The notes under the pieces: model-generated
Told to the model about the DNA's origin: nothing
Seen by the model: only the letters and a program-made list of their open reading frames with translations
Databases searched by the model: none
Origin: Limisphaerales bacterium
GTDB taxonomy: Bacteria; Patescibacteriota; Microgenomatia; UBA1400; PJMF01
Length of the DNA stretch: 64,000 nucleotides
Direction: 5' to 3'
Assembly: GCA_044350895.1 (NCBI GenBank)
Contig: JBILGT010000004.1
Coordinates: forward strand, 3,829-67,828
Translations under genes and position numbers: made by a program
Shown here: positions 1 through 64,000 of the stretch, piece by piece
Numbering within the stretch: position 1 is the stretch's first letter
Layout of the letters: each line of letters begins with the position of its first letter

Positions 1-927
1 GTTTCAATCAAAACACAGCAACGGATTGTTGAACCATTTATTGTGAATATTCCTGGATTTGGTCCAACAATTGGAAAAGAGAGAACTGAGCAAATTCAAC
101 GTGATATAGGCACTGGCTTTGTGGTTGATGAATCAGGACTTATCGTGACCAACAAACATGTGGTCAGTGAAACACAAGCGGAATACAAAGTAATCGATAC
201 CAAAAATACTGAATACGCAGTTACCAATATTTATCGCGATCCCACCAGTGATTTAGCAATCTTACGCGTTGAGGGCGCCAAACTCCCCAAACTTGCTCTA
301 GGCGAGTCCAACTCAATTAGAGTAGGAGAGCCAGTGATTGCGATTGGTACAGCACTGGGTGAATTCAGACATACAGTTACCACAGGCGTGATCTCTGGCC
401 TGGGTAGAGGAATTACTGCAAGTGGAGGATTTACGGGCAGTGAAGAACTTGAAAATGTAATTCAGACAGATGCAGCAATCAATCCAGGAAATTCTGGTGG
501 ACCACTGCTCAATAATAAAGGTCAAGTGATTGGCGTAAACGTCGCAGTTTCTGCCAATGCCCAAAATATTGGTTTTGCACTTCCTATCAACTTAGTAAAA
601 GATTCTCTCACCAATTTCAATCAAACAGGGCAGTTTGATCGTCCATTCTTTGGAGTCCGCTATCAACTTCTTACGCTCCAAGAATCAGTGGGAGCCAAAG
701 TTCCACAAGGTGCGCTGGTACTTGAGGTGATTCAGAATTCATCTGCTGCCGAAGCAGGTATGCTGCCCAATGATATTTTAATTGAAATAGATGGTCAGTC
801 GTTGACAGAAAAATCCACACTTGCTGAACTTATAAATAAAAAGAAAATTGGTGATCAGCTAACTATCAAATACTGGCGCGAAGGCAGCGAAAAAACTGCA
901 ACAGTTACATTGCGCAAAGCTCCCTAA
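1..927 (+). CDS. HtrA/DegP-family trypsin-like serine protease with C-terminal PDZ domain (5' partial; the frame is open to the window edge)
   Basis: The frame of ORF 43..927 stays open back to nt 1. It carries the catalytic triad context TNKHVV ... DLAIL ... GNSGGPL and a PDZ-like EIDGQS segment. Confidence 0.8.
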   Translation, partial: VSIKTQQRIVEPFIVNIPGFGPTIGKERTEQIQRDIGTGFVVDESGLIVTNKHVVSETQAEYKVIDTKNTEYAVTNIYRDPTSDLAILRVEGAKLPKLALGESNSIRVGEPVIAIGTALGEFRHTVTTGVISGLGRGITASGGFTGSEELENVIQTDAAINPGNSGGPLLNNKGQVIGVNVAVSANAQNIGFALPINLVKDSLTNFNQTGQFDRPFFGVRYQLLTLQESVGAKVPQGALVLEVIQNSSAAEAGMLPNDILIEIDGQSLTEKSTLAELINKKKIGDQLTIKYWREGSEKTATVTLRKAP

Positions 928-946
928 AGCAGATTACAAATTGGAA

Positions 947-1903
947 TTATTCTTCTGAATCTTCAGTCTCACCAGGAACATAATCGGGGTTGAGAAGAGC
1001 TGTGCGCAGCTCTAGCAACATCTCAGCAATACCACCGTTTATGATGGTCTCCAAGCTGTACCAGGACTGTTTGGTACGATGATCAGTCACACGATTTTGT
1101 GGATAGTTAAAAGTTCTAATTTTCTCCGCGCGTTGTGCACGACCAATGATGCTCCGTACTTCACCTTCTGCCTTGGCTTTCTTTTCTTCTTCAATTTCCC
1201 AGAGCTGAGACCGGAGGAGTTCGAGTGCAATTTTGCGATTTTGATCTTGCTTCTTTTCTTGGCGTGCGTTGACGACGACACCGCTTGGGATATGAACAAG
1301 TCGAACAGCACTATTTACCTTATTAACGTTTTGACCACCAGCACCGCCGGCACGCATAAATGACCATTCCAAATCTTCTTCTCTGATTTCGATAGCAGTA
1401 GGTGGAACTTCAGGTAAAACTGCCACACTAGCGGTTGAAGTGTGGATGCGACCTTGAGATTCAGTAGCGGGGACGCGTTGTACACGGTGGACTCCAGATT
1501 CAAATTGGAGCAGTTCATACACTGTCAAAATTTCATCACCAAATTGGGCTTTGCCATAAAACTTAACGATTGTTTCATCAATCATTTCAAATTTGAGCTT
1601 ATGATTTTCTGCAAAACGCATATACATGCGTAAAATGTCATTTGCCCAGATTTTTGCTTCATCACCACCAGTGCCACCGCGCACTTCCATGGTGCAGTTA
1701 CCTTTTTTACCAGTTTCACTGACATCTACTTCTTCATGTGAAGTCATTTGAGCTGCAGCTGCTTCAAGTTGAGAGCGTTGTTCTTGAAGTTGGCTAAGTT
1801 CTTCTTGGACTAAAGACGCCATTTCTGGATCTTGGGCAAGGAGTTCAGTTTCAGCAATTTTTTGAGTGAGTTGGTCAATCAGTGGTTGATAGGGGTTTGA
1901 CAT
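947..1903 (-). CDS. prfA: peptide chain release factor 1
   Basis: Has the GGQ motif ([12 protein letters not shown]) and the RF1-specific tripeptide context [14 protein letters not shown] (PxT, not the SPF of RF2). Confidence 0.85.
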
Positions 1904-1969
1904 ACTACAATCTTAAGCTACAAATACTCGCTACAGAATAGCCAAGTACAGGGCTCATTAGTATTACAG

Positions 1970-2350
1970 TTATTCTTGAGTTGCGCTAGATTTGCGAAGG
2001 GAATCCTGCTTTTCACGAAGTAAGTCGCGGTAGGTTTTTGGATCACCAGTTTGAACTTCAACTTTTTGCTTTGCCTGTTCTTTTTGAGCAAGAGCAAGTT
2101 TCTTTTCTTCAGCAAGTTTAATTTTCTTGTGGAAGCGGTCTACAGCACCTTGTGCATCAACAAAACGTACTTCACCAGTGAAAAATGGGTGAGAGTTTGA
2201 AGTAATATCTGAGTGGACAACCTGGTATTCAACATCATCAATAGTCATTTTTTCTTGAGTAACTAAGGTTGATGCAGTAATGAATTTGTAACCGGTAGCA
2301 GCATCGATAAATACGGTTGGATACATGGTTGGATGGATATTTTTTTTCAT
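1970..2350 (-). CDS. rpmE: 50S ribosomal protein L31 (type B, no Cys zinc ribbon) with a Lys/Glu-rich C-terminal extension
   Basis: N-terminus MKKNIHP ... HPFFTG ... VDRFHKK matches L31; it sits upstream of prfA on the same strand. Confidence 0.8.
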   Translation of the reverse strand: MKKNIHPTMYPTVFIDAATGYKFITASTLVTQEKMTIDDVEYQVVHSDITSNSHPFFTGEVRFVDAQGAVDRFHKKIKLAEEKKLALAQKEQAKQKVEVQTGDPKTYRDLLREKQDSLRKSSATQE

Positions 2351-2435
2351 AATGCTTTCGCGAAGTACCTATTTTACCAGAAACCCTCGAGAACTGCAAA
2401 AGGAGATTTTGCGAACAAGCCAGTATAATGGTGAC

Positions 2436-3014
2436 ATGAATTTACAAACATATTTGGCTGAAAATCCCAAAAAGCATTTAATTTTCGATTTTGATGAAAC
2501 GCTTTTCACTTTGCTACTTCCATGGGAAAAATACATCAAAGAATTAACGCAGAAACTGCTCGATTTTGATCCCACACTTGCTGAGTTCAGTCAGGGCAAA
2601 ATTCTCAATGATGTTGAAAATGAAGCAGTGCGCAGATGGGGGGAACCTGCAATGCAGATCAGAAGGACATATAGTGAACAGTTTGAATCTACCTTTTTAA
2701 CAGGTGCAGAAGAGCATAGTGAGTTAACGGCATTTGTCAAAGACAATCATAAACACTTTGAATGCAGTATCTGGACTTCAAATATGCGGACTACAATCAT
2801 GCCGATTTTGCAGAAAAATGCTTTGGATCAGTGTTTTAAAAAAATTGTCACAAAAAGTGACGTTTCATTTACAAAACCCAATCCAGAAGGGTTTGAATCA
2901 ATTTTTGATTCCTCTACTCAGAAAAAAACGGAGTATTTGATGATTGGTGATAGTCAAAACGACAGAGGTGCTGCACAAAATGCAGAAATAGATTTTTTCC
3001 ATGTCACAGATTAG
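2436..3014 (+). CDS. HAD-superfamily hydrolase (subfamily IA-like)
   Basis: Has HAD motif I FDFDETLF (DxDxT) and motif IV GDSQND. The ORF-track start at 2325 overlaps rpmE and translates to low-complexity sequence, so the ATG at 2436 is preferred. An AGGAG at 2401 is too far upstream to act as its RBS. Confidence 0.6.
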   Translation: MNLQTYLAENPKKHLIFDFDETLFTLLLPWEKYIKELTQKLLDFDPTLAEFSQGKILNDVENEAVRRWGEPAMQIRRTYSEQFESTFLTGAEEHSELTAFVKDNHKHFECSIWTSNMRTTIMPILQKNALDQCFKKIVTKSDVSFTKPNPEGFESIFDSSTQKKTEYLMIGDSQNDRGAAQNAEIDFFHVTD

Positions 3015-3097
3015 TCTTGAAGATTTGACAGCAAGTGAACTTGGCTTTTAATAAAATCAGTTTATAATCCGCCTATAATTAGTTGAAAAAGCAAGGT

Positions 3098-4279
3098 ATG
3101 AGTAAGCTTACAGAGCTCAATAAAGTGTCAAGATCTGAATGGGATTTTATCAAGGATGGAGCAAAATCTGATCTCCAAAGAGCTGAAATGCGCCTGAGTA
3201 ACCATGAGTCTTGGGAGGATTTTAAACTTACTTCAACAATACTTCTGCGCCAGTTGTGGCAAAACAAACTCTATCGCTCTGAGAGAAGAGAGTTCAGAGA
3301 AACATTTGGTGATTCTCGCAAAGCTTCAAACGAACTTTTCTCTTTATTTTTCATTAATTTGCTTGCTGAATATTGGGACAAAATCAATAAGCCAAAATTG
3401 CCCTCGCTTATCCTTGATGGTCCAGTGCGGTCTGGTACTAGTACCCAAGCAGAACTTTGGCAAAAGTATTTTGACTTTGAATCTCTGCAAATGGGAATGA
3501 TGTTTCGAGCAATTGCTTTTATTTCTCAAATGAATGGATTAACTCCTCCAGAGGTAATCAAACTTACCAAAGGAGGGTATTTTCACTTTTGTATTCGATT
3601 CCAGGATGATCAGCCAACTTTTGAGGTATCGTGTACCCATCCTGATCATCAATTTCTGCAAAATATAGAAAAATCTCAGTTTGGTATTTTGCGCACTTCA
3701 GAAATTGACAAATATGCTTCTTCACTCAATTCTGATCCAGAACGTGCTGTAGAAAAAATGGTAGTAAATGCAGTCAATATGTATCTTGAAAAAAATAATG
3801 GTGTAGTAATGGAAGGCCGCAATTTAGCATCGATAATACCATCTTTTTCGCTAAGAGCATTCTATCTTGCGGTGAGCGATGAAGAAGCAAAACGACGGGA
3901 AGTAGAGAGTGTTAAACGACAGAGTAAAAAGAGTGGAAACCCACCACCTTCAGATGAAGAGTTGGCTCGATTGGCGCAAATGGTTGTGGAAAGAAATGCA
4001 AGTGACACGCGCAATGGAATTTTGCTATCACCCGAGGATGCTTTTAGGTCAGAAAAATATACGGCTATATATAATACAGGCGAAGGTGGCCCATATTATT
4101 TATTTAACTCAATGGTAAATGTGCATGACATTATTAGGCTTGATGACCTTTTTATTCCCAATATTTATGCATATATGCGGCTGGTACTTTTCACAGGATA
4201 TTCTGAACTACCAAGTAATTCACTGATGCACTTTTCGCGCAGAAGAAATCGAGAGCCAGGTAATAGGGCGTTGGCATAA
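3098..4279 (+). CDS. cytidylate-kinase-fold protein with a degenerate P-loop and large N- and C-terminal extensions (possible pseudokinase)
   Basis: LILDGPVRSGTSTQ parallels Cmk IAIDGPAGSGKST with K replaced by T. LQMGMMFRAIAF parallels Cmk LDTGAMYRAVAL. ERNASDTRNG...LSPEDA parallels the Cmk LID segment. Start could be TTG 3083 or ATG 3098. Confidence 0.45.
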   Translation: MSKLTELNKVSRSEWDFIKDGAKSDLQRAEMRLSNHESWEDFKLTSTILLRQLWQNKLYRSERREFRETFGDSRKASNELFSLFFINLLAEYWDKINKPKLPSLILDGPVRSGTSTQAELWQKYFDFESLQMGMMFRAIAFISQMNGLTPPEVIKLTKGGYFHFCIRFQDDQPTFEVSCTHPDHQFLQNIEKSQFGILRTSEIDKYASSLNSDPERAVEKMVVNAVNMYLEKNNGVVMEGRNLASIIPSFSLRAFYLAVSDEEAKRREVESVKRQSKKSGNPPPSDEELARLAQMVVERNASDTRNGILLSPEDAFRSEKYTAIYNTGEGGPYYLFNSMVNVHDIIRLDDLFIPNIYAYMRLVLFTGYSELPSNSLMHFSRRRNREPGNRALA

Positions 4280-4370
4280 GAATCTTTTCACTGCTGATTT
4301 AATATAATTTTCTGATACAATAGTTAACTTTGTAGGAAATAATTAAACCCATAATAATATAATAGGGGTT

Positions 4371-5444
4371 TTGAATAAAGTAGAAATGAAATTAGTTGAA
4401 CAGACTTTTACTGAACGAGAAGCTCAGGCGTGTAATACCATCATTGATGTACGCAAACAATTTTTAGGAGTATATCCTTGGCAAATCATTGTTGGTTTGG
4501 ATGGCGGTATGGCTACAGGAAAAGGCGTTCAAGCCAGAATCCATCGTGAAAGCGGTTTTTTGATAGCAAGTAGTGGTGGTTTTTATCGAGCTTGTGCTTG
4601 GTTATGTTGCTACCTCAATATTTTTGATGCTGAGAAAATCTCCACTTCTTTGCATGAGATTGCACAACAGAGAGCCCAGGGGAACGACACTGGTGCGGCA
4701 GAACTTCATGCTGAACTAAAAGCATATATCTACTCTAAAGAAGAGTTGATGATTCATCTGATCCAAGACGTTCAGCTTGATTTGGTTACAAATGATAATA
4801 CAGAACAAGTAGTAGTAAAACATCCATTTTTGGGAGCACAACAGTTCGCACTTGATGCAAAAGTTGTTCTGAGACAGCCACATGTAGAAGAAGTTACAAA
4901 AATCCTCAGTGGCTTGCAGCGAGTTACAAGTGTTGTTGATCTGCAAATTAGAAGCTTGGCACAGCGAACACATCGCTTCTTTGGTGAAGGAAGAGACAAA
5001 CGAGCAAATCTGTCAGGACTTGAGAATACTTGGATTGGATATACTGCGGTTACCCCAAAAGTGCGTAATCAGCGTGAAGTGCAGCGGAGAAAAGAGCAGC
5101 TTGGTGTACGAAACTTATCTAGAGCTGATGAACATGCTGCAATTATGCAAGCTCAGGCTCGTGATGAATCGGATATGAGTCCACAGCGAAAATTTGGCCG
5201 ATTACTCCGTAGGGATGAAGCACTAAAATCAGGGGCATATGACGGATTTATTGATACAACAAATTTTACACCGTGTGAAGTTGCGCTCATAACATATTGG
5301 TTTTTGGCAAATCACTTTGCACCAAACTCACCATTTGCATTCTCCATAATGAAAGAAATCGAGCAAACCTATGTGGTAGATAGTAAGCGAAGTGTACTTA
5401 AACTCCAACGTAAACATAACCTCGTATATGCAGGTGCAGACTAG
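4371..5444 (+). CDS. extended cytidylate-kinase-like protein (P-loop retained), paralog of the preceding gene
   Basis: IVGLDGGMATGKGV (GxxxxGKG P-loop), SSGGFYRACAWL (NMP-binding), QARDESDMSPQRKFGRLLRRDEAL (LID-like) and IDTTNFTPCEV (Cmk C-terminal IDTS...EEV). It is 357 aa against roughly 220 aa for canonical Cmk. Start could be TTG 4371 or ATG 4386. Confidence 0.45.
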   Translation: MNKVEMKLVEQTFTEREAQACNTIIDVRKQFLGVYPWQIIVGLDGGMATGKGVQARIHRESGFLIASSGGFYRACAWLCCYLNIFDAEKISTSLHEIAQQRAQGNDTGAAELHAELKAYIYSKEELMIHLIQDVQLDLVTNDNTEQVVVKHPFLGAQQFALDAKVVLRQPHVEEVTKILSGLQRVTSVVDLQIRSLAQRTHRFFGEGRDKRANLSGLENTWIGYTAVTPKVRNQREVQRRKEQLGVRNLSRADEHAAIMQAQARDESDMSPQRKFGRLLRRDEALKSGAYDGFIDTTNFTPCEVALITYWFLANHFAPNSPFAFSIMKEIEQTYVVDSKRSVLKLQRKHNLVYAGAD

Positions 5445-6682
5445 CCGCTACATTTTTCAATGAGCTCTTCTACAGTACAGCTCACTTGATCTCCAGTTTT
5501 CATGTTTTTCAATGCAACTGTGTTCTCCGCCATTTCTGTTTCACCAATGATAACAACATAGAGAATTTTCTTTTGGTCGGCCAGTTTGAACTGTTTACCC
5601 AGTTTATCAACAGCAGGGTAGACCTCCGTTTTAATGCCGCTGGTACGAAGTTGTGTTGCAACTTTAAGTGAGGTTGCAGCGTACTGTTCTTCAAATACTG
5701 TAACAAGCACTTGTGATCCCAAACTTTCAGCGGGGAGCAGCTTCAGTTCATCCAAAACTTCTACAGTACGATCGAAGCCGACCGCGAATCCAACAGCGGG
5801 CATTTGATAGCCAGAGAGTTGGTTGATGAGATTGTCATAGCGACCGCCGCCACCCAAAGAACCACTTGGATATTCGGGTACTCGTGACTCAAAAATAAGT
5901 CCGGTGTAGTAATCTAAGCCGCGAGCAAGGTTGGGGTTAAATTTGAGTGCAGCAGTAGGCACACCCAGTGCTGTAGCCTTGTCTACGATCTGCTGTAATT
6001 GTGCTGATGGTGTGACCTTTTGCAGTTCGCTGAGGAGCTTATCTGCTGCTGTTTGGGTAAGGCCCTTCGTGACAAGTTCGGCAGCTACTTCCGCAGGTGT
6101 TTGCTTATCAAGTTTATCAATTGATTGTGTCAATGACATCACTGTAACTTCGGGTGTAGAAAATGGTGTCAAAAATGACATGAGCGTCTCGCGGTCATTG
6201 ATCTCAATCACTACATTGGCGAGTCCCAGCTCTTTGTAGACAGAGTAGAAAACTGCCAAAACTTCAGCATCTGCCAAAGAATCGGTACTGCCAAAAATGT
6301 CACAATCACTTTGTGTAAATTCGCGGTAGCGACCTTTCTGCGGTTTGTCGGCACGGAAAACATTTTGGATTTGATAGCGACGGAAGTAGCGTGGCAACTC
6401 ACCTTGATACTGGTAGAGAATACGGGCAGTTGGCACAGTCTGGTCATACCGCAAGGCAATATCGCGATCGCCTCGGTCTTTGAAATTGTAGACTAGTTTG
6501 TCGGCTTCGTCGCCGTATTTACCAAGCAAAAGCTCTGCATATTCCAAAGTAGGAGTTTCAATAGGTTCGAAACCGAACTTCTCGTAGACTGCCTTCATTT
6601 TGGCAATAACGTAGTCACGCTTGCGCTTTTCTTCTGGTAAAAAGTCTCGAAAGCCTTTTAATGTTTGTACTGGTGATGACAT
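5441..6682 (-). CDS. hisS: histidine--tRNA ligase
   Basis: MSSPVQTLKGFRDFLPEE ... class II aaRS motifs, GRYDNL, and a C-terminal anticodon-binding domain. The ATG at 6682 is preceded by AAGGAA; the 15 upstream codons of the ORF-track call are unlikely to be translated. Confidence 0.9.
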   Translation of the reverse strand: MSSPVQTLKGFRDFLPEEKRKRDYVIAKMKAVYEKFGFEPIETPTLEYAELLLGKYGDEADKLVYNFKDRGDRDIALRYDQTVPTARILYQYQGELPRYFRRYQIQNVFRADKPQKGRYREFTQSDCDIFGSTDSLADAEVLAVFYSVYKELGLANVVIEINDRETLMSFLTPFSTPEVTVMSLTQSIDKLDKQTPAEVAAELVTKGLTQTAADKLLSELQKVTPSAQLQQIVDKATALGVPTAALKFNPNLARGLDYYTGLIFESRVPEYPSGSLGGGGRYDNLINQLSGYQMPAVGFAVGFDRTVEVLDELKLLPAESLGSQVLVTVFEEQYAATSLKVATQLRTSGIKTEVYPAVDKLGKQFKLADQKKILYVVIIGETEMAENTVALKNMKTGDQVSCTVEELIEKCSG

Positions 6683-6757
6683 AGATTCCTTTTTTAAAGA
6701 AAGATTTATTCTCATTCGACACGGCAAACAACATTTGCCTTGATGACCTCACTATCC

Positions 6758-6786
6758 ATTATCACTGACGATTTCACTAGGTCAAT
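6758..6786 (-). promoter_or_regulatory. candidate sigma70-type promoter for hisS (TTGACC-N17-GATAAT on the minus strand)
   Basis: On the minus strand, ggtcaa (6781-6786) reads TTGACC and attatc (6758-6763) reads GATAAT, with a 17-nt spacer. This leaves a roughly 70-nt leader containing the hairpin GGCAAAC/GTTTGCC (6722-6738). Confidence 0.3.
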
Positions 6787-6859
6787 GACGTTCGGTCAAC
6801 AGTCTTCATATCGAATAAATTTTTCCCTTTCATTTATATTATTTTTTACTACTAGATAC

Positions 6860-6882
6860 AAAAAAACCGCTCGGGAGCGGTT
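6860..6882 (-). terminator. rho-independent terminator downstream of the M29-like peptidase gene
   Basis: Minus-strand reading AACCGC-tcccga-GCGGTT is followed by seven U residues. Confidence 0.6.
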
Positions 6883-7008
6883 GTATTTACTTTCAAGACA
6901 CTACAAACCACCCCTCAATCGAGAGTATGGTGATGATGAGTAGTGATGACGATTTGTGTAGTCATAAAAAACAATTATATCATGATCCCTTTTTATCCTA
7001 AAGTTGTA

Positions 7009-8013
7009 TTAGCTGGGGAATACAAAAACACGATTGGCGAGGATCTTCTCTGAATCAAATAAAACAGTAGGTTCTGAGATCAAACCATCAATGTGAATCG
7101 GTACGTTGTTTTCACCACCAATCGCACTGGAATTACCAAATGCGACGTGGACAGTGCCATAGGCTTTTTCTGCTTCCAGAAGATTCTGAGAAATACTTGC
7201 CGCTGGATTGGTTCCGATGCCAATTTCCGCAACGATTCTGCCAGCTTCTCCAAACTGATTCAGCTTATTCCACAACCGTTGAGCAGCTGTGCCACCTTCT
7301 ATTTTTGTGGCGACACCATTCTGAATAGTCACGGTGATAGGAGCATCAAGGATGTCATCGGCAATTGAGCCATCTATGACTAATGTGCCATTGGTGGAGC
7401 CGAGCAGTGGGGCATAGAACACCTCTCCTGCAGGAAGATTGCCTGTTTCACCAGGAAGTATGAACCCTGAGTCATTGATGACTCCAGTTTGGCGTACACG
7501 AGCGGTAAGATTTGTTCCCTGAATGCTGGTGACAGTGACTTGTTCCGTTTTTTGTAAAAGATCTTTAAGCGTAGTCCCAAGTTCTCGAATTGAATCATAT
7601 GGAATACTGAGTGCTCGCATAATCAGTTCATGATCAGCTCCAGGTAGACTTGCACCACGGCCATTATTGAGTCTGGCAGCCTTGCCTGCGGCAGTGTGGG
7701 TGAGGGAAAAAACTGTCTGTAAAATGACGATTGAAGCTTGTTCAGCAGCAGTGACAAGTTCAGTTGGTGGTTCTTCACCAGATCGTGTCATCTCAGAAAT
7801 AACAATTAGATCAATGGGAAGTCCAAGTTCTTTGGCAGACTCAAACCAAATGGCGGCTTCATTTTGTAACATGCGTTCATCCGCCACAATCAACACAGAA
7901 TCTGAAGGTGTGTAGCCCAAATTTAACTCTAAAATTTGTTTCCCGAGCGCTGCTTCATGAGGGGTGAGTGGGCGGATTGAATACTCTTGGTTGAGTCGTT
8001 GGGAAATTTTCAT
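7009..8013 (-). CDS. aminopeptidase-like protein (M29/AmpS-type fold suspected)
   Basis: The C-terminal segment GTVHVAFGNSSAIGGENNVPIHIDGLI resembles the metal-binding HIA(F/L)G...HWD/HID region of M29 aminopeptidases. At 334 aa it is shorter than typical M29 enzymes. Confidence 0.45.
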   Translation of the reverse strand: MKISQRLNQEYSIRPLTPHEAALGKQILELNLGYTPSDSVLIVADERMLQNEAAIWFESAKELGLPIDLIVISEMTRSGEEPPTELVTAAEQASIVILQTVFSLTHTAAGKAARLNNGRGASLPGADHELIMRALSIPYDSIRELGTTLKDLLQKTEQVTVTSIQGTNLTARVRQTGVINDSGFILPGETGNLPAGEVFYAPLLGSTNGTLVIDGSIADDILDAPITVTIQNGVATKIEGGTAAQRLWNKLNQFGEAGRIVAEIGIGTNPAASISQNLLEAEKAYGTVHVAFGNSSAIGGENNVPIHIDGLISEPTVLFDSEKILANRVFVFPS

Positions 8014-8055
8014 AAGTATCGTGATTTTATCACCCAGAGTGCTATTATAAACACC

Positions 8056-8430
8056 ATGAATGAGTTTAAAAATTTAACCAAAAGGATTATTCAATTTCGC
8101 AAAGCACGCGGCTGGAAAAAGTATCATGGTCCAAAAGATATGGCGTTGGGAATGCTCATCGAAGCTGCTGAGTTTGCTGAGTTGGTGCAATATTTTACAG
8201 GCACTGAGTTGAAAAAGCGGATCAAAGAGCGAAAAGAAGCACTGGCTGATGAACTGGTGGATGTCTTGTGGTGGGTGCTTTTGAACGCCCATGATTTGGG
8301 AATAGATATTCAAGAAGCATTTGAGCGAAAGATTGCTAAAAATGCAAAGAAGTACCCGCCGCTGGAAGATCCCAGGACAGGTGAAGTGGGTAAAGGATTC
8401 GAAATAGATAAAAAAATGAAAAGTGAGTAG
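8056..8430 (+). CDS. MazG-like nucleotide pyrophosphohydrolase
   Basis: EAAEFAELVQYF ... ELADVLWWVL is the all-alpha NTP-PPase signature. The ATG at 8056 is preferred over the ORF-track start, which overlaps the upstream gene. Confidence 0.65.
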   Translation: MNEFKNLTKRIIQFRKARGWKKYHGPKDMALGMLIEAAEFAELVQYFTGTELKKRIKERKEALADELVDVLWWVLLNAHDLGIDIQEAFERKIAKNAKKYPPLEDPRTGEVGKGFEIDKKMKSE

Positions 8431-8460
8431 TTTTCAGTGCTACAATATGCGTGTGTTTTT

Positions 8461-8533
8461 GGGCCTGTAGCTCATCTGGTAGAGCGTTGCATTCGCATTG
8501 CAGAGGTGGTCGGTTCAAGTCCGATCAGGTCCA
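8461..8533 (+). tRNA. tRNA-Ala (anticodon CGC)
   Basis: Hand-folded cloverleaf: acceptor GGGCCTG/CAGGTCC with the G3:U70 Ala identity pair, anticodon loop TTCGCAT, T-loop TTCAAGT. CCA is not encoded. Confidence 0.85.
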
Positions 8534-8561
8534 CAACTTACAAATTTTGAGTGAGGAATAT

Positions 8562-8855
8562 ATGCAAAATTTTGAACAAGAGCACATGGCATCTATTGGA
8601 CCTAATCTTAGTACACCTCTAACTGCAGATGAACTCAGTTTTGCCATTGACTTTGCGGCTGCACAAATCGTTTTTTCTGAACAAGTAAAGCATCCACAAT
8701 CTGAAAAATTTGCTCATGATTGGCAAGTAATATTGCTTGCACTTACAACAGACCGCGGTGCCAGTATACCGACTAGCAATATTAAATGGTGGGGTTGGCA
8801 CCAGGTGAGATCACTCTTCACCACTGTGCAAGCAGAGCGATATAAAAAAGGGTAG
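8562..8855 (+). CDS. hypothetical small protein (97 aa)
   Basis: ATG at 8562 with a GAGGAA RBS 4 nt upstream. The longer ORF-track call (8451) runs through the tRNA and is rejected. Confidence 0.4.
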   Translation: MQNFEQEHMASIGPNLSTPLTADELSFAIDFAAAQIVFSEQVKHPQSEKFAHDWQVILLALTTDRGASIPTSNIKWWGWHQVRSLFTTVQAERYKKG

Positions 8856-8864
8856 AATCTAGAT

Positions 8865-9797
8865 ATGCAAAATGAACAAGAATTTTCAATTGTGACACCA
8901 AGTGGCTGGAGTGACTACAAACTGATTGATAGTGGTGATGGTGAAAAATTGGAACAATTTGGTGAGTATCGTTTGGTACGTCCAGATCCACAAATTTTGT
9001 GGCAGCGTTCTCAACCTCAAGCAGAATGGCAGAACTGTGCTGCGTTTTTTGAGCGCTCATTTGAAGATAAGGGTGACTGGAGAATGCGCACCAAAATGAA
9101 AGATGAGTGGCCAATGCACTGGCGTGATCTCACCTTTATGGCAAAACTCTCACCGTTCAAACACACGGGAATTTTCCCAGAACAGAGTGGACACTGGCAG
9201 TGGTTTCGAGAAATTCTTGAATCAAAAATTGAGAATTGGAAGAGTGGGGGATCTACTGAAGGGGAGCGACCACACATTTTAAATCTCTTTGCGTATACTG
9301 GTGGCGCAAGTATTGTGGCAGCCAAAACGGGGGCAAAAGTTACTCATGTTGATGCGTCACGTTCGTCAATTGGATGGGCGAAGAAAAACCAAGCTGCCTC
9401 TGGATTGGATGAGCGCTCAATACGATGGATACTCGATGATGTGGTGACATTTGTGGGACGTGAAGTAAAACGCGAAACACGTTACGATGGCATTATTTTA
9501 GATCCACCTATTTATGGACATGGACCAAATGGTGAGCGCTGGGATTTTAAAAAGTCATTGCCAGTTTTGCTTGATTTATGCCGACAAGTTCTGGTACAGA
9601 AACCACAGTTTATTTTGATTAATGCCTACGCTGTCAGTACCTCAGCGGTTACGTTGGGTAATTTGCTAGAAGATACAATGAAAGGCAAGCAGGGTGTTGT
9701 TTCAATTGGGGAACTTGCTCTCCAACAAGAGCGTCCTGAAGCAGCAAAGCGATATCTTTCCACAGGAATTTGGGCTCGTTGGCAAGCAAACTACTAG
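8865..9797 (+). CDS. class I SAM-dependent RNA methyltransferase (RlmI/YccW-like)
   Basis: NLFAYTGGASIVAA (SAM-binding motif I), ILDPPIYGHG (DPP(F/Y) motif) and an N-terminal PUA/EVE-like region. Confidence 0.6.
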   Translation: MQNEQEFSIVTPSGWSDYKLIDSGDGEKLEQFGEYRLVRPDPQILWQRSQPQAEWQNCAAFFERSFEDKGDWRMRTKMKDEWPMHWRDLTFMAKLSPFKHTGIFPEQSGHWQWFREILESKIENWKSGGSTEGERPHILNLFAYTGGASIVAAKTGAKVTHVDASRSSIGWAKKNQAASGLDERSIRWILDDVVTFVGREVKRETRYDGIILDPPIYGHGPNGERWDFKKSLPVLLDLCRQVLVQKPQFILINAYAVSTSAVTLGNLLEDTMKGKQGVVSIGELALQQERPEAAKRYLSTGIWARWQANY

Positions 9798-9806
9798 TTT
9801 TGAAAT

Positions 9807-10874
9807 TTAGGCCGTAACTTCTACAAGTGCGTCAGGCAAAAGCAGTACTGTATTCTCGTGGCGATAGCCAAATTGATTTTCTAGGTAAATTCCCGGTTCA
9901 ATAGTAATCGCCATTCCCACAGCCAGTGGGGTGACACTATTTTTGTAGAGTGATGGTTGCTCATGAATTTCCAGCCCAAGTCCATGCCCGGTGGTATGAA
10001 TAAATTTATCGCCATATCCAGCTTCACTAATGACACTCCGCGCGGCAGCATCGAGATCGGCGGTAGTTACACTGCCACTTTTATTTTGCGTCGCATCAAA
10101 GGCATTTTTGTATGCCTGTAAAACTGTTAATTCGATAGTAGTAAATTCTGCGGACGGGTTACTGCCATACCAAGTGGTGCGAGTCATATCAGCGCAGTAG
10201 TGGTCAACTTTAGCGCCAAGGTCAATCAAAATAACAGTTTCCTTTTTGAGTTTCGTAGCAGTCGGTTGGTGATGTGGAAGACTACTATGCGGCCCAAACG
10301 CCACAATACTGGGAAAGGCGAGTTCGCCTCCATTTTTTTTGATATAAGCTTCAATTTCATATGACAGTTCACGCTCAGTAATATCATCTAACACCAAACT
10401 AAGTGCGTGAGTGTATGCGTCTTTTGTCAGTTTTCCCGCGGCAGTAATTGCGCGTTGTTCTGCGAGATCTTTTATCTGTCTTAATTGCCAAATGTGTTGT
10501 CGCTCCAACGGTGTGAGCGTGAGTGACTGAAATGAAGTAAGTGCTTGGTATTCGTGCACAAATAAATTTCTCGTATCTATCAGCAATTCCTGAATACCCT
10601 GGGTAAGTAAAAGCTGTACAGTGGTGTGTAAACCCTCTGGTGATGGCTGTGTTTGGTAGGTGATTCCTTGAAACTTTTCAATGGGTGAGAAAGATGCGTG
10701 CAGCATAACTACCTGTGAAGTGGTGATAAGCAGAAACGCTTCTCGTTCTTCAGGTACCAGTGTTACAAATCCAGTAAAGTAGGCAATATCGGCAGCTTTA
10801 GAAAGTAAAATACCTTGAGATGGTGTGAGAATTTTTTGAAGTGATCGAATGCGAGGTAAAAAATTATCGCTCAT
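9807..10874 (-). CDS. M24-family metallopeptidase (Xaa-Pro aminopeptidase/prolidase type)
   Basis: HTTGHGLGLEIHEQP, GMAITIEPGIY and DMTRT are pita-bread-fold metal ligands. The ATG at 10874 is preferred; 10892 is also possible. Confidence 0.8.
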   Translation of the reverse strand: MSDNFLPRIRSLQKILTPSQGILLSKAADIAYFTGFVTLVPEEREAFLLITTSQVVMLHASFSPIEKFQGITYQTQPSPEGLHTTVQLLLTQGIQELLIDTRNLFVHEYQALTSFQSLTLTPLERQHIWQLRQIKDLAEQRAITAAGKLTKDAYTHALSLVLDDITERELSYEIEAYIKKNGGELAFPSIVAFGPHSSLPHHQPTATKLKKETVILIDLGAKVDHYCADMTRTTWYGSNPSAEFTTIELTVLQAYKNAFDATQNKSGSVTTADLDAAARSVISEAGYGDKFIHTTGHGLGLEIHEQPSLYKNSVTPLAVGMAITIEPGIYLENQFGYRHENTVLLLPDALVEVTA

Positions 10875-11604
10875 TTTGAGTGGCTTTGACATCAGTTAAT
10901 GATCTGAGTGTAGAAAGCTCAAGTTGATCTTTGTCGTTACGTGTTCCGACTACAAGGACTGAAAGATCTTCTTCAAAGTCAGTAACTTTGAGTGTACCAC
11001 CATCTGCGTTTTCGAATTTTGCAGCTTTTGGTAGTATAAATGTTTGTTCACCCTGATCACCGCGAGCCATGATGGTAATATTGGTTTTGGTAATTTTGGT
11101 AATAGTACCAAGCATCACAACTTTTTGTTTGGGTTTAAGCGCACTAGCTGAAACGATAATAATTTCTGGGGTAAATTTTTCGTTGGTTCCCATACCAAGG
11201 ACAGTGACCCAATTACCTACTTCAATTTCTTCTGCTTTAATTTTTTTGCCAGCACGCACGATTGTGATGTTTTCAGTGAGTGGCAAAATGCGTGAGTCGC
11301 CGTTTTGCTTAACGGTTAAAGCTTCTTGAGAGAGGCGTGAGACTTCACCAACAAATCCAAATTTATCAGAAAATAAATTGCTAATTGCGCCCCGAACTTG
11401 ATCGCGTTTGGCTACTTTTTCAATTCGTTTTTTAAGTTCAAGGGTGGTTTCCTCTGGTGATGCAGAAGGGGAAGCATCGCTAGAAACCGCACTTTTGGTG
11501 GCAGGTGCTGTAGCGGCGTAGGAAATAGTTGGTATATACATACTTCCGATGAGGAAGCTTGAAAGGCAAAGTGAAAATACTGCTGTTTTAAGTGTTGTAT
11601 GCAT
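10864..11604 (-). CDS. secreted hypothetical protein with signal peptide
   Basis: N-terminal hydrophobic signal sequence followed by an Ala/Ser/Pro linker. No recognisable catalytic motif. Confidence 0.5.
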   Translation of the reverse strand: MHTTLKTAVFSLCLSSFLIGSMYIPTISYAATAPATKSAVSSDASPSASPEETTLELKKRIEKVAKRDQVRGAISNLFSDKFGFVGEVSRLSQEALTVKQNGDSRILPLTENITIVRAGKKIKAEEIEVGNWVTVLGMGTNEKFTPEIIIVSASALKPKQKVVMLGTITKITKTNITIMARGDQGEQTFILPKAAKFENADGGTLKVTDFEEDLSVLVVGTRNDKDQLELSTLRSLTDVKATQNER

Positions 11605-11606
11605 AG

Positions 11607-12158
11607 TTATCTGGTTGTTGGTGTCGCTGTAGGTGAAGCCTTTGGTGTAGCTTTTGGCTGAACCGTTGGTTTTACCGTAGCTTTTGGTGTTGGACTGGGC
11701 TTGGCACTTGGTGTGGCAGTTTCGATCTCAGTAATAGGTTGATCGTACAGAGTGGTAACCACAACAGTTCGCTCTTTGGTGACTGTCTTACCATCTTCTG
11801 TGAGAACTTTTACTGTTAATAGATTACTGCCATCTTCCAACGACACTTCAAAACTAAAATTTCCGTCTCCATCACTCTGTCTAATGTATTCAGTATTATT
11901 CACAAATAATACTACATAGACCTCAGGAATTGTACTGCCAGTTACGGTAGTAGACTTCTCCTTTTGGACGCGGCCATCTTCGGGACTGTGGATAGTAATA
12001 AGACTATCAGAAGCGTTGGGAGCTGCGCTGGATGCAGGTGAAGTAACGGGATTCGCAGTTTTTCTGTTGCTTGAAATTCGAAGGCGATAAATACCATATG
12101 TAATTACCAAGCCAAGTAGGAAGCCAATCACAACTGCAACAAGCATTTCTTTTTTCAT
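11607..12158 (-). CDS. membrane-anchored hypothetical protein with Pro/Thr/Lys-rich C-terminal tail
   Basis: N-terminal transmembrane segment and a C-terminal PT-repeat tract (PSPTPKATVKPTVQPKATPKASPTATP). Confidence 0.5.
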   Translation of the reverse strand: MKKEMLVAVVIGFLLGLVITYGIYRLRISSNRKTANPVTSPASSAAPNASDSLITIHSPEDGRVQKEKSTTVTGSTIPEVYVVLFVNNTEYIRQSDGDGNFSFEVSLEDGSNLLTVKVLTEDGKTVTKERTVVVTTLYDQPITEIETATPSAKPSPTPKATVKPTVQPKATPKASPTATPTTR

Positions 12159-12352
12159 AACGTACGGTATTCATTATAACTCATGTACTAAGGTAGCGCG
12201 TACTGAGAGACAGTGGTATTATTACTCCACTGATTTGAATCGCACTATAGTGCATAGAGTTACGAACAGTGTAATAGGGTAGCAAGTAGTTGTATCGTTG
12301 TCTAGCGTAATAGCGAAACAGTACGTATCAGCAGTACAAGGAGTATCACAAC

Positions 12353-13015
12353 ATGACAATTACATATCATGGTCATTCATCATTTAAGCTTAAGGGTAAG
12401 CGCGGTATGGTGGTAACAGATCCATATGAGGCGTATGTTGGTTTCAACTTACCAGCTTTGACTGCAGATATTGTTACGGTATCCCATGATCACCCTGATC
12501 ACAACGCTGCTAGTAAAGTCAAAGGTACCACGCGTCGAGAAAAACCTTTTGTGATTGATAAGCCAGGTGAGTATGAGCTTGGTGGTATTTCTGTCTTTGG
12601 TGTTCCGTCATATCACGACAACAGTAAAGGTAGTGAGCGTGGCCGTAATACGATATTTACAATTTTGCTTGATGATCTGCGTGTCTGTCATCTGGGTGAC
12701 TTAGGTCACGAGATTACTGCTGAAATTCAAGAAGATATCGGTGAAGTTGATATTCTTATGGTCCCAGTGGGTGGTGTATTTTCACTCAATTCTGAACAAG
12801 CAGTCAAGGCAATTCGTGCGCTCGAGCCAAGTATTGTTATCCCAATGCATTACAAAACAGATGCACATGATCAAAACTTATTTGGTGAAATGCAGACTGT
12901 TGGTCAGTTTTTGAAAGAGTATGGAGTAGAAGTAACTCCAGTTGCCAAACTTGATATTGAAAAAATCAATTTACCAGAAGAAACTGAAGTTGTAGTTTTA
13001 GTTGAACAAATTTAA
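12353..13015 (+). CDS. metallo-beta-lactamase-fold metal-dependent hydrolase (UPF0173-like)
   Basis: MTITYHGHSSF ... VSHDHPDHN is an HxHxDH zinc-binding motif. Confidence 0.75.
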   Translation: MTITYHGHSSFKLKGKRGMVVTDPYEAYVGFNLPALTADIVTVSHDHPDHNAASKVKGTTRREKPFVIDKPGEYELGGISVFGVPSYHDNSKGSERGRNTIFTILLDDLRVCHLGDLGHEITAEIQEDIGEVDILMVPVGGVFSLNSEQAVKAIRALEPSIVIPMHYKTDAHDQNLFGEMQTVGQFLKEYGVEVTPVAKLDIEKINLPEETEVVVLVEQI

Positions 13016-13026
13016 ATAAGGAATAT

Positions 13027-14337
13027 ATGGCAAAACCGAAGCTGCCTCCTCACGATACCGAGGCAGAAAAGTCTTTGCTGGGTGCACTGCTTGTTGATCC
13101 TGATGCGTTAGTCAAGGTCGCTGACTTAATTAAGCCAGAAAGTTTTTACAATCCTGCACACAACATTATTTATGCTGCAATAGAACATCTCTATGAAAAG
13201 CGGCAGCCTGTTGATGCAATTACCCTGACCAATCAGCTCAAGAAGATGAAAAAGCTTGATGAAGCTGGCGGAACAGCAGCCCTTGCTCATCTTTCTAATA
13301 TTCTCTCAACTGCTGCCAATGTGGTGGAGTACGCCAAAGTTGTGGCGTCATTATATGTCAAACGTCGCATTATCTCGATCTCAGCAGAGCTGACCGAGCA
13401 GGCGTTCGATGATTCCAAAGAATCAAATGACGTGCTTGATTCAGCCGAACAAAAAGTCTTTGCAATTTCTCAAAGTAATGGCAGTCGAGCATTTACCAGT
13501 ATCAAGGATACGTTGGTAGAGAGTTTCGAGCGCCTTGATGAACTACAGCGTAACGGTGGGGAGCTCAGAGGCGTCCCAACAGGCTTTGCTGATCTAGATC
13601 AGCTCTTGGCAGGTATGCAGAAGTCAAACCTGCTTATTCTGGCAGCTCGGCCAGGTATGGGAAAAACTGCATTTGCCCTTAATATTGCGCATCACGTTGT
13701 GGTTACGGCAAAGCAGCGAGTGGGCGTATTCTCATTGGAAATGAGTAGAGAAGAGTTGGTGGACCGGTTGCTGGTTTCTCAGGCAGATATTGATGCATGG
13801 CGTTTGAAAACTGGACGGCTAGATCAACAGGACTTCATGAAGCTTTCTGATGCCATGGGTGTTTTGGCTGATGCGCAGCTTTTTATTGACGATTCTCCTG
13901 GTCTTACTATTTTTGAAATGAGAACTCGTGCTCGACGTCTGATGACAGAACATCACATCGATTTCTTGGTTGTTGACTATCTCCAGCTCGCCCAAGGTCG
14001 TACCAAAGATAATCGTGTCCAAGAAGTGGGTGAAATTTCTCAGGGATTAAAGAATATTGCTCGTGAACTAAAAATTCCAGTTTTGGCACTGGCTCAGTTG
14101 TCGCGTGCTGTGGAAAGTCGCGGCGAGCGTGTGCCACAACTTTCAGACCTTCGTGAATCTGGATCTATTGAGCAAGATGCTGACGTCGTGATGTTCTTGT
14201 ACCGTAAAGATGATGATGTGCGCGAATCAGTTAACTTAAAAATTGCCAAACACCGTAATGGTGCGCTGGGTGATATTGACCTGTATTTCAAGGGCGACCG
14301 TATTAAATTCTATGGTATGGAAACAAGAAGAGGCTAG
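13027..14337 (+). CDS. dnaB: replicative DNA helicase
   Basis: HDTEAEKSLLGALL N-terminal domain, Walker A GMGKTAFALNIA and RecA-like C-terminal motifs. Confidence 0.9.
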   Translation: MAKPKLPPHDTEAEKSLLGALLVDPDALVKVADLIKPESFYNPAHNIIYAAIEHLYEKRQPVDAITLTNQLKKMKKLDEAGGTAALAHLSNILSTAANVVEYAKVVASLYVKRRIISISAELTEQAFDDSKESNDVLDSAEQKVFAISQSNGSRAFTSIKDTLVESFERLDELQRNGGELRGVPTGFADLDQLLAGMQKSNLLILAARPGMGKTAFALNIAHHVVVTAKQRVGVFSLEMSREELVDRLLVSQADIDAWRLKTGRLDQQDFMKLSDAMGVLADAQLFIDDSPGLTIFEMRTRARRLMTEHHIDFLVVDYLQLAQGRTKDNRVQEVGEISQGLKNIARELKIPVLALAQLSRAVESRGERVPQLSDLRESGSIEQDADVVMFLYRKDDDVRESVNLKIAKHRNGALGDIDLYFKGDRIKFYGMETRRG

Positions 14338-14343
14338 GTTGAA

Positions 14344-14586
14344 TTAGCTTCGAGGTGCTGCTGAGAAGCCAAACAGCAGATAGACAAGTGTCCCTGAGAG
14401 AACGATAAATAACAAAATAAATCCCAGATTTTGCTTAATCTTTGAATGGCCTTGTTCTGGACGAGGTGTGTCTGTACTGACAATTATGCCGCCGGCAATG
14501 ACAACCCAAAAGAGTCCACGCAGAATAACTGACCAGATGCTTGTGACATCAAGCAGCGATTGCACGATTGTGCGAATAGTTTCCAT
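14344..14586 (-). CDS. small hypothetical membrane protein (80 aa, two transmembrane segments)
   Basis: ORF with two hydrophobic helices, convergent with dnaB. Confidence 0.35.
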   Translation of the reverse strand: METIRTIVQSLLDVTSIWSVILRGLFWVVIAGGIIVSTDTPRPEQGHSKIKQNLGFILLFIVLSGTLVYLLFGFSAAPRS

Positions 14587-14691
14587 AACACAATCAATAT
14601 GAATGAAATTGAGAAAAAAAGCAAATTTATCGATTGGCTATAATTTTTTGAGAATAAAATTTACAGTAATTTTTGTTACAACTGAGCGTTA

Positions 14692-15888
14692 TTAGGGAGC
14701 TAAAAAAGCCCATGAAAAGCGAGCATACTCTTTGAGTATCCTTCGTTGAATTGGTAATAGAGTGGCTGCTGCTTCAGGGTTAATACCTTTAATTTGCTCA
14801 TCTTTAACTGTCATCTCAGTAGGTTTAACAAGTGGAAAGTGTCTTGACCAACTCCTTAATAAACGGGGAACAATAGCCCATTTGCGAATACCTTTTTCCC
14901 AGTCGAATTCAATACCAATTGAGCCATTTGCCCCATGATACATATTTTTCCAAGTTTCAGGGTGTTCAACAATTATATTTTCCTTATATAAATTTAGTAA
15001 TCTTAGCGATGTAGTACTTAAAGTATATGTATCAGTAAGAATTTTTAATCTTTCTTCACGCTCAGCAACTGGTAAGAGCTTAATTTGGGATTGTTCCAAC
15101 CGCAATGCCTCTAAATCCACAAAGCAATTTGCAAATTCATCCCAGATTTCAAGCCATACTTGGGTGATTTCTTTCATTTGTTGTAATTCATCGTCTGAAA
15201 TAGGAAGAGTAACTGGTTTTTCGCAGATTGTAATAACATTCTTTTGTGTTTGTGTAAAATCTATATCTGGAAAAGCTGATCTCATGCTATCTACAAAAAT
15301 AAAAACATTTGGATCTCTATCTAAATACTCATATCCCTCAAAGTCTCCCAGCCTTCCATTTGGTGTAAATGCGTCTGGAAACTCGGCTAGACTGTGACCA
15401 TATGCTTGAATATGCAGATGAAAAGGTAAAAAGCTCGTGTTATATGAAGTTTTTGGATTGATATCATGTGGTCCAAAGTGTTGAAACATGTAACTTTTAT
15501 CTAAATTATGTCCGTCGGCTCTACATGTGTTCACAACTGATCCATGTAGGATCTGAGCAAAATTAAAAAATGTTTTAAGGTCTGATAATTCTAGTTCACT
15601 AATTTTATTGATAACAGGTGAATCTGATGTCATAGGTATTAACGACATCATTGCCTCATAAGGGCGTGAGGGGGCATATTTTGGAAAAATTACGACCTTA
15701 TGGGTTCCCTGATTAATGTCACCTGCAACAAACGCTACACCTTCATCAATAAGTGTCTGTAAACCCGCATCCAATAACTCATCATATACTGGTTTGTCCA
15801 TATTAGGACGTTTGCCATTTGGAAAACGAAACTTATCTACAATTGAGTAAGAGTAAAAAACTGGTATTTCACGACTCATGTTAGGCAT
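14692..15888 (-). CDS. hypothetical protein with HIT-superfamily GalT-branch-like HxHxQ motif (candidate nucleotidyltransferase/phosphorylase)
   Basis: FLPFHLHIQAYGH follows the H-phi-H-phi-Q pattern of GalT/Ap4A-phosphorylase-type HIT folds. No other recognisable family motif. Confidence 0.35.
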   Translation of the reverse strand: MPNMSREIPVFYSYSIVDKFRFPNGKRPNMDKPVYDELLDAGLQTLIDEGVAFVAGDINQGTHKVVIFPKYAPSRPYEAMMSLIPMTSDSPVINKISELELSDLKTFFNFAQILHGSVVNTCRADGHNLDKSYMFQHFGPHDINPKTSYNTSFLPFHLHIQAYGHSLAEFPDAFTPNGRLGDFEGYEYLDRDPNVFIFVDSMRSAFPDIDFTQTQKNVITICEKPVTLPISDDELQQMKEITQVWLEIWDEFANCFVDLEALRLEQSQIKLLPVAEREERLKILTDTYTLSTTSLRLLNLYKENIIVEHPETWKNMYHGANGSIGIEFDWEKGIRKWAIVPRLLRSWSRHFPLVKPTEMTVKDEQIKGINPEAAATLLPIQRRILKEYARFSWAFLAP

Positions 15889-15906
15889 AACTTAAGTCAA
15901 TTACTT

Positions 15907-16632
15907 TTACGATTCAGTATCTCTTGATAACAAATTTCTTTGTTCAATAAAGAAATCACGCAGCAACCCAATTTCCCGTATGAGGTTTTTTTTCGAATCA
16001 CTACTGTGAAATACAGTATTGTGTTCACTTCCTTGGAAGAGAGAACGAAGTGTTCCGTAGTACCGTGAGGTTTTCAAAACCTTTAAACGCCACTCGGCAC
16101 CAACGTTTTTGCGCCATGTTTCAATTGCATCATTCCCTTCAAGAAATAGCACTGTGGTTGGCCAATGAAGCATAGTATATGCCCATTCATGCCAACGATT
16201 AGGATGTTCGACTTCATATCTAGAAGAGTTTATGGCAGGTTTTCTGAGCTGACGTCTTTGTGCTCCGCCTTTATAAAAATCTTGTAAAAGTGGATAGTCG
16301 AAGATGAGTGAAAAAACTGCAAATGGAAATAATCCTAGGTTGGGTGAAAAAGTGTAATTAATCAATGCTTCTGTTAATTCTGGATCTGATAAACCGGGCT
16401 CAGTATTAAGTAATAAATGTCCATTGTAGCTAATAGCCTCATCCATGCGTGGTTTGATAAGAGCAATTGTTACTTCTCCTTGTTGTAAAGCCGTACTGGA
16501 TGCGACGGAGTCGAGTAGTGAAACAACGGTATTAACTTTGCCAATAAGTGGAAGGGCATCATGATTACTAGTAAGAAAAGTATTCCCTTTATCTGAGTAA
16601 AGTGGTTGGCGTTCAATGAGTGCCTTAGTCAT
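15907..16632 (-). CDS. hypothetical protein (241 aa), co-oriented with and 18 nt upstream of the HxHxQ protein
   Basis: Long ORF with coding-like composition and no recognisable motifs. Confidence 0.5.
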   Translation of the reverse strand: MTKALIERQPLYSDKGNTFLTSNHDALPLIGKVNTVVSLLDSVASSTALQQGEVTIALIKPRMDEAISYNGHLLLNTEPGLSDPELTEALINYTFSPNLGLFPFAVFSLIFDYPLLQDFYKGGAQRRQLRKPAINSSRYEVEHPNRWHEWAYTMLHWPTTVLFLEGNDAIETWRKNVGAEWRLKVLKTSRYYGTLRSLFQGSEHNTVFHSSDSKKNLIREIGLLRDFFIEQRNLLSRDTES

Positions 16633-16760
16633 ACAAAAATGTATTACTACCTATAGTATATCATATAATACATATTTATTATGTATTTAAAATGATTTAA
16701 TCCCAATATTTATAACGAAATTCTAGGAGCAAATGAGGCTTATGATATGGGAAAAAGTGT

Positions 16761-16766
16761 TATAAT
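16761..16766 (+). promoter_or_regulatory. -10 box (TATAAT) positioned for tRNA-Leu transcription
   Basis: TATAAT lies 16 nt upstream of the tRNA 5' end in an AT-rich region. Confidence 0.35.
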
Positions 16767-16781
16767 ACACCTCTGTATCTT

Positions 16782-16867
16782 GCCACTGTGGCGGAACTGG
16801 TAGACGCGTGGGTCTCAAAAACCCATGAGCCTTAAAACTCGTGTCGGTTCGATTCCGACCAGTGGCA
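16782..16867 (+). tRNA. tRNA-Leu (anticodon CAA), type II with long variable arm
   Basis: Acceptor GCCACTG/CAGTGGC, anticodon loop CTCAAAA, long variable arm TGAGCCTTAAAACTCGT, T-loop TTCGATT. CCA is not encoded. Confidence 0.85.
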
Positions 16868-16887
16868 CATTATGGTAGTATGAGTAA

Positions 16888-17817
16888 GTGAGCGAAAACG
16901 ATTCATTATTTACCCTTCCATTTACCGTTATAGAACAGCTTGGGACTCGGTCAGAGTTATCCCCTGAAAGATATAAGCCTTCATACATTTCAAGAATTTT
17001 AAATAGAGCAATTGCTCCAGAATTTCATAATCCACAAGCAAGATTTTTGAGGGGTCATTTTTTTATTGAGCCACCAGAACGCTTCTCAACATTAAATTCT
17101 GGCAGCAGAATAACTTTTAATTCAGGTGATAAGCAGGTGGTGCTGGAAGGAATGTCATACCCAGGATCAACTCATGGTAAGGAACTATTTGATCAACTTG
17201 ATGAAAAGGTTTCTAACATAGATGTAAAAAGCTTGAATGAAGAGCAGTTATCAATTGTCGCTGCATTTTTAACTATTTGTAGCGTTACTATTCATCCATT
17301 TCGCGATTCAAATGGCAGAGGAGCAGTAGGATTAGCTGATGTATTTCTCAGATCTAACACAGGTACAACCTTCGATTATGAGAAATTGGTTGAGCATAAT
17401 CAAACTTTAGTTAATTTATTAGTGATTGGTTCATTAAGTTTATTGCCACCCTCCCACAATCCTGAAATATGTGCCATGCAGATGGCCGTTGAGGACAAAT
17501 ATTTGGAAATAAAAATTCCTAACATGCAGAATGCTTCAGTTGAAGAGGTATCAGCATTTCTGAAAGATTTTTCAGATACTATCACCGCATTCATACGAAC
17601 TTTTGATGTGGCTCAAGCCACTGAAAAACCTGCCAGAATATTTGATCCCAACTATAGTATTCATAAGTTGGCGGCACTTTTCAGAGAAGTACATAAACCG
17701 ATCGATAGTCAGGAACGTGTTAAACAGATCCAGGCCAATATAAAAGCTATTTTTCAAGCGGAGCAGGCGTTGCAAAGCAGAACCGCTGAGACACCACCTA
17801 CCGAAGCAGATAAATAG
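16888..17817 (+). CDS. Fic/Doc-family protein (candidate AMPylase/toxin-like)
   Basis: TIHPFRDSNGRGAVGL matches the Fic core HPFx(D/E)GNGR with G replaced by S. A GTG start at 16888 lies 20 nt after the tRNA; the start is uncertain. Confidence 0.5.
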   Translation: MSENDSLFTLPFTVIEQLGTRSELSPERYKPSYISRILNRAIAPEFHNPQARFLRGHFFIEPPERFSTLNSGSRITFNSGDKQVVLEGMSYPGSTHGKELFDQLDEKVSNIDVKSLNEEQLSIVAAFLTICSVTIHPFRDSNGRGAVGLADVFLRSNTGTTFDYEKLVEHNQTLVNLLVIGSLSLLPPSHNPEICAMQMAVEDKYLEIKIPNMQNASVEEVSAFLKDFSDTITAFIRTFDVAQATEKPARIFDPNYSIHKLAALFREVHKPIDSQERVKQIQANIKAIFQAEQALQSRTAETPPTEADK

Positions 17818-18247
17818 CAATCACCAGGATAATTTGAGGAGCAAGTCCGAGCCACATATTGGGAATTGAGTGGTGGAATTTGCCGTGCAGATCATTGAAT
17901 GGCTTAAGGAAAAATGGTTCCCATTTTAAGAAATTGCGTGGTGCTTCCATAAAATCTGGAACAAGCCCAACAAATGCGCCGAAGGCAATATGATAGAACG
18001 CTGGTGTTCCCACTGCATCCTTCCAAAAATAGTAGACTAGCCCAATTGTAATTGCTAAATCAACAAGTTCCAACAAAATTGCCGTACTACGTTTTCGTTT
18101 TCCTTTGGAAAGGCCAGTGCCCACATCCCAGTGAGGCATCCAGTCTTGGAGGTAGTGAAATGCCAACGTGATCGGGACGTAGATAAACGGATTTGGAATC
18201 TTGCTAGCAATAAACGCACCGGTGAGCGAGTGGGGTATAGAGAGCAT
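17798..18247 (-). CDS. hypothetical integral membrane protein (149 aa)
   Basis: Several hydrophobic helices and His/Asp-rich loops. Confidence 0.45.
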   Translation of the reverse strand: MLSIPHSLTGAFIASKIPNPFIYVPITLAFHYLQDWMPHWDVGTGLSKGKRKRSTAILLELVDLAITIGLVYYFWKDAVGTPAFYHIAFGAFVGLVPDFMEAPRNFLKWEPFFLKPFNDLHGKFHHSIPNMWLGLAPQIILVIAIYLLR

Positions 18248-18276
18248 ACGAGAATATAGTATACAATAACTGTTGT

Positions 18277-19092
18277 ATGTTTCCTGTACTTCTTAGCTTC
18301 GGACCATTCGAACTGCGCACACTGAGTGTTTTTCTTATTGTGGCTTTTTTAACCAGTTCTTTTATTTTCTGGCGAAAGGGAAGAGAAGAGCATTACAATG
18401 AGGGTGAATTTTTTGATGGATTTATTCTGGCCACACTGGTTGGATTCGTGGCTGGCCGAGTGGGATTCATTGCACTCAACTATGAGCGATTTGGCCTAGC
18501 AGTACTGCACTGGTTTGATATTTTTGCCTACCCAGGCATAAATGGCGTGATTGGGCTACTGTGTGCCACAGTATATTTATATCGATATGCTCAGCACAAC
18601 AAATGGGATGTTTTTGAAGTTTTAGACTTCTGGGTGCTTTCACTCACCAGTGGACTGACGCTGGGATACATTGGGCTATTTTTTGATGGAACAGCAGTGG
18701 GAAGAGCCACAACGTTACCAATTGGACTTGTTTTCCCTGGTTTAATCGAGCCACACCACCCTGCACAACTCTATGCTGCATTCTTTTTTGGAATTATCAG
18801 TATGTATCTGAGTCGAGTAGAGTATCGCTATCGCACGTTTGAGTGGTATCGATCTGGCAAAAAAACAGCGCAAACGGGTTTCCTTGTTAGTATTTTCTTG
18901 ATAGCGACATCGCTCTTTTTCTTTATTGTCAGTTGGGTAAAAACACCAGTTTTCTCAATTGCTGGAATAGATCTTGATAGAATCCTAGCACTACTGGCAT
19001 TTGTAGGTGGCGTAATATTACTCTATACCAGATCTGGTAGAACATTTCTTAAACGCAAACCAGCATATTCACCAGTAAATTCAGAATCATGA
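18277..19092 (+). CDS. lgt: prolipoprotein diacylglyceryl transferase-like
   Basis: N-terminal FGPFELRTLSVFLIVAFL ... polytopic profile consistent with Lgt. It is immediately upstream of lspA with an ATGA overlap. Confidence 0.55.
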   Translation: MFPVLLSFGPFELRTLSVFLIVAFLTSSFIFWRKGREEHYNEGEFFDGFILATLVGFVAGRVGFIALNYERFGLAVLHWFDIFAYPGINGVIGLLCATVYLYRYAQHNKWDVFEVLDFWVLSLTSGLTLGYIGLFFDGTAVGRATTLPIGLVFPGLIEPHHPAQLYAAFFFGIISMYLSRVEYRYRTFEWYRSGKKTAQTGFLVSIFLIATSLFFFIVSWVKTPVFSIAGIDLDRILALLAFVGGVILLYTRSGRTFLKRKPAYSPVNSES

Positions 19093-19481
19093 AGTACTCA
19101 GTACCACTTTTTTTTGTTGCCCTGATTGTCGATCAGTTTTCAAAATTCATAGTGCAAAAGCAGAGTGGAATTATTCTCAACGATGGAGTGTCATTTGGTC
19201 TGTTCTCATTTGTTTCCCCTGTTATACTGCATATAGCAAGCCTTTTGCTGATAGTTGTTTTGACTTGGCAGTTTCTAGACTACTGGAAAAAACATCTGCT
19301 GGCGGCAAGTTTATTTTTTGCTGGCGCATTTTCTAATAGTCTTGATAGAATCTGGTGGGGTGGAGTTCGTGATTGGCTACCCATTCCAGGATTTGCACTC
19401 CATAATAATTTGGCCGACTGGTATATTGCAATTAGCTTGATTTATCTGGCATTATTTGAAATAAGAAAAAAATATGAATAA
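19089..19481 (+). CDS. lspA: lipoprotein signal peptidase II
   Basis: DQFSKF, NDGVSFGL and NSLDRIWWGGVRDWL match LspA conserved boxes. Confidence 0.7.
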   Translation: MKYSVPLFFVALIVDQFSKFIVQKQSGIILNDGVSFGLFSFVSPVILHIASLLLIVVLTWQFLDYWKKHLLAASLFFAGAFSNSLDRIWWGGVRDWLPIPGFALHNNLADWYIAISLIYLALFEIRKKYE

Positions 19482-20319
19482 CTTTCCAATTATCTTTGAA
19501 GATGAAGACATTCTAGTGATTGATAAACCCGCTGGTATCGTCGTTAACGAAGCAAGTAATGTGCCAGGAGAGACAATCCAGTCATGGATGTCAAAACGCC
19601 TGTATCACGAAGCTCAAAGCGGTGATTGGTATAGTTTACTACCCAAAGATTTTACTGAAGAGTATGGTTCACCAGAAGAAATTTTCAAAGAACGCAACGG
19701 AATTGTCCATAGATTGGATAAAGATACGAGTGGAGCACTTGTCTTGGCAAAAAATCCAGGCAGTTTGATGAACCTCATGGCTCAGTTCAAGCAGCGAGAA
19801 ACACACAAAGAGTATATTTGTTTGGTACATGGATTATTTCACAGCCCTGAAGACACAATCAGATTACCATTGCTTCGTTCTACATCAAACAAAGGTAAGT
19901 TCCAAGTTTCCGTTGGAGGACGTCCCGCTGAAACAGCTTTCAAGGTGCTCAAGACATTTGCTTTTTCTCAAGACAGATTGCTGCAGTTAATCCGTCAGCA
20001 TGATGTCGAAAAAGGGAAAACCGATGCCCAAGTCATGAAAGAGTATCAGACATATCATGATTTTAGTTTGATTAGTTGCCAGCCTAAAACGGGGCGGACA
20101 CACCAAATCAGAGTTCATTTTTCTTATCTACAGCATCCACTTGTTTCAGATCAAGTGTATACCAATAAATGGCGTGTAAAGGCTGATGTATTGTGGTGTC
20201 CGAGACAATTTTTGCACGCAAGTAGCATCACATTTAAGCACCCTCGTACCAAAGAAATGCTTACGCTTGCAGCGCCGTTAGAGAATGACCTCGAGGCAGT
20301 TTTGAAAACCCTTGAGTAA
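19474..20319 (+). CDS. RluA-family pseudouridine synthase (RluD-like)
   Basis: HRLDKDTSGALVLAKN holds the catalytic Asp in the HRLD motif. Its start overlaps the lspA stop. Confidence 0.8.
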   Translation: MNNFPIIFEDEDILVIDKPAGIVVNEASNVPGETIQSWMSKRLYHEAQSGDWYSLLPKDFTEEYGSPEEIFKERNGIVHRLDKDTSGALVLAKNPGSLMNLMAQFKQRETHKEYICLVHGLFHSPEDTIRLPLLRSTSNKGKFQVSVGGRPAETAFKVLKTFAFSQDRLLQLIRQHDVEKGKTDAQVMKEYQTYHDFSLISCQPKTGRTHQIRVHFSYLQHPLVSDQVYTNKWRVKADVLWCPRQFLHASSITFKHPRTKEMLTLAAPLENDLEAVLKTLE

Positions 20320-20357
20320 TTTGACCCCTTGTAGATATACTCATCTACGATATATAG

Positions 20358-20978
20358 TTGACTATGGCTCCTCACAAACAAACTCCAAGTGTTAGTTTTC
20401 CAAATGATTCTATTTCCTACACAGTGCCCACTTGGGCAGACATGATGGATGGTATTTTTGATATTTCTCAACAAATTACTGCCAGTAACGAACAGTACGA
20501 TGTAATTGTTACCTTAGCAAAAGGTGGCTTACCGTTATCAAGAATTTTGGCTGATTTTTTACATATTCCGATTATTTTAAGTTTGGGTGTTCGTTTCTAT
20601 ACAGGAATTAGAGAAACTCTTGATAAACCTGAAATTTATCAAGATATATATCCAGTTTCAGGAGTTGCGGGCAAAAAAGTGCTGCTTTTTGATGATGTAG
20701 CAGAGACAGGTGAATCACTTATTTTTGGTGAACAGTATTGCAGAGCATTGGGTGCAGAAAGTGTCACTACAGCTGCAGTGTATATGAAGCCAAAAACTCG
20801 CCATATACCCAAACATTATGCCTTTGAAACAACTGACTGGATTTTATTTCCATTTGAGATTATGGAGTCAGTGAATCAGTTAGACAGCAGGTGGCAAGAA
20901 CAGGGGATTGCTGCTGCTGAACGACAATCACGATTTATAAAAATTGGATGCAAGAAGGAGTGGCTCAATCAAAAATAA
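20358..20978 (+). CDS. type I phosphoribosyltransferase-domain protein
   Basis: VLLFDDVAETGESL is the PRPP-binding motif. Confidence 0.6.
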   Translation: MTMAPHKQTPSVSFPNDSISYTVPTWADMMDGIFDISQQITASNEQYDVIVTLAKGGLPLSRILADFLHIPIILSLGVRFYTGIRETLDKPEIYQDIYPVSGVAGKKVLLFDDVAETGESLIFGEQYCRALGAESVTTAAVYMKPKTRHIPKHYAFETTDWILFPFEIMESVNQLDSRWQEQGIAAAERQSRFIKIGCKKEWLNQK

Positions 20979-20993
20979 TATAGGTAACTATAT

Positions 20994-21092
20994 GATAATG
21001 AGTCGCGAAGGCAAATAGAAGGCTTTCGCTCCCAAGTAACAAACGTTGTCTACCTAAAAAGTAGACAAATAGAAACCAAGTTGAGCAGAAAG
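20994..21092 (+). promoter_or_regulatory. conserved leader element copy 1: -10 box, then TTCGCTCCCAAGTAACAA core, 6-bp hairpin and GAAACCAAGNTGAGCNGAAAG box
   Basis: GATAAT at 20994-20999. Core at 21025-21042. Hairpin GTCTAC/GTAGAC at 21048-21066. 3' box at 21072-21092. The same architecture recurs at 22357-22444. Confidence 0.5.
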
Positions 21093-21095
21093 TCT

Positions 21096-22310
21096 ATGCT
21101 AGCACTACCTGAACGCCAACAACCATTCGTAGATTCCCAACAAGCTGAGCTGGATGCGATTATTCGCAACGAGCAACAACTAAAAGCTGCTCAAGCAGCT
21201 GACCGAAAACGTTCTTACATAGAGCCAGGAATACCTGATGTAGAACGTCAAGTTGATTTGGTGCGCATGAGAGGCTTTGAATTTCAAACGAATCCAGATG
21301 GATCAGAAGTAATTGACATACTATGGCCATCACCGGAAGAGGAGGAAACAGACTATCGTGGTTTTGTTCAAGTAGCGCATCTGTTGTGGCGCAAAAGAAA
21401 TCAATCTGACAAACAGTTTTTTGCTAGCCCAAAATATCGGCACTCAGCCGATCAGGCATTAAGTACTTGGCAACAAGTTGAAGAACTACTAATGGGTGAT
21501 AGCATTTCTCAGACTGGAGTACCATTTTTCCGTAAGTTACATGACCCTTCAATTCCTGTCACTAAAGCTCACACAGGGCGAACTCCAGCTGCTCACATTC
21601 TTGATGTTTTAGAATGTGTGAAATCAGATCATCTGCAATTAGATTTTCGTCGTTTTCTTGTTCGTGTTAATGCTGTTATGCATGATTGGGGCAAGCTGTT
21701 TATTTCTGGCAAGGATATTTATCAGGATCACGCTCATATCAGTTACTATATCGCTCGAAAATTTTTAGCACGTTACTTCATTGAATATTTTGGTGCAACA
21801 CCTGAAATTGCATTTGCTCAAGCCGCAACATTTACATTACCGATTAAGTATCATCATTTACTTGAACAAGTTGAAGAAAATATTCTAACTGAAAAAGAAG
21901 CAGCTCAATTACTGCCCTCAGAAGCTGTGCTTGAGGAGATTGCGACGCTGACGATAGCAGATCGTTTAAGTGTGCGTGGTGGAATGGGCAGATATGCAAT
22001 GTTTGCATTTCTTGTCTTTTTTGGTTATCCACACCTTTTGAAACAGATTGTCACAACAGAAGAAGTTTTGGTGCTGGCGCAGCGATTAAGTGGCCAATGT
22101 TTAGGTGGTGTTGCTGATGTTTTACATTCATCTGATGAGTATCCAAATCTAATTGATAGCATTGCGCTGCCTGTCATCAATGGCATTATGAATTTTCAAG
22201 CTACCAGTGATGGGCTAGTTACGATGCTTAGTCAAAGTGCCTTAGGTACTCACACGGAGCAAGTATCAAACGCTCAGAAAAGCGGACTACTGTATAAAGG
22301 TATAAAGTGA
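21096..22310 (+). CDS. HD-domain-like metal-dependent phosphohydrolase (hypothetical)
   Basis: AAHILDVLECV ... NAVMHDWGKLF matches the H ... HD ... GK spacing of HD domains. The ORF-track TTG start (21081) lies inside the conserved leader box, so ATG 21096 is preferred. Confidence 0.45.
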   Translation: MLALPERQQPFVDSQQAELDAIIRNEQQLKAAQAADRKRSYIEPGIPDVERQVDLVRMRGFEFQTNPDGSEVIDILWPSPEEEETDYRGFVQVAHLLWRKRNQSDKQFFASPKYRHSADQALSTWQQVEELLMGDSISQTGVPFFRKLHDPSIPVTKAHTGRTPAAHILDVLECVKSDHLQLDFRRFLVRVNAVMHDWGKLFISGKDIYQDHAHISYYIARKFLARYFIEYFGATPEIAFAQAATFTLPIKYHHLLEQVEENILTEKEAAQLLPSEAVLEEIATLTIADRLSVRGGMGRYAMFAFLVFFGYPHLLKQIVTTEEVLVLAQRLSGQCLGGVADVLHSSDEYPNLIDSIALPVINGIMNFQATSDGLVTMLSQSALGTHTEQVSNAQKSGLLYKGIK

Positions 22311-22356
22311 TCACATATGTATATTTACAGATACATATGATGCATATATAATAACC

Positions 22357-22444
22357 TATAATAATTAAGTGCGGAACACCAAGTGCTTCGCTCCCAAGTA
22401 ACAACACTTTGCTAGTGCAAAGGGAAACCAAGATGAGCTGAAAG
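22357..22444 (+). promoter_or_regulatory. conserved leader element copy 2
   Basis: TATAAT at 22357-22362. Identical 18-nt core at 22387-22404. Compensatory hairpin CTTTGC/GCAAAG at 22407-22422. 3' box GAAACCAAGATGAGCTGAAAG at 22424-22444. Confidence 0.5.
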
Positions 22445-22470
22445 AATACTGGGTGTTTTTTTGTAACCAA

Positions 22471-23961
22471 ATGGCAAAAATAGAACGTACTGAACGGCTA
22501 GCTCCTCCTACTAATACTGAAATTTTTCAGCAGCTACATAATCTTTTGATCTACTGGCTTTCGCCATCTGAAGTGAGCCAATTACTGGCTCAGATTGCTT
22601 TTAAAGAACTTAGTTCACCAGCATTTTTGCAAGGTATTTCAAGAATAGTAATCGCCTCAAATCCTGAAGGTAAAAAGACTCGAGGGCTGATTCAAGCACT
22701 CCATGGTTACTTTACCCGTGAGGGAGGGACTCCACTTGAAATTGAAGCCCGTGATCCAGAAAAATTATCGGGAAAACTTGAAGTGAGTGTTTCAAGCGCT
22801 GGTCTAGCTGCAAACTGGAAAGTTGATCAAGCACGCCGTGCGATTGCTGGTAATTTTGGTGGTGATACTGTTCTGGTCGGTACTGACACGATTATTTTTG
22901 CTGGAAATGATTCAACTTCAATTGAACGGTTTCCTAACCCAGAACGTGATAGACACTTCGCCCAGATACATGGTTTACCTTGGACTTGGGGAAGTATTAA
23001 AGGACAAGTTGAGAGAGTTGTGAATAAAATTGCGAGCAGAGAAGCAGAGCCTCCAAAGGAAGCCGTGGTCATTGCTCACTGCGTGACCTCATTTGCACGA
23101 AAAGCACTTGCTGAAGATGCTGGTGTACTTTTCAACCTTGGCTATTCTATTCGCACGATCTACTGGGGAATTAAAGAAGAACAGATCTGGAGAGATATCG
23201 AAAAGTATCGGGCAGAAAATACTATTGCCCACATGAACAAGCGACCACCACTGGTAAAACTTGCAGAAGATTATCGCGATCACATCACAGAAGTTGATAT
23301 TACGCACCTTGTTTGTGGTTTGCTGGCTGATACTGTGGGAAACCCCATAACATTTGAAAATAAAGATGGACATGAGGTATTGATGGATCCTGGAAAAGAG
23401 GATCTGAGATTTGTACGTCCTGGTCTGATGTTACAAAATGATGGCAGTATCCAGCTAGTTGATACGTTGGGTGGGGTACAAACACTTACACTTGATAGTT
23501 GTACAACAGGACAGATACTAGGTGTGATTGATGACAGTGGCAAACGCATTTTTTCGGAACCAACTGAACGAGGAATTCGTTTTCTAATCCCAAAACGAGG
23601 ACTTTTACTCACTAAAGTGCGCATGTCTTTGGAAAATGGTACAGTGCGACAGCTTACCTCTCTTGAATCAAACATTCTTAGAACACTAATTGAACAGACG
23701 CAAGCATATGAAAAAGTCCTAGATATCGTAACAAGCTTTATGATCGATGGCATCCCGCCTCAGGTAGTACTTGCAGCATTTCTCGCGAGTGTTGCTGTGC
23801 CACTGCAAGGCAATTCACAGGAAGTAACTGTGATGGGGTACCCTGAACTACTTAAGCCGACTGAGCCTGATGGTTCACCACGCAGAGAGACGCCAACTGA
23901 GAAGGCACAAAGGATTAGAGACGCGTATGTGCGAATGCATGTGGGTAAATATAGTTTTTAA
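22471..23961 (+). CDS. hypothetical protein (about 497 aa)
   Basis: Long ORF with no recognisable motif. Start is ATG 22471 or GTG 22453. Confidence 0.5.
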   Translation: MAKIERTERLAPPTNTEIFQQLHNLLIYWLSPSEVSQLLAQIAFKELSSPAFLQGISRIVIASNPEGKKTRGLIQALHGYFTREGGTPLEIEARDPEKLSGKLEVSVSSAGLAANWKVDQARRAIAGNFGGDTVLVGTDTIIFAGNDSTSIERFPNPERDRHFAQIHGLPWTWGSIKGQVERVVNKIASREAEPPKEAVVIAHCVTSFARKALAEDAGVLFNLGYSIRTIYWGIKEEQIWRDIEKYRAENTIAHMNKRPPLVKLAEDYRDHITEVDITHLVCGLLADTVGNPITFENKDGHEVLMDPGKEDLRFVRPGLMLQNDGSIQLVDTLGGVQTLTLDSCTTGQILGVIDDSGKRIFSEPTERGIRFLIPKRGLLLTKVRMSLENGTVRQLTSLESNILRTLIEQTQAYEKVLDIVTSFMIDGIPPQVVLAAFLASVAVPLQGNSQEVTVMGYPELLKPTEPDGSPRRETPTEKAQRIRDAYVRMHVGKYSF

Positions 23962-24284
23962 TTTAGTGATTCAGCAAGAAGGTTAGCAGTATTTTGAGGA
24001 TCATTCACACTGGCGGTTATGGTATGTAGTTGTAGTTCTTCAATCGTCAGGGCAAATTCTGGGTCAAACGGAGTGTGTTTCAAAAATAATATTGCGGCGT
24101 AGCCAGGTTCAGTTTCAAGTAAAACACGTAACTCATCAATGCCAATATCACCGAGTGAAACAGTATCAAAACTTCCTTTAGTGAACGGATGTCTATGCAG
24201 CTCTTGAGTAATTTGTGCAGCACCGTTTCTGGGGCCAACTACTGCAACTGATTTTCGATGCCCTGTTTCAACTGTTTTACTCAT
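23958..24284 (-). CDS. hypothetical protein (108 aa)
   Basis: ORF only; tail-to-tail 4-nt overlap with the preceding gene. Confidence 0.4.
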   Translation of the reverse strand: MSKTVETGHRKSVAVVGPRNGAAQITQELHRHPFTKGSFDTVSLGDIGIDELRVLLETEPGYAAILFLKHTPFDPEFALTIEELQLHTITASVNDPQNTANLLAESLN

Positions 24285-24358
24285 ATGAAATTATCACACA
24301 TTTTATCATTTACTGATAAAAATAATATATGAAAATTGTACTAATGCTGTACGATAGG

Positions 24359-24850
24359 TTACGCCTTATAGGTGACAACAAGTTCTGGAGGAGTGAATTC
24401 CTGAGAAGTGATCTCTTGTTGTGGCTTTGTCGTCAAAAGATACATGGTATCGTGTGGAGCTGCTGCGTAGACACTCAATAAGTGACTGAGTATCAGGTCC
24501 CAGTTTCCAACATCTGGATACATCGCTTGTAAGTCCTGCATGACTTCTGCTCTCAAAATATTGTACGCGACACTGCCAGTATCAGTGGGAAATGCTCCAA
24601 CTTCACATTTGGCAATAATTGTCTGAGTGAGTGAGTTGAAATGTAGATCAGGATCAAATGCTTCACCTGTATTTGGACGTGGAGCTACTAACTGTAAATG
24701 CAAAATACCAGTTTCAAGATCATTTTGCAGTACGACAAGAATAGTGGCTCGGGGAGCACGCAAGAATTTTTCAACTGCATCAGGATCGCGTTGTAAGCCG
24801 AGTGGACGCTCTGCGAGCTGGATAGGAGATTCTGGTCGTAGGTTCTGCAT
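24359..24850 (-). CDS. hypothetical protein (163 aa)
   Basis: ORF with coding-like composition and no motif. Confidence 0.4.
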   Translation of the reverse strand: MQNLRPESPIQLAERPLGLQRDPDAVEKFLRAPRATILVVLQNDLETGILHLQLVAPRPNTGEAFDPDLHFNSLTQTIIAKCEVGAFPTDTGSVAYNILRAEVMQDLQAMYPDVGNWDLILSHLLSVYAAAPHDTMYLLTTKPQQEITSQEFTPPELVVTYKA

Positions 24851-25078
24851 AAAAGTGCATTATAGTATATCAAAAATTGCAGCCAAAGCAATGTAAAGCC
24901 AGGCTTTACTTTTTAACCTGCAAAAGCTACGCTATCAGCTATGATCAAATCACGCCTTGCATCTCACTCCTCATTTTCTACTGCACACTAGACTCGTGTC
25001 GCACGTCGTAGTACAACTCTTTGCAAGAGTTATGTTTTAATTTCAGTACATACCAAATTTTTAAACCGAAAGGGCATA

Positions 25079-26389
25079 ATGCCAGATACAATTTTTTCTC
25101 TGATAGATCAAGAGGAACAGCGCCAAAAAGAAATGATTGGCTTGATTCCATCTGAAAATAATACTTCACCTGAAGTTTCCGCAGTGCTAGCTTCCTGTCT
25201 GTCCAACAAATATGCAGAAGGTTACCCTGGACGCCGTTACTATGAAGGCAACCAAATCGTAGACAAGATAGAAAATGCTGCAATTGATCGAGTTAAAGAG
25301 TTATTTGATGTTCCATACGTCAATGTACAGCCATATTCTGGTAGTCCGGCAAATTTTGCAATTTACTTTGCGTTGATGCAACCTGGCGAGACGCTCATGG
25401 GCTTAAAGCTATCAATGGGAGGACATTTAACGCATGGTCACCCAAATGTCACTGCCTCAGGACGTTTTTATAACTCAGTTCAGTATGGAGTGAAAGAAAA
25501 TGCGCGAATTGATTTTGATGAAGTACGTGAACTTGCCAAAAAGCATAAACCAAAAGTTATCGTAGCAGGCAATACGGCATATCCTTTCAAGCTAGATTTT
25601 AAGAAGTTTAGAGAAATTGCTGATGAAGTTGGAGCCTGGCTGGTGGCAGACATTTCTCATGTCACCGGTTTGGTTATTGCTGGTGAACATCCGAGTCCAA
25701 TGCCATTTGCCGATGTTGTCATGACGACAACACACAAAACTTTCCGAGGCCCTCGTGGCGCTATGATTTTGGTGACCAAAAGAGGAATGAAACGCGATCC
25801 AGAGCTTGGTAAAAAAATTGATGGAGCTATTATTCCTGGTCTGCAAGGTGGTCCACACAATGCCACCACTGCAGCAATTGCAATTGCTGCTAAAGAAGCC
25901 AGTACCGCCAAGTTTAAAAAGTATGCCCAGCAGATTAGAAAAAATGCTGATGCAATGGCTGACGAATTCAAAAAACAAGGATTAACCCTGGTGGGTGGAG
26001 GAACTGAGACACACCTGATTGTGGTAGATTTAACGCCATTTGGTATAAGTCTCGGAACACAAGTTTCGTTTGCTATGGATGTGGCAGGAATCTATGCCAA
26101 CCGCAACACAGTGCCAACAGAAAAAGGCTCACCATTCTATCCATCTGGCTTGCGCGTGGGAACACCACTCGTTACCACTCGGGGAATGAAAGAAAAAGAA
26201 ATGCGTCAAATTGCTCGTTGGATTGCACAAGTAGTTGACCACGTCAAAAATGAACAACTGCCCACAGATCCAAAAGAGCGACAAGCATTTTTGAGTGACT
26301 TTAGAAAGAAAGCAGTCAAGGATACAACCTTGCTTGCTATCAGAAAAGAAGTCACAGAGCTTGCACTCAAGTTCCCACTGTTTAAATAG
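25079..26389 (+). CDS. glyA: serine hydroxymethyltransferase
   Basis: GYPGRRYYEG, and VMTTTHKTFRGPRG with the PLP-binding Lys in TTHKT. Confidence 0.9.
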   Translation: MPDTIFSLIDQEEQRQKEMIGLIPSENNTSPEVSAVLASCLSNKYAEGYPGRRYYEGNQIVDKIENAAIDRVKELFDVPYVNVQPYSGSPANFAIYFALMQPGETLMGLKLSMGGHLTHGHPNVTASGRFYNSVQYGVKENARIDFDEVRELAKKHKPKVIVAGNTAYPFKLDFKKFREIADEVGAWLVADISHVTGLVIAGEHPSPMPFADVVMTTTHKTFRGPRGAMILVTKRGMKRDPELGKKIDGAIIPGLQGGPHNATTAAIAIAAKEASTAKFKKYAQQIRKNADAMADEFKKQGLTLVGGGTETHLIVVDLTPFGISLGTQVSFAMDVAGIYANRNTVPTEKGSPFYPSGLRVGTPLVTTRGMKEKEMRQIARWIAQVVDHVKNEQLPTDPKERQAFLSDFRKKAVKDTTLLAIRKEVTELALKFPLFK

Positions 26390-26554
26390 CACATCGAGCT
26401 GATTACTTCCATCAGACACAGCTGGCACCTTCTCCAGCTTTGCTAGCTTCTTGCTCCAGTACTTTTTGGGGATCGAGAAGTTCGTGGTGTCGCAAGTAGC
26501 TACAGTCTGTGAAAGTAATCAGCTCTTCACGTACATAATTACTCAAAAGGAAAC

Positions 26555-27157
26555 ATGTTTAAAATTCAAAAATTTGATCTTATCGTAGCAGTCTATATTT
26601 TCTGTATTGCAGCGTCAGAGCTGATGGGAGCAAAAACATTCCCACTGGCCAATATTTTCGGTTATCAACTCAATGCTAGTGTTGCGATCTTTCTCTTGCC
26701 ACTGCTATTTACCATCAACGATATGGTGACTGAAGTGTATGGAAAAGAGCGGACAAAAAGCATTATTCGCTCAGGAACAGTAGTTATTTTTTTACTCTTA
26801 CTATTTTCATTGCTAGCAACTAGTTTGCCAGCGTCAGGTAGATTTCAGTCCACTGAACCTGCATATGACACAATTTTTGGACTATCAGCAAGAATTGCTG
26901 CAGCAAGTTTGATTGCATTTACAACTGCAGATTTCTTGGATGTGGCAGTTTTCGCCAAGATTCGCAAGGCACTGGGAAAAAGTAAGTTGTGGCTTAGAAA
27001 TAATCTTTCAAATTTTATTGCGCAGTTTGTAGATACCGTACTATTTATGTTTTTGGCATTTTATTCATTCGATAGATCTCTGAGTGCCAACCTGACGTTT
27101 TTATTCAGCCTAATTCTGCCATATTGGCTCCTGAAGTGTTCCAATGTCAGTAATTGA
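26555..27157 (+). CDS. YhhQ/COG1738-family queuosine-precursor transporter-like membrane protein
   Basis: LLPLLFTINDMVTEVYGKERTKSIIRSG resembles the conserved YhhQ core; six-helix hydropathy profile. Confidence 0.55.
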   Translation: MFKIQKFDLIVAVYIFCIAASELMGAKTFPLANIFGYQLNASVAIFLLPLLFTINDMVTEVYGKERTKSIIRSGTVVIFLLLLFSLLATSLPASGRFQSTEPAYDTIFGLSARIAAASLIAFTTADFLDVAVFAKIRKALGKSKLWLRNNLSNFIAQFVDTVLFMFLAFYSFDRSLSANLTFLFSLILPYWLLKCSNVSN

Positions 27158-27189
27158 AACCCCATTGGTATATTGGGGTGTTAACTGGC

Positions 27190-27879
27190 TTAAGCGGGAA
27201 GAATAGCTTCAATCATCTCGAGTTCACGTCGGCCATGGAATTTTGCTTTAACATCTTCATGGCTGACGTCAAAACCAGCGCGTTCGAGAAGCGTAATGAA
27301 ATCCTCACGTTTTTGAGAAGCACTGGGATGGAACTCGCAGATAATATGTTTGATCAGATGTAGAGAATCACGTGCACTTTTTAGCACTTCCACTTCGGCA
27401 CCTTCAATATCCATTTTGAGTAAATCGATAGGCTGAGTAATGAGCGACGCCAAGGTGACAACAGGAACACGGATCGCTTCAGTTTTCTGCGCATTATTCC
27501 AAGCACCTTCAATAAATGAGGCAGTACTATGCCAATTGAATTCTGTGTCAGCATACAACGTACGAGCGCGAGCTGGTTCCGCACCCAGAGCAGCATTCAC
27601 TGTGGTTATGTCCTGGAGATCATTTTCAGCAATGTTTTTTTCGAGTAGTGCAAAATTGATAGGATGCGGTTCAACTGCAATGATCTGTGCACCAGGCAGT
27701 ACTTTTTTGAAGTAAAGTGTTGACAATCCAATATGTGCTCCAGCATCGATGATTACTGGCCGAGGATTTTCAGTTTCAAAGTAGTACGTATGATGAGTAA
27801 ACACCTCAGACTTGAGCTGGAGCGTCTCTTCACGGTTGTTACACCAGACTTCAAACGGTTCTATAGTTAGTTTTTCCAT
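27190..27879 (-). CDS. FkbM-family methyltransferase
   Basis: IIDAGAHIGLSTLYF is a Gly-rich SAM motif; LKMDIEGAEVEVL is the FkbM signature. Start is ATG 27879 or 27930. Confidence 0.7.
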   Translation of the reverse strand: MEKLTIEPFEVWCNNREETLQLKSEVFTHHTYYFETENPRPVIIDAGAHIGLSTLYFKKVLPGAQIIAVEPHPINFALLEKNIAENDLQDITTVNAALGAEPARARTLYADTEFNWHSTASFIEGAWNNAQKTEAIRVPVVTLASLITQPIDLLKMDIEGAEVEVLKSARDSLHLIKHIICEFHPSASQKREDFITLLERAGFDVSHEDVKAKFHGRRELEMIEAILPA

Positions 27880-27899
27880 ATATGGTATTCTACCTAAAT

Positions 27900-28802
27900 A
27901 TGCAAAGAAAAATTGGAGCACATGTATCAACCGCTGGTGGACTAGAAAATGGCGTCATTAAAGCGCAGTCAATTGGTTGTAATTGTTTTCAATTATTTTC
28001 TGGTAGTCCACGAATTTGGCAGCGTAAAAAGCTTGCTGAAGTAGAAACTGAAAAATACTTTGCAGAGCGAGAAAAGTGGGGGATAGGTCCAGTTATTACG
28101 CATGCTCTGTACCTCGTCAACCTAGCAAGTGATAAAGCGGAAAATGTACAAAAATCCTTTAATTCTTTGAAATATGAACTGGAATTTGATGCGGCAATTC
28201 AAGGCGGGGGAGTTGTAGTGCATCTGGGCAGTCACCAGGGTAGGGGATGGGCGAGTGCAAAGGATCAAGTTGCGAAAGTCGTGGGTGATCTCCTTCGTGA
28301 AACACCTGAGAATTCTACCTTTTTGATTGAAAATGCCGCCGGTCAGAACGGAAAAGTGGGAGATGATCTGGGAGAGATTAGAGAATTGCTTGAAGTAATT
28401 GAAAAAGATGGTCAGTTTGTTTCCAAAGGGAGAATTGGTTGGTGTTTTGACACCTGTCATGCTCATGCTGCTGGATACTATTTGGGAGAATCTGTTCCTG
28501 AAAACGTAGTGATGGCTGAAAAAATTACTCGGCAGCCACAATCAGCTCTCAAAACAATCTCTGAACAAGGCTTATGGGAAATGCTCAAATGTATTCACGT
28601 CAATGATAGTCGTGATCCATTCGGTAGTGGCAAAGATCGACATGCCAACCTCGGTGATGGTAATATTCCCCAAGAAGATTTACGTCATTTTCTGCACTTT
28701 AGTGAACTAAAGCACATCCCATTAATCCTCGAAGTTCCTGGTTTAGATGGTGAAGGTCCAGATGCAGCTAATGTTGAACGTCTGAAAAAGATTCTTGAGT
28801 AG
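27900..28802 (+). CDS. nfo: endonuclease IV (AP endonuclease, TIM barrel)
   Basis: KIGAHVSTAGG ... CFQLFSGSPRIW and His/Asp/Glu metal ligands (HAHAAGY, HVNDS). Confidence 0.85.
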   Translation: MQRKIGAHVSTAGGLENGVIKAQSIGCNCFQLFSGSPRIWQRKKLAEVETEKYFAEREKWGIGPVITHALYLVNLASDKAENVQKSFNSLKYELEFDAAIQGGGVVVHLGSHQGRGWASAKDQVAKVVGDLLRETPENSTFLIENAAGQNGKVGDDLGEIRELLEVIEKDGQFVSKGRIGWCFDTCHAHAAGYYLGESVPENVVMAEKITRQPQSALKTISEQGLWEMLKCIHVNDSRDPFGSGKDRHANLGDGNIPQEDLRHFLHFSELKHIPLILEVPGLDGEGPDAANVERLKKILE

Positions 28803-30609
28803 CTACTGGTAGTATTGTTTCTTCCAATTCTGACAATTCTTCTGTTTTGTTGTTCAGTTGCAATATGAGAAGGTGTTTCAAAAGCGCGTGGATAGGATTG
28901 GCTGATGGAGAAAGTTCATGTTTGAGAGTTCGCAGCGGCGAGGCCAAATTAACATCTGCAACAAAAATATCATTAAATAAAATTCTTTCAAAAGATGCAC
29001 TTGGAACAAAAATAATCGATAGGAGAGACTGGTACAAATGTCCAATACGAACTTGGTCTGCCTGATTCAAAACTTCGAGGTTCCCAAGATCATCATCTTC
29101 TTTCAGTTTGGATAGAAGGTTATAGTAATCAGCGGCTTGCAGTGCAAATGGATCTTCAGAAAGTGGCAAGCCACACGGTCCCATCACCACTCCATAGTCT
29201 GCATCAAAGTAACATCCCTTACCTGTTAAATATTCAGGCGGGACATACCAGTTTTCACCATTCACAGTGACTTGAACGTATCCTTGCAAATTGCTGAGCA
29301 TTTCACTTTTTTCTTCACCAGATAGTAGCGCAAACGCAGCTCCACCACCTCGAATATCCATTACAGCGGTGCGTGGGATAGTTGGCCTAAATTTAAGCAG
29401 TGAAGTTGGTGTCCCTGTGATACAGTGTGCCCAACTCGCAGCACTTTTGAGCGGTAAAGTGGAACTTAAATTGACGCTTGCAACAAATTTTTTGAGCGCA
29501 GCTTGTTCTTCTTTCTCCAATTTTTCGCCGTTTGATTTTTTAACTTCCAGTTGCCATGCTGTTCTAATCTCTTCAAGATCTATTTGAAAATCCTTTTGCT
29601 TATCGGGGTCATAGTTTAGCGCATGATTTTCTACCCACTTGAGTAGCGTTTTTTTAACTGTGTTGATCAACAAATCAAATGCAACAACTTTTTCAGAATG
29701 TTCACCTGGTTCATGTGCAAGCTGTGTGAATTCTGATAAACAAAATGACAAAACAGTGGCGAGTTGTAGTTGTGCAGCAACTTCTGGAAGATTGGGGAGG
29801 TCTCGATCAATATCACTGCGCCACCTGGCCTTATTCTTATAAATAATTTGTTCGATACGTTCGAGAGCTTGACCAGTTGGGATATGCACCGCAGTGGCAA
29901 TTGTTTGATGGTCAGGATGCACTTCTGTATCAGTGGTAATTCGCTGTAGTCCGCCGCCTGTTTGAGCTGCTACTTCTTTGAGTACAACAGGTAACTGTTT
30001 GTTTGGGTCGTAGCTTCGATACTGCCGGAATAAAAATCCAGTTTCAGTTTTTTCATAAATATTTACAAAGACATAGTTACGCTCATCAAGGCCAGGATAA
30101 AGTTCTTGCTGTGAGCCGCGTGGACTGATAAACATCAAGCGTTCACCAACTTGGACACGATCGCTGCCCATCCAAGCTTCAACATACCTTGCAACTGATT
30201 CTTCAAGTTTTGCGCGCTCAGTGGGCTTGCCATCTTGCTCAAGGCGTTCCACAAAGTTATGAGCAATTTCACTGACTTTCTCCGTATAGCCATTGCGCAT
30301 GCCATGTTGGTCGTACTCATACACTACTGAAGCTCGCAAAAATGCATATTCATCAAAAAAGGAGGTGAGATCGGCTGTGAGTTGATTTGTAACAAGCTGC
30401 TGAGATTCAGCTTCTCGAGAAATATCATATGCTCCAAAGTACCGCTCAGAACCCCAGGTTATAAACTCAGGCTTTTTAAACAACCGTTCAGGCTGCAGCC
30501 CTTGAAGACCTTGGGCAAGAGATTCAAGCCATGAAGGAGTACGAGCTGATAAACGTTCAGCTTTTTCGGGTGGTTTGGAAAATGATTCTGGTGACAAAAA
30601 ACTCCTCAT
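28768..30609 (-). CDS. large hypothetical protein (about 613 aa)
   Basis: Long ORF with an acidic C-terminus and no recognisable motif. The first 46 codons of the ORF-track call translate AT-rich intergenic sequence, so ATG 30609 is preferred. Confidence 0.5.
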   Translation of the reverse strand: MRSFLSPESFSKPPEKAERLSARTPSWLESLAQGLQGLQPERLFKKPEFITWGSERYFGAYDISREAESQQLVTNQLTADLTSFFDEYAFLRASVVYEYDQHGMRNGYTEKVSEIAHNFVERLEQDGKPTERAKLEESVARYVEAWMGSDRVQVGERLMFISPRGSQQELYPGLDERNYVFVNIYEKTETGFLFRQYRSYDPNKQLPVVLKEVAAQTGGGLQRITTDTEVHPDHQTIATAVHIPTGQALERIEQIIYKNKARWRSDIDRDLPNLPEVAAQLQLATVLSFCLSEFTQLAHEPGEHSEKVVAFDLLINTVKKTLLKWVENHALNYDPDKQKDFQIDLEEIRTAWQLEVKKSNGEKLEKEEQAALKKFVASVNLSSTLPLKSAASWAHCITGTPTSLLKFRPTIPRTAVMDIRGGGAAFALLSGEEKSEMLSNLQGYVQVTVNGENWYVPPEYLTGKGCYFDADYGVVMGPCGLPLSEDPFALQAADYYNLLSKLKEDDDLGNLEVLNQADQVRIGHLYQSLLSIIFVPSASFERILFNDIFVADVNLASPLRTLKHELSPSANPIHALLKHLLILQLNNKTEELSELEETILPVATQESFSDVQH

Positions 30610-30927
30610 AGAGAGGAGCACGTGCGTAAGATAAAAATACAGAAAGAATACGCGCGATGCTCGTCGATTCCTGTAAGCATTGAACGCTATACAGAGTATT
30701 TTGAAGACCGGACTTATGAAGATGTACTTCACATACCGTTGCGGCACAGTTCCGGAATTTCACCGGATTCCACAAAATACGTATCATTCTTATAGCAAGT
30801 TGCGAGAGTGTTGTGAAGAGAGAATTTTACTGAGTTCTTATTTAGTTATTATTTTTCATATTTTTTTGCTCGGCAATTAAGTAAAAAAATTGATTAATCA
30901 AAGTAAATATAATTCAAATACCGCTTG

Positions 30928-30936
30928 TGCTATAAT
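30928..30936 (+). promoter_or_regulatory. extended -10 promoter element (TGcTATAAT) upstream of membrane protein gene
   Basis: TGC-TATAAT lies 22 nt upstream of ATG 30958. Confidence 0.3.
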
Positions 30937-30957
30937 GACTTTTCGATCAACTGAACT

Positions 30958-32556
30958 ATGCTATTACGAGTTTTATTTTCAGCAGTCGTACTGACTTGCA
31001 TCTACAATGTAACGGTGTCCGGAGCTGCTCCTGGACTAGGTCTCAGTCTTTTCATTATCGCTACCAATCTCTATTTATTTATACTGAGAAATTCCAAAAG
31101 TCATTCTGTAAAACTGGGCATTACTGCATCCCTTGTCAGTAGCACTTTTGCATTTTTATTTGTGACTCGTGCTAACTCAATTGTTGCAGTAATCAACTTG
31201 GTAAGCTCAATATTTGCGTTGGGTGTTGCGGGGTATTTTTTCAAATCAGAAGAGAAGTTTTCATACTCAGAAAAGATCATTTTTTTCCCACTCATTTTCT
31301 TGGGCCGATCACTTGCCGCAATTGGTGATGTGTTTAAAATTGGTCAAGAAAGTTTGACTGGTGACGTAAAAATAAACAAAATAGGTAAATCAGTCTTTCG
31401 TGGTTTGCTTGGTGCTATTCCACTCGTTTTAATTTTATTAGTAATTCTGACCGCAGCCGATCCTATTTTTAATTCGTTTGTAAAAGACCTTTTCTCTAAT
31501 ATCGGTACACGCACACTTATATCAATCGTTGTTTTTATTGCGGCAATCTTAGTGGGATTTGCCAAAATAATTCACTCTGAGTGGCAAGAAGTTATGCAGT
31601 TGCCAAAGCATAAGGAAAATGCAGTTGAATACAGTGTAATAACAGCAAGTATCGGTTTAATTTTTGCAGTATTCATTATTATCCAAGTTCAATATCTGTT
31701 TAATTCAGTGGGCGAGCGTGAACTAGCTGCATTGCATATTTCAAGTGAGACATATTCAGAATATGTTCGCAAAGGTTTTTTTGAGCTGCTTGTAGCGGCA
31801 GGTGTTGCAGGAGCTGTTCTTGTTGCTGTTATACGATATTTGCAGGATAGTGTTGAAACAACTCAGACAAAGGTAGTTCAGTGGGTAGGCGCTGTGGTCA
31901 GTTTAGAAACGATGATCATACTTGCATCCGCAGCCAAGCGCTTATTACTCTATGCAGATGCGCACGGACTTACTCGTGCTCGAATCTTTGGCGCAATCTT
32001 CTTGGTTTGGATGGCTGTAACTCTAGGCCTTTTCATTATAAAGTTGCTTACCAAAATCAGTAAAAAAGAATTCTTCGTTTCACTTGTTGGAGTAATCATT
32101 ATCAGTATTTATGCGATTTCATTTATTAACATCGACCGACTAATTGCAATTGATTTCCAACCCACGGTCAATAAAGAGGTTGACTATTTTTATATTTCAC
32201 GACTTTCTCCAGATGCGGTTGACGGCTGGGAAGCAGCGATATCAGATGCTGAGCGCACAATTGTTGATCTTGAAAGCAAAGCCTTAATTACATCGGATGA
32301 TAATAGAAAACTGTACTACGTTCACTACACACTTGAAGCTATTAATGATCACATGCAGTACCTGGCAAGTGCAAGAACTTGGAAATCAAAAAATTTTGGT
32401 GAAGAGTTTGCTCTCAATAGAATTAAAAATAATAAAGATTTTGAAAAAGTGGCTTTTTTGAAAGACCGGGTCAGACTTCTGGAAGAACGAGTGTCTGACG
32501 AAGCAAAAAATAGCACACAAATTGACCGCGCCACACAACATCCACTGAGTGAGTAA
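30958..32556 (+). CDS. polytopic membrane protein with C-terminal soluble domain (hypothetical)
   Basis: At least 10 hydrophobic helices in the first 400 aa. Confidence 0.55.
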   Translation: MLLRVLFSAVVLTCIYNVTVSGAAPGLGLSLFIIATNLYLFILRNSKSHSVKLGITASLVSSTFAFLFVTRANSIVAVINLVSSIFALGVAGYFFKSEEKFSYSEKIIFFPLIFLGRSLAAIGDVFKIGQESLTGDVKINKIGKSVFRGLLGAIPLVLILLVILTAADPIFNSFVKDLFSNIGTRTLISIVVFIAAILVGFAKIIHSEWQEVMQLPKHKENAVEYSVITASIGLIFAVFIIIQVQYLFNSVGERELAALHISSETYSEYVRKGFFELLVAAGVAGAVLVAVIRYLQDSVETTQTKVVQWVGAVVSLETMIILASAAKRLLLYADAHGLTRARIFGAIFLVWMAVTLGLFIIKLLTKISKKEFFVSLVGVIIISIYAISFINIDRLIAIDFQPTVNKEVDYFYISRLSPDAVDGWEAAISDAERTIVDLESKALITSDDNRKLYYVHYTLEAINDHMQYLASARTWKSKNFGEEFALNRIKNNKDFEKVAFLKDRVRLLEERVSDEAKNSTQIDRATQHPLSE

Positions 32557-32589
32557 ACTTCCTCCAAGTAAATACGATACAATACAGCT

Positions 32590-33498
32590 ATGGTTATTTT
32601 TGATGGAATTACTACTGCAGCCGTGCGTGAAAAACTTGTAAAGACTGAAGTGGAGTCCCTAGCAGCATCAGGGATACACATTGCGATTGGAGCAATAGTT
32701 TTTCGTGAAGATGCGGGCAGTCAGCTATACACGCGTCTCAAAAGTGAAGCCGCAGCTCGAGTGGGTATTCAATATATTCCACAGCAATTTTCGATAACTG
32801 ATTCAATTGACTTGATTGGTCAGCAGATTACCTCATTTAATAGTGATAATAGAATCACCGGTATTATTATTCAAAAACCGACTAAGCGAATTTGGCATAG
32901 TGCTCAACACCAGCAAGGTATAGCTGAATCTGAACTTGACCAGCGTGCATATGATGCGTGGTGGAAAAGTTTGACTGCCGCAATTGATCCTCAAAAAGAT
33001 GTCGATGGACTGCACCCAGATACCTTACTAGCCATTGCAGATGGTACTTGGGAAAGAGGAAGACACGTACTTCCCGCCACCTGTCAGGCAGTTGTTGATA
33101 TTCTTGAAGAGCACTGCAAAACGCTTCAGCAAACTAAAGTGATCATTATTGGTAAATCAGATTTGCTCGGGACACCTCTAGCATATTACTTAAAAAATAG
33201 GGGAGTCACTGCCGAATTACTTCGTCGCGTAGATCTTGAAGAGCGCATGAAAAATGGTAGTAAGCTGCTTGACGCAGACGTCGTTGTTTCCGCAACTGGA
33301 GTAGAAAACCTGGTAAATGGAGATATGATCAAAGATGGAGTAATAATTATTGATGTCGGTGAACCGCGACCAGATGTTAATCAAAAAAGTGTCAGTGCTT
33401 TAGCCAGTTTCATTACGCCAGTTCCTGGTGGTGTTGGCCCCATGACAGTAGTGAGTTTGTTAGCCAATGCTGTCAAGCTTGCTCAACACAATCTCTAG
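32590..33498 (+). CDS. folD: bifunctional methylenetetrahydrofolate dehydrogenase/methenyl-THF cyclohydrolase
   Basis: YTRLKSEAAARVGIQ and C-terminal TPVPGGVGPMTVVSLLANAV. About 30 extra residues sit between the two domains. Confidence 0.85.
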   Translation: MVIFDGITTAAVREKLVKTEVESLAASGIHIAIGAIVFREDAGSQLYTRLKSEAAARVGIQYIPQQFSITDSIDLIGQQITSFNSDNRITGIIIQKPTKRIWHSAQHQQGIAESELDQRAYDAWWKSLTAAIDPQKDVDGLHPDTLLAIADGTWERGRHVLPATCQAVVDILEEHCKTLQQTKVIIIGKSDLLGTPLAYYLKNRGVTAELLRRVDLEERMKNGSKLLDADVVVSATGVENLVNGDMIKDGVIIIDVGEPRPDVNQKSVSALASFITPVPGGVGPMTVVSLLANAVKLAQHNL

Positions 33499-33526
33499 AC
33501 TGCTTTTAATTTCTAGACACTTGAGT

Positions 33527-33541
33527 AAAATGTGCTATACT
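33527..33541 (+). promoter_or_regulatory. extended -10 promoter (TGtgcTATACT) for rpsB-tsf
   Basis: TG-n-TATACT lies about 95 nt upstream of the rpsB ATG. Confidence 0.3.
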
Positions 33542-33637
33542 ACGAACTTCAGTAGTAAAAATACGCGGTTAGACAGTATTGTCCTGAGCTAAAATGTCTA
33601 GCAGCGCTCTCGAAAACCGAGAAAATAAGGACCATGT

Positions 33638-34357
33638 ATGTTAGATATCACACAACTTCCTAGTAAAGCTCCAGAATACGACTTGCAAGAGTTACTCGAA
33701 GCAGGCTCACATTTTGGTCATCAGGTTGCCAAATGGCACCCACGCATGAAGAACTTCATCTATATGGAAAAAGATGGCGTTCATATTTTTGACCTTGCAA
33801 AAACTTCAGCTCAACTCCAGCTTGCTTACAACGCAGCATATGAGCTCGGTAAATCAGGTAAAACTCTGATTATGGTGGGAACCAAGCGTCAAGCTAAAGA
33901 AGTACTTGAAGAAGTCGGTACAGCACAAAAAGTTCCTTTTATCACATCTCGTTGGCTCGGTGGATTATTAACCAATTGGGATCAGGTCCGCAAATCACTC
34001 AAGAGAATGATTGATATTGAAGAAGGTTTGAAAACAGATAAATTCAAAGCATATACAAAATTTGAGCGCAACCAACTTGAAAAAGAGTTGACTCGTCTCA
34101 AACGCTTCTTTGAAGGTATCCGTTCATTAAATAACCGTCCAGACGCATTATTTATTATTGATATCAACAGAGAAAAAATTGCTATTAAAGAAGCTGCAAA
34201 TATGGGAACTTTCACCATTGCACTGACCGACTCAAATGCAAATCCAGATTTGGTCGACATTGCGATTCCAGCCAACGATGATGGACGCAAGAGTATTGAA
34301 TACGTAGTTAACGCAGTTGTTGCAGGCTATGTTGCAGGTAAGAACGATAAAGAATAA
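33638..34357 (+). CDS. rpsB: 30S ribosomal protein S2
   Basis: LLEAGSHFGHQ ... KNFIYMEKDGVHIFDL. Confidence 0.9.
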   Translation: MLDITQLPSKAPEYDLQELLEAGSHFGHQVAKWHPRMKNFIYMEKDGVHIFDLAKTSAQLQLAYNAAYELGKSGKTLIMVGTKRQAKEVLEEVGTAQKVPFITSRWLGGLLTNWDQVRKSLKRMIDIEEGLKTDKFKAYTKFERNQLEKELTRLKRFFEGIRSLNNRPDALFIIDINREKIAIKEAANMGTFTIALTDSNANPDLVDIAIPANDDGRKSIEYVVNAVVAGYVAGKNDKE

Positions 34358-34366
34358 AAGGAATAC

Positions 34367-34825
34367 ATGTCATTTTCAGCATCAGACGTAAAAGCACTTC
34401 GTGAAAAAACAGGCGCTGCAATCATGGATTGCAAAAAAGCACTTGAAGAAGCACAAGGCGACATGAATAAAGCAGAAGAGCTTGTCAAAGCTCGTGGACT
34501 TGCTAAAGCAGAGAAGAAGGCAGATCGAGAAACCAAAGAGGGCTATATTGCTAGTTACGTTCACGCAACTGGAAAAGTAGCAGCTATGGTAGAAATTTTG
34601 TGTGAAACCGACTTTGTTGGTCGCAACCCAGAATTTCAAGATATGGCCAAACAAGTCGCAATGCAAGTTGTTGCTATGAATCCTCAAAACGTCGAAGAAC
34701 TCTTAGCCCAAGAGTACTTACGCGACGCAAGTGTGACCATTGAACAATTAGTGAAACAATTAAGTGGTAAGATCGGTGAGCGCTTTGTCGTCAATCGATT
34801 TGTTCGCTACGCTGTTGGCGACTAA
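34367..34825 (+). CDS. tsf: elongation factor Ts (short form, 152 aa)
   Basis: N-terminal UBA-like SASDVKALREKTGAAIMDCKKAL and the core motif ILCETDFV. Confidence 0.8.
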   Translation: MSFSASDVKALREKTGAAIMDCKKALEEAQGDMNKAEELVKARGLAKAEKKADRETKEGYIASYVHATGKVAAMVEILCETDFVGRNPEFQDMAKQVAMQVVAMNPQNVEELLAQEYLRDASVTIEQLVKQLSGKIGERFVVNRFVRYAVGD

Positions 34826-34837
34826 CTCTAAAAAATT

Positions 34838-34987
34838 ATGTATTCTGTAAGTGTCTTACTTGGCATTTTTGTAAGCTGCGTTGGCCTGCTCTTATTCTTC
34901 GCAACAAAAAAGAAGAAGCTCTGCATTCCGATGGTAGCAGGTGGACTACTTCTTGCCGCTACTGTGATGGTAATTGCCTTCTCATAA
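34838..34987 (+). CDS. candidate small membrane protein (49 aa, two hydrophobic helices around a KKKK loop)
   Basis: ATG 34838 to TAA 34985-34987 with no in-frame stops. It falls below the ORF-track length cutoff and has no SD. Confidence 0.3.
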   Translation: MYSVSVLLGIFVSCVGLLLFFATKKKKLCIPMVAGGLLLAATVMVIAFS

Positions 34988-34993
34988 TTTCTC

Positions 34994-36091
34994 TTATTGA
35001 ATCAACATTGCATCCCCAAACGAAAAGAATCGATATTGTTGTGCTATAGCCTCTGAGTATGCTTTTCCCACACAACTTTCTGAAAATGTAGTAAATGAAT
35101 GCTCTGTATTTGGTTGAGAAACAAATGCACTTATAAGCATCAACAGTGTGCTTTCAGGTAAGTGAAAGTTGGTTATGAGTGCGTCAACACACGCAAATTT
35201 TCTGGGTGGATAGATAAAGATACTGGTGTCTGCACTTTGTGGTGTAAGAGTGACAGTGCCATCATTACCAATTGTTGCGCACGATTCAAGGACGCGGCAG
35301 GTTGTCGTTCCTACTGCAATAATTCTACGTCCCGTTCGTTTGGCATCTGTAATGAGTGCTGCAGTTTCTGGTGAAAGAGTGAAGTGCTCCGCGTGCATAC
35401 TGTGTTCACTCACTGCTTCAGTTTTGACCGGTAAAAAAGTTCCCAAACCTACATGCAGCGTTACTTCTGCGATTCCAATTCCTGCCGCGTGCAGTTCCTC
35501 GTCCAATTGTGGCGTGAAGTGTAGTCCCGCTGTGGGGGCGGCAACCGATCCAGGATCTCGTGCATACGTTGTTTGATACTGCTGCTCAGTCACAGAATCA
35601 GTGGCATTTTTTTCAATGTATGGTGGCAGTGGAGTTTCTCCAATCTCATCAATGAGCGCATAGAGTTCGGTCAGTGGCACCCGAAACGCAATGTGGCGTG
35701 TGTAGCCATCGTCACTGTGACCAATGCACTGGGCAGTCAGTTTTCCATTCCCGAAAGTAAGTTCTTGTCCGACAGCTATACCTGGCCTTACTATGCACTC
35801 CCAAACGCATTGATCAATAAATACTTCTTTTAATTTATTGAGTAAAATTTCAATGCGACCACCTGTTGGGTGCTTATACCCAAAGAGTCTTGCCTTGATG
35901 ACCTTGGAATTATTGCGCACAAGGATGTCTCCTTTTCGTAAAAAAGACGGTAAAACCCGAAAGTTTGTGTGTGTCATTTCTTCGGTAGTTCGGTTGAGTA
36001 CTAACAAGCGACTCGCGTCCCGTGGTTCCATTGGAGTCTGAGCAATGAGCTCAGGTGGCAGTTGATAGGTAAAGTCATTTTTGGTTAGCAT
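34994..36091 (-). CDS. queA: S-adenosylmethionine:tRNA ribosyltransferase-isomerase
   Basis: FTYQLPPELIAQTP ... LLVLNR ... ETPLPPYI ... TAGLHFT. Confidence 0.85.
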   Translation of the reverse strand: MLTKNDFTYQLPPELIAQTPMEPRDASRLLVLNRTTEEMTHTNFRVLPSFLRKGDILVRNNSKVIKARLFGYKHPTGGRIEILLNKLKEVFIDQCVWECIVRPGIAVGQELTFGNGKLTAQCIGHSDDGYTRHIAFRVPLTELYALIDEIGETPLPPYIEKNATDSVTEQQYQTTYARDPGSVAAPTAGLHFTPQLDEELHAAGIGIAEVTLHVGLGTFLPVKTEAVSEHSMHAEHFTLSPETAALITDAKRTGRRIIAVGTTTCRVLESCATIGNDGTVTLTPQSADTSIFIYPPRKFACVDALITNFHLPESTLLMLISAFVSQPNTEHSFTTFSESCVGKAYSEAIAQQYRFFSFGDAMLIQ

Positions 36092-36115
36092 GCCTGTATA
36101 ATACAATATCTTGTT

Positions 36116-37291
36116 ATGACAGAAAAATTTTCTTTTGAACTGCAATCACAAAAAGGCACTGCTCGGGCAGGAGTGATGCATACGCCGCATGGAAGTATTC
36201 AGACTCCTATTTATATGACGGTCGGAACCTTGGGGACAGTCAAGTCTCTCGATAGTGAAGACATTGCTGAGCTCGGGGCTCAGATACTTCTAGGAAACAC
36301 CTACCATCTGTATTTACGACCTGGTACGCAAGTCCTGGAAGAACAGGGTGGACTGCACGGTTTTATGAATTGGCACAAACCAATCCTCACTGACTCAGGT
36401 GGATTCCAAGTCATGTCACTCGGTAAAAATGCACCAGAACGACTCGATACTCAAAAAGCTGGTCTCACAAATGTAAGTGATGATGGTGTGAATTTTCAAT
36501 CACATATCGATGGTTTGTATCATTTTTTTACTCCAGAGCGCGCGATTGAAATTCAACGAGCGATTGGCTCAGATATTATGATGACCTTTGATGAAGCACT
36601 TGCAGATTCGCTTCCATTGGAAGCTGCCCAAGTTTCAGTGGAACGAACGCACCGATGGGCCCAACAGTGTTATGAATACTGGGAGTTCCATAAGCGTCGC
36701 AACATATATGGAAAGTACCAAGCATTGTTTGGCATTATCCAAGGTGGACTATTTCCAGAACTCAGAAAGAAGTCGGCAGAGTTCATTACCAGTTTGCCGT
36801 TTGATGGCATTGCTGTAGGCGGAGAAACAGTGGGCTATAACATGAGTGGAACACAGCAGGTGATGGAGTGGATTGAGCCGCTTTTGCCAGCTGAGAAGCC
36901 TCGCTATGCCATGGGTTTGGGAAGAGATCCACAAGACATTGTAGATGCTGTGCTCATGGGCTTTGACATGTTTGATTGTGTCGGTCCCACACGGCTAGCA
37001 CGCAATGGCACTTTATATGTAGGTGAACTTGATTATTCAGGCGAGAAACCACGATTTATTTCTCCATTCCCAAAGGGAAGATTACAGATCGGTAATGCTG
37101 ACTCACGTCATAGTAGCGAGCCAATTCAAGCTGGCTGTGGCTGCCATACTTGTAAGAGCGGATATACACGTGCATACTTGCATCATCTATTTAGAACTAA
37201 AGAATTAAGTTACTACCGCTTGGCTAGTATTCATAATGTGTACACCATGATAAAAATTAGCCAAGATTTACGTAACTGGATTCTCAAGTAA
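36116..37291 (+). CDS. tgt: queuine tRNA-ribosyltransferase
   Basis: LLGNTYHLYLRPG, catalytic LTDSGGFQ and the zinc motif CGCHTC. Confidence 0.9.
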   Translation: MTEKFSFELQSQKGTARAGVMHTPHGSIQTPIYMTVGTLGTVKSLDSEDIAELGAQILLGNTYHLYLRPGTQVLEEQGGLHGFMNWHKPILTDSGGFQVMSLGKNAPERLDTQKAGLTNVSDDGVNFQSHIDGLYHFFTPERAIEIQRAIGSDIMMTFDEALADSLPLEAAQVSVERTHRWAQQCYEYWEFHKRRNIYGKYQALFGIIQGGLFPELRKKSAEFITSLPFDGIAVGGETVGYNMSGTQQVMEWIEPLLPAEKPRYAMGLGRDPQDIVDAVLMGFDMFDCVGPTRLARNGTLYVGELDYSGEKPRFISPFPKGRLQIGNADSRHSSEPIQAGCGCHTCKSGYTRAYLHHLFRTKELSYYRLASIHNVYTMIKISQDLRNWILK

Positions 37292-37299
37292 TACGTCCT

Positions 37300-38262
37300 A
37301 TGTTTACTACTAAGCCTGCCCGGCATAAGAGACCACTGCTTCACAGTGCATCGTCACGCTCAACATCACATAAGTCAAAAAGTACTCAAAGTAGTTTAAT
37401 ACAAAGAATTACGCGTTTTTTTATAGTCGCAGTAATTGTAATTATTATTTCACTTATAGCGGGCTATCTACTTTATACAGCCATTTTAAGTAATGCAATT
37501 AAACTGCCTGAACCACAGACAATTGTTCTTGTTCCACATTCTTTGGATAGTTCGGAAAGTAGAGTGCTGGTAGTGCATGTCGCTCCAGAAATGACTGATA
37601 GCTATATTGTGAGCATCCCCGGCAACCAAGAAGTCCAGCTACCGGCAGGTTATGGAACGTACAGACTTTCTGCAATCTATCCACTACTCACGATTGATAA
37701 AAAGGATGCGCAGTTTCTAACTGCGAGTTTTAGTAGAAGCTTAGGAATTATTGTCGATGATGTCTATGGACTTGAATCACTTAATTTTGGAGAAGTGACT
37801 TTTAGCCGCGATATATTTCACTTAGTCACGCAACAGTTGTGGCAGTCACATACACTCCGATTGGAAGCAATTAAGCTGTGGTACTTTGCTCGAAAAGGTA
37901 TTCCGCTGGAACATGCTGACTCCATCACGCAAGTGCAACAGATTATAGAAAAGCACCGCAAAAATAACTACTCATTCCAAGAATGTCCAATTGGGGTGTT
38001 GAATGCCAGTGGCCAAGCTGGTGCTGCGGGTACACTGAGTGATTTGTTTGAGAAAAGTGGACTGCTAGCTATTCGCACCAGTTCTTATCCCAGTGATGAA
38101 CCAACGACAACCATTTATCATGATGGAAAAGAAACCTGCAATAAAGTTCTGGATATGACTGAGCACGTTTTTGTACAACACCCTGAAATGAAGCTTGATA
38201 CAAGTATAACAACTCAATACCGAGCACCAATTGTTGTACTTATCGGAAAAGACTTCGAGTAG
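37300..38262 (+). CDS. LytR-CpsA-Psr (LCP)-family protein with C-terminal LytR_C-like domain
   Basis: N-terminal transmembrane anchor, an LCP-like region (VVHVAPEMTDSYIVSIPGN) and a C-terminal GVLNASGQAGAAGTLSDLF ... TTIYH segment. Confidence 0.45.
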   Translation: MFTTKPARHKRPLLHSASSRSTSHKSKSTQSSLIQRITRFFIVAVIVIIISLIAGYLLYTAILSNAIKLPEPQTIVLVPHSLDSSESRVLVVHVAPEMTDSYIVSIPGNQEVQLPAGYGTYRLSAIYPLLTIDKKDAQFLTASFSRSLGIIVDDVYGLESLNFGEVTFSRDIFHLVTQQLWQSHTLRLEAIKLWYFARKGIPLEHADSITQVQQIIEKHRKNNYSFQECPIGVLNASGQAGAAGTLSDLFEKSGLLAIRTSSYPSDEPTTTIYHDGKETCNKVLDMTEHVFVQHPEMKLDTSITTQYRAPIVVLIGKDFE

Positions 38263-38263
38263 T

Positions 38264-39022
38264 TTACTCTTCAAAATCTGGATTCGTTGGGCGACGTTGT
38301 TCGCGTTGGCTGTCAAGTTCTTCCACTTCATCCTCTTCGCCATCAACAGCTGCATCATCATCTTCAAAATCCTCGATGAGGATACGATCATCTAGGTCCA
38401 ACTGATTATTGCTGGTTTTACTTGGTGGGAATGAGTGAACATCAACATTTTCTGGTGAGCGGGTGAGCTCTTTAAGATACACTGTGCACTGATTATTGCT
38501 ACAAGAGTGGATACTACAGTGATAGGTATTTCCTGTCTGAATCAGTTTGGTGAGTCTAAAAGAAATATCTTCAGGAAGTGCCCCGACATACTTGCCATCT
38601 TCAGTTTCTACGGAAATATAGCGATTCTTCAACTTGAGTGAACAAGGCTGACTAACAGAGAGACAGTCCAACACTTGTCTGCCTGAAAGGCGGTGCAGCT
38701 CTACAATTTTGGTTTTACCTGGTTCTTCAATAAAATGATTGCGTGTAAATGCAGGAGAAGGTGGGATTTGATTTGTCTTAATCCGTTCCAGTTGCTTCTG
38801 TGCAATAGGATTATGCTTATCAATCTCTAAGACCAGCTGAAATGCCTCTTTGGCAGCATCATTGTTACCAAGCTGCATGTGAGCCATGCCGAGGCGGTTT
38901 AAGCCACCTACATCCTGGGGGAACTGATGCAGGATTTCTTGATTGAGCTCAAGTGCTTTTTGCCAGTCACTTGCTTTAGCAGCAGCGATAGCGAGGGTTT
39001 GGAGTTTGGAGACTGTGTTCAT
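38264..39022 (-). CDS. tetratricopeptide-repeat protein with acidic C-terminal tail
   Basis: TPR-like helices (ALELNQEIL ... GNNDAAKEAFQLVLEID) and a C-terminal tail rich in DDD/EEE. Confidence 0.5.
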   Translation of the reverse strand: MNTVSKLQTLAIAAAKASDWQKALELNQEILHQFPQDVGGLNRLGMAHMQLGNNDAAKEAFQLVLEIDKHNPIAQKQLERIKTNQIPPSPAFTRNHFIEEPGKTKIVELHRLSGRQVLDCLSVSQPCSLKLKNRYISVETEDGKYVGALPEDISFRLTKLIQTGNTYHCSIHSCSNNQCTVYLKELTRSPENVDVHSFPPSKTSNNQLDLDDRILIEDFEDDDAAVDGEEDEVEELDSQREQRRPTNPDFEE

Positions 39023-39147
39023 ATCTTTGTGTACTTCAAATAACTAGGAAGAATACCGATCTTAGAGTGAGAAGTCAATAATTGATTCTCGCTTCTAGGC
39101 TACTTCCCTGAGGGAGGGTATAATAACCGAAGAGAAAGGTTTTGTAT

Positions 39148-39717
39148 ATGGCAGGTCACAGTAAATGGAACAATATCAAACAACGTAAAGGTGCTGTTGA
39201 TGCAAAACGTGCCAAAATCTTTGCACAACTTTCTAAACTTATCAGAATTGCTGTCAAAGAAGGTAAGTCTGAAAACCCACAGTTCAATCCATCCCTCCGT
39301 CTTATTTTAGAAAAAGCACGAGCAGCCAACATGCCCAAAGAAAATATTACCCGAGCAATTGATCGTGGTATGGGTCGTGGCCCCGGCGGTCCAATCCAAG
39401 AAATTCTCTATGAAGGGTTTGGTCCACATGGCATTGCAGTTTTAGTGCATGCTGCCACCAATAATGCTGCTCGCACCGGTGCAGATATTCGCTTCATTTT
39501 TAGTAGAAATGGGGGTTCCTTAGGTGGCCCTGGTTCTGCACAATATATGTTTGAGCGAAAAGGTATGGAGTTCGTCCCAATGATGCCGATGGACTTGGCT
39601 GAAGAACAATATTTGGAAGTCGCAGCCCTCATTGACGAGCTTGAAGCCTACGACGATGTTGAAGAAGTGACTACAACTTTATTACTAGCTGAGGATTCTG
39701 AATCTACAACTGCCTAA
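39148..39717 (+). CDS. YebC/PmpR-family DNA-binding regulator (short, 189 aa)
   Basis: MAGHSKWNNIKQRK ... and a GAAAGG RBS 8 nt upstream of the ATG. Confidence 0.8.
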   Translation: MAGHSKWNNIKQRKGAVDAKRAKIFAQLSKLIRIAVKEGKSENPQFNPSLRLILEKARAANMPKENITRAIDRGMGRGPGGPIQEILYEGFGPHGIAVLVHAATNNAARTGADIRFIFSRNGGSLGGPGSAQYMFERKGMEFVPMMPMDLAEEQYLEVAALIDELEAYDDVEEVTTTLLLAEDSESTTA

Positions 39718-39718
39718 C

Positions 39719-40486
39719 ATGAGAAGAAGAGAAAAATTCGTCATTGCCGCCATCGTGTTGAGTGTTTTCCTGTTTTTCGTACAGTACACTAGTTTGGAGT
39801 GGCGCTACTGGGTAATGGGCGGTTTCATGGTCATCTCGTACCTTATTTCAATGTGGTGTCTGTCCGACGATTTGCAACGACATGAGCGTGTGACGATTGT
39901 GCCACTGCCTGCACTCTATGCAGGCGCTGTAGGACTCTTTTACTTTCTCCTTCCAGAAAGTTTAATTAGTAAAGTCTTTGTGCTGGGTATGTTTGGTATT
40001 GGTATGTACGCACTATTTCTGACGAGTAACATCTATTCTGTTGCCAAAGGGCGAACAATCCAGCTCCTGCATGCTGCTCACGCGATAGGATTTTTGTTTA
40101 CTTTACTGACCTCGTTATTATTTGCTAATACCATCTTTTCACTGCGCTTACCGTTTTATCTCAATGGCTTACTGATTGGTCTAACTCACTTCCCACTCAT
40201 TTTTATGTCGTTGTGGTCGGTTAAGCTGGAAACGTATATTCGTAAAGAACTCTCCATGCTCACGACACTCGTGACACTGCTCTTAATTGAGTTCGCGATT
40301 GTGCTTTCATTTATGCCACATTCTGTCTGGTATCAGGCGTTGTTTATCATGTCATTCATGTATTTAGGAGTGAGTATTCTACGTAGTTTCTTGGCAGAGC
40401 GCCTCTTTATGAATGCCGTCACCGAGTACAGTTTGGTTGGCGTTTTCGTTTTTGCCCTGTTTTTGTTAGTTTTCCCCACAAAGTAG
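39719..40486 (+). CDS. hypothetical polytopic membrane protein
   Basis: Seven to eight hydrophobic helices. Confidence 0.5.
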   Translation: MRRREKFVIAAIVLSVFLFFVQYTSLEWRYWVMGGFMVISYLISMWCLSDDLQRHERVTIVPLPALYAGAVGLFYFLLPESLISKVFVLGMFGIGMYALFLTSNIYSVAKGRTIQLLHAAHAIGFLFTLLTSLLFANTIFSLRLPFYLNGLLIGLTHFPLIFMSLWSVKLETYIRKELSMLTTLVTLLLIEFAIVLSFMPHSVWYQALFIMSFMYLGVSILRSFLAERLFMNAVTEYSLVGVFVFALFLLVFPTK

Positions 40487-41711
40487 AGAATTGGTAAAAT
40501 TCCCGCCTGGACACTCGAGGAAAAGAGGAGAGGCCAGAGGAGAACAGTCTGGTACCAGATATTATTGGGTGTGCACAAATAATGTCTGGTACTGCACACG
40601 TCTAACGTATATTAATTCACAAATTACTCGAGTAAATGGCAATTATTTCTAGTAAAGTGGAAAAAATTATTGCAAAAAAAAGGAGGGGATGCGGGAATAA
40701 ATAAACGGGGAGACCAGGCGTAGAGAAGAGGGGTGATATAGTTTGATACCATCGAAAATGTGGATAACTTTGATAATTATAGGACTTAAATGCGCATTCA
40801 CCAGGCTAAAGCATACCAAATTCTTACGTTTAGCAGCTGAGTAGTGTATACCGTGAAAACTAAACATCGAATGCATTTTAGCCTGGTAGGTGTGCTCTAG
40901 GGTAGGCGTGAAAAGTAAATAACCCGAAGTGCTTTTGACAGATAAATCAGTCTAAAATAGCTAATTTTAGCAATATGCCGAGAGTGCTTTTCCAGGTGTA
41001 CTAGTAAGGTTTGAAATGTGCATTTGCAATACGATTCAACTCAAGAAAGAGTACCTACTTTCAAAACAGTATGTCCAAAACAGTAATTTTCCACCCCACT
41101 CTTTTAAAAGGGGAGTTTTTGGCAGGGATCTGAGCCGCAAACCCAACATTCATTATGTCGCACAATATTACTTTTACGACATAAACAAAGTTTAAATCGA
41201 GGGAGCATTTCCGTACTTTATATATTTGATTTTTGTAGCTTTTGTCAGCTTTGTTTGTACACTGTTTGTTTTTGTGTACCAATTACCCTGTTGTCTACAT
41301 TCCTCTTTCTTTTTGGATGACTAAACTATCCCTTTAATAAATAAAAAGCCGTTTTTGGGCGTTTTAGAGGGTCGTTTTACGCCTGGTGTACTCGAGTGTA
41401 AATAAGCGTCAAAATAGGCGATATAGGTAGTAAAAGCTCTGAGTGGAGGCTGTATATGCCTCAAAGTCTGTTTAGTATGGCTAGCTATCTAGATCAGTCC
41501 TCTGGATGTTTTACCTGATTTGTTTGCTTACTGCGAATCACCTCAAGTGTTTGTATGTATTCTGATTAACGTGATCATACATACTACAAACTGATTCAAA
41601 ACAAATATAAAATAATCAATAGTGATCAAATAATAGCTTGATAAGCCAACTTTATTAAAACTGCATTGAAATTAGCAAAGAAGTGTATGTTCTGCTAAAC
41701 TGAGGCTGCTA

Positions 41712-43103
41712 CTAATTTTTGGGAGTTGGAAACAAGTAGTTACGTAACGTAATTGTAGGTGTGGGACAAATCTTGTCTTTACACAGTGCGCCAAAATACT
41801 GATCAGCTATATAGACTGATTGCAGTAGATATAAACTCAGGACGGCCACCAAGATTGTTAGTTGCCACTGCTTTTTAATGACGCCAAATTGAAGCAGCAT
41901 AAAACCTACCACCCCTACCCCTACTACACTCCGCAAGTAGAGCGGAGGTGGAAACTCAAAACCGGGGAATTTGACAATGCCAATGTTATTAATCAAGGTA
42001 ATGAGTATTCCTAAAATGAGAGGCAAGTAGAGTCGCTCTTTAAAAGCAAGGCCGGCGGCAATGCCGAGGAAGCTAAAGAGTGGCAGCTTATACCAACCCA
42101 GCATGTCTTGTTCTGCGCTGGTAATCCATACAACCACAAACATGGCTGCGATCCACATTTTTAGGTATCGATGCTCAGTGTCTTTTGAAATAAGAAAAAT
42201 CGACATGCCTGCAAAGAGCAGGACATAGTAACTAAAATCGAGGATTGGTCGAATGTGAAAGCCAGGGTGCGAAAAAATAAATGCAGGATTCCCCCATCCT
42301 ACCAATCTAAACGACTGTTGCTTGAGTAACCTCAAAAAAATATGCCAATCAATATGCAGCGCGTATGCAGCATGCAGTATTCCGGTGCCAATCAAACTTG
42401 CAGCTGTATAGAGTACTGCTTTTTTATACTGTTTGTTGAGTAAGAAGCCAAAACACAGCAGTGGCAGAATCAGTAACCCAGTGGCTTTGACGGTGGCAGC
42501 CAAGATGGTGGCCATAGCAAGATACCAAATTGATTGTTTCTCAATGTAGAGGTAGTACGCCAATAAAAAGAAAAAATTTAAAGCGTTTTCAGAGACAACC
42601 ATCCGTTGCCCAAAGAATAGTACTGGACTCATACCCACGAGCAGCAGTGATCCAAGTGCGGGATAAAATCCAAAATGCTTCCGAGAGATCAAGAAGATCA
42701 GTGCGAGCGATCCACAACCAAGTAGAACCATTGGAAGTCTGTATTCAATAGATGGTGGAATGGTGGGAAAGATATAGCCACTGAGCGAGCCTTGGAATCC
42801 AGTCCAGAGTGGTATAAAAAACATGTGATCGAGCCACGGCTTGTTGTATTTGTAGATCTCGTTGCTCTCAAAACCAACAGTGGCTGGTTCAGTGTTGTGC
42901 CATTTAATTGCTGGAATATCAAAACTCGACCAAGAAATTGGTATCCCATATTGGTATAACGACTGGCCTGCAAAAATATATGCAAGTTCGTCAGCATCAG
43001 CGGCATATGGAATGTACTCTAGTTTCCATAATCTGACAAAGCAACCCACTCCAAATACAAATAACAGGAGCAGTACCTTTATTTTTTCAGCGACGTTTTT
43101 CAT
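41712..43103 (-). CDS. GT-C-fold glycosyltransferase (ArnT/PMT, family 39/83-like)
   Basis: N-terminal YIPYAADADELAYIFAGQSL resembles the DE-containing first periplasmic loop of GT-C enzymes. Polytopic profile. Confidence 0.45.
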   Translation of the reverse strand: MKNVAEKIKVLLLLFVFGVGCFVRLWKLEYIPYAADADELAYIFAGQSLYQYGIPISWSSFDIPAIKWHNTEPATVGFESNEIYKYNKPWLDHMFFIPLWTGFQGSLSGYIFPTIPPSIEYRLPMVLLGCGSLALIFLISRKHFGFYPALGSLLLVGMSPVLFFGQRMVVSENALNFFFLLAYYLYIEKQSIWYLAMATILAATVKATGLLILPLLCFGFLLNKQYKKAVLYTAASLIGTGILHAAYALHIDWHIFLRLLKQQSFRLVGWGNPAFIFSHPGFHIRPILDFSYYVLLFAGMSIFLISKDTEHRYLKMWIAAMFVVVWITSAEQDMLGWYKLPLFSFLGIAAGLAFKERLYLPLILGILITLINNIGIVKFPGFEFPPPLYLRSVVGVGVVGFMLLQFGVIKKQWQLTILVAVLSLYLLQSVYIADQYFGALCKDKICPTPTITLRNYLFPTPKN

Positions 43104-43602
43104 TTTTTACTTTCTCGTAAGTGGAGAGTTCTTTCTCGAACTCCCTCCCCTCCTCTATTTGTGAATTTTCGCTGTGACATGCAACAATCTTTATTTTTCC
43201 TGGAGCTTCTAGGACAACTCCATATCCAGTTTTTGACACAGTACCTACTTGAGGATCTTGTGGCAAGTCGAGAGATGGATCAGGGAGTATGTAGCGGAGG
43301 TTGAGACACACATCGCTGGCTATGGAACAGTGACTTGTTTGTAGTGCGCAACCTGTAGTAGCTGTCCCAATTTGGTGCATCTCGCCTGAGATACCACTGC
43401 TCAGTACTAGTGGTGAGTTCAAGTACTCAGTTAAAAATGTGAAAAATTGACTCATATCTTGAGCTCGTTTGCGATCTCGAAATTGTGGCTGTGTAGCAAA
43501 TGGATCAAGGAGCACCACTGTAATTAAAACAACTGTGGCGATAAACATGCAGATAAGGGCACCTTTAAAAAACAGCAGTGGGATATCGGTACGGATATGC
43601 AT
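43087..43602 (-). CDS. hypothetical membrane-anchored protein
   Basis: ORF with N-terminal transmembrane helix. Confidence 0.4.
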   Translation of the reverse strand: MHIRTDIPLLFFKGALICMFIATVVLITVVLLDPFATQPQFRDRKRAQDMSQFFTFLTEYLNSPLVLSSGISGEMHQIGTATTGCALQTSHCSIASDVCLNLRYILPDPSLDLPQDPQVGTVSKTGYGVVLEAPGKIKIVACHSENSQIEEGREFEKELSTYEKVKNEKRR

Positions 43603-43605
43603 TTT

Positions 43606-44202
43606 TTATGGAATAGTTATTCGTGCCCCTGTAATCATATGTGTATTCTTCAAGTACAACGCTTCATCATCATAGTTAAGGAGGCCATTATACTTTTTAA
43701 ATTCAGAAACTGGTCGTGAGAATGTTATTACAAGTGTTTCAGTCTTATGATCGATGTAAGCCAGCTCGCTACTTGTCGCAATTATGATCTCAGTATCTGA
43801 ATTTTCCTCGATAGGTTTAAGGCCAATTTGCGGAAGTGTCGAGCGTTGCACTACTTCAGTGCTTTGTACGTCTGTACCTGAAAAGCTAAATACTTCAGTA
43901 GCACCTGTATATGGTTTAGAGAACTGTAAAATAGAATATGGCATAATGAGTTCGGCATTGTATTTCATGAATCCTGGTGAGTATAAATCTCTCAATTCCC
44001 AAAATAAGACAGGATCAATGTGACCAGCTGATTTAATTTGAGAAATAAACTTTTCCATGCGGTCTGCCCGAGCTTGAGGAAAAACTATACCAGCAACGCG
44101 TGGTTGCAAAACTACATATGCCCCTACACACAGTGCGGCAATGAAGAGATATACTACTGGTATGCTTGATTCACTAAAAAAACTAGTTACACGTGCTGAC
44201 AT
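43606..44202 (-). CDS. hypothetical membrane-anchored extracytoplasmic protein
   Basis: ORF with N-terminal transmembrane helix. Confidence 0.4.
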   Translation of the reverse strand: MSARVTSFFSESSIPVVYLFIAALCVGAYVVLQPRVAGIVFPQARADRMEKFISQIKSAGHIDPVLFWELRDLYSPGFMKYNAELIMPYSILQFSKPYTGATEVFSFSGTDVQSTEVVQRSTLPQIGLKPIEENSDTEIIIATSSELAYIDHKTETLVITFSRPVSEFKKYNGLLNYDDEALYLKNTHMITGARITIP

Positions 44203-45883
44203 ATGGGCTTGTTCAATTCTATTAATTGTATCATTCTTGCTCGTCGCAGAATTGTTCTATATCCCTGCGCAACCACAGACCTTTGATGGCTGGACACATT
44301 TACTCACAATTAATGGTTTTTATCGTAGTCTTGCTGATGGAAATTTTCCAGTAGCGTGGATTGATGGCGTGGCCAACTATGGTTCCCCACTTGGCCAAAT
44401 TGCTCATCAAACAACTGCATATCTTGGTGCTGCCTTTTATTTTATAACGCATTCAACTGTCGTGAGTTACAACCTTGTTATGCTCACGGGAGCTATTCTT
44501 TCCGCAGTAGGTATGTTTGTGTTCTTGCGACTACACGTCTCCACACTCTCAGCTTTCCTTGGTGCATTTCTCTTTATTTTCAGTCCCTACAGGATATTCA
44601 ACATCTACATTAGAGGTGGGCTGCCAGAGTTTTTTGCAAGCGCAATCATTCCTCTCGTCTTACTGAGCTTACACATTCTTATTAAAAAACGCAGAATCTC
44701 AGGTTTTTTCATGCTCGTTATTTCTTGTGCAGTCTTAGTACTTACGCACCCGATGATGCCAGTGTTGACGGCATTTCTGGCGGGTGCCTATGTGACGTAT
44801 CTTTGTTGGGGAAAGTCACGAAAATTCTGGCTAGTCACAGGTGTAGTTGTGGGAGTAGCTGCTATTCAAGGTATGCTGCTGGCAGCGTACTATCTTATCC
44901 CGCTTAAGCTGGAGTCAAAATATCTCTACTATGGTGCTAATGAATCTCGCAATGTGCATGAACAGTTTCAGGTACTGGGCTTTTCAAACTATCTGCAAGA
45001 ATCTTGGGGCTATAGTAGTGTGCCAGGCAATGGAGTTCGTACACCACAACTGCAGTTGGGTATTATCGAAATGGGCATTCTGATTGTTGCTGTTTTTGTC
45101 TATGGTTTTACTCGTCGTGAAAAATCTCATGCTGTTATTTTGGCACGCGTACTCATTTTAGCTGCTGGTATCTACATACTATTCTCATCTGTTCTGACAC
45201 AGCCACTCTATCAGCGCAGTACGCTGCTCAGCTCTCTCCAATTCCCGTGGCGTATGCTGACTGGATTGCTATTTATCCCCCCTACTCTACTCGCGCTCAT
45301 GCATGCAAAGTTGCAGCATCAGCGTGCAGCTGTAGTCATAGTTGTTTTGGTAGTTGTGACACTTCGCTTCCCACAACTCTACGGTAAAAACTACGTACAA
45401 TATCCTGAGTCGCGTTACTCGTTTGGAATTGTGAATCCTCACAACGCCAATATGAATACAGTGTGGATGGGGCAAACATGGGACTACCCGATTGAAGCTC
45501 AAAAAGGCGCTATCATTGAAGGCACTGGCACAATCACTGAACGTACAGAACGCAATGGACTGCGTAAATATCAAGTGACAGCTCAGTCAGATATTAGAAT
45601 GGTTGATTATACGTTTTACTTCCCCGGCTGGAAGCTACTCGTGGATGGTAGTGAACATCCAATGGAGTTCCAGGATCCTGAATACCGTGGCGTCATTACC
45701 TATCGGCTTCCTGCAGGGAATCATTCAATTGAACTTACCTATGCTGATACTCGATTAAGATTGCTTGCCAAGCTTATCAGTATTGGTGCTATTGTGATAT
45801 GTATTGCACAAGCAGTATTTTTGTACATGAAGCATGGTATGTTTGCGACAAAAGTAGCAACATGGTACAGAAAAAGTGAATAA
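44141..45883 (+). CDS. large polytopic membrane protein (YfhO/GT-C-like architecture, about 13 helices plus C-terminal soluble domain)
   Basis: Hydropathy profile only. Its start overlaps the start of the divergent gene 43606..44202, so the true start is probably internal. Confidence 0.45.
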   Translation: MKRYTTGMLDSLKKLVTRADIWACSILLIVSFLLVAELFYIPAQPQTFDGWTHLLTINGFYRSLADGNFPVAWIDGVANYGSPLGQIAHQTTAYLGAAFYFITHSTVVSYNLVMLTGAILSAVGMFVFLRLHVSTLSAFLGAFLFIFSPYRIFNIYIRGGLPEFFASAIIPLVLLSLHILIKKRRISGFFMLVISCAVLVLTHPMMPVLTAFLAGAYVTYLCWGKSRKFWLVTGVVVGVAAIQGMLLAAYYLIPLKLESKYLYYGANESRNVHEQFQVLGFSNYLQESWGYSSVPGNGVRTPQLQLGIIEMGILIVAVFVYGFTRREKSHAVILARVLILAAGIYILFSSVLTQPLYQRSTLLSSLQFPWRMLTGLLFIPPTLLALMHAKLQHQRAAVVIVVLVVVTLRFPQLYGKNYVQYPESRYSFGIVNPHNANMNTVWMGQTWDYPIEAQKGAIIEGTGTITERTERNGLRKYQVTAQSDIRMVDYTFYFPGWKLLVDGSEHPMEFQDPEYRGVITYRLPAGNHSIELTYADTRLRLLAKLISIGAIVICIAQAVFLYMKHGMFATKVATWYRKSE

Positions 45884-45900
45884 CTGCGGCGCAGAATCCT

Positions 45901-46857
45901 ATGCCCGTTTCTACCAATCCTCAAATCGCACTCTTAGGTTTCCTCGAATATTTGGAAGTTGAGCGAAATGTCAGTAAGCTGACAATTCGTAACTATAACC
46001 ACTATCTACGAAAGTTTAACGAGTGGCTGCAAAATGAAAACATTGCTGATTTAAAAGATATCGACCAAGAAATTATTCGTAAATATCGGGTGTATTTGGC
46101 GAGACATATTGACGACCAGGAGCGCACGCTTTCCAAAAAAACACAGAGCTACTATGTGATTGCACTGCGCTCGTGGCTCAAGTGGCTTGTCAAACAAGAT
46201 GCTCCGGTCATTCATCCTGAAAAGATTGATCTCCCTAAAGGTGAGTCGCATCACATGCAGTTTCTGCATGCTGAACAAGTGATTGAACTACTCGCCCAAC
46301 CAATTATTTCAAGCAAAGCTGGCCTTCGCGATAAAGCGATTCTAGAGCTGCTTTTTTCGACGGGACTTCGTGTTAGTGAGCTTGTTAACCTCAACCGTGA
46401 TCAGATCGATTTTGCCACCCGTGAGTTTGGTGTAATAGGCAAAGGTCGCAGGCCGCGCGTTGTTTTTTTAAGTGCGCGTGCAGCACACTGGGTTGAAAAA
46501 TGGATTGCCTCTCGCCCCGATCACTGGCATCCCCTCTTCATAAGATTTGCCAAGAAAAAATCTCCGTTTGCGAGTGATGGTGAAGAAATGAGACTTACTT
46601 CCCGCAGTGTCCAGCGTATTGTTGAGTTCTACTGCAAGAAAGCACACCTGCCTGTTATCTTGAGTCCACATGGCTTACGTCATAGCTTTGCCACTGATTT
46701 ATTGACTAATGGCGCAGGGCTTCGTGATGTACAAGAAATGCTCGGACACAAGAGTATTGCGACTACACAAATTTATACCCACGTTACGCGTCCACAGTTA
46801 AAAAAGATTCATGAACGCTTCCATTCTGATACCAATCAGTCTGATGGCGAGAATTAG
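45901..46857 (+). CDS. XerC/XerD-type tyrosine site-specific recombinase
   Basis: N-terminal SAM-like core-binding domain (FLEYLEVERNVSKLTIRNY) and catalytic HGLRHSFATDLLTNGAGLRDVQEMLGHKSIATTQIYTHV. Confidence 0.8.
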   Translation: MPVSTNPQIALLGFLEYLEVERNVSKLTIRNYNHYLRKFNEWLQNENIADLKDIDQEIIRKYRVYLARHIDDQERTLSKKTQSYYVIALRSWLKWLVKQDAPVIHPEKIDLPKGESHHMQFLHAEQVIELLAQPIISSKAGLRDKAILELLFSTGLRVSELVNLNRDQIDFATREFGVIGKGRRPRVVFLSARAAHWVEKWIASRPDHWHPLFIRFAKKKSPFASDGEEMRLTSRSVQRIVEFYCKKAHLPVILSPHGLRHSFATDLLTNGAGLRDVQEMLGHKSIATTQIYTHVTRPQLKKIHERFHSDTNQSDGEN

Positions 46858-47149
46858 CAGTACTTACTAATTACTGCCAATTTGCGGTACTTGAGATAAA
46901 GATTGATATATCAATAGTATTGCTACTACACATTCTCTGCGTTAATTTTATTTGACTATTTATAAATATGTTTGGTATTGTTAGATGCTGTTATTGCGAA
47001 GTTTCTGAAAAACTCACCAGTTGGCAATTGCGAGCATTTCGTGCTGATTAGCAGCTCTTTGCAATTTAGACTCATGGAACAGTCAATTACTGATCGTTAC
47101 TATATCAAAAAATTGCTGTGACGTGAGGAACCTGTGTCTACTCTTCTCC

Positions 47150-47178
47150 CTTGGTGCATCTGCAAACCTTTGGTACAA
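47150..47178 (+). promoter_or_regulatory. candidate promoter (TTGGTG-N17-TACAAT) for tRNA-Ala(GGC)
   Basis: The -35-like and -10-like hexamers have correct spacing and lie 15 nt upstream of the tRNA. Confidence 0.3.
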
Positions 47179-47192
47179 TACAAACTGTTATC

Positions 47193-47266
47193 GGGCCGGT
47201 AGCGCAGTTGGCTAGCGCGTCTGCATGGCATGCAGAAGGTCAGGGGTTCGACTCCCCTCCGGTCCA
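47193..47266 (+). tRNA. tRNA-Ala (anticodon GGC)
   Basis: Acceptor GGGCCGG/CCGGTCC with G3:U70, anticodon stem TCTGC/GCAGA, loop ATGGCAT, T-loop TTCGACT. CCA is not encoded. Confidence 0.8.
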
Positions 47267-47354
47267 CACTATACTCGTTGCCAATTCCTCTAATTTCGAA
47301 AGAAAATTTAATAATTCAATATCTCGATAAACTGTATATATAAGCGCAAGTTGG

Positions 47355-48317
47355 CTAGACTTCTTCTTCTACGTACTCTTCTTGGGTTCTCCATGCAAAG
47401 GTATAGAGTAGCTGTCCTCCACCGAGTAGGAACAGCATGCCAAGCATGAACATAGTGAGTGTTTGATCAAAGCCACTAACAGGCAGTGCACTGGCCGTTG
47501 AGGTCTTAGTTACACAAGTACAGCTTGTGTCACTTGAACAACGTGAATCACGGCATTTACCAGCCATACAGGTTAAGTTTGTGGCACAGTCACGATTTGC
47601 AACACAGTCGCCATTGCAGCTCACTAGTGCTGGTGTCGCGCTTGGAGTTGGTGTTGGTCTAGCACTCGGCGTTGGGGTTGGAGTTGCACTTGGAGTTGGT
47701 GTCGGTGTTGTTGTAGCAGCATTGATTGTTACTGCAAGTGTGCCACGAGGAATTGCCGCGACATCTTCTCCAGTTGTTTTATCAAAGATAGTTGTTTGTG
47801 CAGAGGCAAAGCTGAATGTCGAGACCTGGGCAGTTGCTGCTGAGTCTGCTTTTAGTTTAAATGAAAATAAATCTGTTGGTACTGAATTGGAATATCCTTG
47901 TACAATCACACAACCAAATTCGAGTGTCGCTGTTCCTGAACCAGGAATAAAGGTACTTGTTGGACAGCTCCAGTTCACTAATACAGGGTTTAGTTTAATA
48001 TCGGTAGGATCAACGGTGAGTGGTGCAGTATTGCCAGTATACGTATAGGTTAGTCGTACCCCAACAGCAGAGATTCTGGAGCCTTTTGTATTGAACGTAA
48101 CTGTTGAGGTTCCATTTTCACCTGGTCTAATCGAAAGTGCTGGCTGCTTAAATGCAACTTCTGCAGTACCACCAGGAACTGATGCTTTTGTAGTCGTCTC
48201 TTGTGGCTGATTCATGTACTGCATGAACACAATCACACCAACGAGCAAGGCAATTACACCTAGAACACTCAGAATGACAGCTGGACTCTTTACTGAAAAT
48301 GTCATAATGCGTACCAC
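47355..48317 (-). CDS. surface protein: N-terminal anchor, cohesin-like beta-sandwich domain, PT-repeat linker, Cys-rich module, C-terminal LPVSG plus hydrophobic tail
   Basis: VGVRLTYTYTGNTAPLTVDPTDI resembles the cohesin core (DFVFRYDPNVLEIIGIDP). Linker TPTPTPSATPTPTPSARPTPTPSATP. Eleven Cys in a 45-aa stretch. C-terminus ALPVSGFDQTL then transmembrane then WRTQEE. Confidence 0.45.
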   Translation of the reverse strand: MVRIMTFSVKSPAVILSVLGVIALLVGVIVFMQYMNQPQETTTKASVPGGTAEVAFKQPALSIRPGENGTSTVTFNTKGSRISAVGVRLTYTYTGNTAPLTVDPTDIKLNPVLVNWSCPTSTFIPGSGTATLEFGCVIVQGYSNSVPTDLFSFKLKADSAATAQVSTFSFASAQTTIFDKTTGEDVAAIPRGTLAVTINAATTTPTPTPSATPTPTPSARPTPTPSATPALVSCNGDCVANRDCATNLTCMAGKCRDSRCSSDTSCTCVTKTSTASALPVSGFDQTLTMFMLGMLFLLGGGQLLYTFAWRTQEEYVEEEV

Positions 48318-48934
48318 TACTCTGCTGCTTTTGACTCAATCACCAAATCAATAGTCATTGGAGATCCGTCTTTTGTGAAAGCAGTACTAACTGACTGATC
48401 AACGGTGAACTGTAGTTTGGAGCCACCTGTTGATGTATCGATGGTAAATGTTCCTAGAACGAGCGACTCTGATACTGGTCCACCCTCAGGTTTTAAGTTT
48501 ACAAATCCGACTTGCAGTGTAGAACGATTGTTTTCTGTAACAATTGCTGTATTTGTCGCTGCTACCCAGCCTGATGTAGTGAGCTCAGAGTTACTGGTAA
48601 AACTATTTTTTTGTTCTGAACCTGTAACAGTGCCACCATCAATAATAAGTCGTAGTCCAACACTTTGGAGTGTTTCTGAAGTTTCAGCAACCTTTAAGGT
48701 ATATGACTGTTCGTTTCCTGATTTTGTAGCTGTTGGTTGTAATATGAGTGTTAACTTTTTCTCAGGTTGATTATCAGATCCCTGTGAACCATCTGAATCT
48801 ATTGGTATGCCATTTGAATCTACAGCAAGGTTATTTCTAGAGACGACCCATGACCCAAGAAAGACTATTGCAACAACTGCTATAGCGCTAACTATTAAAA
48901 CTTTTTGTTGTTGTAAGGCAGGCATTAAGTTCAT
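48317..48934 (-). CDS. secreted/anchored protein with cohesin-like beta-sandwich domain
   Basis: N-terminal transmembrane helix, then a Ser/Thr-rich beta-strand-periodic domain (LTLILQPTATKSG ... LRLIIDGGTVTGS). Confidence 0.4.
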   Translation of the reverse strand: MNLMPALQQQKVLIVSAIAVVAIVFLGSWVVSRNNLAVDSNGIPIDSDGSQGSDNQPEKKLTLILQPTATKSGNEQSYTLKVAETSETLQSVGLRLIIDGGTVTGSEQKNSFTSNSELTTSGWVAATNTAIVTENNRSTLQVGFVNLKPEGGPVSESLVLGTFTIDTSTGGSKLQFTVDQSVSTAFTKDGSPMTIDLVIESKAAE

Positions 48935-50676
48935 GGGGTTTCTCCTGGGTATTCAAGTTGATCGAAATTAGTAAGGACGAGGGCAATGTCTTGCAAGTTG
49001 AATGAACCGCTGAAGTCGACATCATATAAACGGTTAGCATCAGTGACAGGGTTTTCAAGCTGTTTGAACTCTGTTAATGCTAGTGCTAGATCGTTTAGTT
49101 TGATGATATTTTTATCAGCACCATCGTTCTTGAAGTCACCGACTGGAAGCACTACATCACTGGTGATGGTCACAGCAGCATTTGGTGTTAAGGTTGTGGT
49201 CCCGATTTTCTTCATCAGTGAAGTTGGTAGTTTGACATAGACTTCAGCATTGGCAATCGCTGCACTTGTTGTTACACCGTCCAATACGAGTGGTGTATCA
49301 GATGCCAGTGTTCCTGTGGCATTTGATAGGTACTCTTTTGTAAACGACTTGGTAACTGGAGTCGTCTGACCTGCTGGAAGATACTTCACTGTTACTGCGG
49401 CAGTCTGTCTAATACCCTCTTTTCGAAGTCCTTGTAGTTTGAACTTAAGATTCAGTGAAGGTGTTCCTGCCTGTGGAGTTGCTGAAGGTGAAGGCTTAGG
49501 TGTAGGTGTTGGAGCTGGATCAGTAGGACAACTACTTGCTGTTAGCACTTCAAATTGATGCCAATCACTTTCAGAACAGTTTACGAATGCATTGCACGAA
49601 GTTTTTGGAAATGGACTGTCAGTACTGTATGCACACTTTGGATTTCCAGAACAACTGATACTTCCTGCCCCAGGTACCATTGCATTAATAGTAACGACAT
49701 ATTTGCCAGGGGTTGGTGAAGTCCAGGTAACAACCTTATCAAGCTGTGCTCCAGTAATTGCTGTAGTTGCAATCTTACACCAGTATCCACTAGTTCCAGC
49801 TGTTCCAGAAATGATTCCAGCTCCTGCTAGACAACTCTCACCCACTGTTCCCATTGTTTCGAGATCGCTGCCATTAGCAGCAACTTTTGAAATGAAGACC
49901 ATGGACTCATTTGCGGCAGGAATACCTGGAGTAGCTTGGGTAGTGAAATTAATTGCTTCGCTAGCTTTAAACTTATTGCCTGCTCCGGCAGCAGTACAAG
50001 TAGCTGATGGCATAGTGATTCGTGCTGTTGGAGTAGTGGATGAACCACTTATGGTGATCAATACTTCACCGGTAACTTGGGCTGCATTTGTGTCTTGACC
50101 AATTACTGCTGCTTGAAGTGTTGCTGCATCATATTTTAGTTTTACTGTACTAGTAGTAGCTTTCAAACCTTTCATTTTGACAGTGGCAATATCACCTTCT
50201 CCATTAAATGCAGAACCTGCTGCACCAGAAGCACCTAGTGTAATTTTAGCTGTTCCATTTGTGTTATCGATTGCAGCAGCTTGGAGAATGACTGGTAGTT
50301 TATCAGTAGGAGTAATACTCACTACTTGGGTAAATTCTGGATTAAAAAGCAGTGAAATAGCAGCTGCAGAAAGCTGCTTGCCATTTGTTTGGACTTTAAC
50401 CGTATTAGTAAACTCTTGGTTAGGAGCTGCAGTTGCAGTCAAGCTACCAAATGCGAAATTAACCATGGTATCTGTTGATGCATCTGACCGCACATCTTGA
50501 TTTTGTTTTTGAGTTATCTGTGCAGTCGTAAGTACTCCAGCAACTGCTACGAGTCCTAATACCAAAAAGAAGATACTCAAAATTGTGGCATTCTTTTTTA
50601 AAAATGGCTTGCGAATCTGTGGAGACTCCTTTTGTGGAGTTTCCTGAGGAGTTGCTGTAGGTGTAACTGTGTTCAT
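48931..50676 (-). CDS. large surface protein with cohesin-like domain, Pro/Thr linker and C-terminal degenerate dockerin-like repeats
   Basis: AAISLLFNPEFTQVVSITPTD is cohesin-like; PTPTPKPSPSATP is a linker. GDFKNDGADKNIIKLNDLALAL and YDVDFSGSFNLQDIALVLTNF form a dockerin-like pair. Confidence 0.45.
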   Translation of the reverse strand: MNTVTPTATPQETPQKESPQIRKPFLKKNATILSIFFLVLGLVAVAGVLTTAQITQKQNQDVRSDASTDTMVNFAFGSLTATAAPNQEFTNTVKVQTNGKQLSAAAISLLFNPEFTQVVSITPTDKLPVILQAAAIDNTNGTAKITLGASGAAGSAFNGEGDIATVKMKGLKATTSTVKLKYDAATLQAAVIGQDTNAAQVTGEVLITISGSSTTPTARITMPSATCTAAGAGNKFKASEAINFTTQATPGIPAANESMVFISKVAANGSDLETMGTVGESCLAGAGIISGTAGTSGYWCKIATTAITGAQLDKVVTWTSPTPGKYVVTINAMVPGAGSISCSGNPKCAYSTDSPFPKTSCNAFVNCSESDWHQFEVLTASSCPTDPAPTPTPKPSPSATPQAGTPSLNLKFKLQGLRKEGIRQTAAVTVKYLPAGQTTPVTKSFTKEYLSNATGTLASDTPLVLDGVTTSAAIANAEVYVKLPTSLMKKIGTTTLTPNAAVTITSDVVLPVGDFKNDGADKNIIKLNDLALALTEFKQLENPVTDANRLYDVDFSGSFNLQDIALVLTNFDQLEYPGETP

Positions 50677-50695
50677 ATTTACCTAAAGTATCATT

Positions 50696-51691
50696 CTAAC
50701 TATAATTTCTACCAAAAGCACCAACAAGTTTGTTGTAGTCAAAAATATCTACATCACCATCACCATCAATATCCGCGGGTGTGAAACATTTTGCACCTGC
50801 TTTGCCAAAATCACCCACCATTTTATTGTAATCAAAAATATCTACATCTTTGTCATTATCTAGATCACCAACATTTGTGCCGCCACACTGTAAAGCTGTA
50901 GAAAGATCGGAGAAAATCAAGTTAAATGCCCCTTCTCTGCCCATAAACCAACCAGTATCTGTGACAACCGGCGGAGCCTTTTCAAGCGTATCAAATGCTT
51001 TTATCATTCCATTTTGAGTTGTGTCACTCACTCCAGCGAAACTCACCACCCCACCATTGATATACATTCCAATTTTAGGAACACCGGTACCATTGATATA
51101 TTTTGTCGTGTCAGCTGGAATAAGTGTTTTTATTACTCTGTTTGTCCCACCCTCAAGTATTTCAATTTTTGTGATGGTTACGCCTCGGTCCAAATTTAAG
51201 CCTGGATTCCAGTAGTCATTATGAAATACATATGAAAGTTTGGTATATCGAGTATTAGTGTCATTTGTATATGGCAGGAATGTTAAGTTTGCAGTTGGGA
51301 CGACGAGATCTTTACTAAAGGTGGCTGCAGATACTTCAAATTCTTCAAGGAGTTTTTCTCTATAAATGTTTGGTCTACCACATGATGGTTCTGGGAAAGT
51401 TGGATTTGGATAGTTTGGTTGCAACTGAGTACAGTCTCCATAATCTTGCAGACCATCATAGTTAAACCCATTGTTTAAGTAGACTGCAACTCGTGGCCAA
51501 GGACTTGATGCTGTGCCGTATGGAGGGGTGGGTTCTTGTGCTGGGGTAGCTTGAAAGGTAGTGCGAACAATGACGGTGCCATTTGCGGTTTGAGCGTGTA
51601 CAACAGGTGCACTTACAGCAAAAACACATGCCAAAAAGCACGTCACTTTGAGAATTGTTGTTTGTAAATGCCAACTACTACTTTTTCTCAC
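50696..51691 (-). CDS. secreted protein with C-terminal tandem dockerin-type calcium-binding repeats
   Basis: Signal peptide. C-terminus DLDNDKDVDIFDYNKMVGDFG and DIDGDGDVDIFDYNKLVGAFG follow DxDxDGxxxxxD loops plus a helix. Confidence 0.55.
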   Translation of the reverse strand: MRKSSSWHLQTTILKVTCFLACVFAVSAPVVHAQTANGTVIVRTTFQATPAQEPTPPYGTASSPWPRVAVYLNNGFNYDGLQDYGDCTQLQPNYPNPTFPEPSCGRPNIYREKLLEEFEVSAATFSKDLVVPTANLTFLPYTNDTNTRYTKLSYVFHNDYWNPGLNLDRGVTITKIEILEGGTNRVIKTLIPADTTKYINGTGVPKIGMYINGGVVSFAGVSDTTQNGMIKAFDTLEKAPPVVTDTGWFMGREGAFNLIFSDLSTALQCGGTNVGDLDNDKDVDIFDYNKMVGDFGKAGAKCFTPADIDGDGDVDIFDYNKLVGAFGRNYS

Positions 51692-51793
51692 ACTACTTTT
51701 CAGGTAATTTTAAGATTCAAAACTGTACTAACAATAGCACATCAAAAAAAGATAAATCAAGCAGGAGTAGCAAATATACCGGTCGTGGGGCCG

Positions 51794-54541
51794 CTACTCT
51801 TCTTCACTCTCGTCTTTGGTTGTTAACGTCACAGCCACAACACTATCCTTGTCATTCAAGCGCATCAAGATGACACCTTGTGTTGGACGTGTGAGAACAG
51901 GAATAGACTTTGAACTCAGTGGCAACTTAATAGTTTGACCATTTTGGGAAGAGATAACAACTGCTTTGTGCTCTGGTGTTACTTTTCGTGCATCAGCCAC
52001 CATACCAGTACGCTTGGTGATGTCTGAAACTTTGACACCCATACCAGATCTCTTTTGCACTGGATACTGGGTCAACAGAGTTCGCTTACCCATACCATTT
52101 GTGGTGATAACGAGTAAGTGACGACCTTCAATCTTATCTTCACCAGGTGCAATACTTTCAACACCAATCACTACGTCTTTACTGCCAAGTGTAATTCCTT
52201 TGACACCTTTGGTATCACGTTGTGAGGATTTAACTTCTTTTTCAGAGAAACGAATGCTCTTACCTTCTCGACTGATCAACATAATATCATCTTCACCAGA
52301 TGTAACTTTACCCCAGACCAGACGATCTTCGTCGTTGAGCATGATGGCAATAATGCCGTTTTGGCGAATATTGTCATACAGTTTAACAGGAGTCTTCTTG
52401 ACCAAACCTTGTTTTGTGGCAAGTGCGATGAATTTTTCTTTGTCTTTTTCATCATCAATGGCAAGAATAGCCTGCACTTGTTCATCTGACTTCAGATTCA
52501 TTAAGTTAACCATTGCGGTACCTTTTGCTTGGCGTGAAGCATCTGGAATTTCAAAAGCTTTCATTCTAAAAACACGGCCTTGATTGGTGAAGAACAGTAA
52601 CGTGTCATGGGTATTGGCGGTAACGATAGACTGCAACATGTCTTCAGTCTTCATCTTGAGACCGATGGAACCTTTGCCTCCGCGTGATTGTGAGCGGAAC
52701 GCTGTTGGATTCAGTCGTTTCACATAACCACTCGCTGTCAAAGTAATAACAGTTGCTTCATTTGGCACCAAGTCTTCTTCACTGAACTCTCCCACTTTTC
52801 CTTTGATGAGTTTTGTTTTGCGCTCATCGCCATATTGGGTGATGAGTTCTTCAACTTCATCAGTGAGAACTTTCAGGATGGAACTTGGATGCTGTAAAAG
52901 TTTGATTAACGAAATAATTGTCTTTTGAATCGTATTGTACTCATCTTCAATCTTTTGACGCTCGAGTGCGGCCAAGCGTTTGAGCTGCATTTCGAGAATT
53001 GCTGTGGCTTGTATTTCGGAAAGTCCGAATTTTTCCATCAGTTTTGTTCGTGCTGTGTCCGTGTCTGGTGAACGGCGAATTGTCTCGATTACTTCATCCA
53101 AATTATTGAGTGCAATTAATAATCCTTCCAAAATATGGGCGCGATTACGAGCTTCGACCAGCTCATACTGACTCCGTTTGACTATAATTATTTGGCGGTG
53201 AGCTATGTACTCCATCAAAATCTGCCGAATATTGAGCAATTGAGGGGTTCCTTCACTGGTGAGGGCAACCATATTTATTGGGAATGTTGTTTGCAGTTCT
53301 GAGTATTTGAAGAGCAAATTAAGTACAACTTTAGGCCGTGCATCGCGCTTTAATTCAATAGTAATCTGCATTCCACTGCGATCTGAGTCATCATTGAGGT
53401 CTTTAATACCTTCAATTTTCTTATCTTTCACCAGATCAGCAATTTTCATCAGCAATCGAGACTTGTTTACTTGGTATGGAAGTTCTGTAACGAGGATCTT
53501 ATTTTCCTCAATACTTGTTTTGGCACGAGTGACTACTCTTCCCTTGCCTGTTCGATATGCTTCTTTTATTTCGTTGAAATCATAAATAATACCGCCAGTT
53601 GGGAAATCAGGACCATTGACGATCTGCATGATGTCTTCAATAGTGGCTTCTGTCTGGAATGTACCGGCAATATCTTTGGCTTCTAAGGCAAGGAGCTCAT
53701 CAATGATGCGGTTCTGCTCTGCAATTTCTGCAGTGCGGTTTTTGTCCTTAGGATCAATACCTTCTTCTGATTTTTCGTAGATACTTTTGATGAGATCAAC
53801 TTTACGATCTACGGTACCTTTTTGCACCATCATCACCACTGCCTGACAAATTTCGGTAAGGTTGTGTGGTGGGATCTTGGTGGCCATACCAACAGCGATA
53901 CCTTCAGAACCCATTAACAGTAGATTAGGCAACTTGGCTGGTAAGACAGTAGGTTCTTGGAGTGAACCATCAAAGTTATCAGTAAATGGAACAGTGTTTT
54001 TATCAAGGTCACTTAATAATTCAGAAGAAATCTTGGCGAGACGAGCTTCGGTGTACCGCATTGCTGCTGGACTATCACCGTCAACTGAACCAAAGTTTCC
54101 TTGACCATCAATCAGTGGATACCGCATCGTGAAGTCTTGTGCCAACCGGACAAGCGCGCCATATACTGGAGCATCTCCATGAGGATGATACTTACCAAGC
54201 ACGTTACCAACAGTTGTAGCAGATTTTTTGTATGGACCAGTATGATGTGTGCCAGATTTGTACATGGCATACAAAATACGGCGATGCACTGGCTTTAACC
54301 CGTCACGAACGTCTGGTAGTGCACGAGCAACGATAACACTCATGGCATAGTCAAGGTAGCTTTTACGCATTTCTTGAACAATGGAGATGTGCTTCATCTT
54401 GCCATAGCGAGTTTCTTCGATGGTTCCCACTTTGGATTCAATCACCTGTTCAACGGCTTCTGGAGCAGCTTCAGTGTCTACAGCACCATCCTCAATAATG
54501 GTTTCGTCATCTGCTGGTGGTTTAAGTTCGTCATCTGCCAT
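51794..54541 (-). CDS. gyrA: DNA gyrase subunit A
   Basis: [28 protein letters not shown], active-site [10 protein letters not shown], and a C-terminal beta-pinwheel. It has a roughly 45-aa acidic N-terminal extension. Confidence 0.95.
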
Positions 54542-54570
54542 AAAAATACTTTTCTATAGAATCATCTCAA

Positions 54571-55128
54571 CTACTTTTTGTCGTGTCCGCATTCACAATC
54601 TCCGCCACAGCATGATTCTTCTTCTGCTTCAGTTTCTTCTGCAAAGCGTTTGACGCCAGCTTCTAAAACCGCTTCAGCTGCCTTGGCATCTTTCCAGTCT
54701 TTCAATTTAACCCATTTTCCTTCTTCGAGATCTTTGTAGTGCTCAAAAAAGTGTTTGATAGCGCGTTTTCTTGGCTCAGGAATATCTGACATGGATTCCC
54801 ATGCTCCACAAATTGGGTCAATTTTTGTCTTAGCTGGGACACAGATGATTTTGTGATCAACACCTTCTTCATCTTCCATCTCAAGCATACCAATAACTTT
54901 ACACTTGATAACAACACCAGGGACAACTGGGGCAGAAATGAATACCAATGCATCTAAGGCATCGCCGTCTTCGCCAGCAGTTTCACCAATCAAACCGTAG
55001 TTGACTGGGTAACTGAAAGCCGTTGGCATCAACCGGTCGACGGTCATTTCACCTGTTTCTTCGTCAAGTTCATACTTAACGTTTGAACCTTCAGGGATTT
55101 CGATAAGAACTTTAACTGTATCGGACAT
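54571..55128 (-). CDS. ppa: inorganic pyrophosphatase (family I) with Cys/His-rich C-terminal tail
   Basis: YPVNYGLIGETAGEDGDALDALVF, and the tail EESCCGGDCECGHDKK. Confidence 0.85.
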   Translation of the reverse strand: MSDTVKVLIEIPEGSNVKYELDEETGEMTVDRLMPTAFSYPVNYGLIGETAGEDGDALDALVFISAPVVPGVVIKCKVIGMLEMEDEEGVDHKIICVPAKTKIDPICGAWESMSDIPEPRKRAIKHFFEHYKDLEEGKWVKLKDWKDAKAAEAVLEAGVKRFAEETEAEEESCCGGDCECGHDKK

Positions 55129-55156
55129 ATTGTCTCCTTTGTACTATTTTGTAACT

Positions 55157-57190
55157 TTATACATCCAACACAGCATATTGTGCCTGTGTTTGGATAAATT
55201 TCTTACGTGGGGCAACTTCGTCACCCATTAAAATATCGAATGTTTTGTCAGCAGCCTCAGCATCATCAATTGTGACTTTTTTCAGAATTCTAGTCTTTGG
55301 ATTCATGGTTGTTTCCCAGAGCTGTTCTGCATTCATTTCTCCCAAACCTTTATAGCGTTGCACACCAATCACAGCTTTGGGACTGCGAGCTTTGATGGCA
55401 TTGACCAGTTCATCACGTTCAGTCTCACCATATGCATACTTCTCTTCTTGTTTACCAGCAGAAACTTTGAAGAGTGGTGGCATCGCGATATACAAATAGC
55501 CGTTTTCGACCAGTTTAGGCAGGTGTCTAAAAAAGAAGGTTAAACCAAGCGTTGTAATATGCTCTCCGTCAACGTCAGCGTCATTCATGAGAATAATGCG
55601 GTGATAGCGAAGTTTGTTGGGGTTGAATGTTTCACCAATGCCTGCGCCAAGTGCAATAACCAGGTTTTTGAGTTCTTCAAAAGCAACGATTTTATCAAGG
55701 CGAGCTCGTTCAGTGTTTAAGATTTTTCCCCGGAGTGGGAAGATAGCCTGGAACTTGCGATCTCTCCCCTGCTTTGCGGTACCACCTGCTGAGTCACCCT
55801 CAACGATGTAAATTTCACACTCATCAGCATTTTTACTCTGACAGTCAGCTAGTTTACCAGGCAAGGTACTACCTTCGAAGACACCTTTACGGATGACGGC
55901 TTCTTTGGCTGCGCGAGCCGCCAGGCGAGCGCGAGCAGATAACATGACTTTATCAATAATGGTGCGACCAGCTTTTGGATTTTCCTCTAAGAACGTATCA
56001 AAGTGATTTTTGAAGACTGCATACACAGCAGATTGTGCCTCGGAGTTATTTAACTTTGTCTTTGTCTGAGATTCAAACTGGAGGTCATTGGATGGCATTT
56101 TGACGAAAACAACAGCTGCCATTCCCTCTTTTATATCTTCAGCGGTAAAGTTCTCATTATCACGAAGTAACTTATTCTTATCTGCATAGTCACGCAGTGT
56201 TTTACCCAACGCCATGCGGAAGCCATTAACGTGTGCACCACCATCTGGGGTGTGGATTACGTTAACGTAAGATTCAAGACGCTCAAAGTATGAATCATTG
56301 TACTGAAGTGAAATTTCCATGCCAATTTTTTTGCCAGTGTTCTCATCAGTCCACGTATCCTGACAGTAAAATACGTCATGGAGTGCTTTCTTGTCCATGT
56401 TGATGTGTTCCACCAGTGAGCGAACGCCACCTTCAAAGTAGTAGTGTTCTTCTGTGCCTTCAAAACCATCATGCAGTTGAAAGTAGATACCTGCCATGAG
56501 GTAGGCACGGTCTTTGATGACTTGTTGTAATGTTTTATGGCTGAACTTGGTGGTAGAAAAGATTGTTGGATCTGGAATGAACTTTAAAGCTGTTCCATTT
56601 TCATACGTTATGAACTGTTTTGATTGTTCTGGAAATAGTTTGAGTACTTCTGCTTCTTTGATAACTTTAACGGGAGCTTGTGGCTTACCTTCACTGTAAT
56701 ATTGGTAGTGATACTTGCCATCACGCTTCACAATTACTTCTAATAGTGTTGAAAGTGCGTTGACTGCTGAAGAACCAACTCCGTGTAGTCCACCGGAAGC
56801 TTGATAGGCAGTTTCTTCAAATTTTCCACCTGCGTGCAGCTTGGTCAGCACTACTTCAAGTGCAGAAACACCTGACGCATGCATATCAACTGGAATACCG
56901 CGACCATTATCGACAACTGTAATTGATTCTTCACCGAGTTTGATTGAATCATCACCAAGTAAAGCTTTTTCTCGATCACCAACGGGAGCATGAAACAGCT
57001 GAATGGTCTTTCCAAAGCCAGCGATTGCTTCGTCAACAGCATTATCGAGAATTTCTTTTGCTAAGTGATGTAGTCCGCGTTGATCGGTTGAACCGATATA
57101 CATACCAGGTCGTTTACGAACTGGTTCAAGCCCTTCTAAGACCTTGATTTCGGCTGCACCGTAGTGATTTGGCTGATTTGAGTTTGGCAT
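55157..57190 (-). CDS. gyrB: DNA gyrase subunit B
   Basis: GLHHLAKEILDNAVDEA GHKL ATPase motif, the TOPRIM EGDSAGG, and PLRGKILN. Confidence 0.95.
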   Translation of the reverse strand: MPNSNQPNHYGAAEIKVLEGLEPVRKRPGMYIGSTDQRGLHHLAKEILDNAVDEAIAGFGKTIQLFHAPVGDREKALLGDDSIKLGEESITVVDNGRGIPVDMHASGVSALEVVLTKLHAGGKFEETAYQASGGLHGVGSSAVNALSTLLEVIVKRDGKYHYQYYSEGKPQAPVKVIKEAEVLKLFPEQSKQFITYENGTALKFIPDPTIFSTTKFSHKTLQQVIKDRAYLMAGIYFQLHDGFEGTEEHYYFEGGVRSLVEHINMDKKALHDVFYCQDTWTDENTGKKIGMEISLQYNDSYFERLESYVNVIHTPDGGAHVNGFRMALGKTLRDYADKNKLLRDNENFTAEDIKEGMAAVVFVKMPSNDLQFESQTKTKLNNSEAQSAVYAVFKNHFDTFLEENPKAGRTIIDKVMLSARARLAARAAKEAVIRKGVFEGSTLPGKLADCQSKNADECEIYIVEGDSAGGTAKQGRDRKFQAIFPLRGKILNTERARLDKIVAFEELKNLVIALGAGIGETFNPNKLRYHRIILMNDADVDGEHITTLGLTFFFRHLPKLVENGYLYIAMPPLFKVSAGKQEEKYAYGETERDELVNAIKARSPKAVIGVQRYKGLGEMNAEQLWETTMNPKTRILKKVTIDDAEAADKTFDILMGDEVAPRKKFIQTQAQYAVLDV

Positions 57191-57250
57191 AACAATGACG
57201 AATTTTTATACCATAAACGCTTTAACAAAACCAGCAGGAATTGGCAATTA

Positions 57251-57985
57251 CTATGTAGAAAGCTGCCCTTTAATTTCAAAAAAACAGTGCTCAAGCACTA
57301 ATTTGGTGCTGCAATTCTGTTCAATTTGTTGACCTGCGAGCAGTAAGACTTTAATTTGTTGCGCATATAGTGTGTTTGTCGGTTCTGCTGTCAGTTCACT
57401 GTGGAGCAATCGCACAAGTGACTGTACAACTTCCAATGCTTGCGGACGTTCGGAGTATTCTTGGGCAAGTTCGATCAATTCTCTTCGGGAAGAAGTTTGT
57501 ATTTTAGAATATGTATTTCTATACAAAGATATATCAAAATCGTTGTTTTCTGTATCATTTAAAACTGCTTGTTCGATACTGCAGCGGGACTGAATAGTGT
57601 CTAGTATTCGTTCGATATTGGCAGTTGTTAAAAATATAGCTGTTTGTGCAGGAGGCTCCTCTAAAAGTTTAAGTAATGCATTCTGTGCAGGGATTGTAGC
57701 CAGATCTGCATGATAGATACAAACATATCTGACTTCTCCACCGTATGTGCCATAGGTAAGCTCAGCTGTGAGGTCTCTAATTGTATCAATTGATATGTTT
57801 GTTCTATTTTGATTTATTGCTGTATATTTAGATATATTAAAATTTAAAGATTGATTCACCAATCCTTTTTCAGGTAGCACCCCATTTAGCAGTGTTTCTT
57901 CATGATTGCTAAATGGTGACAGAATGACAATAGTAGGTTGGAAGAAGGTAGATAAGTTATTGGTTGTCGTGCTGTTCATTTTCAT
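57251..57985 (-). CDS. DNA polymerase III delta-prime-like clamp-loader subunit (degenerate Walker A)
   Basis: NALLKLLEEPPAQTAIFLTT ... LDTIQSRC is the AAA+ sensor region typical of HolB/DnaX. Confidence 0.5.
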   Translation of the reverse strand: MKMNSTTTNNLSTFFQPTIVILSPFSNHEETLLNGVLPEKGLVNQSLNFNISKYTAINQNRTNISIDTIRDLTAELTYGTYGGEVRYVCIYHADLATIPAQNALLKLLEEPPAQTAIFLTTANIERILDTIQSRCSIEQAVLNDTENNDFDISLYRNTYSKIQTSSRRELIELAQEYSERPQALEVVQSLVRLLHSELTAEPTNTLYAQQIKVLLLAGQQIEQNCSTKLVLEHCFFEIKGQLST

Positions 57986-58011
57986 CTATAGTTTATACCA
58001 GCTAGTAATTT

Positions 58012-60099
58012 ATGCCAGATCCTGCCCAAGATTCAGGGAATGTAACGATATCAGTGCCACAAAATGTGCCGATACAGATATCTTCAGTTCCTGATGTTAC
58101 ACCACCAGCTCCGCTTCCAGAACTTGATGTATCTCAAGTTGCTGATTCGCTTGAATCCACAGTCGCAAATCTTACTGAGGTCAGTGCTCCTATGTCTGTG
58201 CAAGGTGCTCCAGCTGCAGATGTCTCGGCTCCGCAGATTCAAACTGCACAACCAGTTGTTGCAGCGCAACCACTCAATTCACAAGCTCCAGTACCGCCGT
58301 ATCCAACTGTTGCTGAACAACCTTCTCATCAAGCTGGTGATTTGAATCCTGGCCCAACTGGAAGTCAAAAGTACAGCAGTATTCTGGATGTCTTAATTGC
58401 TCAGGGTTCAATCAGCCAAGATCTTGGAAACAAACTTTCAGTTGATCAAATTACAACGGGTAAAACAATTGAATCATTGATTGCTGAGAACAACTTGGTA
58501 TCTGAAGAATTACTCACTCGCGCCAAAGCTACTTTTCATAACATCCCTTTTATAAAGCTGACTGATGTCGGTGTTTTCCCTGAAGCTATCACGCAGCTTC
58601 CTGAAGGTGCTGCGCGGCACTATGCCATGCTGCCATTTGCTTTTGATAAGAATGAAGGAACGCTTTCAGTTGCAATGAAGGACCCTCTTGATCTCACTGC
58701 AATTGATTTCGCACAGCAAAAAACTGGCTATCGAATAATTGCTAACTATGCGATGCCAACTGAAGTTGATCGGATGATTGCGGAGTACTACTCGCAAACA
58801 CTCTCCAGTGAAGTCACTGCTGCCCTTGAACAGACCAATCAAATGGCTGAGGCTCAAGCTAAGCGCAGTAATTTAAATGATCTTTCCAAAGAAACGATTC
58901 GCCAAGCTCCAATCACCAAAATCGTTGAGACGCTCGTGGCTTTTGCTATTAAAGCTCGTGCCTCAGATATTCATATTGAACCACTCGAAGACCGAACTCG
59001 TGTACGGTACCGTATTGACGGTATTTTGAATGAAAAGCTCATTCTCCCTAAGAATGTGCATGATGCCGTTGTTTCACGTATCAAAATTTTGTCAGGTCTG
59101 AAGATCGACGAAAAGCGTATTCCGCAAGACGGTCGGTTCAACTATGCCACCCAAGAAGAAGAAGTTGACTTGCGTGTATCAACACTGCCAACTATTCACG
59201 GAGAAAAGATTGTGATGCGGTTATTGAAGAAAGACGCCCAAGTTCCGCAGCTCCCTGAACTTGGACTTGATGGTCTGGCACTGCATAAAGTAGATGAGTC
59301 TATCAAAGTACCGCACGGCATTGTTTTGATCACGGGACCGACAGGTTCTGGTAAAACAACGACGCTCTACTCTATCTTACACAAGATCAACACGCCAAAA
59401 GTAAACATCATGACGCTGGAAGATCCAGTTGAGTATCAAATGACAGGCGTCAATCAAGTGCAGATCAACCCACAAGCAGGTCTGACCTTTGCCTCAGGTT
59501 TGCGTTCATTCCTGCGGCAAGATCCAAACGTCATCATGGTGGGAGAAATCCGGGATAGTGAAACTGCCGAGTTGGCTATTCAAGCTGCGCTCACTGGTCA
59601 CTTGGTCTTCTCTACCCTACACACTTCATCAGCTGCTGGTGCACTCCCTCGTCTTATGGACATGGGTGCTGAGCCATTCTTGTTGGCATCTTCAATGACC
59701 TGTGTGATGGCGCAGCGTGTGTTGCGTAAGATTCACCCTGAGTGGAAAGAAGAGTACACTCCTGAGAAAGCAGTACTTGATGATATTAAAGAAGTCTTGG
59801 GTGATAAGTTTCTTCCTTGGTGCAAAAAGAATAATAAAGATCCAGAAAAAATTACACTCTGGAGATCAAGAAAAGACCGACCTGAAAGTGAACCTGAGTA
59901 TAAAGGTCGTATCGCTATTTTTGAGGTGATGAAAATATCTGAAGAAATTGCTAAACTGATTCTGGAGCGTAAACCAGCAAGTGAAATGGAAAAAGTAGCA
60001 CTTAAAGAAGGTATGCTCTTTATGAAGCAAGATGGATATATTAAAGCTCTATCTGGAGTAACGAGTATTGAAGAGGTACTGCGCGTGGCGCAAATTTAA
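58012..60099 (+). CDS. pilB: type IV pilus assembly ATPase PilB/GspE with long Pro/Ala/Gln-rich N-terminal region
   Basis: GSPII_E N-domain, Walker A LITGPTGSGKTTTL, a His box and Cys-tetrad remnants. The start may instead be the internal ATG 58192 (GAGGT RBS). Confidence 0.85.
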   Translation: MPDPAQDSGNVTISVPQNVPIQISSVPDVTPPAPLPELDVSQVADSLESTVANLTEVSAPMSVQGAPAADVSAPQIQTAQPVVAAQPLNSQAPVPPYPTVAEQPSHQAGDLNPGPTGSQKYSSILDVLIAQGSISQDLGNKLSVDQITTGKTIESLIAENNLVSEELLTRAKATFHNIPFIKLTDVGVFPEAITQLPEGAARHYAMLPFAFDKNEGTLSVAMKDPLDLTAIDFAQQKTGYRIIANYAMPTEVDRMIAEYYSQTLSSEVTAALEQTNQMAEAQAKRSNLNDLSKETIRQAPITKIVETLVAFAIKARASDIHIEPLEDRTRVRYRIDGILNEKLILPKNVHDAVVSRIKILSGLKIDEKRIPQDGRFNYATQEEEVDLRVSTLPTIHGEKIVMRLLKKDAQVPQLPELGLDGLALHKVDESIKVPHGIVLITGPTGSGKTTTLYSILHKINTPKVNIMTLEDPVEYQMTGVNQVQINPQAGLTFASGLRSFLRQDPNVIMVGEIRDSETAELAIQAALTGHLVFSTLHTSSAAGALPRLMDMGAEPFLLASSMTCVMAQRVLRKIHPEWKEEYTPEKAVLDDIKEVLGDKFLPWCKKNNKDPEKITLWRSRKDRPESEPEYKGRIAIFEVMKISEEIAKLILERKPASEMEKVALKEGMLFMKQDGYIKALSGVTSIEEVLRVAQI

Positions 60100-60110
60100 A
60101 GGAATTTTCT

Positions 60111-61166
60111 ATGAACATCCATGATATTTTGGACCAACTCGTAACAATGGAAGGTTCTGACATCCATATTGTTGTGGGTACACCGCCAATGGTGCGTGTG
60201 GATGGACATCTCAAGCCAGTCGAGGGTGCTCCTATTCTTACTGCCGAACAAGCAGAAGCTCTCATCTTTCCTCTCCTCTCCCAAGAACAGAAAGACTACG
60301 TCCATGTTAATAAGGAACTGGACTTTGGCTATCAATTTCAGGATAAGGGTCGGTTCCGTATTAACGTCTATCATGCCAAAGGAACTATTGCTGCGGCACT
60401 ACGGTTGATTCCCGCACAAATTAAAAGTCTTGAAGAATTACAACTACCGCCAATTGTGAGCGAGTTTGCCAATTATAAGCAGGGATTGATTCTGCTTACT
60501 GGCCCTACTGGTGAAGGTAAATCAACTACTCTGGCGGCCATCATTGATCAAATCAATGGCTCACGCGCTGATCATATTGTTACCGTTGAAGATCCAATTG
60601 AGTTTGTGTACACCCCAAAGAAATGTATTATTTCCCAGCGTGAAATCAATCACGACACCAACTCATGGGAAATTTCGTTGCGTTCAGTACTCCGTGAAGA
60701 TCCTGACGTTGTGCTCATCGGTGAAATGCGTGACTATGAAACAATTGCCTCTGCAATTACGATTGCTGAAACTGGCCACTTGGTATTTGCTACTCTACAT
60801 ACCTCCACAGCCGCTGAAACAATCGACCGTATTGTGGACGTCTTCCCTGCTCATCAACAAGGCCAGGTTCGGCAACAACTTGCTGCAACTGTGAAGGTCG
60901 TTGCTTCACAACGCTTGCTGCAAACTGTTACTGGCAAGCGAACTGCAGTCCTGGAAGTCATGATTGGAAATCCAGCTATTCGAAATCTTATTCGTGAAGG
61001 TAAAACTCATCAAATTGATACTGTCATCCAAACTTCTGGAGAAATGGGTATGATGTTATTTGAAGCACATTTGCAACAATTGGTTCAGCGCGGACTTATT
61101 ACTGCTGAAACTGCAATTGCACATGCGTTCCGTCCAACAGAAATCCAACGATTACTCGGAAGGTAA
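60111..61166 (+). CDS. pilT: twitching-motility retraction ATPase PilT
   Basis: LLTGPTGEGKSTTL and a conserved PilT C-terminal region. Confidence 0.85.
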   Translation: MNIHDILDQLVTMEGSDIHIVVGTPPMVRVDGHLKPVEGAPILTAEQAEALIFPLLSQEQKDYVHVNKELDFGYQFQDKGRFRINVYHAKGTIAAALRLIPAQIKSLEELQLPPIVSEFANYKQGLILLTGPTGEGKSTTLAAIIDQINGSRADHIVTVEDPIEFVYTPKKCIISQREINHDTNSWEISLRSVLREDPDVVLIGEMRDYETIASAITIAETGHLVFATLHTSTAAETIDRIVDVFPAHQQGQVRQQLAATVKVVASQRLLQTVTGKRTAVLEVMIGNPAIRNLIREGKTHQIDTVIQTSGEMGMMLFEAHLQQLVQRGLITAETAIAHAFRPTEIQRLLGR

Positions 61167-61181
61167 GAAAGTTTTAGAAGT

Positions 61182-62384
61182 ATGCCGTATTTTACTTATA
61201 TAGCCAAAAATCAATACAGCGAAACAGTTAAGGGTAAAGTTGAAGCTCGTAACATTCGCCAAGCAGCAATGGAGCTTTCAATTCGTAAACTTCTTGTGAT
61301 TGATATTCATCCACTCACAGAGGATTCGCTTGCTGCAATTAAATCTTTATTATTTGGCGTGAAATTTACTGATATTGTGAACTTTACCCGGCAGCTTTCT
61401 ACAATGATCTCTGCTGGATTACCACTGGCCACTTCTCTTTCGATTCTCGTTCAACAAAGTAAAACTGATATGTCCCGACTTGTAGCAAACTTGCTACAAG
61501 AAATTGAAGGTGGAACGACATTCGGTGATGCCTTGATGAAGCATCCAAAGATTTTCTCTTCCATTTATGTGCAGCTCGTAAAGGCTGGTGAGCTCGGTGG
61601 TGTGCTTGATGATATCTTGGCACGGTTGGCAACCAATTTGGAGAAGAATAAAGAATTTCGTTCCAAAACACGCGGTGCCATGATCTATCCAATCATCGTT
61701 GTTATTGCAATGTTTGCTGTTGCCACAATCATGATGATCTTCGTCATTCCTAAGTTGACATCAATGTATACAGAGTTTGGTGCTGACCTACCACTTCCAA
61801 CAAAGATTTTAGTTGCTGTCTCTTCGTTTATGGCCACCTTCTGGTGGGCACTCGGTTTGGGACTTTTTGGTGGGAGTGTTATGTTCCAGCGATGGCTCAA
61901 AACTAAGGCCGGTCGAAAAACTTGGGATAGATTCTTACTGAAGATACCTATCTTAGGTGAATTAATTAAGAAAATCATTCTTACTGAGTTCTCAAGAACA
62001 TTGGCCTTACTGCTTGGTGCCGGTATTTCCTTACTGCAAGCCATGGAGATAGTGACCCAAGGTGTTGATAACGTTATTTATCAGGAAGCATTAGTAGATG
62101 CTACTAAACAAATTGAGAAAGGTGTGCCGCTTTCAAAAGCAATTGCTCGGTATGAGGAGTTCCCTCCAATCTTACACCAGATGATTTCAGTTGGAGAAGA
62201 AACTGGACGTCTTGATGACGTGCTGGGCAAGCTTTCAGCATATTTTGAACAAGAAAGTGAGCAGGCAGTAAAGAACCTCACTGTAGCAATTGAACCTCTG
62301 ATTATGATTGTATTAGGTATTGGTGTCGGTGCTATGGTGATTGCTGTAATTATGCCAATCTATAACTTAACGAGTCAATTTTAG
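61182..62384 (+). CDS. pilC: type IV pilus platform protein PilC (GspF family)
   Basis: Two T2SSF repeats and three transmembrane helices. Confidence 0.85.
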   Translation: MPYFTYIAKNQYSETVKGKVEARNIRQAAMELSIRKLLVIDIHPLTEDSLAAIKSLLFGVKFTDIVNFTRQLSTMISAGLPLATSLSILVQQSKTDMSRLVANLLQEIEGGTTFGDALMKHPKIFSSIYVQLVKAGELGGVLDDILARLATNLEKNKEFRSKTRGAMIYPIIVVIAMFAVATIMMIFVIPKLTSMYTEFGADLPLPTKILVAVSSFMATFWWALGLGLFGGSVMFQRWLKTKAGRKTWDRFLLKIPILGELIKKIILTEFSRTLALLLGAGISLLQAMEIVTQGVDNVIYQEALVDATKQIEKGVPLSKAIARYEEFPPILHQMISVGEETGRLDDVLGKLSAYFEQESEQAVKNLTVAIEPLIMIVLGIGVGAMVIAVIMPIYNLTSQF

Positions 62385-62462
62385 TAAAAAGGTAAAAATA
62401 CCTCTTGCACAAAGCAATTACATATGTGTACAGTAGGTACTAGGACAAAAAAAGGAAATTAT

Positions 62463-63143
62463 ATGCACTTCATTTCTGACACTCTTTCTCGCATGAAAAC
62501 TAAAACTGCGCAAGCTGGTTTTACGATGATTGAGTTGCTGATCGTTATCTCAATCTTAGGTATCTTGGCTGTTGCAGTTCTGTCAGCAATCAATCCAGTA
62601 GAACAAATTAATAGAGGTCGGGATACTGGTACTCGTTCTGACGCAGAGCAACTGCTTTCGGCAATTGACCGCTTCAATGCTTTCCAAGGATTCTTCCCAT
62701 GGCAGGAAAATGCTGGTAGTAGTAATACAGGAGTCGCGATGGGTATAATTTCAACAACATTTCCAACAACTAACGTTGGTACTACCCCATGTCCAACTTT
62801 AACACGGTTGGCAGAGGGTGTGGCTAATACACCATGTATCGGAGCTCAAGAACTCAAGTCTTCGTTCATTGCTCGGCTCGCTACCAGTCCAGGTGCTCGG
62901 CCAATGTACGTTTATAATGCTGGCACACAAGGAGCTAGTACCTATATTTGTTTCGTACCTCAGTCTAATGCGTTCTTGCAGGAAGCAACAACCCGTTGTG
63001 CTACCACGGGGGGAATTCCATCAGACTTGAGCGTTATGACAACCGTTGTCTGTGACGGACCTTCTCCAACAACAACAGGACGTACAACTGCTGCACTTAT
63101 GAGTCAGTTTGCCGGTAAGGGAGCTGCTATCTGTCTACCTTAG
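62463..63143 (+). CDS. type IV pilin (prepilin with class III signal, mature N-terminus FTMIELLIV)
   Basis: The G|FTMIEL cleavage/methylation motif has Glu at +5. AGGAAA RBS 6 nt upstream of ATG 62463; ATG 62493 is an alternative giving a 9-aa leader. Six Cys in the globular domain. Confidence 0.75.
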   Translation: MHFISDTLSRMKTKTAQAGFTMIELLIVISILGILAVAVLSAINPVEQINRGRDTGTRSDAEQLLSAIDRFNAFQGFFPWQENAGSSNTGVAMGIISTTFPTTNVGTTPCPTLTRLAEGVANTPCIGAQELKSSFIARLATSPGARPMYVYNAGTQGASTYICFVPQSNAFLQEATTRCATTGGIPSDLSVMTTVVCDGPSPTTTGRTTAALMSQFAGKGAAICLP

Positions 63144-63164
63144 AATAAGTATAAAAGAAAAAGA

Positions 63165-63190
63165 AACCCCGCCCATCAGCGGGGTTTTTA
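63165..63190 (+). terminator. rho-independent terminator after the pilin gene
   Basis: AACCCCGC-ccatca-GCGGGGTT followed by TTT. Confidence 0.7.
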
Positions 63191-63220
63191 GTTCACTGTG
63201 ATACACTGGAATGGTCATGC

Positions 63221-64000
63221 TCTTGCTTACTGCACTCTTCATATTTTTTCTATTTTTTCTGGGTGCCTGCATTGGAAGTTTTTTGAATGTGGTTATCTAT
63301 CGCACTGCCATCAATGAGTCATGGGTATCTGGCCGTTCACACTGCGAAAATTGCAAAAAAGCAATTGCCTGGTATGACAACATTCCGCTTTTGTCATATA
63401 CAGTACTGCGGGGTAAATGTCGGAATTGTAAAAGTGCTCTTTCAATCTCACATCCCGTTGTAGAGGGATTAATGGGATTTCTTTTTGTGTGGTGGTACTT
63501 AGTGGGCTCACTCTTTTTCCAACTCACCCAGCAGCCCTTCACGTTTTTGCAGCCACTTTTTTGGTTACTGGTGGGCATCATACTGCTCTTTATTTTGATT
63601 ATTGATTACCGGTACCTCATTATTTCTGATACAGCAGTTTTTTCGCTGACGTTGCTGGTTGTTGCATATCGCCTCTTACTGGTTTTAGCAGGCATCATGA
63701 GAATCCAAGATCTAATAATAGCGTGTATCGGTATGGCAGTCAGTGTGCTCTTTTTCTGGTCATTATGGTTCTTTACCAAAGGCCGTGGACTTGGATTTGG
63801 CGACGTGAAACTGGCAGTTCCTCTGAGTTTGCTGGTAGGTTGGCCAGATGTGCTAGTCTGGTTATTTAGTAGCTTTTGTTTGGGTGCAGTCGTAGGCATT
63901 GTGCTACTTATTTTTGGTAAAGCAAAATTAGGCAAACCTATACCGTTTGGGCCATTCCTCATCATCGGCTCGATCATTAGTCTTATTTGGGGTAACCAGC
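63221..64000 (+). CDS. pilD: prepilin peptidase (A24 family), 3' partial at window edge
   Basis: Not in the ORF track because there is no stop in the window. Frame translated by hand: N-terminal tetra-Cys CENCKK ... CRNCKS, a GFGDVKLAVPL catalytic Asp box, and PFGPFLIIG. Confidence 0.8.

Follow-up and report, generated by a model that had tools for sequence, protein, structure and literature searches.

Between the genes for a HAD-IA family hydrolase and for histidyl-tRNA synthetase (hisS), the 64 000-nucleotide stretch of DNA analysed here (the window, W) contains two deeply diverged members of a long cytidylate-kinase-like family. The first, Cmk1, lacks the Walker A lysine and the second, Cmk2, retains it, as the preliminary description had noticed; the lysine is missing from all orthologs of Cmk1 too. 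Since every copy known has another residue in place of this lysine, which acts on ATP in such kinases, Cmk1 probably has a role different from ordinary CMP phosphorylation. We tentatively favour a reading in which Cmk2 would be the working NMP kinase and Cmk1 a neofunctionalised paralog maintained by selection, perhaps a transferase using Arg111.

Layout of the locus and family membership

The locus comprises the following elements (coordinates in the window):

2325–3014, + strand: HAD-IA family hydrolase (PF13419, 78.5 bits), conserved neighbour on the upstream side, bounding the slot to the left
3041–3068, + strand: candidate sigma-70-like promoter TTGGCT-16-TATAAT, approximately 30 nt 5' of the Cmk1 ATG
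3098–4279, + strand: Cmk1, 393 aa, Cmk family, P-loop without lysine; frame open from TTG 3083
4280–4385, unstranded: spacer between Cmk1 and Cmk2, 106 nt, AT-rich
4386–5444, + strand: Cmk2, 352 aa, divergent long Cmk with intact Walker A; frame open from TTG 4371
5441–6727, − strand: hisS, convergent to Cmk2, right border of the slot

The starts of Cmk1 and Cmk2 are the internal ATGs used in the public gene calls of four independent assemblies (Cmk1 is called as 393 aa in three to four of them), and the HAD-IA gene is called from 2352 or 2436. Both Cmk genes have the same DNA in all four assemblies, and the missing lysine is thus no sequencing error. The exact sequence of Cmk2 is already public under the label ‘cytidylate kinase’. 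The candidate promoter agrees with 10 of the 12 consensus positions, which is a consensus match only; shuffles of the region hold more such sites. TATAAT- and TACAAT-like hexamers are present in the spacer, where no terminator-like site was found. The HAD-IA gene is kept in synteny in the related loci L002, L003, L006 and L007. Its product missed all NCBIfam equivalog cut-offs and is given no specificity here; PpaX, phosphoglycolate phosphatase and YjjG resemble it too weakly, below threshold, to assign a nucleotidase role.

HMM matches, transitive homology and the predicted folds place both proteins in the Cmk family, and these three lines agree on two adjacent Cmk-like genes with the motif order of Cmk, as originally proposed. 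Cmk1 passes the gathering score of PF02224 (Cytidylate_kin; 52 bits for a curated cut-off of 26, E = 1e-13), and its family profile matches Streptococcus pneumoniae Cmk (1q3t) with E = 1.9e-14. Cmk2 alone has no Pfam match and is linked to PF02224 by transitive homology only, through its orthologs P0004 and P0005, which carry this domain; its profile search of the PDB returned weak Cmk matches in two segments, ordered as in Cmk. An exhaustive HMMER search retrieved 33 relatives and, once these were aligned with both families, PF02224 was matched by 34 of 35 sequences. PF13189 (Cytidylate kinase-like family 2) was matched by 11 of the 35 relatives and by neither Cmk1 nor Cmk2 at E ≤ 10. The HMM comparison suggested beforehand is thereby positive for Cmk1 with PF02224 and negative for Cmk2 itself, and negative for both with PF13189. 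Both also miss the cut-off of TIGR00017 ((d)CMP kinase equivalog, EC 2.7.4.25; 135.55 bits), with 53.1 bits for Cmk1 and 20.5 for Cmk2, and the NCBI rule therefore names neither of them (d)CMP kinase.

AF2 models of the two proteins, built on seven sequences, point the same way. In the PDB, Foldseek gave only bacterial CMP kinases as the best 15 matches of Cmk2 and the best seven of Cmk1 (probability 1.0, target-normalised TM 0.50–0.69), with no unrelated P-loop family ahead of them, so that the proposed structural check came out in favour of Cmk. Both predicted structures display the NMP-kinase fold with the NMP-domain insert of the bacterial Cmk type. The model of Cmk2 has a pLDDT of 75.6, whereas that of Cmk1 is of low confidence (58 overall, below 50 in the P-loop), too low to place Arg111. 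To deepen the alignments, the 35-sequence alignment was used as a profile query, which brought back only four proteins that were already known.

Bacterial Cmk (PF02224/TIGR00017; Escherichia coli 2cmk/1kdo, S. pneumoniae 1q3t, Yersinia pseudotuberculosis 4e22) thus provides the best HMM and structural matches, the same fold and a shared order of motifs: P-loop, S.G..YR, NMP-domain beta-sheet insert, GRD, LID arginines and RD..D. Cmk1 and Cmk2 are 125–165 aa longer, owing to N- and C-terminal extensions and, in Cmk2, to a helical insert. Accordingly, the ‘large insertions’ attributed to both genes consist mainly of terminal extensions; a sizeable internal insert is present in Cmk2 only, and the extra length of Cmk1 lies in terminal extensions of approximately 100 aa (N-terminal) and 60 aa (C-terminal) around a core of normal size. 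Neither is large size special to this pair: a broader group of long Cmk-like proteins (P0006–P0031 and P0036, syntenic slot genes included) reaches about 250–400 aa. This set shares derived features with Cmk1 and Cmk2, namely a helix preceding strand 1, an ‘h-F-x-P’ motif in a C-terminal extension, and ‘RN..D..R..G.LL.PEEA....YD..(I/L)DT’ with a four-residue insertion relative to canonical Cmk. The corresponding ‘GILL.P..A....Y’ motif of Cmk1 contains the four-residue insertion typical of the set. The Walker lysine is kept throughout, Cmk1 being the sole exception, and Arg110, which binds cytosine, is missing from many members.

A defence-island or phage origin of the variable slot was also considered and gained no support: PADLOC (anti-phage defence) had no match for Cmk1, Cmk2, the HAD gene, the slot gene of L006 or P0006, PHROG models matched neither Cmk1 nor Cmk2, and a peptide-pattern scan of viral contigs revealed no relatives.

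Active sites of Cmk1 and Cmk2

In canonical Cmk, cytosine is recognized by S36, R110 and D132 and stacked by Y40, whereas R41, R131, R181, D185 and R188 contact the phosphate and the pentose; the R188A, R131A and R110A mutants are inactive, R188A having been made in the Yersinia enzyme (PMC3603445). The corresponding elements of the two genes are given below (E. coli Cmk numbering after the equals sign or before the arrow), and the motifs quoted in the preliminary description (DGPVRSGTST and MGMMFR for Cmk1, DGGMATGKG and SGGFYRA for Cmk2) proved correct.

3416–3445, + strand: Cmk1, remodelled P-loop D107-G-P-V-R111-S-G-T114-S-T116, with T114 at the position of the Walker A lysine and R111 at x4
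3485–3508, + strand: Cmk1, NMP-binding motif LQMGMMFR; R137 (=R41) kept, S36 → M132, Y40 → F136
3809–3823, + strand: Cmk1, MEGRN motif; R241 (=R131) kept, D132 → N242
3854–4078, + strand: Cmk1, LID and C-terminal core; R267 (=R157), R299 (=R181) and D303 (=D185) kept
4124–4276, + strand: Cmk1, conserved extension at the C-terminus, with the basic tail FSRRRNREPGNRALA at its end; AF2 low-confidence here
4500–4589, + strand: Cmk2, P-loop DGGMATGK46G and NMP motif S62-S63-GGF-Y67-R68
4623–4766, + strand: Cmk2, helical insert in the NMP-binding domain (AF2 helices 82–127), with no counterpart in E. coli Cmk
4983–5261, + strand: Cmk2, GEGR203-D204, LID R227/R230, AR259-D-ES-D263 and GRLL...YDGFIDTT

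Cmk1 has lost K18, S36, D132 and R188, the last three being CMP contacts. The cytosine-recognition set is thereby altered to Met (S36), Asn (D132) and Phe (Y40), and the R188 position varies among orthologs (R/E/D), leaving no conserved equivalent. For R110 the alignment is ambiguous, an invariant arginine standing in the adjacent position. The phosphate-binding arginines R137, R199 and R241 (E. coli R41, R92 and R131), the pentose-side pair R299/D303 and the LID arginine R267 are kept. The P-loop GPVRSGTST is identical in all three full-length members (W, P0001 and P0002) and no other of the 38 Cmk-like sequences under comparison has it, 35 of 35 carrying G.GK(G/S/T).

Conservation is indeed highest precisely where the site is altered. 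With statistics limited to the three full-length family members, 76% of the positions in the segment spanning the P-loop and the NMP motif are invariant, against 40–62% in other regions and only 10% in the long, helical N-terminal extension, strongly indicating that the altered site is constrained and not decaying. The C-terminal extension is invariant at 48% of its positions among orthologs, and its basic tail is near-identical in four of four sequences. No dN/dS value follows for Cmk1, whose only close copies are identical and whose orthologs are saturated. The orthologs P0001, P0002 and P0003 (55–62% identity) preserve the full frame; a word-indexed protein search and peptide-pattern scans of GTDB genomes, JGI metagenome contigs and viral contigs yielded only these three, and back-translated DGPVRSGTSTQ found no Cmk1 relative beyond them in metagenome contigs. 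The lysine-less family as known comprises about four sequences, all in one small clade. A literature search on lysine-less or CPR cytidylate kinases found none.

Cmk2 retains K46 of Walker A, S63, Y67, R68, R203-D204, the LID arginines and R259/D263, so that K18, S36, Y40, R41, R131, D132, R157, R181 and D185 of bacterial Cmk are all kept. It differs by the lack of R110, replaced by Thr, although the Ser, Tyr and Asp of the cytosine-recognition set are present; for R188, an arginine lies two residues off within an insertion of 2–4 residues, where the alignment is ambiguous. Given these two points, even its CMP specificity is presumptive. With a dN/dS of 0.10 (versus L004), the gene is under purifying selection. 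Its helical insert (about residues 80–127) is its least conserved segment (21% invariant), and a comparable insert occurs in slot-type genes. A protein search with Cmk2 returned no homolog beyond P0004 and P0005. Cmk2 is probably the phosphotransferase that serves the organism for ATP:(d)CMP, or for a broader range of NMPs.

The slot between HAD and hisS

Using hisS as a phylogenetic yardstick (84–92% HisRS identity among W, L002 and L006–L008), we compared the contents of this slot among close relatives. Three arrangements emerged:

— Cmk1 together with an intact Cmk2, in W and L003.

— Cmk1 alone, in the 17-kb locus L002, arranged HAD-Cmk1-hisS with a spacer of approximately 20 nt and no Cmk2 at the locus. 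Cmk1 accordingly needs no adjacent Cmk2, which weakens the earlier suggestion that a pseudokinase works as the partner of an active kinase.

— A single long lysine-bearing Cmk, in sister CPR genomes (6264–7379 in L006, P0036 in L007 and P0010 contained in L008), sharing chromosomal position and orientation with the Cmk1/Cmk2 locus and presumably the counterpart of Cmk2.

As had been stated, the window holds no short canonical cmk: beyond Cmk1 and Cmk2, no Cmk-like ORF was found among its 302 stop-to-stop ORFs. This weighs little, since the slot of sister genomes is occupied by a long lysine-bearing Cmk. The sequence covered amounts to 64 kb of this genome and 17 kb of L002, and another cmk may lie beyond it.

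The three Cmk types of the slot have only 21–29% mutual identity, and each forms a separate clade with 100% bootstrap. Cmk1 and Cmk2, which the preliminary description had presented as tandem paralogs, do not behave as recent duplicates: they share about 19% identity (hhalign E = 2e-5) and are recovered as sisters with a bootstrap of 7%, and Cmk2 is closer to the slot-type family (hhalign probability 98%, E = 9e-14). We also considered whether the slot type could be a fast-drifting ortholog of Cmk2, which is unlikely, as Cmk2 keeps 55% identity across its deepest split (W versus L003) and has only 24–27% to the slot type within the L003/L006/L008 group. An accelerated evolution of the slot type after loss of Cmk1 is possible.

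Possible roles of Cmk1

Almost all P-loop kinases require the Walker A lysine, and we know of no active NMP kinase without it. Type I thymidylate kinases, with an arginine in the P-loop, and sulfotransferases, with Lys/Arg in their phosphosulfate-binding loops, offer precedents for a basic residue at x4. In the neofunctionalised transferase that we favour, the former NMP site would bind a phosphorylated nucleotide and the remodelled P-loop an anionic donor, Arg111 would assume the charge-stabilizing role of the lost lysine, and group transfer would continue with an altered acceptor and/or donor; Cmk1 would then be no conventional CMP kinase. The alternative first suggested, two kinases of new specificity, may also apply. 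A stepwise gain of the arginine followed by loss of the lysine is plausible, since P0030 has both (DGLARSGKGT). A bolder proposal, in which Cmk1 actively catalyses group transfer with the x4 arginine in place of the Walker A lysine as its catalytic basic residue, an arrangement otherwise known from sulfotransferase phosphosulfate-binding loops, and can substitute for Cmk in L002-like genomes, appears unlikely. Against the favoured reading itself, multiple active-site losses next to a usually adjoining intact paralog are a classic pseudoenzyme signature, and the missing conserved equivalent of R188 counts against a catalytic Cmk1 as well.

Almost as likely as the neofunctionalised transferase is a non-catalytic pseudokinase, in which the Cmk fold would serve as a phosphate-ligand binding module with a regulatory or scaffolding role, and the retained arginines might hold an NMP or NDP (as a sensor), a phosphoprotein or a 5'-phosphorylated RNA end. 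The loss of K18, S36, D132 and R188 fits this role, R188A by itself inactivating Cmk, as does the retention of the phosphate-binding arginines, expected of a phospho-ligand binder. An intact paralog stands beside Cmk1 in W and L003, and the gained conserved basic tail and long helical N-terminal extension could mediate interactions. A documented phosphoprotein-binding module of this kind exists in the GK-like domain of MAGUKs, an NMP-kinase descendant that lost catalysis and reuses its phosphate pocket for phosphorylated partners (PMC10171801), although this domain is found in eukaryotes, descends from Gmk and not from Cmk, and is embedded in multidomain scaffolds. However, the P-loop of Cmk1, with both glycines, the Ser/Thr pair and the new arginine, and not the NMP site alone, remains its most conserved element, which is unexpected for a pure acceptor-site binder like the MAGUK domain; such a binder would need neither P-loop features nor the LID arginine, which is kept too. 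Moreover, Cmk1 is the sole Cmk-like gene in the L002 slot, where sister genomes have a lysine-bearing Cmk.

The remaining explanations fare worse. That both genes encode ordinary CMP kinase isozymes, Cmk1 being a normal (d)CMP kinase despite its substitution, would agree with its better fit to the Pfam Cmk model (52 bits, versus none for Cmk2) and with its lone position in L002; we nevertheless hold it improbable, as the Walker lysine is missing together with three CMP-contacting residues (S36, D132, R188), the R188A form of Yersinia Cmk is inactive and Cmk1 scores far under the TIGR00017 cut-off (53 versus 135.55). Slightly less probable still is a convergence of Cmk1 on sulfotransferase-like or other non-ATP donor chemistry, with the R-S-G-T-S-T loop binding PAPS, APS or another activated group. 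The sulfotransferase 5'-PSB loop (P-[KR]-[ST]-G-[ST]-[ST]) has a basic residue two positions before its glycine and a Thr at the Walker-lysine position, and Cmk1 reproduces this [KR]-S-G-[ST]-[ST] arrangement; yet no sulfotransferase family matched it even at E ≤ 10, none occurs among its best 50 Foldseek matches, neither a 3'-phosphate-binding motif nor a catalytic-base candidate was found in it, and the annotated part of the window showed no genes for sulfur activation. The 5'-PSB loop does document a functional phosphate/sulfate-binding loop devoid of the canonical lysine (PMC6081452). Type I thymidylate kinases (G..R.GK[ST]) likewise resemble Cmk1 by their arginine at x4 but retain the lysine. 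With no detectable sequence or best-fold kinship to either group, both likenesses are motif-level analogies. Finally, the view of Cmk1 as a decaying remnant or annotation artefact, which the loss of a normally essential catalytic residue might have suggested, is effectively refuted by an intact 393-aa ORF with identical DNA in four assemblies, by orthologs at 55–62% identity that keep the full frame with a core 40–76% invariant by region, and by the invariance of the altered P-loop itself.

P-loop NMP kinases are the textbook case of an indispensable Walker A lysine, an assumption that Cmk1 puts to the test: it could illustrate either the relocation of a catalytic charge within the P-loop or the passage of a bacterial NMP kinase to a pseudoenzyme, as in the MAGUK GK domain. 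If the x4 arginine were catalytic, Cmk1 would be the NMP-kinase counterpart of the ‘with-no-lysine’ protein kinases, or a present-day intermediate between kinase and PSB loop, and would be able to replace conventional Cmk in genomes like L002. The organism is an uncultured member of the CPR (Patescibacteria), and for one cultivated parasite of this group a diet of host RNA has recently been proposed, with Cmk as a strongly expressed enzyme at the centre of nucleotide interconversion (bioRxiv 10.64898/2026.06.21.733656); how such cells phosphorylate NMPs therefore bears on their metabolism. The sharing of one slot by three divergent Cmk types, together with the many long Cmk-like proteins devoid of Arg110, suggests that ‘Cmk’ annotations on these proteins may hide varied specificities.

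The two genes and their family

The adjacent genes Cmk1 and Cmk2 share the strand of a HAD-IA hydrolase gene lying 5′ of Cmk1, and are followed, 3′ of Cmk2, by a convergent hisS. Their start sites were taken from the public gene calls of four independent assemblies, all of one organism, each at an ATG internal to the open frame.

Coordinates of the two genes in the window
3083-4279, + strand: ORF1, open frame of 398 aa (ORF scan)
3098-4279, + strand: Cmk1, 393 aa from the internal ATG (public gene calls)
4371-5444, + strand: ORF2, open frame of 357 aa (ORF scan)
4386-5444, + strand: Cmk2, 352 aa from the internal ATG (public gene calls)

The genes are separated by a 106-nt AT-rich spacer, and a candidate sigma-70-like hexamer pair (consensus match) is found 30 nt 5′ of Cmk1. 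As neither gene differs in DNA sequence between the four assemblies, the features described here are not sequencing errors.

Both ORFs had been described as Cmk-like, and HMM, profile and fold searches confirm this. Cmk1 matches Pfam Cytidylate_kin at 52 bits (curated threshold 26, E=1e-13), its family profile retrieves the Streptococcus pneumoniae Cmk 1q3t (E=1.9e-14), and the best seven Foldseek matches of its AF2 model, a poor one and the weaker of the two (pLDDT 57.7), are Cmk. Cmk2 is a divergent member of the known family: its sequence by itself gives no Pfam match, a profile search of the PDB returns weak Cmk matches in two segments, in Cmk order, and the best 15 Foldseek matches of its AF2 model (pLDDT 75.6, pTM 0.71) are all bacterial CMP kinases. 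An exhaustive HMMER search with the Cmk2 family profile yielded 33 relatives, mostly of 250-400 aa; once these were aligned with both families, PF02224 was matched by 34 of 35 sequences, the sole miss being Cmk2 of the window. Proteins of both families are currently labelled ‘cytidylate kinase’ in public records; the TIGR00017 scores of Cmk1 (53 bits) and Cmk2 (20.5 bits) do not reach the NCBIfam (d)CMP kinase equivalog cut-off of 135.55 bits. The window has 300 further stop-to-stop ORFs, none of which encodes a Cmk-like protein, in agreement with the reported lack of a short canonical cmk. With both proteins Cmk-like and no other such ORF in the window, the assignment made in the preliminary description stands.

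The ‘large insertions’ attributed to both proteins hold for Cmk2 only, which has a helical insert of approximately 48 aa in the NMP domain, together with a short N-terminal helix and a C-terminal extension of approximately 55 aa. The Cmk1 core (approx. residues 101-330) matches an ordinary Cmk in length, the excess of the protein being terminal: approximately 100 helical, poorly conserved N-terminal residues, and approximately 60 conserved C-terminal residues terminating in FSRR..R..GNRALA. This basic tail (4232-4276, + strand) hardly varies among the four Cmk1 sequences; Escherichia coli Cmk ends in ...KLALA, a likeness that is probably coincidental. The long relatives have in common a pre-strand helix, a C-terminal ‘h-F-x-P’ extension and the derived motif ‘RN..D..R..G.LL.PEEA....YD..DT’, which has four residues inserted compared with canonical Cmk; the length traits are not peculiar to the pair. 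Cmk1 also bears derived marks of this set and therefore descends from the long Cmk-like lineage, not from an imported canonical cmk.

A remodelled P-loop in Cmk1

Among 38 aligned Cmk-like sequences, including E. coli Cmk, the Walker-A lysine is absent only from the Cmk1 family, so the loss first noticed in a single gene is genuine. The altered loop, G-P-V-R111-S-G-T114-S-T (Cmk1 numbering), is invariant in the window and in the orthologs P0001 and P0002. In canonical Cmk of Yersinia and E. coli, phosphate is bound by Arg41 and Arg131, cytosine is hydrogen-bonded by Ser36, Arg110 and Asp132 and stacked upon by Tyr40, and Asp185 and Arg188 contact CDP; the mutants R110A, R131A and R188A are inactive (PMC3603445). 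According to the alignment, Cmk1 has K18 replaced by T, S36 by M and D132 by N, has no conserved equivalent of R188, and has gained an Arg at P-loop position x4, while R41, R92, R131, the LID R157, R181 and D185 are kept. Cmk2 keeps K18, S36, Y40, R41, R131, D132, R157, R181 and D185; Thr occupies its R110 position, and the alignment at R188 is ambiguous. Across the 38 proteins, an R110 equivalent is missing from about half of the long Cmk-like set, including Cmk2 and the lysine-bearing proteins found in its place in related genomes (‘slot type’ hereafter). Base specificity of ‘Cmk’-annotated proteins in this set may thus depart from that of the canonical enzyme.

The remodelled P-loop and NMP segment form the most conserved part of Cmk1 (76% invariant among orthologs 55-59% identical overall); the N-terminal extension is 10% invariant among the same orthologs. 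The altered site is constrained rather than decaying. Cmk1 would not be a conventional CMP kinase, yet would be under selection. Cmk2, with a dN/dS of 0.10 (dS 0.35) against the related locus L004, would be the working NMP kinase, as would the slot type elsewhere.

What Cmk1 does can be read in several ways. Our tentative preference is for a neofunctionalised transferase that would still carry out transfer, Arg111 taking over the role of the lost Walker-A lysine. The main rival, which we rank close behind, is a non-catalytic pseudokinase binding a phospho-ligand. Four active-site residues were lost together and an intact paralog usually sits beside Cmk1, which favours such a pseudokinase, and the guanylate-kinase-like domain of MAGUK proteins provides a precedent (PMC10171801); however, Cmk1 also occurs without an adjacent Cmk2 (locus L002), and a pure acceptor-site binder would have no use for what the P-loop retains or has gained (two glycines, a Ser/Thr pair and the x4 Arg) or for the LID arginine, which argues for a catalytic Cmk1. 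A stepwise route from Lys to Arg is plausible, since one long relative (P0030) combines the x4 Arg and the Walker Lys in one P-loop. The catalytic reading is further favoured by the basic residue found at this loop position in other enzymes, being catalytic in type I thymidylate kinases. The same holds for the PSB loops of sulfotransferases, which are structurally P-loop-like (PMC6081452). A sulfotransferase-like chemistry for Cmk1 could be proposed by analogy at the motif level, but HMM and fold searches lend it no support.

The lysine-less family is very small, with a fragment in addition to three full-length sequences, all of a single clade, and our literature search returned no report on lysine-less or CPR-specific cytidylate kinases. 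The case is of relevance because a recent study of a Patescibacteria parasite feeding on host RNA proposed a key role, with high expression, for Cmk (bioRxiv 10.64898/2026.06.21.733656).

A variable slot beside hisS

Gene order is conserved among related genomes (HtrA, RF1, L31, HAD, slot, hisS, M29 peptidase, MazG, methyltransferase), and the content of the slot differs.

Slot content in the window and in related loci
Window and L003: Cmk1 and Cmk2
L002: Cmk1 only, approximately 20 nt from hisS
L006, 6264-7379, - strand: one lysine-bearing long Cmk
L007, 6294-7436, - strand: one lysine-bearing long Cmk (P0036)
L008, 6253-7395, - strand: one lysine-bearing long Cmk (contains P0010)
L010 and L011 (more distant genomes): no Cmk

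The slot-type proteins measure 371-380 aa. A scan of GTDB representative genomes, L006-L008 included, with a Cmk1 sequence pattern detected no Cmk1. For the part of HisRS that is also available from L003, the window groups with L004, and the two are the outgroup to L002, L003, L006, L007 and L008; all three slot states therefore fall inside one tight group. The left border is also variable, since the HAD gene, adjacent to the slot in the window, L002, L003, L006 and L007, is missing from L008 (6253-7849).

Identity among slot genomes reaches 84-92% for HisRS and 56-62% for HAD, and orthologs are 55-59% (Cmk1) and 55% (Cmk2) identical. Slot-type genes share just 38-43% identity with one another although their flanking HisRS are 87-92% identical, indicating a gene either unusually fast-evolving or repeatedly replaced. 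Between the three types, identity falls to 21-29%. Each type forms a clade (bootstrap 100%), Cmk2 pairs weakly with the long relative P0006 (60%), and Cmk1 and Cmk2 are recovered as sisters in 7% of replicates. In profile comparisons, Cmk2 matches the slot type best (98%, E=9e-14), ahead of Cmk1 against the slot type (93%, E=5e-7) and Cmk1 against Cmk2 (76%, E=2e-5). This ranking and the bootstraps rule out a recent tandem duplication. On these comparisons, the slot type is the nearer counterpart of Cmk2, but too divergent for a plain vertical ortholog. The slot would have undergone either cassette exchange, differential retention of old paralogs or a sharp acceleration after loss of Cmk1. Searches with PADLOC and PHROG models and of viral contigs connected the slot neither with defence systems nor with phages.

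Taxonomic labels and other genes of the window

The window HisRS is 83-85% identical to that of three GTDB MAG contigs, two of them labelled Pseudomonadales or Methylococcaceae, and its next matches are a ‘Patescibacteria group’ MAG (59%), Ca. Roizmanbacteria (55%) and Ca. Shapirobacteria (47%), which assigns the window to a Microgenomates-side CPR bacterium. The name of one related MAG points to a lake time-series sample of 2018. The GenBank MAG contigs of L007 (CAYUES010000006.1), L008 (JBILVZ010000004.1), L009 and L010 are syntenic with the window (HisRS identity 83-85% for L007/L008, 60-64% for L009/L010) and labelled ‘uncultured Pseudomonadales’ or ‘Methylococcaceae’; these labels are probably taxonomic errors, or the contigs mis-binned.

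Other features of the window
30647-30798, - strand: AdoCbl (B12) riboswitch (RF01482, 66 bits)
28768-30645, - strand: ORF of approximately 625 aa directly 3′ of the riboswitch
15907-16632, - strand: 241-aa ORF, of which only residues 147-223 match nucleoside-diphosphate kinase (PF00334, 33.8 bits, profile positions 57-128 of 135)
16888-17817, + strand: 309-aa ORF, marginal Fic/DOC domain match (25.3 bits, cut-off 24)

The ORF 3′ of the riboswitch has no Pfam (E<=1), NCBIfam or PDB sequence match, and is predicted to be a B12-regulated gene without family match in a CPR genome. With the 241-aa ORF, the window has a further nucleotide kinase-like protein that is both elongated and divergent, and a tRNA gene (16782-16867) adjoins the Fic/DOC-matching ORF.

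What the first reader, a model, noticed from the sequence alone, without database searches (positions are those of the whole stretch)
14692..17817. tRNA-Leu-associated trio: unknown protein plus HIT/GalT-like HxHxQ protein operon, and a divergent Fic-motif gene
Two co-oriented unknown genes, 18 nt apart, end at a tRNA-Leu whose other side carries a Fic-family gene (HPFRDSNGR). The larger unknown has an H-phi-H-phi-Q motif (FHLHIQAYG) characteristic of GalT or Ap4A-phosphorylase-type nucleotidyl-transfer enzymes. Fic proteins are classic toxin or effector AMPylases. The set is flanked by core genes (dnaB, lgt), so it looks like a small accessory insertion at a tRNA. It is a candidate nucleotide-modifying, toxin or defence-like module.
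Basis: partly seen in the sequence, partly recalled or inferred. Interest (0 to 1): 0.55.

Follow-up and report, generated by a model that had tools for sequence, protein, structure and literature searches.

The report
Accessory nucleotide-enzyme pair plus Fic gene
Beside a leucine tRNA gene, a candidate-phyla (Patescibacteria) bacterium has gained a conserved pair of nucleotide-handling enzymes (a divergent nucleoside-diphosphate kinase and a new histidine-triad/GalT-like protein) and, separately, an atypical Fic gene; this is a moderately interesting uncharacterised enzyme pair, not a demonstrated toxin or defence module.

Summary
All the sequence features are real. The 241-aa "unknown" is a divergent nucleoside-diphosphate kinase (B) that keeps its catalytic His. 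The 398-aa protein (A) belongs to a rare unannotated family: 36 cluster representatives among 1.84 billion proteins. Its HxH pair is invariant, but the Q of "HxHxQ" is not. A confident AF2 model (pLDDT 90) matches class I GalT, DUF4931 and HIT structures best, though weakly.

The three closest relatives have DnaB–tm80–tRNA-Leu(CAA)–hyp149–Lgt and lack A, B and Fic at this site. A+B therefore lie in a slot 5' of the tRNA. Fic lies in a separate slot 3' of it, which holds unrelated cargo or nothing in the relatives. No integrase or att repeats were found.

The B-like + A-like pair recurs, tightly coupled, in two other lineages without Fic or the tRNA. Other A homologs are fused to, or encoded beside, APH-type or P-loop kinases and sugar-modifying genes.

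Best reading: there were two independent acquisitions. A/B is a phosphotransfer plus nucleotidyl-transfer pair, probably acting on nucleotide-sugars or related nucleotide conjugates. Fic is a separate protein with a non-canonical motif (HPFRDSNGRGAV) and no inhibitory helix. A single three-gene toxin or defence module is not supported.

The parts
14692..15888 (-). Gene A: 398-aa member of a rare, unannotated HIT/GalT-like family; second gene of the B-A operon
   Evidence: ORF. No Pfam, NCBIfam, PADLOC or PDB sequence hit. 36 family representatives in 1.84e9 proteins. AF2 model pLDDT 90.2, pTM 0.91. Foldseek top hits are GalT 6k5z (E 1.1e-3, prob 0.93), DUF4931 4qvu and HIT 2oik; 6k5z confirmed as GalT.
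15406..15420 (-). HLHIQ motif of A (H157, H159, Q161); H159 is the predicted nucleotidyl-accepting histidine
   Evidence: H157 and H159 are invariant in 29 family members. Position 161 varies (Q/H/Y/T/L/S/F). The motif lies on predicted strand E157-163. Coordinates. The nucleophile role is inferred from HIT-superfamily chemistry (bioRxiv 10.64898/2026.09.13.751320).
15907..16632 (-). Gene B: 241-aa divergent nucleoside-diphosphate-kinase-like protein; first gene of the operon
   Evidence: PF00334 at 33.8 bits vs cut-off 27, covering only residues 147-223. PDB NDK hits with E 0.009-0.7. 32-37% identical to the NDK-like genes upstream of A homologs in L006 and L097. Named NDK by a source.
15994..16020 (-). 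NTVFHSSDS: NDK active-site segment of B with the phospho-accepting His209
   Evidence: Aligns to N-x-x-H-(G/A)-S-D-S of solved NDKs. Invariant E203 H204 N205 F208 H209 S211 S213 among the three B-like proteins. Coordinates.
16782..16868 (+). tRNA-Leu(CAA): conserved core gene separating the two variable slots
   Evidence: ARAGORN. Rfam tRNA 58.5 bits. Present just after dnaB-tm80 in L015, L016 and L017, and next to dnaB in L018, L019, L026 and L031.
16888..17817 (+). Fic-domain gene (309 aa); stand-alone cargo of the slot 3' of the tRNA
   Evidence: PF02661 at 25.3 bits vs cut-off 24. PADLOC PDC-S04 E 1.9e-8. Homology to P0038 begins at residue 4, which supports the GTG start. Absent at this position in the relatives.
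17293..17328 (+). Fic motif HPFRDSNGRGAV (non-canonical: Ser for Gly at position 6, Val for the final Arg)
   Evidence: Regex and coordinates. The same pattern, HAFPDANGRVAV, occurs in the homolog P0038.
14344..14586 (-). tm80: conserved small membrane-protein gene; left boundary of the A/B insert
   Evidence: 47-54% identical and directly followed (68-94 bp) by tRNA-Leu in L015-L017, against 2195 bp in the window.
17798..18247 (-). hyp149: conserved core gene; right boundary of the Fic slot (overlaps the Fic 3' end by 20 nt)
   Evidence: 62-65% identical in L015-L017 and always next to lgt. Overlap.
14708..14724 (-). Terminator-like hairpin with T-run at the end of gene A
   Evidence: Consensus scan. 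It was the only terminator-like site in 14300-18300; not evidence of function on its own.
16678..16706 (-). Promoter-like site (TTGGGA-17-CATAAT) upstream of B
   Evidence: Consensus scan. The number of such sites in the region does not exceed the shuffle expectation, so this is only a candidate.

Best explanation
The region holds two independent accessory acquisitions flanking a conserved tRNA-Leu(CAA) in a Patescibacteria (Microgenomates-type) genome.

(1) A two-gene operon, B then A, lies between tm80 and the tRNA. B is a divergent NDK-like phosphotransferase with a phospho-His209 chemistry. It is expected to interconvert NDP and NTP. A is a two-lobed HIT/GalT-like nucleotidyltransferase or phosphorylase. 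It is expected to form a covalent NMP-His159 intermediate and pass the NMP between a phosphorylated acceptor (phosphate, or a sugar- or alcohol-phosphate) and a nucleotide donor. B would supply or remove the NDP/NTP that A uses or makes. The most likely setting is formation or phosphorolysis of a nucleotide-activated sugar or similar nucleotide conjugate, which is a salvage or envelope-precursor function and not a toxin.

(2) A stand-alone Fic-domain gene lies in the variable slot 3' of the tRNA. Its motif is non-canonical and it has no inhibitory helix. Its function is unrelated to A/B, and it may be a target-modifying enzyme with non-AMPylating or attenuated activity.

Shown: gene identities at family or fold level, the conserved catalytic residues, absence from the syntenic site in relatives, and recurrence of the B-A pair. 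Inferred: the chemistry, the substrates and the functional coupling.
For: Insertion:
- Relatives L015, L016 and L017 share ten flanking genes in order but lack A, B and Fic. The tm80-to-tRNA gap is 68-94 bp in them against 2195 bp here. The slot 3' of the tRNA is empty, or holds a hydrolase or an unknown gene.
- GC content is lower: A 0.362 (z -2.6, the lowest of 47 genes), B 0.391, Fic 0.383.

B-A as a unit:
- A B-like NDK lies immediately upstream of, and co-oriented with, an A homolog in L006/L007 (1-nt gap; A 32% identical, B 37%). The same holds in L097 (11-nt overlap; A 24% identical, NDK 39.4 bits).
- A fourth neighbour, in L098, is a sub-threshold NDK.

B chemistry: the Lys (IKP), Arg (TLR), Asn and His (FHSSDS) are conserved.

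A chemistry:
- The HxH pair is invariant and lies on a beta-strand.
- The best structural matches are GalT, DUF4931 and HIT.

Kinase and sugar theme among A homologs:
- P0016 is fused to an APH kinase domain (33.8 bits).
- L006 has a P-loop NMP-kinase-like gene in the same operon.
- L008 has an adjacent AAA_33 kinase.
- In L101, A lies in a co-oriented cluster with GT2, an APH/choline-kinase-like gene (E 1.4e-3), an EEP phosphoesterase and a YdjC deacetylase.
- L096 has PIG-L and L009 has GT4 glycosyltransferases nearby.

Known precedents for this logic are NahK (APH family) plus GalT2 in the GNB/LNB pathway, and the NDP-producing GalT-branch phosphorylases.

Fic is separate: no A-homolog locus contains a Fic gene.
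Against: - The fold assignment for A is weak: Foldseek E about 1e-3 and TM 0.25-0.3. No sequence profile links A to HIT or GalT.
- No partner kinase, glycosyltransferase or transporter is adjacent in the window itself.
- The neighbours of A homologs are heterogeneous, and some show no kinase or sugar link (L005, L012, L095).
- B could not be modelled (pLDDT 34). It has a 50-aa N-terminal extension and an internal insertion, so it may not be a plain NDP kinase.
- Only about 12 contexts were sampled.
- Absence was shown at the syntenic site only, not in the whole genomes of the relatives.
Confidence: 0.5

Rival explanations
1. Nucleotide salvage cascade. A is a HIT-type hydrolase or phosphoramidase (Hint/Fhit/DcpS-like) that releases NMP or NDP from nucleotide conjugates or dinucleoside polyphosphates taken up by this auxotrophic CPR cell. 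Kinases, including B, then rebuild NTPs.
For: L006 encodes the full NDK-like + A + P-loop NMP-kinase-like set in one tight operon. This mirrors the experimentally ordered HINT1 -> GUK1 -> NDPK cascade (PMC11349198). The only Pfam family hit by more than one A member is the HIT-clan DcpS_C (2 of 29 members, E 0.031). The third motif position is His in some members (HLHIH, HAHVH).
Against: The best structural matches are two-lobed GalT transferases, not small Hint/Fhit hydrolases. The APH-kinase fusions and the glycan-gene contexts fit activation of a phosphorylated small molecule better than hydrolysis. The DcpS_C hits are far below threshold.
Confidence: 0.2
2. One reading: the three genes form one tRNA-linked toxin, effector or anti-phage module. 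In it, Fic is the toxin and A/B modify or deplete nucleotides.
For: All three genes are accessory, lower in GC and adjacent to a tRNA. Fic matches the PADLOC candidate PDC-S04 (E 1.9e-8) and, at motif level, SoFic. Fic lacks an inhibitory helix, as an unrestrained effector might.
Against: A/B and Fic lie in different slots on opposite sides of the tRNA and on opposite strands. A/B recur elsewhere without Fic, and none of the sampled A-homolog loci carries a Fic gene. A and B have no PADLOC hit. There are no phage relatives, no integrase and no att repeats. PDC-S04 is an unverified candidate that showed no defence when tested in one host. The Fic motif lacks the second Arg needed by canonical AMPylators. 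The TLIDEG match in A is not conserved in its family.
Confidence: 0.08
3. Nothing special. B is simply this organism's housekeeping ndk, A is an unrelated hypothetical neighbour, and the relatives lost or relocated these genes.
For: One source annotates B as NDK. No other NDK-like ORF was seen in the 64-kb window. CPR genomes are fluid.
Against: B-like proteins form a distinct subfamily about 240-260 aa long, with a shared N-terminal extension and insertion. B scores far below every NCBIfam ndk equivalog cut-off (27.8 vs 155 bits). The dnaB-tRNA-Leu adjacency without A/B is shared by at least seven related genomes, which favours gain over repeated loss.
Confidence: 0.1

Closest known systems
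GalT branch of the HIT superfamily (class I Gal-1-P uridylyltransferase, ADP-glucose phosphorylase At5g18200, Ap4A phosphorylase Apa2, DUF4931)
   Same: A has an HxHxQ motif in the first half of a roughly 350-400-aa chain built from two repeated alpha+beta lobes. H157/H159 compare in position with E. coli H164/H166. The best structural matches are GalT 6k5z/6k9z and DUF4931 4qvu. The link to an anomeric-kinase-type (APH) partner parallels NahK + GalT2.
   Different: No sequence-profile similarity was found. Q161 is not conserved in the family. There is no conserved CxxC zinc site. The second lobe contains a long helical insert (about residues 259-304). The conserved QH (136-137), W245, C255, G322 and P341 are family-specific. 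Pairing with a dedicated NDK-like gene has, to my knowledge, not been described for GalT-branch enzymes.
Nucleoside diphosphate kinase (Ndk, PF00334)
   Same: B keeps the catalytic His in N-x-x-H-S-S-D-S, plus the Lys of IKP, the Arg of G-T-L-R, and the Asn and Glu. It passes the Pfam gathering score.
   Different: B is 241 aa rather than about 140-150. It has a roughly 50-aa N-terminal extension and an Arg-rich insertion of about 18-30 aa after the FY motif. Only its C-terminal half aligns to the profile. It falls far below the NCBIfam ndk equivalog cut-offs. It is genetically coupled to A homologs.
HINT1 -> NMP kinase -> NDPK nucleotide activation cascade
   Same: The same three enzyme classes (HIT, NMP-kinase-like, NDK) are encoded together in the L006 operon, and two of them in the window.
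   Different: The known cascade consists of unlinked eukaryotic housekeeping enzymes acting on phosphoramidates. Here the HIT-like protein is a large GalT-like form, and its substrates are unknown.
Fic/Doc family (PF02661), including SoFic and the PADLOC candidate PDC-S04
   Same: The core motif H-x-F-x-D-x-N-G-R and the surrounding helices match the C-terminal half of the Fic profile.
   Different: The motif is HPFRDSNGRGAV against the canonical HxFx(D/E)GNGRxxR: Ser replaces Gly and Val replaces the last Arg. It is not Doc either, because Doc has K in N-K-R, and the DOC_P1 score is 19.3 vs 38.65. There is no (S/T)xxxE(G/N) inhibitory helix and no antitoxin-like partner. Only one homolog was found by word-based search.
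tRNA-associated genomic islands
   Same: The genes are accessory, flank a tRNA gene, are absent from close relatives and have lower GC.
   Different: There is no integrase, no direct repeat of the tRNA 3' end and no mobility genes. Cargo lies on both sides of the tRNA, and the larger insert is on the 5' side, which integrase-mediated islands do not normally use.

Membership tests
HIT superfamily / GalT branch (protein A) | Histidine-triad motif H-phi-H-phi-(H/Q)-phi-phi, with the second His as nucleophile | tested here: met
   HLHIQAY at residues 157-163. H157 and H159 are invariant in 29 homologs, but the fifth position (Q161) varies (Q/H/Y/T/L/S/F).
HIT superfamily / GalT branch (protein A) | HIT alpha+beta fold (two HIT-like lobes in the GalT branch) | tested here: inconclusive
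HIT superfamily / GalT branch (protein A) | Match to a curated sequence model (Pfam HIT, GalP_UDP_transf, DUF4931/4921, DcpS_C; NCBIfam) | tested here: not met
   A gives no Pfam or NCBIfam hit. Only 2 of 29 members touch DcpS_C, at E 0.031. The family profile against PDB gives only chance hits (E 0.31 or worse, none HIT-like). hhalign against E. coli GalT and HINT1 is not significant.
HIT superfamily / GalT branch (protein A) | Structural zinc site of class I GalT (Cys-x-x-Cys plus His) | tested here: not met
   The family alignment has no conserved Cys pair. The only near-invariant Cys is C255.
HIT superfamily / GalT branch (protein A) | Covalent nucleotidyl-histidine intermediate (ping-pong kinetics) | not testable with these tools
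   This needs biochemistry with labelled nucleotides and an H159A control.
Nucleoside diphosphate kinase (protein B) | Pfam PF00334 gathering score | tested here: met
   33.8 bits vs 27, but only residues 147-223 align (profile positions 57-128 of 135).
Nucleoside diphosphate kinase (protein B) | Catalytic His in N-x-x-H-(G/S)-S-D, plus the Lys, Arg and Asn of the active site | tested here: met
   NTVFHSSDS (His209), IKPR (Lys60) and GTLR (Arg196) are conserved in all three B-like proteins.
Nucleoside diphosphate kinase (protein B) | Orthology to bacterial Ndk (NCBIfam equivalog cut-offs; length about 140 aa) | tested here: not met
   The best equivalog, NF001908, scores 27.8 bits against a cut-off of 155. 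B is 241 aa, with an N-terminal extension and an internal insertion.
Fic family (309-aa protein) | Pfam PF02661 gathering score | tested here: met
   25.3 bits vs 24, which is marginal. Residues 99-154 align to profile positions 41-93 of 93.
Fic family (309-aa protein) | Canonical AMPylation motif HxFx(D/E)GNGRxxR | tested here: not met
   The motif is HPFRDSNGRGAV, with Ser at position 6 and Val at position 12. The homolog has HAFPDANGRVAV.
Fic family (309-aa protein) | Inhibitory helix (S/T)xxxE(G/N), in cis or in a partner antitoxin | tested here: not met
   None in Fic, tm80, hyp149 or B. There is a single TLIDEG at residue 45 of A, but the Glu is not conserved in the A family and about one such match is expected by chance in these proteins.
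Doc toxin (TIGR01550) | NCBIfam cut-off and the HxFx(D/N)(A/G)NKR motif | tested here: not met
   19.3 bits vs 38.65. The motif has G where Doc has K. The PDB Doc hit 3k33 has E 0.23.
Known anti-phage defence systems (PADLOC) | Match of the component proteins to a defence-system model | tested here: inconclusive
   A and B give no hit. Fic hits the unverified candidate PDC-S04 (E 1.9e-8, 32 bits) and SoFic only at the motif (E 0.0098). PDC-S04 showed no defence in one experimental test.
Integrase-mediated tRNA genomic island | Insert absent from close relatives at a tRNA locus | tested here: met
   A, B and Fic are absent at the syntenic site in L015-L017, and L016 has an empty site.
Integrase-mediated tRNA genomic island | Integrase gene and a direct repeat of the tRNA 3' end bounding the insert | tested here: not met
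   No integrase ORF lies between tm80 and hyp149. No repeat involving the tRNA was found.

The most novel reading that the evidence does not exclude
A and B define a previously undescribed two-enzyme system, seen so far mostly in CPR-type contexts. In it, a dedicated NDK-like phosphotransferase is coupled, perhaps physically, to a new family of the HIT superfamily. Together they would make or break an unusual nucleotide-activated metabolite, such as a nucleotide-sugar or alcohol-phosphate conjugate for the cell envelope, or a dinucleoside polyphosphate. This would give reduced-genome bacteria a portable route to a precursor they cannot otherwise synthesise.
Probability: 0.3. Interest if true: 0.6.

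Novelty: new variant of a known kind. Interest (0 to 1): 0.4.

Why it matters
Patescibacteria have tiny genomes and depend on salvage, so portable enzyme cassettes that handle nucleotides or nucleotide-sugars bear directly on how they obtain building blocks. Protein A represents a rare family with no annotation: 36 representatives among 1.84 billion clustered proteins, no Pfam or NCBIfam model and no solved relative. It has an invariant HxH catalytic pair and a recurrent genetic link to phosphotransferases (NDK-like, APH-like and P-loop). Defining its reaction would add a branch to the HIT superfamily and explain a dedicated, structurally elaborated NDK subfamily. The Fic gene adds a motif variant (HxFxD[SA]NGRxxV) that lies between the Fic and Doc motifs. 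Nothing here challenges current concepts, and the toxin or defence angle that made the finding attractive is weak.

Tried and rejected
- The word-indexed homolog search for A found only A itself. For B it found nothing, because B's cluster representative is an 88-aa fragment. For Fic it found one homolog.
- The single-sequence AF2 model of B failed (pLDDT 34), so no fold search was possible for B.
- The A-family profile against PDB sequences gave only chance hits.
- Metagenome scans with the B-subfamily alignment (A4) and a close-A alignment (A5), and a viral scan with A4, returned no relatives. The exclusivity of the B-A pairing therefore could not be tested at scale.
- tblastn of A and Fic against phage genomes gave no match.
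- Rfam found no riboswitch or other RNA apart from the tRNA.
- The repeat search found no att-like repeats.
- The promoter scan was not above the shuffle expectation.
- Alignment of the relatives' tm80-tRNA spacer to the two junctions was only marginally above shuffles, so the exact insertion point is not defined.
- I considered TLIDEG (A residue 45) as a trans-acting anti-Fic helix and rejected it, because the Glu is not conserved and A homologs occur without Fic.
- I considered the C-terminal domains of P0021, P0023 and P0035 as kinases on a DxxPxN...IDYE pattern, but Pfam gives no support. This is kept only as a hint.

Full report
**What is in the sequence**

- Gene A is at 14692-15888 on the minus strand and encodes 398 aa.
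- Gene B is 18 nt upstream, at 15907-16632, also minus strand, 241 aa.
- tRNA-Leu(CAA) is at 16782-16868 on the plus strand (ARAGORN; Rfam 58.5 bits).
- A Fic-motif gene of 309 aa is at 16888-17817 on the plus strand. It starts 19 nt after the tRNA and overlaps the next gene by 20 nt.
- HLHIQ is at residues 157-161 of A, and HPFRDSNGRGAV at residues 136-147 of the Fic protein.

One detail needs correcting. B/A is transcribed away from the tRNA: B starts 149 nt from it, so the operon begins beside the tRNA and does not end there.

**Identity of the proteins**

*Protein B* is not unknown.
- It passes the Pfam NDK gathering score (33.8 vs 27 bits).
- It aligns to solved NDKs over the active-site half (GTLR...NTVFHSSDS...REI).
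- One source annotates it as nucleoside diphosphate kinase.
- It is nevertheless far from orthologous Ndk. The best NCBIfam equivalog scores 27.8 bits against a cut-off of 155.
- It is 241 aa long, with an N-terminal extension of about 50 aa and an Arg-rich insertion after the FY motif.

*Protein A* has no Pfam, NCBIfam, PADLOC or PDB sequence match.
- An exhaustive HMMER search found only 36 cluster representatives among 1.84 billion proteins.
- In an alignment of 29 of them, H157, H159, G322 and P341 are invariant. Q136, H137, W245 and C255 are nearly so.
- The fifth motif position (Q161) is Q, H, Y, T, L, S or F. The family signature is therefore HxH, not HxHxQ.
- With that alignment AlphaFold2 gives a confident model (pLDDT 90.2, pTM 0.91), with the HxH on strand 157-163.
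- The best Foldseek hits in the PDB are 6k5z/6k9z (E 1.1e-3 to 6.5e-3, probability up to 0.93), the DUF4931 protein 4qvu and the HIT protein 2oik.
- I confirmed that 6k5z is a galactose-1-phosphate uridylyltransferase homologous to E. coli GalT (E 3.7e-32).
- I therefore regard the HIT/GalT-like fold as probable, not proven.

*The Fic protein* passes Pfam Fic marginally (25.3 vs 24 bits) and hits the PADLOC candidate PDC-S04 (E 1.9e-8).
- Its motif departs from the canonical HxFx(D/E)GNGRxxR: Ser replaces Gly and Val replaces the final Arg. The single detectable homolog shares the pattern (HAFPDANGRVAV).
- It is not Doc.
- It has no (S/T)xxxE(G/N) inhibitory helix.

**Genomic setting**

DnaB-based retrieval shows that the organism is a Patescibacteria bacterium. 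Its nearest genomes have DnaB at 76, 75 and 69% identity (L015, L016, L017; the last is a Candidatus Pacebacteria MAG).

All three relatives keep the order M24 peptidase - hyp246 - hyp183 - MBL hydrolase - DnaB - tm80 - tRNA-Leu(CAA) - hyp149 - Lgt, followed in L015 and L017 by RluD and PRT (L016's contig ends in lgt). None has A, B or Fic there, and none of the 80 DnaB loci has them within 10 kb.
- The tm80-to-tRNA spacer is 68-94 bp in the relatives, against 2195 bp in the window. A/B therefore sit in a slot 5' of the tRNA.
- The slot between the tRNA and hyp149 is 27 bp in L016. It holds an alpha/beta hydrolase in L015, an unknown 159-aa gene in L017 and Fic in the window.
- Adjacency of dnaB and tRNA-Leu extends to more distant relatives (L018, L019, L026, L031). 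Gain in the window's lineage is therefore more parsimonious than repeated loss.
- The three genes are lower in GC. A, at 0.362 (z -2.6), is the lowest of 47 genes; B is 0.391 and Fic 0.383.
- There is no integrase, no att-like repeat and no similarity to phages.

However, there are two insertions on opposite sides of the tRNA, and the mechanism of insertion is not recognisable.

**Is the trio a unit?**

The contexts of A homologs say no for Fic and yes for B.
- In L006/L007, an NDK-like gene 37% identical to B (E 2.7e-36) ends one base before an A homolog (32% identical). That A homolog is followed, again after one base, by a P-loop NMP-kinase-like gene (AAA_17/cytidylate-kinase-like).
- In L097, an NDK-like gene (39.4 bits) overlaps by 11 nt an A homolog that is only 24% identical to A, next to rpsB-tsf-frr.
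- The three B-like proteins are 32-37% identical to one another. They share the extension, the insertion and all catalytic residues.
- In L098, a divergently oriented 225-aa neighbour has NDK as its best hit, but below threshold (Pfam E 0.032; all five PDB hits are NDKs).
- No sampled A-homolog locus has a Fic gene.

Other A homologs are linked to different phosphotransferases and to sugar genes.
- P0016 is fused to an APH kinase domain.
- P0021, P0023 and P0035 carry a shared C-terminal domain of about 300 aa with a kinase-like DxxPxN...IDYE pattern but no Pfam support.
- P0005 is adjacent to an AAA_33/Zeta-type kinase.
- P0012 lies in a co-oriented cluster with a GT2 glycosyltransferase, an APH/choline-kinase-like gene (E 1.4e-3), an EEP phosphoesterase and a YdjC deacetylase, with more glycosyltransferases nearby.
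- PIG-L and GT4 genes neighbour P0006 and P0016.
- Some contexts show no such link (L005, L012, L095).

**Mechanism proposed**

B should use the classical NDK phospho-histidine (His209) to interconvert NDP and NTP. A should use His159 as a nucleotidyl acceptor, as in the HIT superfamily, where the second motif His attacks the alpha-phosphate (summarised in bioRxiv 10.64898/2026.09.13.751320).

GalT-branch enzymes either exchange NMP between sugar-1-phosphates or act as phosphorylases that release NDP (ADP-glucose phosphorylase, Ap4A phosphorylase). An NDP-consuming or NDP-producing step explains a dedicated NDK partner. The APH-kinase fusions and glycan-gene contexts parallel NahK (APH family) followed by GalT2 in the GNB/LNB pathway.

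My preferred reading, at about 0.5 overall, is a portable nucleotide/nucleotide-sugar module. Only the general phosphotransfer-plus-nucleotidyl-transfer logic is reasonably supported, and the substrate is inferred.

The main rival, at about 0.2, is a salvage cascade in which A hydrolyses nucleotide conjugates and kinases rebuild NTPs. This mirrors HINT1 -> GUK1 -> NDPK (PMC11349198) and fits the L006 operon.

A defence or toxin role for A/B has no positive evidence. For Fic it rests on a weak match to an unverified PADLOC candidate that showed no defence activity when tested in one host. Fic is best treated as separate stand-alone cargo with a non-canonical active site.

**Novelty and verdict**

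The tRNA, the NDK-like fold and the Fic domain are known kinds. New elements are:
- an unannotated HIT/GalT-like family with an invariant HxH;
- its recurrent coupling to a specialised NDK subfamily and to other kinases;
- a Fic motif variant.

This is a new variant of known kinds, of moderate interest (0.4). It is worth a biochemical look by people studying CPR metabolism or the HIT superfamily.

Noticed in passing
window 14593-14671: The 105-bp spacer between tm80 and the end of gene A aligns with the whole tm80-tRNA spacer of relative L015 (score 35 against a shuffle mean of 23.1, sd 4.0), including a shared AAAAAAGCAA...TATAAT element. The spacer upstream of the tRNA in the window does not align above chance. 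This suggests the ancestral tRNA-upstream region stayed with tm80 and A/B inserted close to the 5' end of the tRNA. The evidence is marginal.
   Followed up: partly
L015-L019, L026, L031 (about 11.3-12.0 kb in each locus): tRNA-Leu(CAA) lies within a few hundred bp of the 3' end of dnaB in at least seven related Patescibacteria genomes. This is a conserved dnaB-tRNA-Leu linkage, although the tRNA is on the opposite strand in L018 and L031.
   Followed up: partly
P0021, P0023, P0035 (residues ~390-715): Three long A-family members share a C-terminal domain of about 300 aa (32-41% identical to one another). It has a protein-kinase-like 'DxxPxNF...(F/Y)IDYEP' pattern but no Pfam hit, so it may be an unrecognised kinase-like family fused to the HIT-like domain.
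   Followed up: partly
L012 2911-3348, L013, L014: A rifampin ADP-ribosyltransferase (Arr-ms, E 7.5e-49) is encoded convergently with the A homolog P0008 in soil metagenome contigs, and its 3' end overlaps that gene by 8 nt.
   Followed up: no
window 15754-15771 (A residues 40-45..50): A contains TLIDEG (residues 45-50), which matches the anti-Fic inhibitory consensus (S/T)xxxE(G/N). The Glu is replaced by N, Q, K or D in homologs, and about one such match is expected by chance, so I judge it coincidental.
   Followed up: yes
L006 2573-3352: The P-loop kinase-like gene downstream of the A homolog P0004 has a degenerate Walker A (GLTGNRHAVGTST, with no Lys). It may bind nucleotides without being a conventional kinase.
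   Followed up: no
window 3083-4279: A 398-aa ORF has a cytidylate-kinase domain only in residues 111-310 (E 1e-13). It is unusually long for Cmk because of an N-terminal extension of about 110 aa.
   Followed up: no
window 21081-22310 and 22453-23961: Two large ORFs (409 and 502 aa) downstream of the conserved lgt-lspA-rluD-PRT block have no Pfam match. The 409-aa gene was not detected in the syntenic region of L015-L017 either.
   Followed up: no
protein B cluster (P0039/P0040): A technical point: B's 90%-identity cluster is represented by an 88-aa fragment. This explains why the word-indexed homolog search with full-length B returned nothing, not even B itself.
   Followed up: yes

Follow-up and report, generated by a model that had tools for sequence, protein, structure and literature searches.

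A conserved leader RNA before nucleotide-salvage genes of Microgenomates-type CPR bacteria, likely an undescribed metabolite-sensing riboswitch

Two similar sequences in the window (the whole 64-kb stretch of DNA that was analyzed) are copies of one conserved leader RNA. We consider it probable that this leader is an apparently undescribed metabolite-sensing riboswitch, restricted to CPR bacteria of the Microgenomates type, that turns nucleotide salvage, probably of purines, off. An earlier reading of the same DNA, here called the preliminary description, had proposed a cis-acting structured leader RNA, either a riboswitch or a protein-binding leader. This proposal is supported by 53 additional copies, by covariation, by two predicted expression platforms, and by a coherent regulon.

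Two copies of the leader in the window

The repeated 18-mer of the preliminary description, TTCGCTCCCAAGTAACAA, is indeed found at two places in the window and no others, 21025-21042 and 22387-22404, where shuffled sequence is expected to give 0.02 matches with at most three mismatches. The near-identical box reported with it (GAAACCAAGNTGAGCNGAAAG) also occurs exactly twice (21072-21092 and 22424-22444; 0.02 expected), and a covariance model run across the 64 kb with filters off returns just these two copies. The hairpins lie where they had been placed and differ in sequence (TTGTCTAC/GTAGACAA at 21046-21068; CTTTGC/GCAAAG at 22407-22422), but they are not the sole helix: TTCGCTC and GAGCnGAA also pair, forming around the hairpin a helix, P1, that had been overlooked. 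Conservation at the 5' end reaches about 20 nt further, to CGCGAAGGC at 21004 and TGCGGAACACC at 22370; the element is thus real but larger than the roughly 70 nt first given, each leader being about 92 nt long. Both copies had been said to end just before a start codon. This holds for copy 1, whose final base is one before the ATG at 21096, but not for copy 2, which ends in an outer helix, P0, and a run of seven U (U7), 8 nt before the ATG at 22471. The two copies therefore differ in expression platform.

The leader (about 92-93 nt) is built of nested helices, the outer P0 around P1, and P1 around a near-invariant internal loop and a variable hairpin, P2. Segment A (GCGRARRC), at the 5' end, is complementary to the P1 5' strand, segment B (GCUUUCGC). 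P1 consists of B paired with GAGCnGAAAG and closes a loop whose two strands read UCCCAAGNAAC(A/G)A and GGANACCAAGN(N); beyond this loop, P2 is free to vary in sequence and length. Under P1, P0 (CACC-type and GGUG-type strands) is followed directly by a U-run in 48 of the 51 distinct copies, copy 2 of the window included. The features of the window are as follows.

20364-20978, + strand: upstream neighbor, 6-oxopurine-type phosphoribosyltransferase (PRT) gene (Pfam Pribosyltran, E = 7e-16)
21004-21095, + strand: copy 1 leader RNA, predicted translational variant (predicted fold; match to model R1 at 21004-21110, 44.7 bits, E = 3e-9)
21005-21012, + strand: copy 1 segment A (GCGAAGGC), able to pair with the P1 5' strand in an alternative anti-P1 hairpin (fold)
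21021-21031, + strand: copy 1 P1 5' strand (GGCTTTCGCTC) (minimum free energy fold, z = -4.8 to -5.3 against shuffles; P1 covariation)
21032-21045, + strand: copy 1 J1/2, conserved internal-loop strand (CCAAGTAACAAACG) (loop conservation)
21046-21068, + strand: copy 1 P2 hairpin (TTGTCTAC / GTAGACAA, 7-nt loop) (fold; covariation)
21069-21082, + strand: copy 1 J2/1, conserved internal-loop strand (ATAGAAACCAAGTT) (loop conservation)
21083-21094, + strand: copy 1 P1 3' strand (GAGC-A-GAAAGTC), -2 to -13 before the start codon (ensemble pairing)
21096-22310, + strand: gene after copy 1, 404-aa divergent HD-domain protein (Pfam HD in homolog P0002)
22324-22362, + strand: promoter-like elements before copy 2, TTTACA-17-TATAAT at 22324-22352 and a second TATAAT at 22357-22362, 7 nt before the element (sequence, not experimentally mapped)
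22370-22462, + strand: copy 2 leader RNA, predicted transcription-termination variant (model R1, 85.2 bits, E = 4e-20)
22371-22380, + strand: copy 2 5' segment, with GCGGA at 22371-22375 pairable with TTCGC of P1, putative antiterminator (fold)
22373-22380, + strand: copy 2 P0 5' strand (GGAACACC), pairing with 22452-22459 (fold, covariation)
22382-22393, + strand: copy 2 P1 5' strand (AGTGCTTCGCTC) (fold, covariation)
22394-22406, + strand: copy 2 J1/2 (CCAAGTAACAACA) (loop conservation)
22407-22422, + strand: copy 2 P2 hairpin (CTTTGC-TAGT-GCAAAG) (fold, covariation)
22423-22434, + strand: copy 2 J2/1 (GGAAACCAAGAT) (loop conservation)
22435-22450, + strand: copy 2 P1 3' strand (GAGC-T-GAAAG...TACT) (fold, covariation)
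22452-22462, + strand: copy 2 P0 3' strand (GGTGTTTT) merging into U7 (22456-22462), terminator-like (fold)
22471-23961, + strand: gene after copy 2, encoding 496 aa of unknown family, start codon 8 nt past the U-run

Covariation and distribution of the RNA family

The two-box pattern matched 23 genome loci and 21 metagenome loci, and model R1 together with the pattern scans gave 55 copies, of which 51 are distinct and 7 of these were found without the pattern. Two pattern matches (L018 and L036) lacked flanking conservation, scored about 15 bits, and were discarded as chance. No match to the element was found in viral contigs; the RNA was seen only in CPR, and gene order is CPR-type, and the same, on every copy-bearing contig where the context is visible.

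None of the 51 distinct copies departs from UCCCAAGNAAC in the first loop strand, and this holds also for the seven retrieved without a pattern demanding it; the strand GGANACCAAG is kept across copies, with variation only at its fourth base and in the 1-2 nt before GAGC. Both strands contain CCAAG, which makes the internal loop quasi-symmetric. Most copies were gathered with patterns that demanded the loop sequences, so the loop invariance is unbiased only for the seven model-only copies. The helices were examined in an alignment made from a hand-annotated seed by covariance-model realignment; it replaced an alignment of the raw copies (MAFFT and RNAalifold) that had recovered only four invariant P1 pairs, because the variable P2 was misaligned. 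Among the 51 distinct copies, 90.5% of the pair cells are paired, against 37-58% when the partners are slid, and compensatory changes are present in 20 of the 23 pairs (8/8 in P0, 5/6 in outer P1, 2/4 in inner P1, and 5/5 in P2). These counts come from an alignment fitted to the model, which favors the structure. Copies reached through a neighboring protein and not through RNA sequence carry AUUC/GAAU in place of GCUC/GAGC with the loops retained, and the ortholog of copy 1 at locus L001 (733-838) has a different P2 sequence. A conserved structured aptamer with compensatory helices, one criterion for a riboswitch, is thereby met, and the loss of covariation in a larger alignment, which the preliminary description had named as grounds for abandoning its proposal, did not occur.

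Taken alone, the window shows only two direct copies, 1362 nt apart around a single gene, an arrangement that would also suit att-like direct repeats of mobile DNA or a functionless chance duplication. This explanation, whose att-like form had been named in advance as a possible refutation and was looked for, is itself already refuted and retains practically no probability: there is no recombinase, integrase, or transposase between or beside the copies, genomes mostly carry a single copy at a syntenic site, the element always lies on the strand of the downstream gene, and compensatory changes preserve the structure among 55 copies from diverged genomes.

Alternative structures and expression platforms

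Segment A can pair with segment B before P1 is able to form. Pairing of A with B holds in 90.9% of cases across the 51 distinct copies, against 36-62% when slid, and in 49 of 51 copies the nascent fragment has this hairpin as its minimum free energy (MFE) structure, with P1 present in the full-length MFE structure in 48 of 51. In the window, the first 30-75 nt fold into the A:B hairpin in copy 1 (-11.6 kcal/mol) and in copy 2 (-7.5 kcal/mol); at full length, copy 2 shows P0 and P1, its MFE structure being the nested P0, P1, and P2 at -24.5 kcal/mol. Covariation in A:B is weak: it comes largely from a single pair, and as many covarying pairs are reached in 121 of 500 shuffles. Across copies, the P0-P1-P2 state (-22 to -48 kcal/mol) is far more stable than A:B (-2 to -14 kcal/mol), therefore any ligand dependence must be kinetic. 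Mutually exclusive structures of the expression platform, a further riboswitch criterion, are met as a prediction only.

Copy 2 satisfies the criterion for an intrinsic terminator, a stable helix with an immediate U-run, and copy 1 does not, having neither the P0 3' strand nor a U-run. The terminator stem of copy 2 is atypical in enclosing about 70 nt, and a simple terminator scanner did not list it. In copy 1, the 12 nt before the AUG have ensemble pairing probabilities of 0.91-0.99, except for one bulged A (0.06). A P0-like helix over the AUG itself was also considered; its pairing changed with the choice of fragment and pairing of the AUG reached only 0.14-0.45, so the helix was dropped and the claim is confined to occlusion of the 12 preceding nt. 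Two platforms, a terminator and start-site occlusion, are thus predicted among the copies by folding.

From these predicted structures, a sequence of events can be proposed. During transcription the A:B hairpin would form first and hold P1 open; as long as it persisted, P0 would be blocked and the polymerase would read through into the gene. An effector bound to the conserved internal loop would favor closure of P1 and displacement of A. The freed A could then pair with the GGUG...UUU strand, and the resulting P0-P1-P2 rod would act as an intrinsic terminator, leaving the gene off. Neither the P0 3' strand nor the U-run survives in copy 1 and its L001 ortholog; there it is the P1 3' strand that lies over the 12 nt preceding the AUG, and closure of P1 would block translation initiation instead. 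The direction of the switch, off or on, is inferred and has not been shown.

The distance from U-run to gene bears on whether the RNA acts on the gene that follows it. In 22 of 44 copies, an ORF begins no more than 30 nt past the U-run. A promoter would not fit in so short a gap, and expression of the gene must depend on read-through; the 496-aa gene of the window, at 8 nt, has no space for a promoter of its own and must be read through the terminator. The lack of room tells against an independent small RNA gene, complete with promoter and terminator, that acts in trans or binds a protein and whose adjacency to salvage genes would be no more than inherited synteny. Such a gene could account for the -10-like box just upstream, for the paired 5' and 3' ends with a U-run closing the unit, and for five tandem loci (L009, L010, L023, L026, and L029) in which a first copy, not directly before a gene, is separated from a second copy by about 190 nt of AT-rich DNA. 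It does not fit copy 1 and its ortholog, which lack a terminator and run into the start codon, and some copies are found in non-syntenic contexts, where they too are always upstream of nucleotide-metabolism genes and on the same strand. We regard a small RNA gene as quite improbable.

Hexamers resembling a -10 box precede most copies, and the RNA appears to start a few nucleotides past them, although transcription starts have not been mapped. Before copy 2, TTTACA-17-TATAAT matches the sigma-70 consensus at 11 of 12 positions. Segment A would accordingly be the first part of the predicted transcript, opening with a conserved (U/C/A)GCG a few nucleotides past the box, and in a regulon of nucleotide metabolism this raises the idea that nucleotides are sensed by the polymerase, through start-site switching or reiterative transcription as for pyrC and pyrG, which would decide the presence of the 5' GCG of segment A and hence of A:B. 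Sensing of this kind would not require about 25 invariant loop nucleotides and a covarying P2, it leaves the loop conservation of the translational variant unexplained, and the distance from box to element ranges from 0 to 19 nt; the idea is highly improbable. A metabolite-sensing riboswitch remains our preferred reading.

Regulated genes, known RNA classes, and the effector

The genes downstream of the element encode HD-domain proteins, Maf-like proteins, adenosine deaminase, IMPDH/GMP reductase, and GMP synthase, and further deoxynucleoside kinase, SLOG/LOG, UPRT-like PRT, HD, purine nucleoside phosphorylase, and DUF488 proteins. The additional copies thus precede functionally linked genes, as the preliminary description had asked to be checked, and a position as a cis-acting 5' leader of metabolically linked genes, here of purine and nucleotide salvage, is a riboswitch criterion that is met.

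The functions of the two window genes themselves are uncertain. The HD-like character ascribed to the gene after copy 1 is borne out by the Pfam HD match in homolog P0002 and by invariant residues (H167, H196-D197, K200, H212, and H253) in the family alignment, with PF01966 matches in 5 of 10 members. A profile search of the PDB with this family gave only a marginal match (E = 0.034), in the surroundings of the HD motif, with an HD-GYP cGAMP phosphodiesterase, and no specific function can be claimed from it. The gene after copy 2, rightly called unknown, encodes 496 aa with no Pfam or NCBIfam family; only two homologs were found besides an identical sequence, and BLASTP against the Maf-like and F16 families showed no similarity. 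AlphaFold models of both proteins, made from three-sequence alignments, were unusable (pLDDT 42).

No known RNA family explains the leader, in line with the initial statement that it could not be matched to a class. Rfam 15 gave no match at gathering score in the window and 19 loci, and at E<=10 only noise in four representative short stretches, among them window 20900-22600, L013 3400-3540, and L010 4400-4850. A literature search on riboswitches of Patescibacteria/CPR, purine riboswitch variants, and the gene associations found no description of the element, and a search with the motif sequences returned only primers.

Several known classes nevertheless invite comparison. The purine riboswitch (RF00167, with its xanthine-II, guanine-II, and 2'-dG variants) resembles the element in preceding genes of purine salvage and interconversion (PRT, guaA, IMPDH-type), in being usually an off switch acting through an intrinsic terminator, and in combining a conserved core with freely varying helices. 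However, it is a three-way junction (P1-P2-P3) with kissing loops, whereas the element is a single rod of P0-P1, internal loop, and P2, in which the antiterminator is a 5'-terminal hairpin using the P1 5' strand and the terminator is an extended P1 without a separate downstream hairpin; no match to RF00167 was obtained at E<=10 in the three stretches named above. The xanthine-I riboswitch (NMT1 motif, RF03054) has a small aptamer of rod form, with a conserved, purine-binding internal loop between two helices. It shares this helix-loop-helix form with the element, but the loop sequences differ and there is no match at E<=10 in those stretches; NMT1 is found mainly in Proteobacteria before purine-oxidation and transporter genes, the element only in CPR before salvage, HD, and Maf genes. 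The ykkC-subtype 2 (PRPP, ppGpp, ADP/CDP) and ZTP riboswitches also accompany nucleotide-metabolism genes, including nucleotide hydrolases, and respond to nucleotide-derived signals, but their folds are unrelated to the element, without Rfam match, and they are mostly on switches, whereas the architecture of the element suggests off.

PyrR-binding attenuators (RF00515) are the nearest model for control by a protein. In Bacillus, the layout is pyrR - attenuator - pyrP - attenuator - pyrB. The window order of PRT, RNA, gene, RNA, and gene resembles it, both systems repeat before or between genes of a nucleotide cluster with a PRT-fold protein, and both choose between terminator and antiterminator. 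A nucleotide-loaded PRT, or another protein, might bind the loop and close P1, causing termination in copy 2 and start-site occlusion in copy 1. A PRT gene adjoins the RNA directly upstream in about half of the loci, a 6-oxopurine PRT lies directly downstream in five (L050, L055, L011, L041, and L025), and CCAAG on both loop strands provides a quasi-symmetric site that a dimer could read. The window PRT, however, has as its closest solved relative a catalytic 6-oxopurine enzyme, the Sulfolobus purine PRT GpT-2 (4z1o, E = 1e-26), searches of the PDB (E<=0.01) and of NCBIfam (E<=0.1) gave no PyrR match, and the RNA is not recognized by the PyrR model of Rfam; membership in either the RNA or the regulator family is not met. 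The element also has two alternative structures rather than three and a regulon of purine or general salvage rather than pyrimidine synthesis. The order lgt-lspA-rluD-PRT-glyA is kept even without the RNA (L051), so PRT adjacency may be plain synteny, and at least a dozen loci carry the RNA without a PRT in the stretch examined. Attenuation of this type is doubtful but stays in consideration.

For the metabolite-sensing riboswitch that we favor, the effector is inferred from the gene set only. It is likeliest a purine base, nucleoside, or nucleotide, e.g., a guanine-type end product, and its identity is unknown. No ligand has been identified, there are no binding data, and a protein is not excluded; with a PRT gene beside the RNA at about half of the loci, much as for PyrR, an effector of this kind remains plausible.

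CPR/Patescibacteria are thought to scavenge nucleotides from host cells. On balance, though by a slender preference, we regard the element as a new riboswitch class specific to this group (Microgenomates type), a P1-loop-P2 rod whose quasi-symmetric CCAAG/CCAAG core senses a purine-derived metabolite and in which the extended closing helix serves as terminator and an anti-P1 hairpin at the 5' terminus as antiterminator; such an RNA would be a master cis-regulator of nucleotide scavenging in bacteria unable to make nucleotides de novo, tying HD, Maf-like, and unknown families to this activity. A leader standing before genes for PRT, guaA, IMPDH/GMP reductase, adenosine deaminase, nucleoside kinase, nucleoside phosphorylase, HD, and Maf would give direct access to the way these cells measure the nucleotides available to them, and would give a pathway context to unannotated families, including the 404-aa HD-like and 496-aa proteins of the window. 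For RNA biology, it would supply a new candidate aptamer, compact in size, whose platform is unusual. Regulation in Patescibacteria is largely unexplored, and tools for inducible expression in these bacteria have been called for (PMC11665869). A native ligand-controlled switch would be a tool of the type wanted.

Structure of the two leader copies

Pattern search and folding recovered the 18-mer, the repeated box and the differing hairpins of the preliminary description as described. The relevant plus-strand features are:

20364-20978 (+), PRT, a 6-oxopurine-type phosphoribosyltransferase gene
21004-21095 (+), leader RNA, copy 1
21096-22310 (+), gene for a 404-aa HD-like protein
22370-22462 (+), leader RNA, copy 2
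22471-23961 (+), gene for a 496-aa unknown protein

The 18-mer TTCGCTCCCAAGTAACAA is located at 21025-21042 and 22387-22404, with no third site window-wide even when up to three mismatches are allowed (0.02 such matches in shuffled sequence), and GAAACCAAGNTGAGCNGAAAG is confined to 21072-21092 and 22424-22444. The perfect hairpins between the boxes are unrelated in sequence, TTGTCTAC/GTAGACAA in copy 1 and CTTTGC/GCAAAG in copy 2. A covariance search with all filters off found two copies in total in the window. Both boxes had been noticed earlier, but not that they pair with each other: upon folding, GGCUUUCGCUC and GAGC-A-GAAAGUC form a helix (P1) around a large internal loop and the hairpin (P2). 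The loop reads UCCCAAGNAAC(A/G)A on its 5' side and GGANACCAAGN(N) on its 3' side. CCAAG occurs on both loop strands (21032-21036 and 21076-21080; 22394-22398 and 22428-22432), and this quasi two-fold symmetry could reflect a symmetric ligand, a dimeric binder, or merely tandem non-canonical A-G or A-A pairs.

The 70-nt extent first proposed is too short, as hits printed with their flanks are conserved beyond it. About 20 nt upstream lies a conserved (U/C/A)GCGRARRCACC, while 5-10 free bases, GGUGYY and 5-8 U follow P1 on the 3' side. The CACC-type segment pairs with the GGUG-type segment as helix P0, so that the whole element reads P0 - P1 - internal loop - P2 with a U-run at its end. Copy 2 folds as such a unit (22370-22462) at -24.5 kcal/mol with every helix nested, and the P1-loop-P2 fold of copy 1 has z = -4.8 to -5.3 against dinucleotide shuffles.

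Distribution and conservation of the family

The HD-like protein has almost no relatives; on the two short contigs that encode them (L001 and L002, protein identity 58-59%), the RNA recurs in the same places with new hairpin sequences. A two-box pattern matched 23 loci among 185,579 species-representative genomes, and a comparable scan of JGI metagenomes matched 21; the matches L018 and L036 were due to chance. Eight copies and a structure drawn by hand served to build a covariance model, which yielded 55 copies at E<0.001, 51 of them distinct. Record titles include Patescibacteria, Paceibacterota and Pacebacteria. Many other loci are titled Pseudomonadales or Methylococcaceae and have the gene order of the named CPR contigs; the titles “uncultured Pseudomonadales bacterium,” “Methylococcaceae” and “Gammaproteobacteria” on MAGs with CPR-type gene order (L005-L012, L015, L017, L018, L020-L024) probably reflect wrong taxonomic labels or mis-binned contigs. 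The PRT homologues come from organisms named Pacebacteria and Beckwithbacteria, both of the Microgenomates group.

Among the 51 distinct copies, standard pairs occupy 90.5% of pair cells, compared with 37-58% for partners shifted by 1-3 columns, and changes on both sides are found in 20 of the 23 pairs (P0 8/8, outer P1 5/6, inner P1 2/4, P2 5/5). None of 500 shuffles attained any of the five measures. These counts represent an upper view, because the alignment was fitted to the model and thus favours structure. With that reservation, the structure-preserving covariation suspected from two copies persists in the larger alignment.

Most copies were collected by patterns demanding the loop sequences, and a second, less biased sample was therefore taken through the neighbouring protein. 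Seven loci with 39-43%-identical PRT homologues were searched with filters off, and the RNA was present in four. All four retain UCCCAAGNAAC and GGANACCAAG, with GAAAC changed to GAUAC or GACAC and one base lost before GAGC; in two, inner P1 is altered from GCUC/GAGC to AUUC/GAAU, a compensatory change. Copies found by the model alone (L023 2427-2529, L026 1334-1441, L047 990-1097) have GGAGACC and a G-U pair in P1. The conservation of the loop is thus more than a search artefact. Polymerase-based nucleotide sensing at the 5' end, another conceivable explanation of the leader, would not need a conserved loop.

The preliminary description could not assign the element to a known class, and indeed no Rfam 15 family matched it, whether three focused stretches were scanned at E<=10 or the window and 19 loci at the gathering score. 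The purine class built on a three-way junction includes the guanine-II and xanthine-II riboswitches as variants (PMC9295807, PMC12445698), and its architecture is unlike that of this element. No description of a Patescibacteria-specific riboswitch was found in the literature, with subscription papers and unindexed supplements outside our scope; in the papers found, riboswitches came up only as synthetic ones that would be desirable tools (PMC11665869). The element is therefore rated a new class among riboswitch-type or attenuator-type leaders.

Other features of the window were observed:

15907-16632 (-), 241-aa protein whose sole match, C-terminal, is to nucleoside diphosphate kinase
between the 241-aa and Fic/DOC genes, tRNA-Leu, just upstream of the lgt-lspA-rluD-PRT block
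16888-17817 (+), 309-aa Fic/DOC-domain protein
30647-30798 (-), AdoCbl (cobalamin) riboswitch aptamer, 66 bits against a gathering score of 50
28768-30747 (-), containing the long ORF downstream of that aptamer, ~600 aa, no obvious family; for a reduced genome, an unusual target of B12 control
47631-47714 (also 50712-50866), GT-rich repeats with a period of 12/24 nt (TTGGAGTTGGTGTTGG...) plus a direct repeat of 62 nt at a distance of 93 nt, probably encoding repetitive protein segments

Predicted alternative pairing and expression platforms

The 5'-terminal segment A (GCGRARRC) can pair with the 5' strand of P1 (segment B, GCUUUCGC) and shares bases with that of P0. RNAfold predicts an A:B hairpin for the first 30-75 nt of both window copies (-11.6 kcal/mol in copy 1, -7.5 in copy 2), whereas at full length it predicts P0, P1 and P2. 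The nascent fragment adopts A:B in 49/51 distinct copies, the two exceptions being hits truncated at the 5' end, and P1 is within the full-length fold in 48/51. A:B is paired at 90.9% against 36-62% when slid; its covariation is statistically weak and comes mainly from one column pair. Thus, the RNA has two mutually exclusive predicted states, A:B, in which P1 and P0 are blocked, and P0 + P1 + P2 with U's behind it, resembling an intrinsic terminator with the whole element as its stem.

A U-run follows 48 of the 51 distinct copies (L005 was scored as lacking one, its U-run being past a truncated model hit). Of 44 scorable cases, 22 have no more than 30 nt between the U-run and the start of the downstream ORF (median 31 nt; 8 nt in copy 2). 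Such a gap leaves no space for a promoter, and the gene can therefore be expressed only by read-through. These very short distances contradict an independent small RNA, and so does copy 1. Only copy 1 and its L001 orthologue keep A, P1, loop and P2 without both the P0 3' strand and the U-run. The P1 3' strand of copy 1 reaches one base before the ATG, and the preceding 12 bases have ensemble pairing of 0.91-0.99, one bulged A excepted. One aptamer-like core with a transcriptional platform here and a translational one there is a classic riboswitch trait.

Hexamers resembling -10 boxes occur shortly 5' of most copies, identified from sequence only with start sites unmapped. For copy 2 they are:

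22324-22352 (+), promoter-like TTTACA-17-TATAAT
ending 7 nt before the element (+), a second TATAAT

A double motif, TATAAT, 4-6 nt, CCTATA(A/T)AA, recurs before the element (e.g., window 22345-22366, L017, L027, L015, L012, L006). Because two -10-like boxes overlap, the true start site is ambiguous, and the transcript may start up to ~20 nt further upstream. Some genomes have two complete copies in tandem, spaced by ~290 nt and both ending in a U-run (L009 1513-1903, L010 4419-4832, L023 2427-2840, L026 989-1441, L029 159-602, L035, L047). Behind the first copy lies no gene but AT-rich DNA containing conserved promoter-like blocks. The second copies make up a subtype in which the spacer CACUAGGUC separates A from P1 and P2 is long, with conserved apex UUUCCCUCAGAGAAA.

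Downstream genes and proposed regulation

First genes downstream of the RNA, from clustering of all ORFs around the copies followed by Pfam scans
Divergent HD-domain proteins, including the window 404-aa protein (invariant H...HD..K...H...H): about 16 loci
Maf-like proteins: 5
F16, an unannotated 240-314-aa family: 3
Adenosine deaminase - IMPDH/GMP reductase - GMP synthase operons: L013, L039, L034, L006
PRT itself, alone or followed by deoxynucleoside kinase and GMP synthase: L050, L055, L011, L041, L025
SLOG/LOG - PRT - deoxynucleoside kinase - HD - purine nucleoside phosphorylase - IMPDH-like operon: L032
Unknowns, including the window 496-aa protein: several

Judging from the predicted protein families, what unites these genes is nucleotide salvage, chiefly of purines. 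The order lgt - lspA - rluD-like - PRT - [RNA - gene] - glyA recurs at many loci, and in L051, with the same order, PRT is followed directly by glyA without the RNA; RNA and gene thus act like a module. At L049 2096-3034, on a Patescibacteria contig, a thymidylate synthase gene adjoining DHFR and a PRT homologue is split into three consecutive short ORFs, which could be a pseudogene, frameshifts or assembly error; this locus lacks a copy of the RNA.

The frequent adjacency of a PRT-fold gene, and a window layout mimicking pyrR - attenuator - pyrP - attenuator - pyrB, make a PyrR-like protein effector the serious alternative. However, the closest solved relatives of PRT are 6-oxopurine enzymes (Sulfolobus GpT-2, E=1e-26), so that it resembles catalytic purine PRTs rather than PyrR, the RNA has no match to the PyrR model, and synteny can also explain the adjacency.

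The analysis shows a conserved structure with two alternative predicted pairings, a U-run, nearby ORFs and a shared gene theme. The cis-acting structured leader RNA first proposed holds, being larger and far better supported than could be seen from the window alone; we have very little doubt that it is a functional cis-regulatory element, and mobile-element repeats are excluded as an explanation. A small-molecule riboswitch acting as an off switch, its ligand still open, is moderately favoured. By inference, an effector would bind the invariant loop and close P1, freeing A to complete P0 and terminate transcription; in copy 1, P1 closure would hide the start site instead. Without effector, the early A:B hairpin would last long enough for read-through, and, given how far the terminator state exceeds A:B in stability, control would have to be kinetic. 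The off direction and a purine-type ligand, both inferred and undemonstrated, are the likeliest, in agreement with guanine riboswitches, which control xpt, guaA and related genes.
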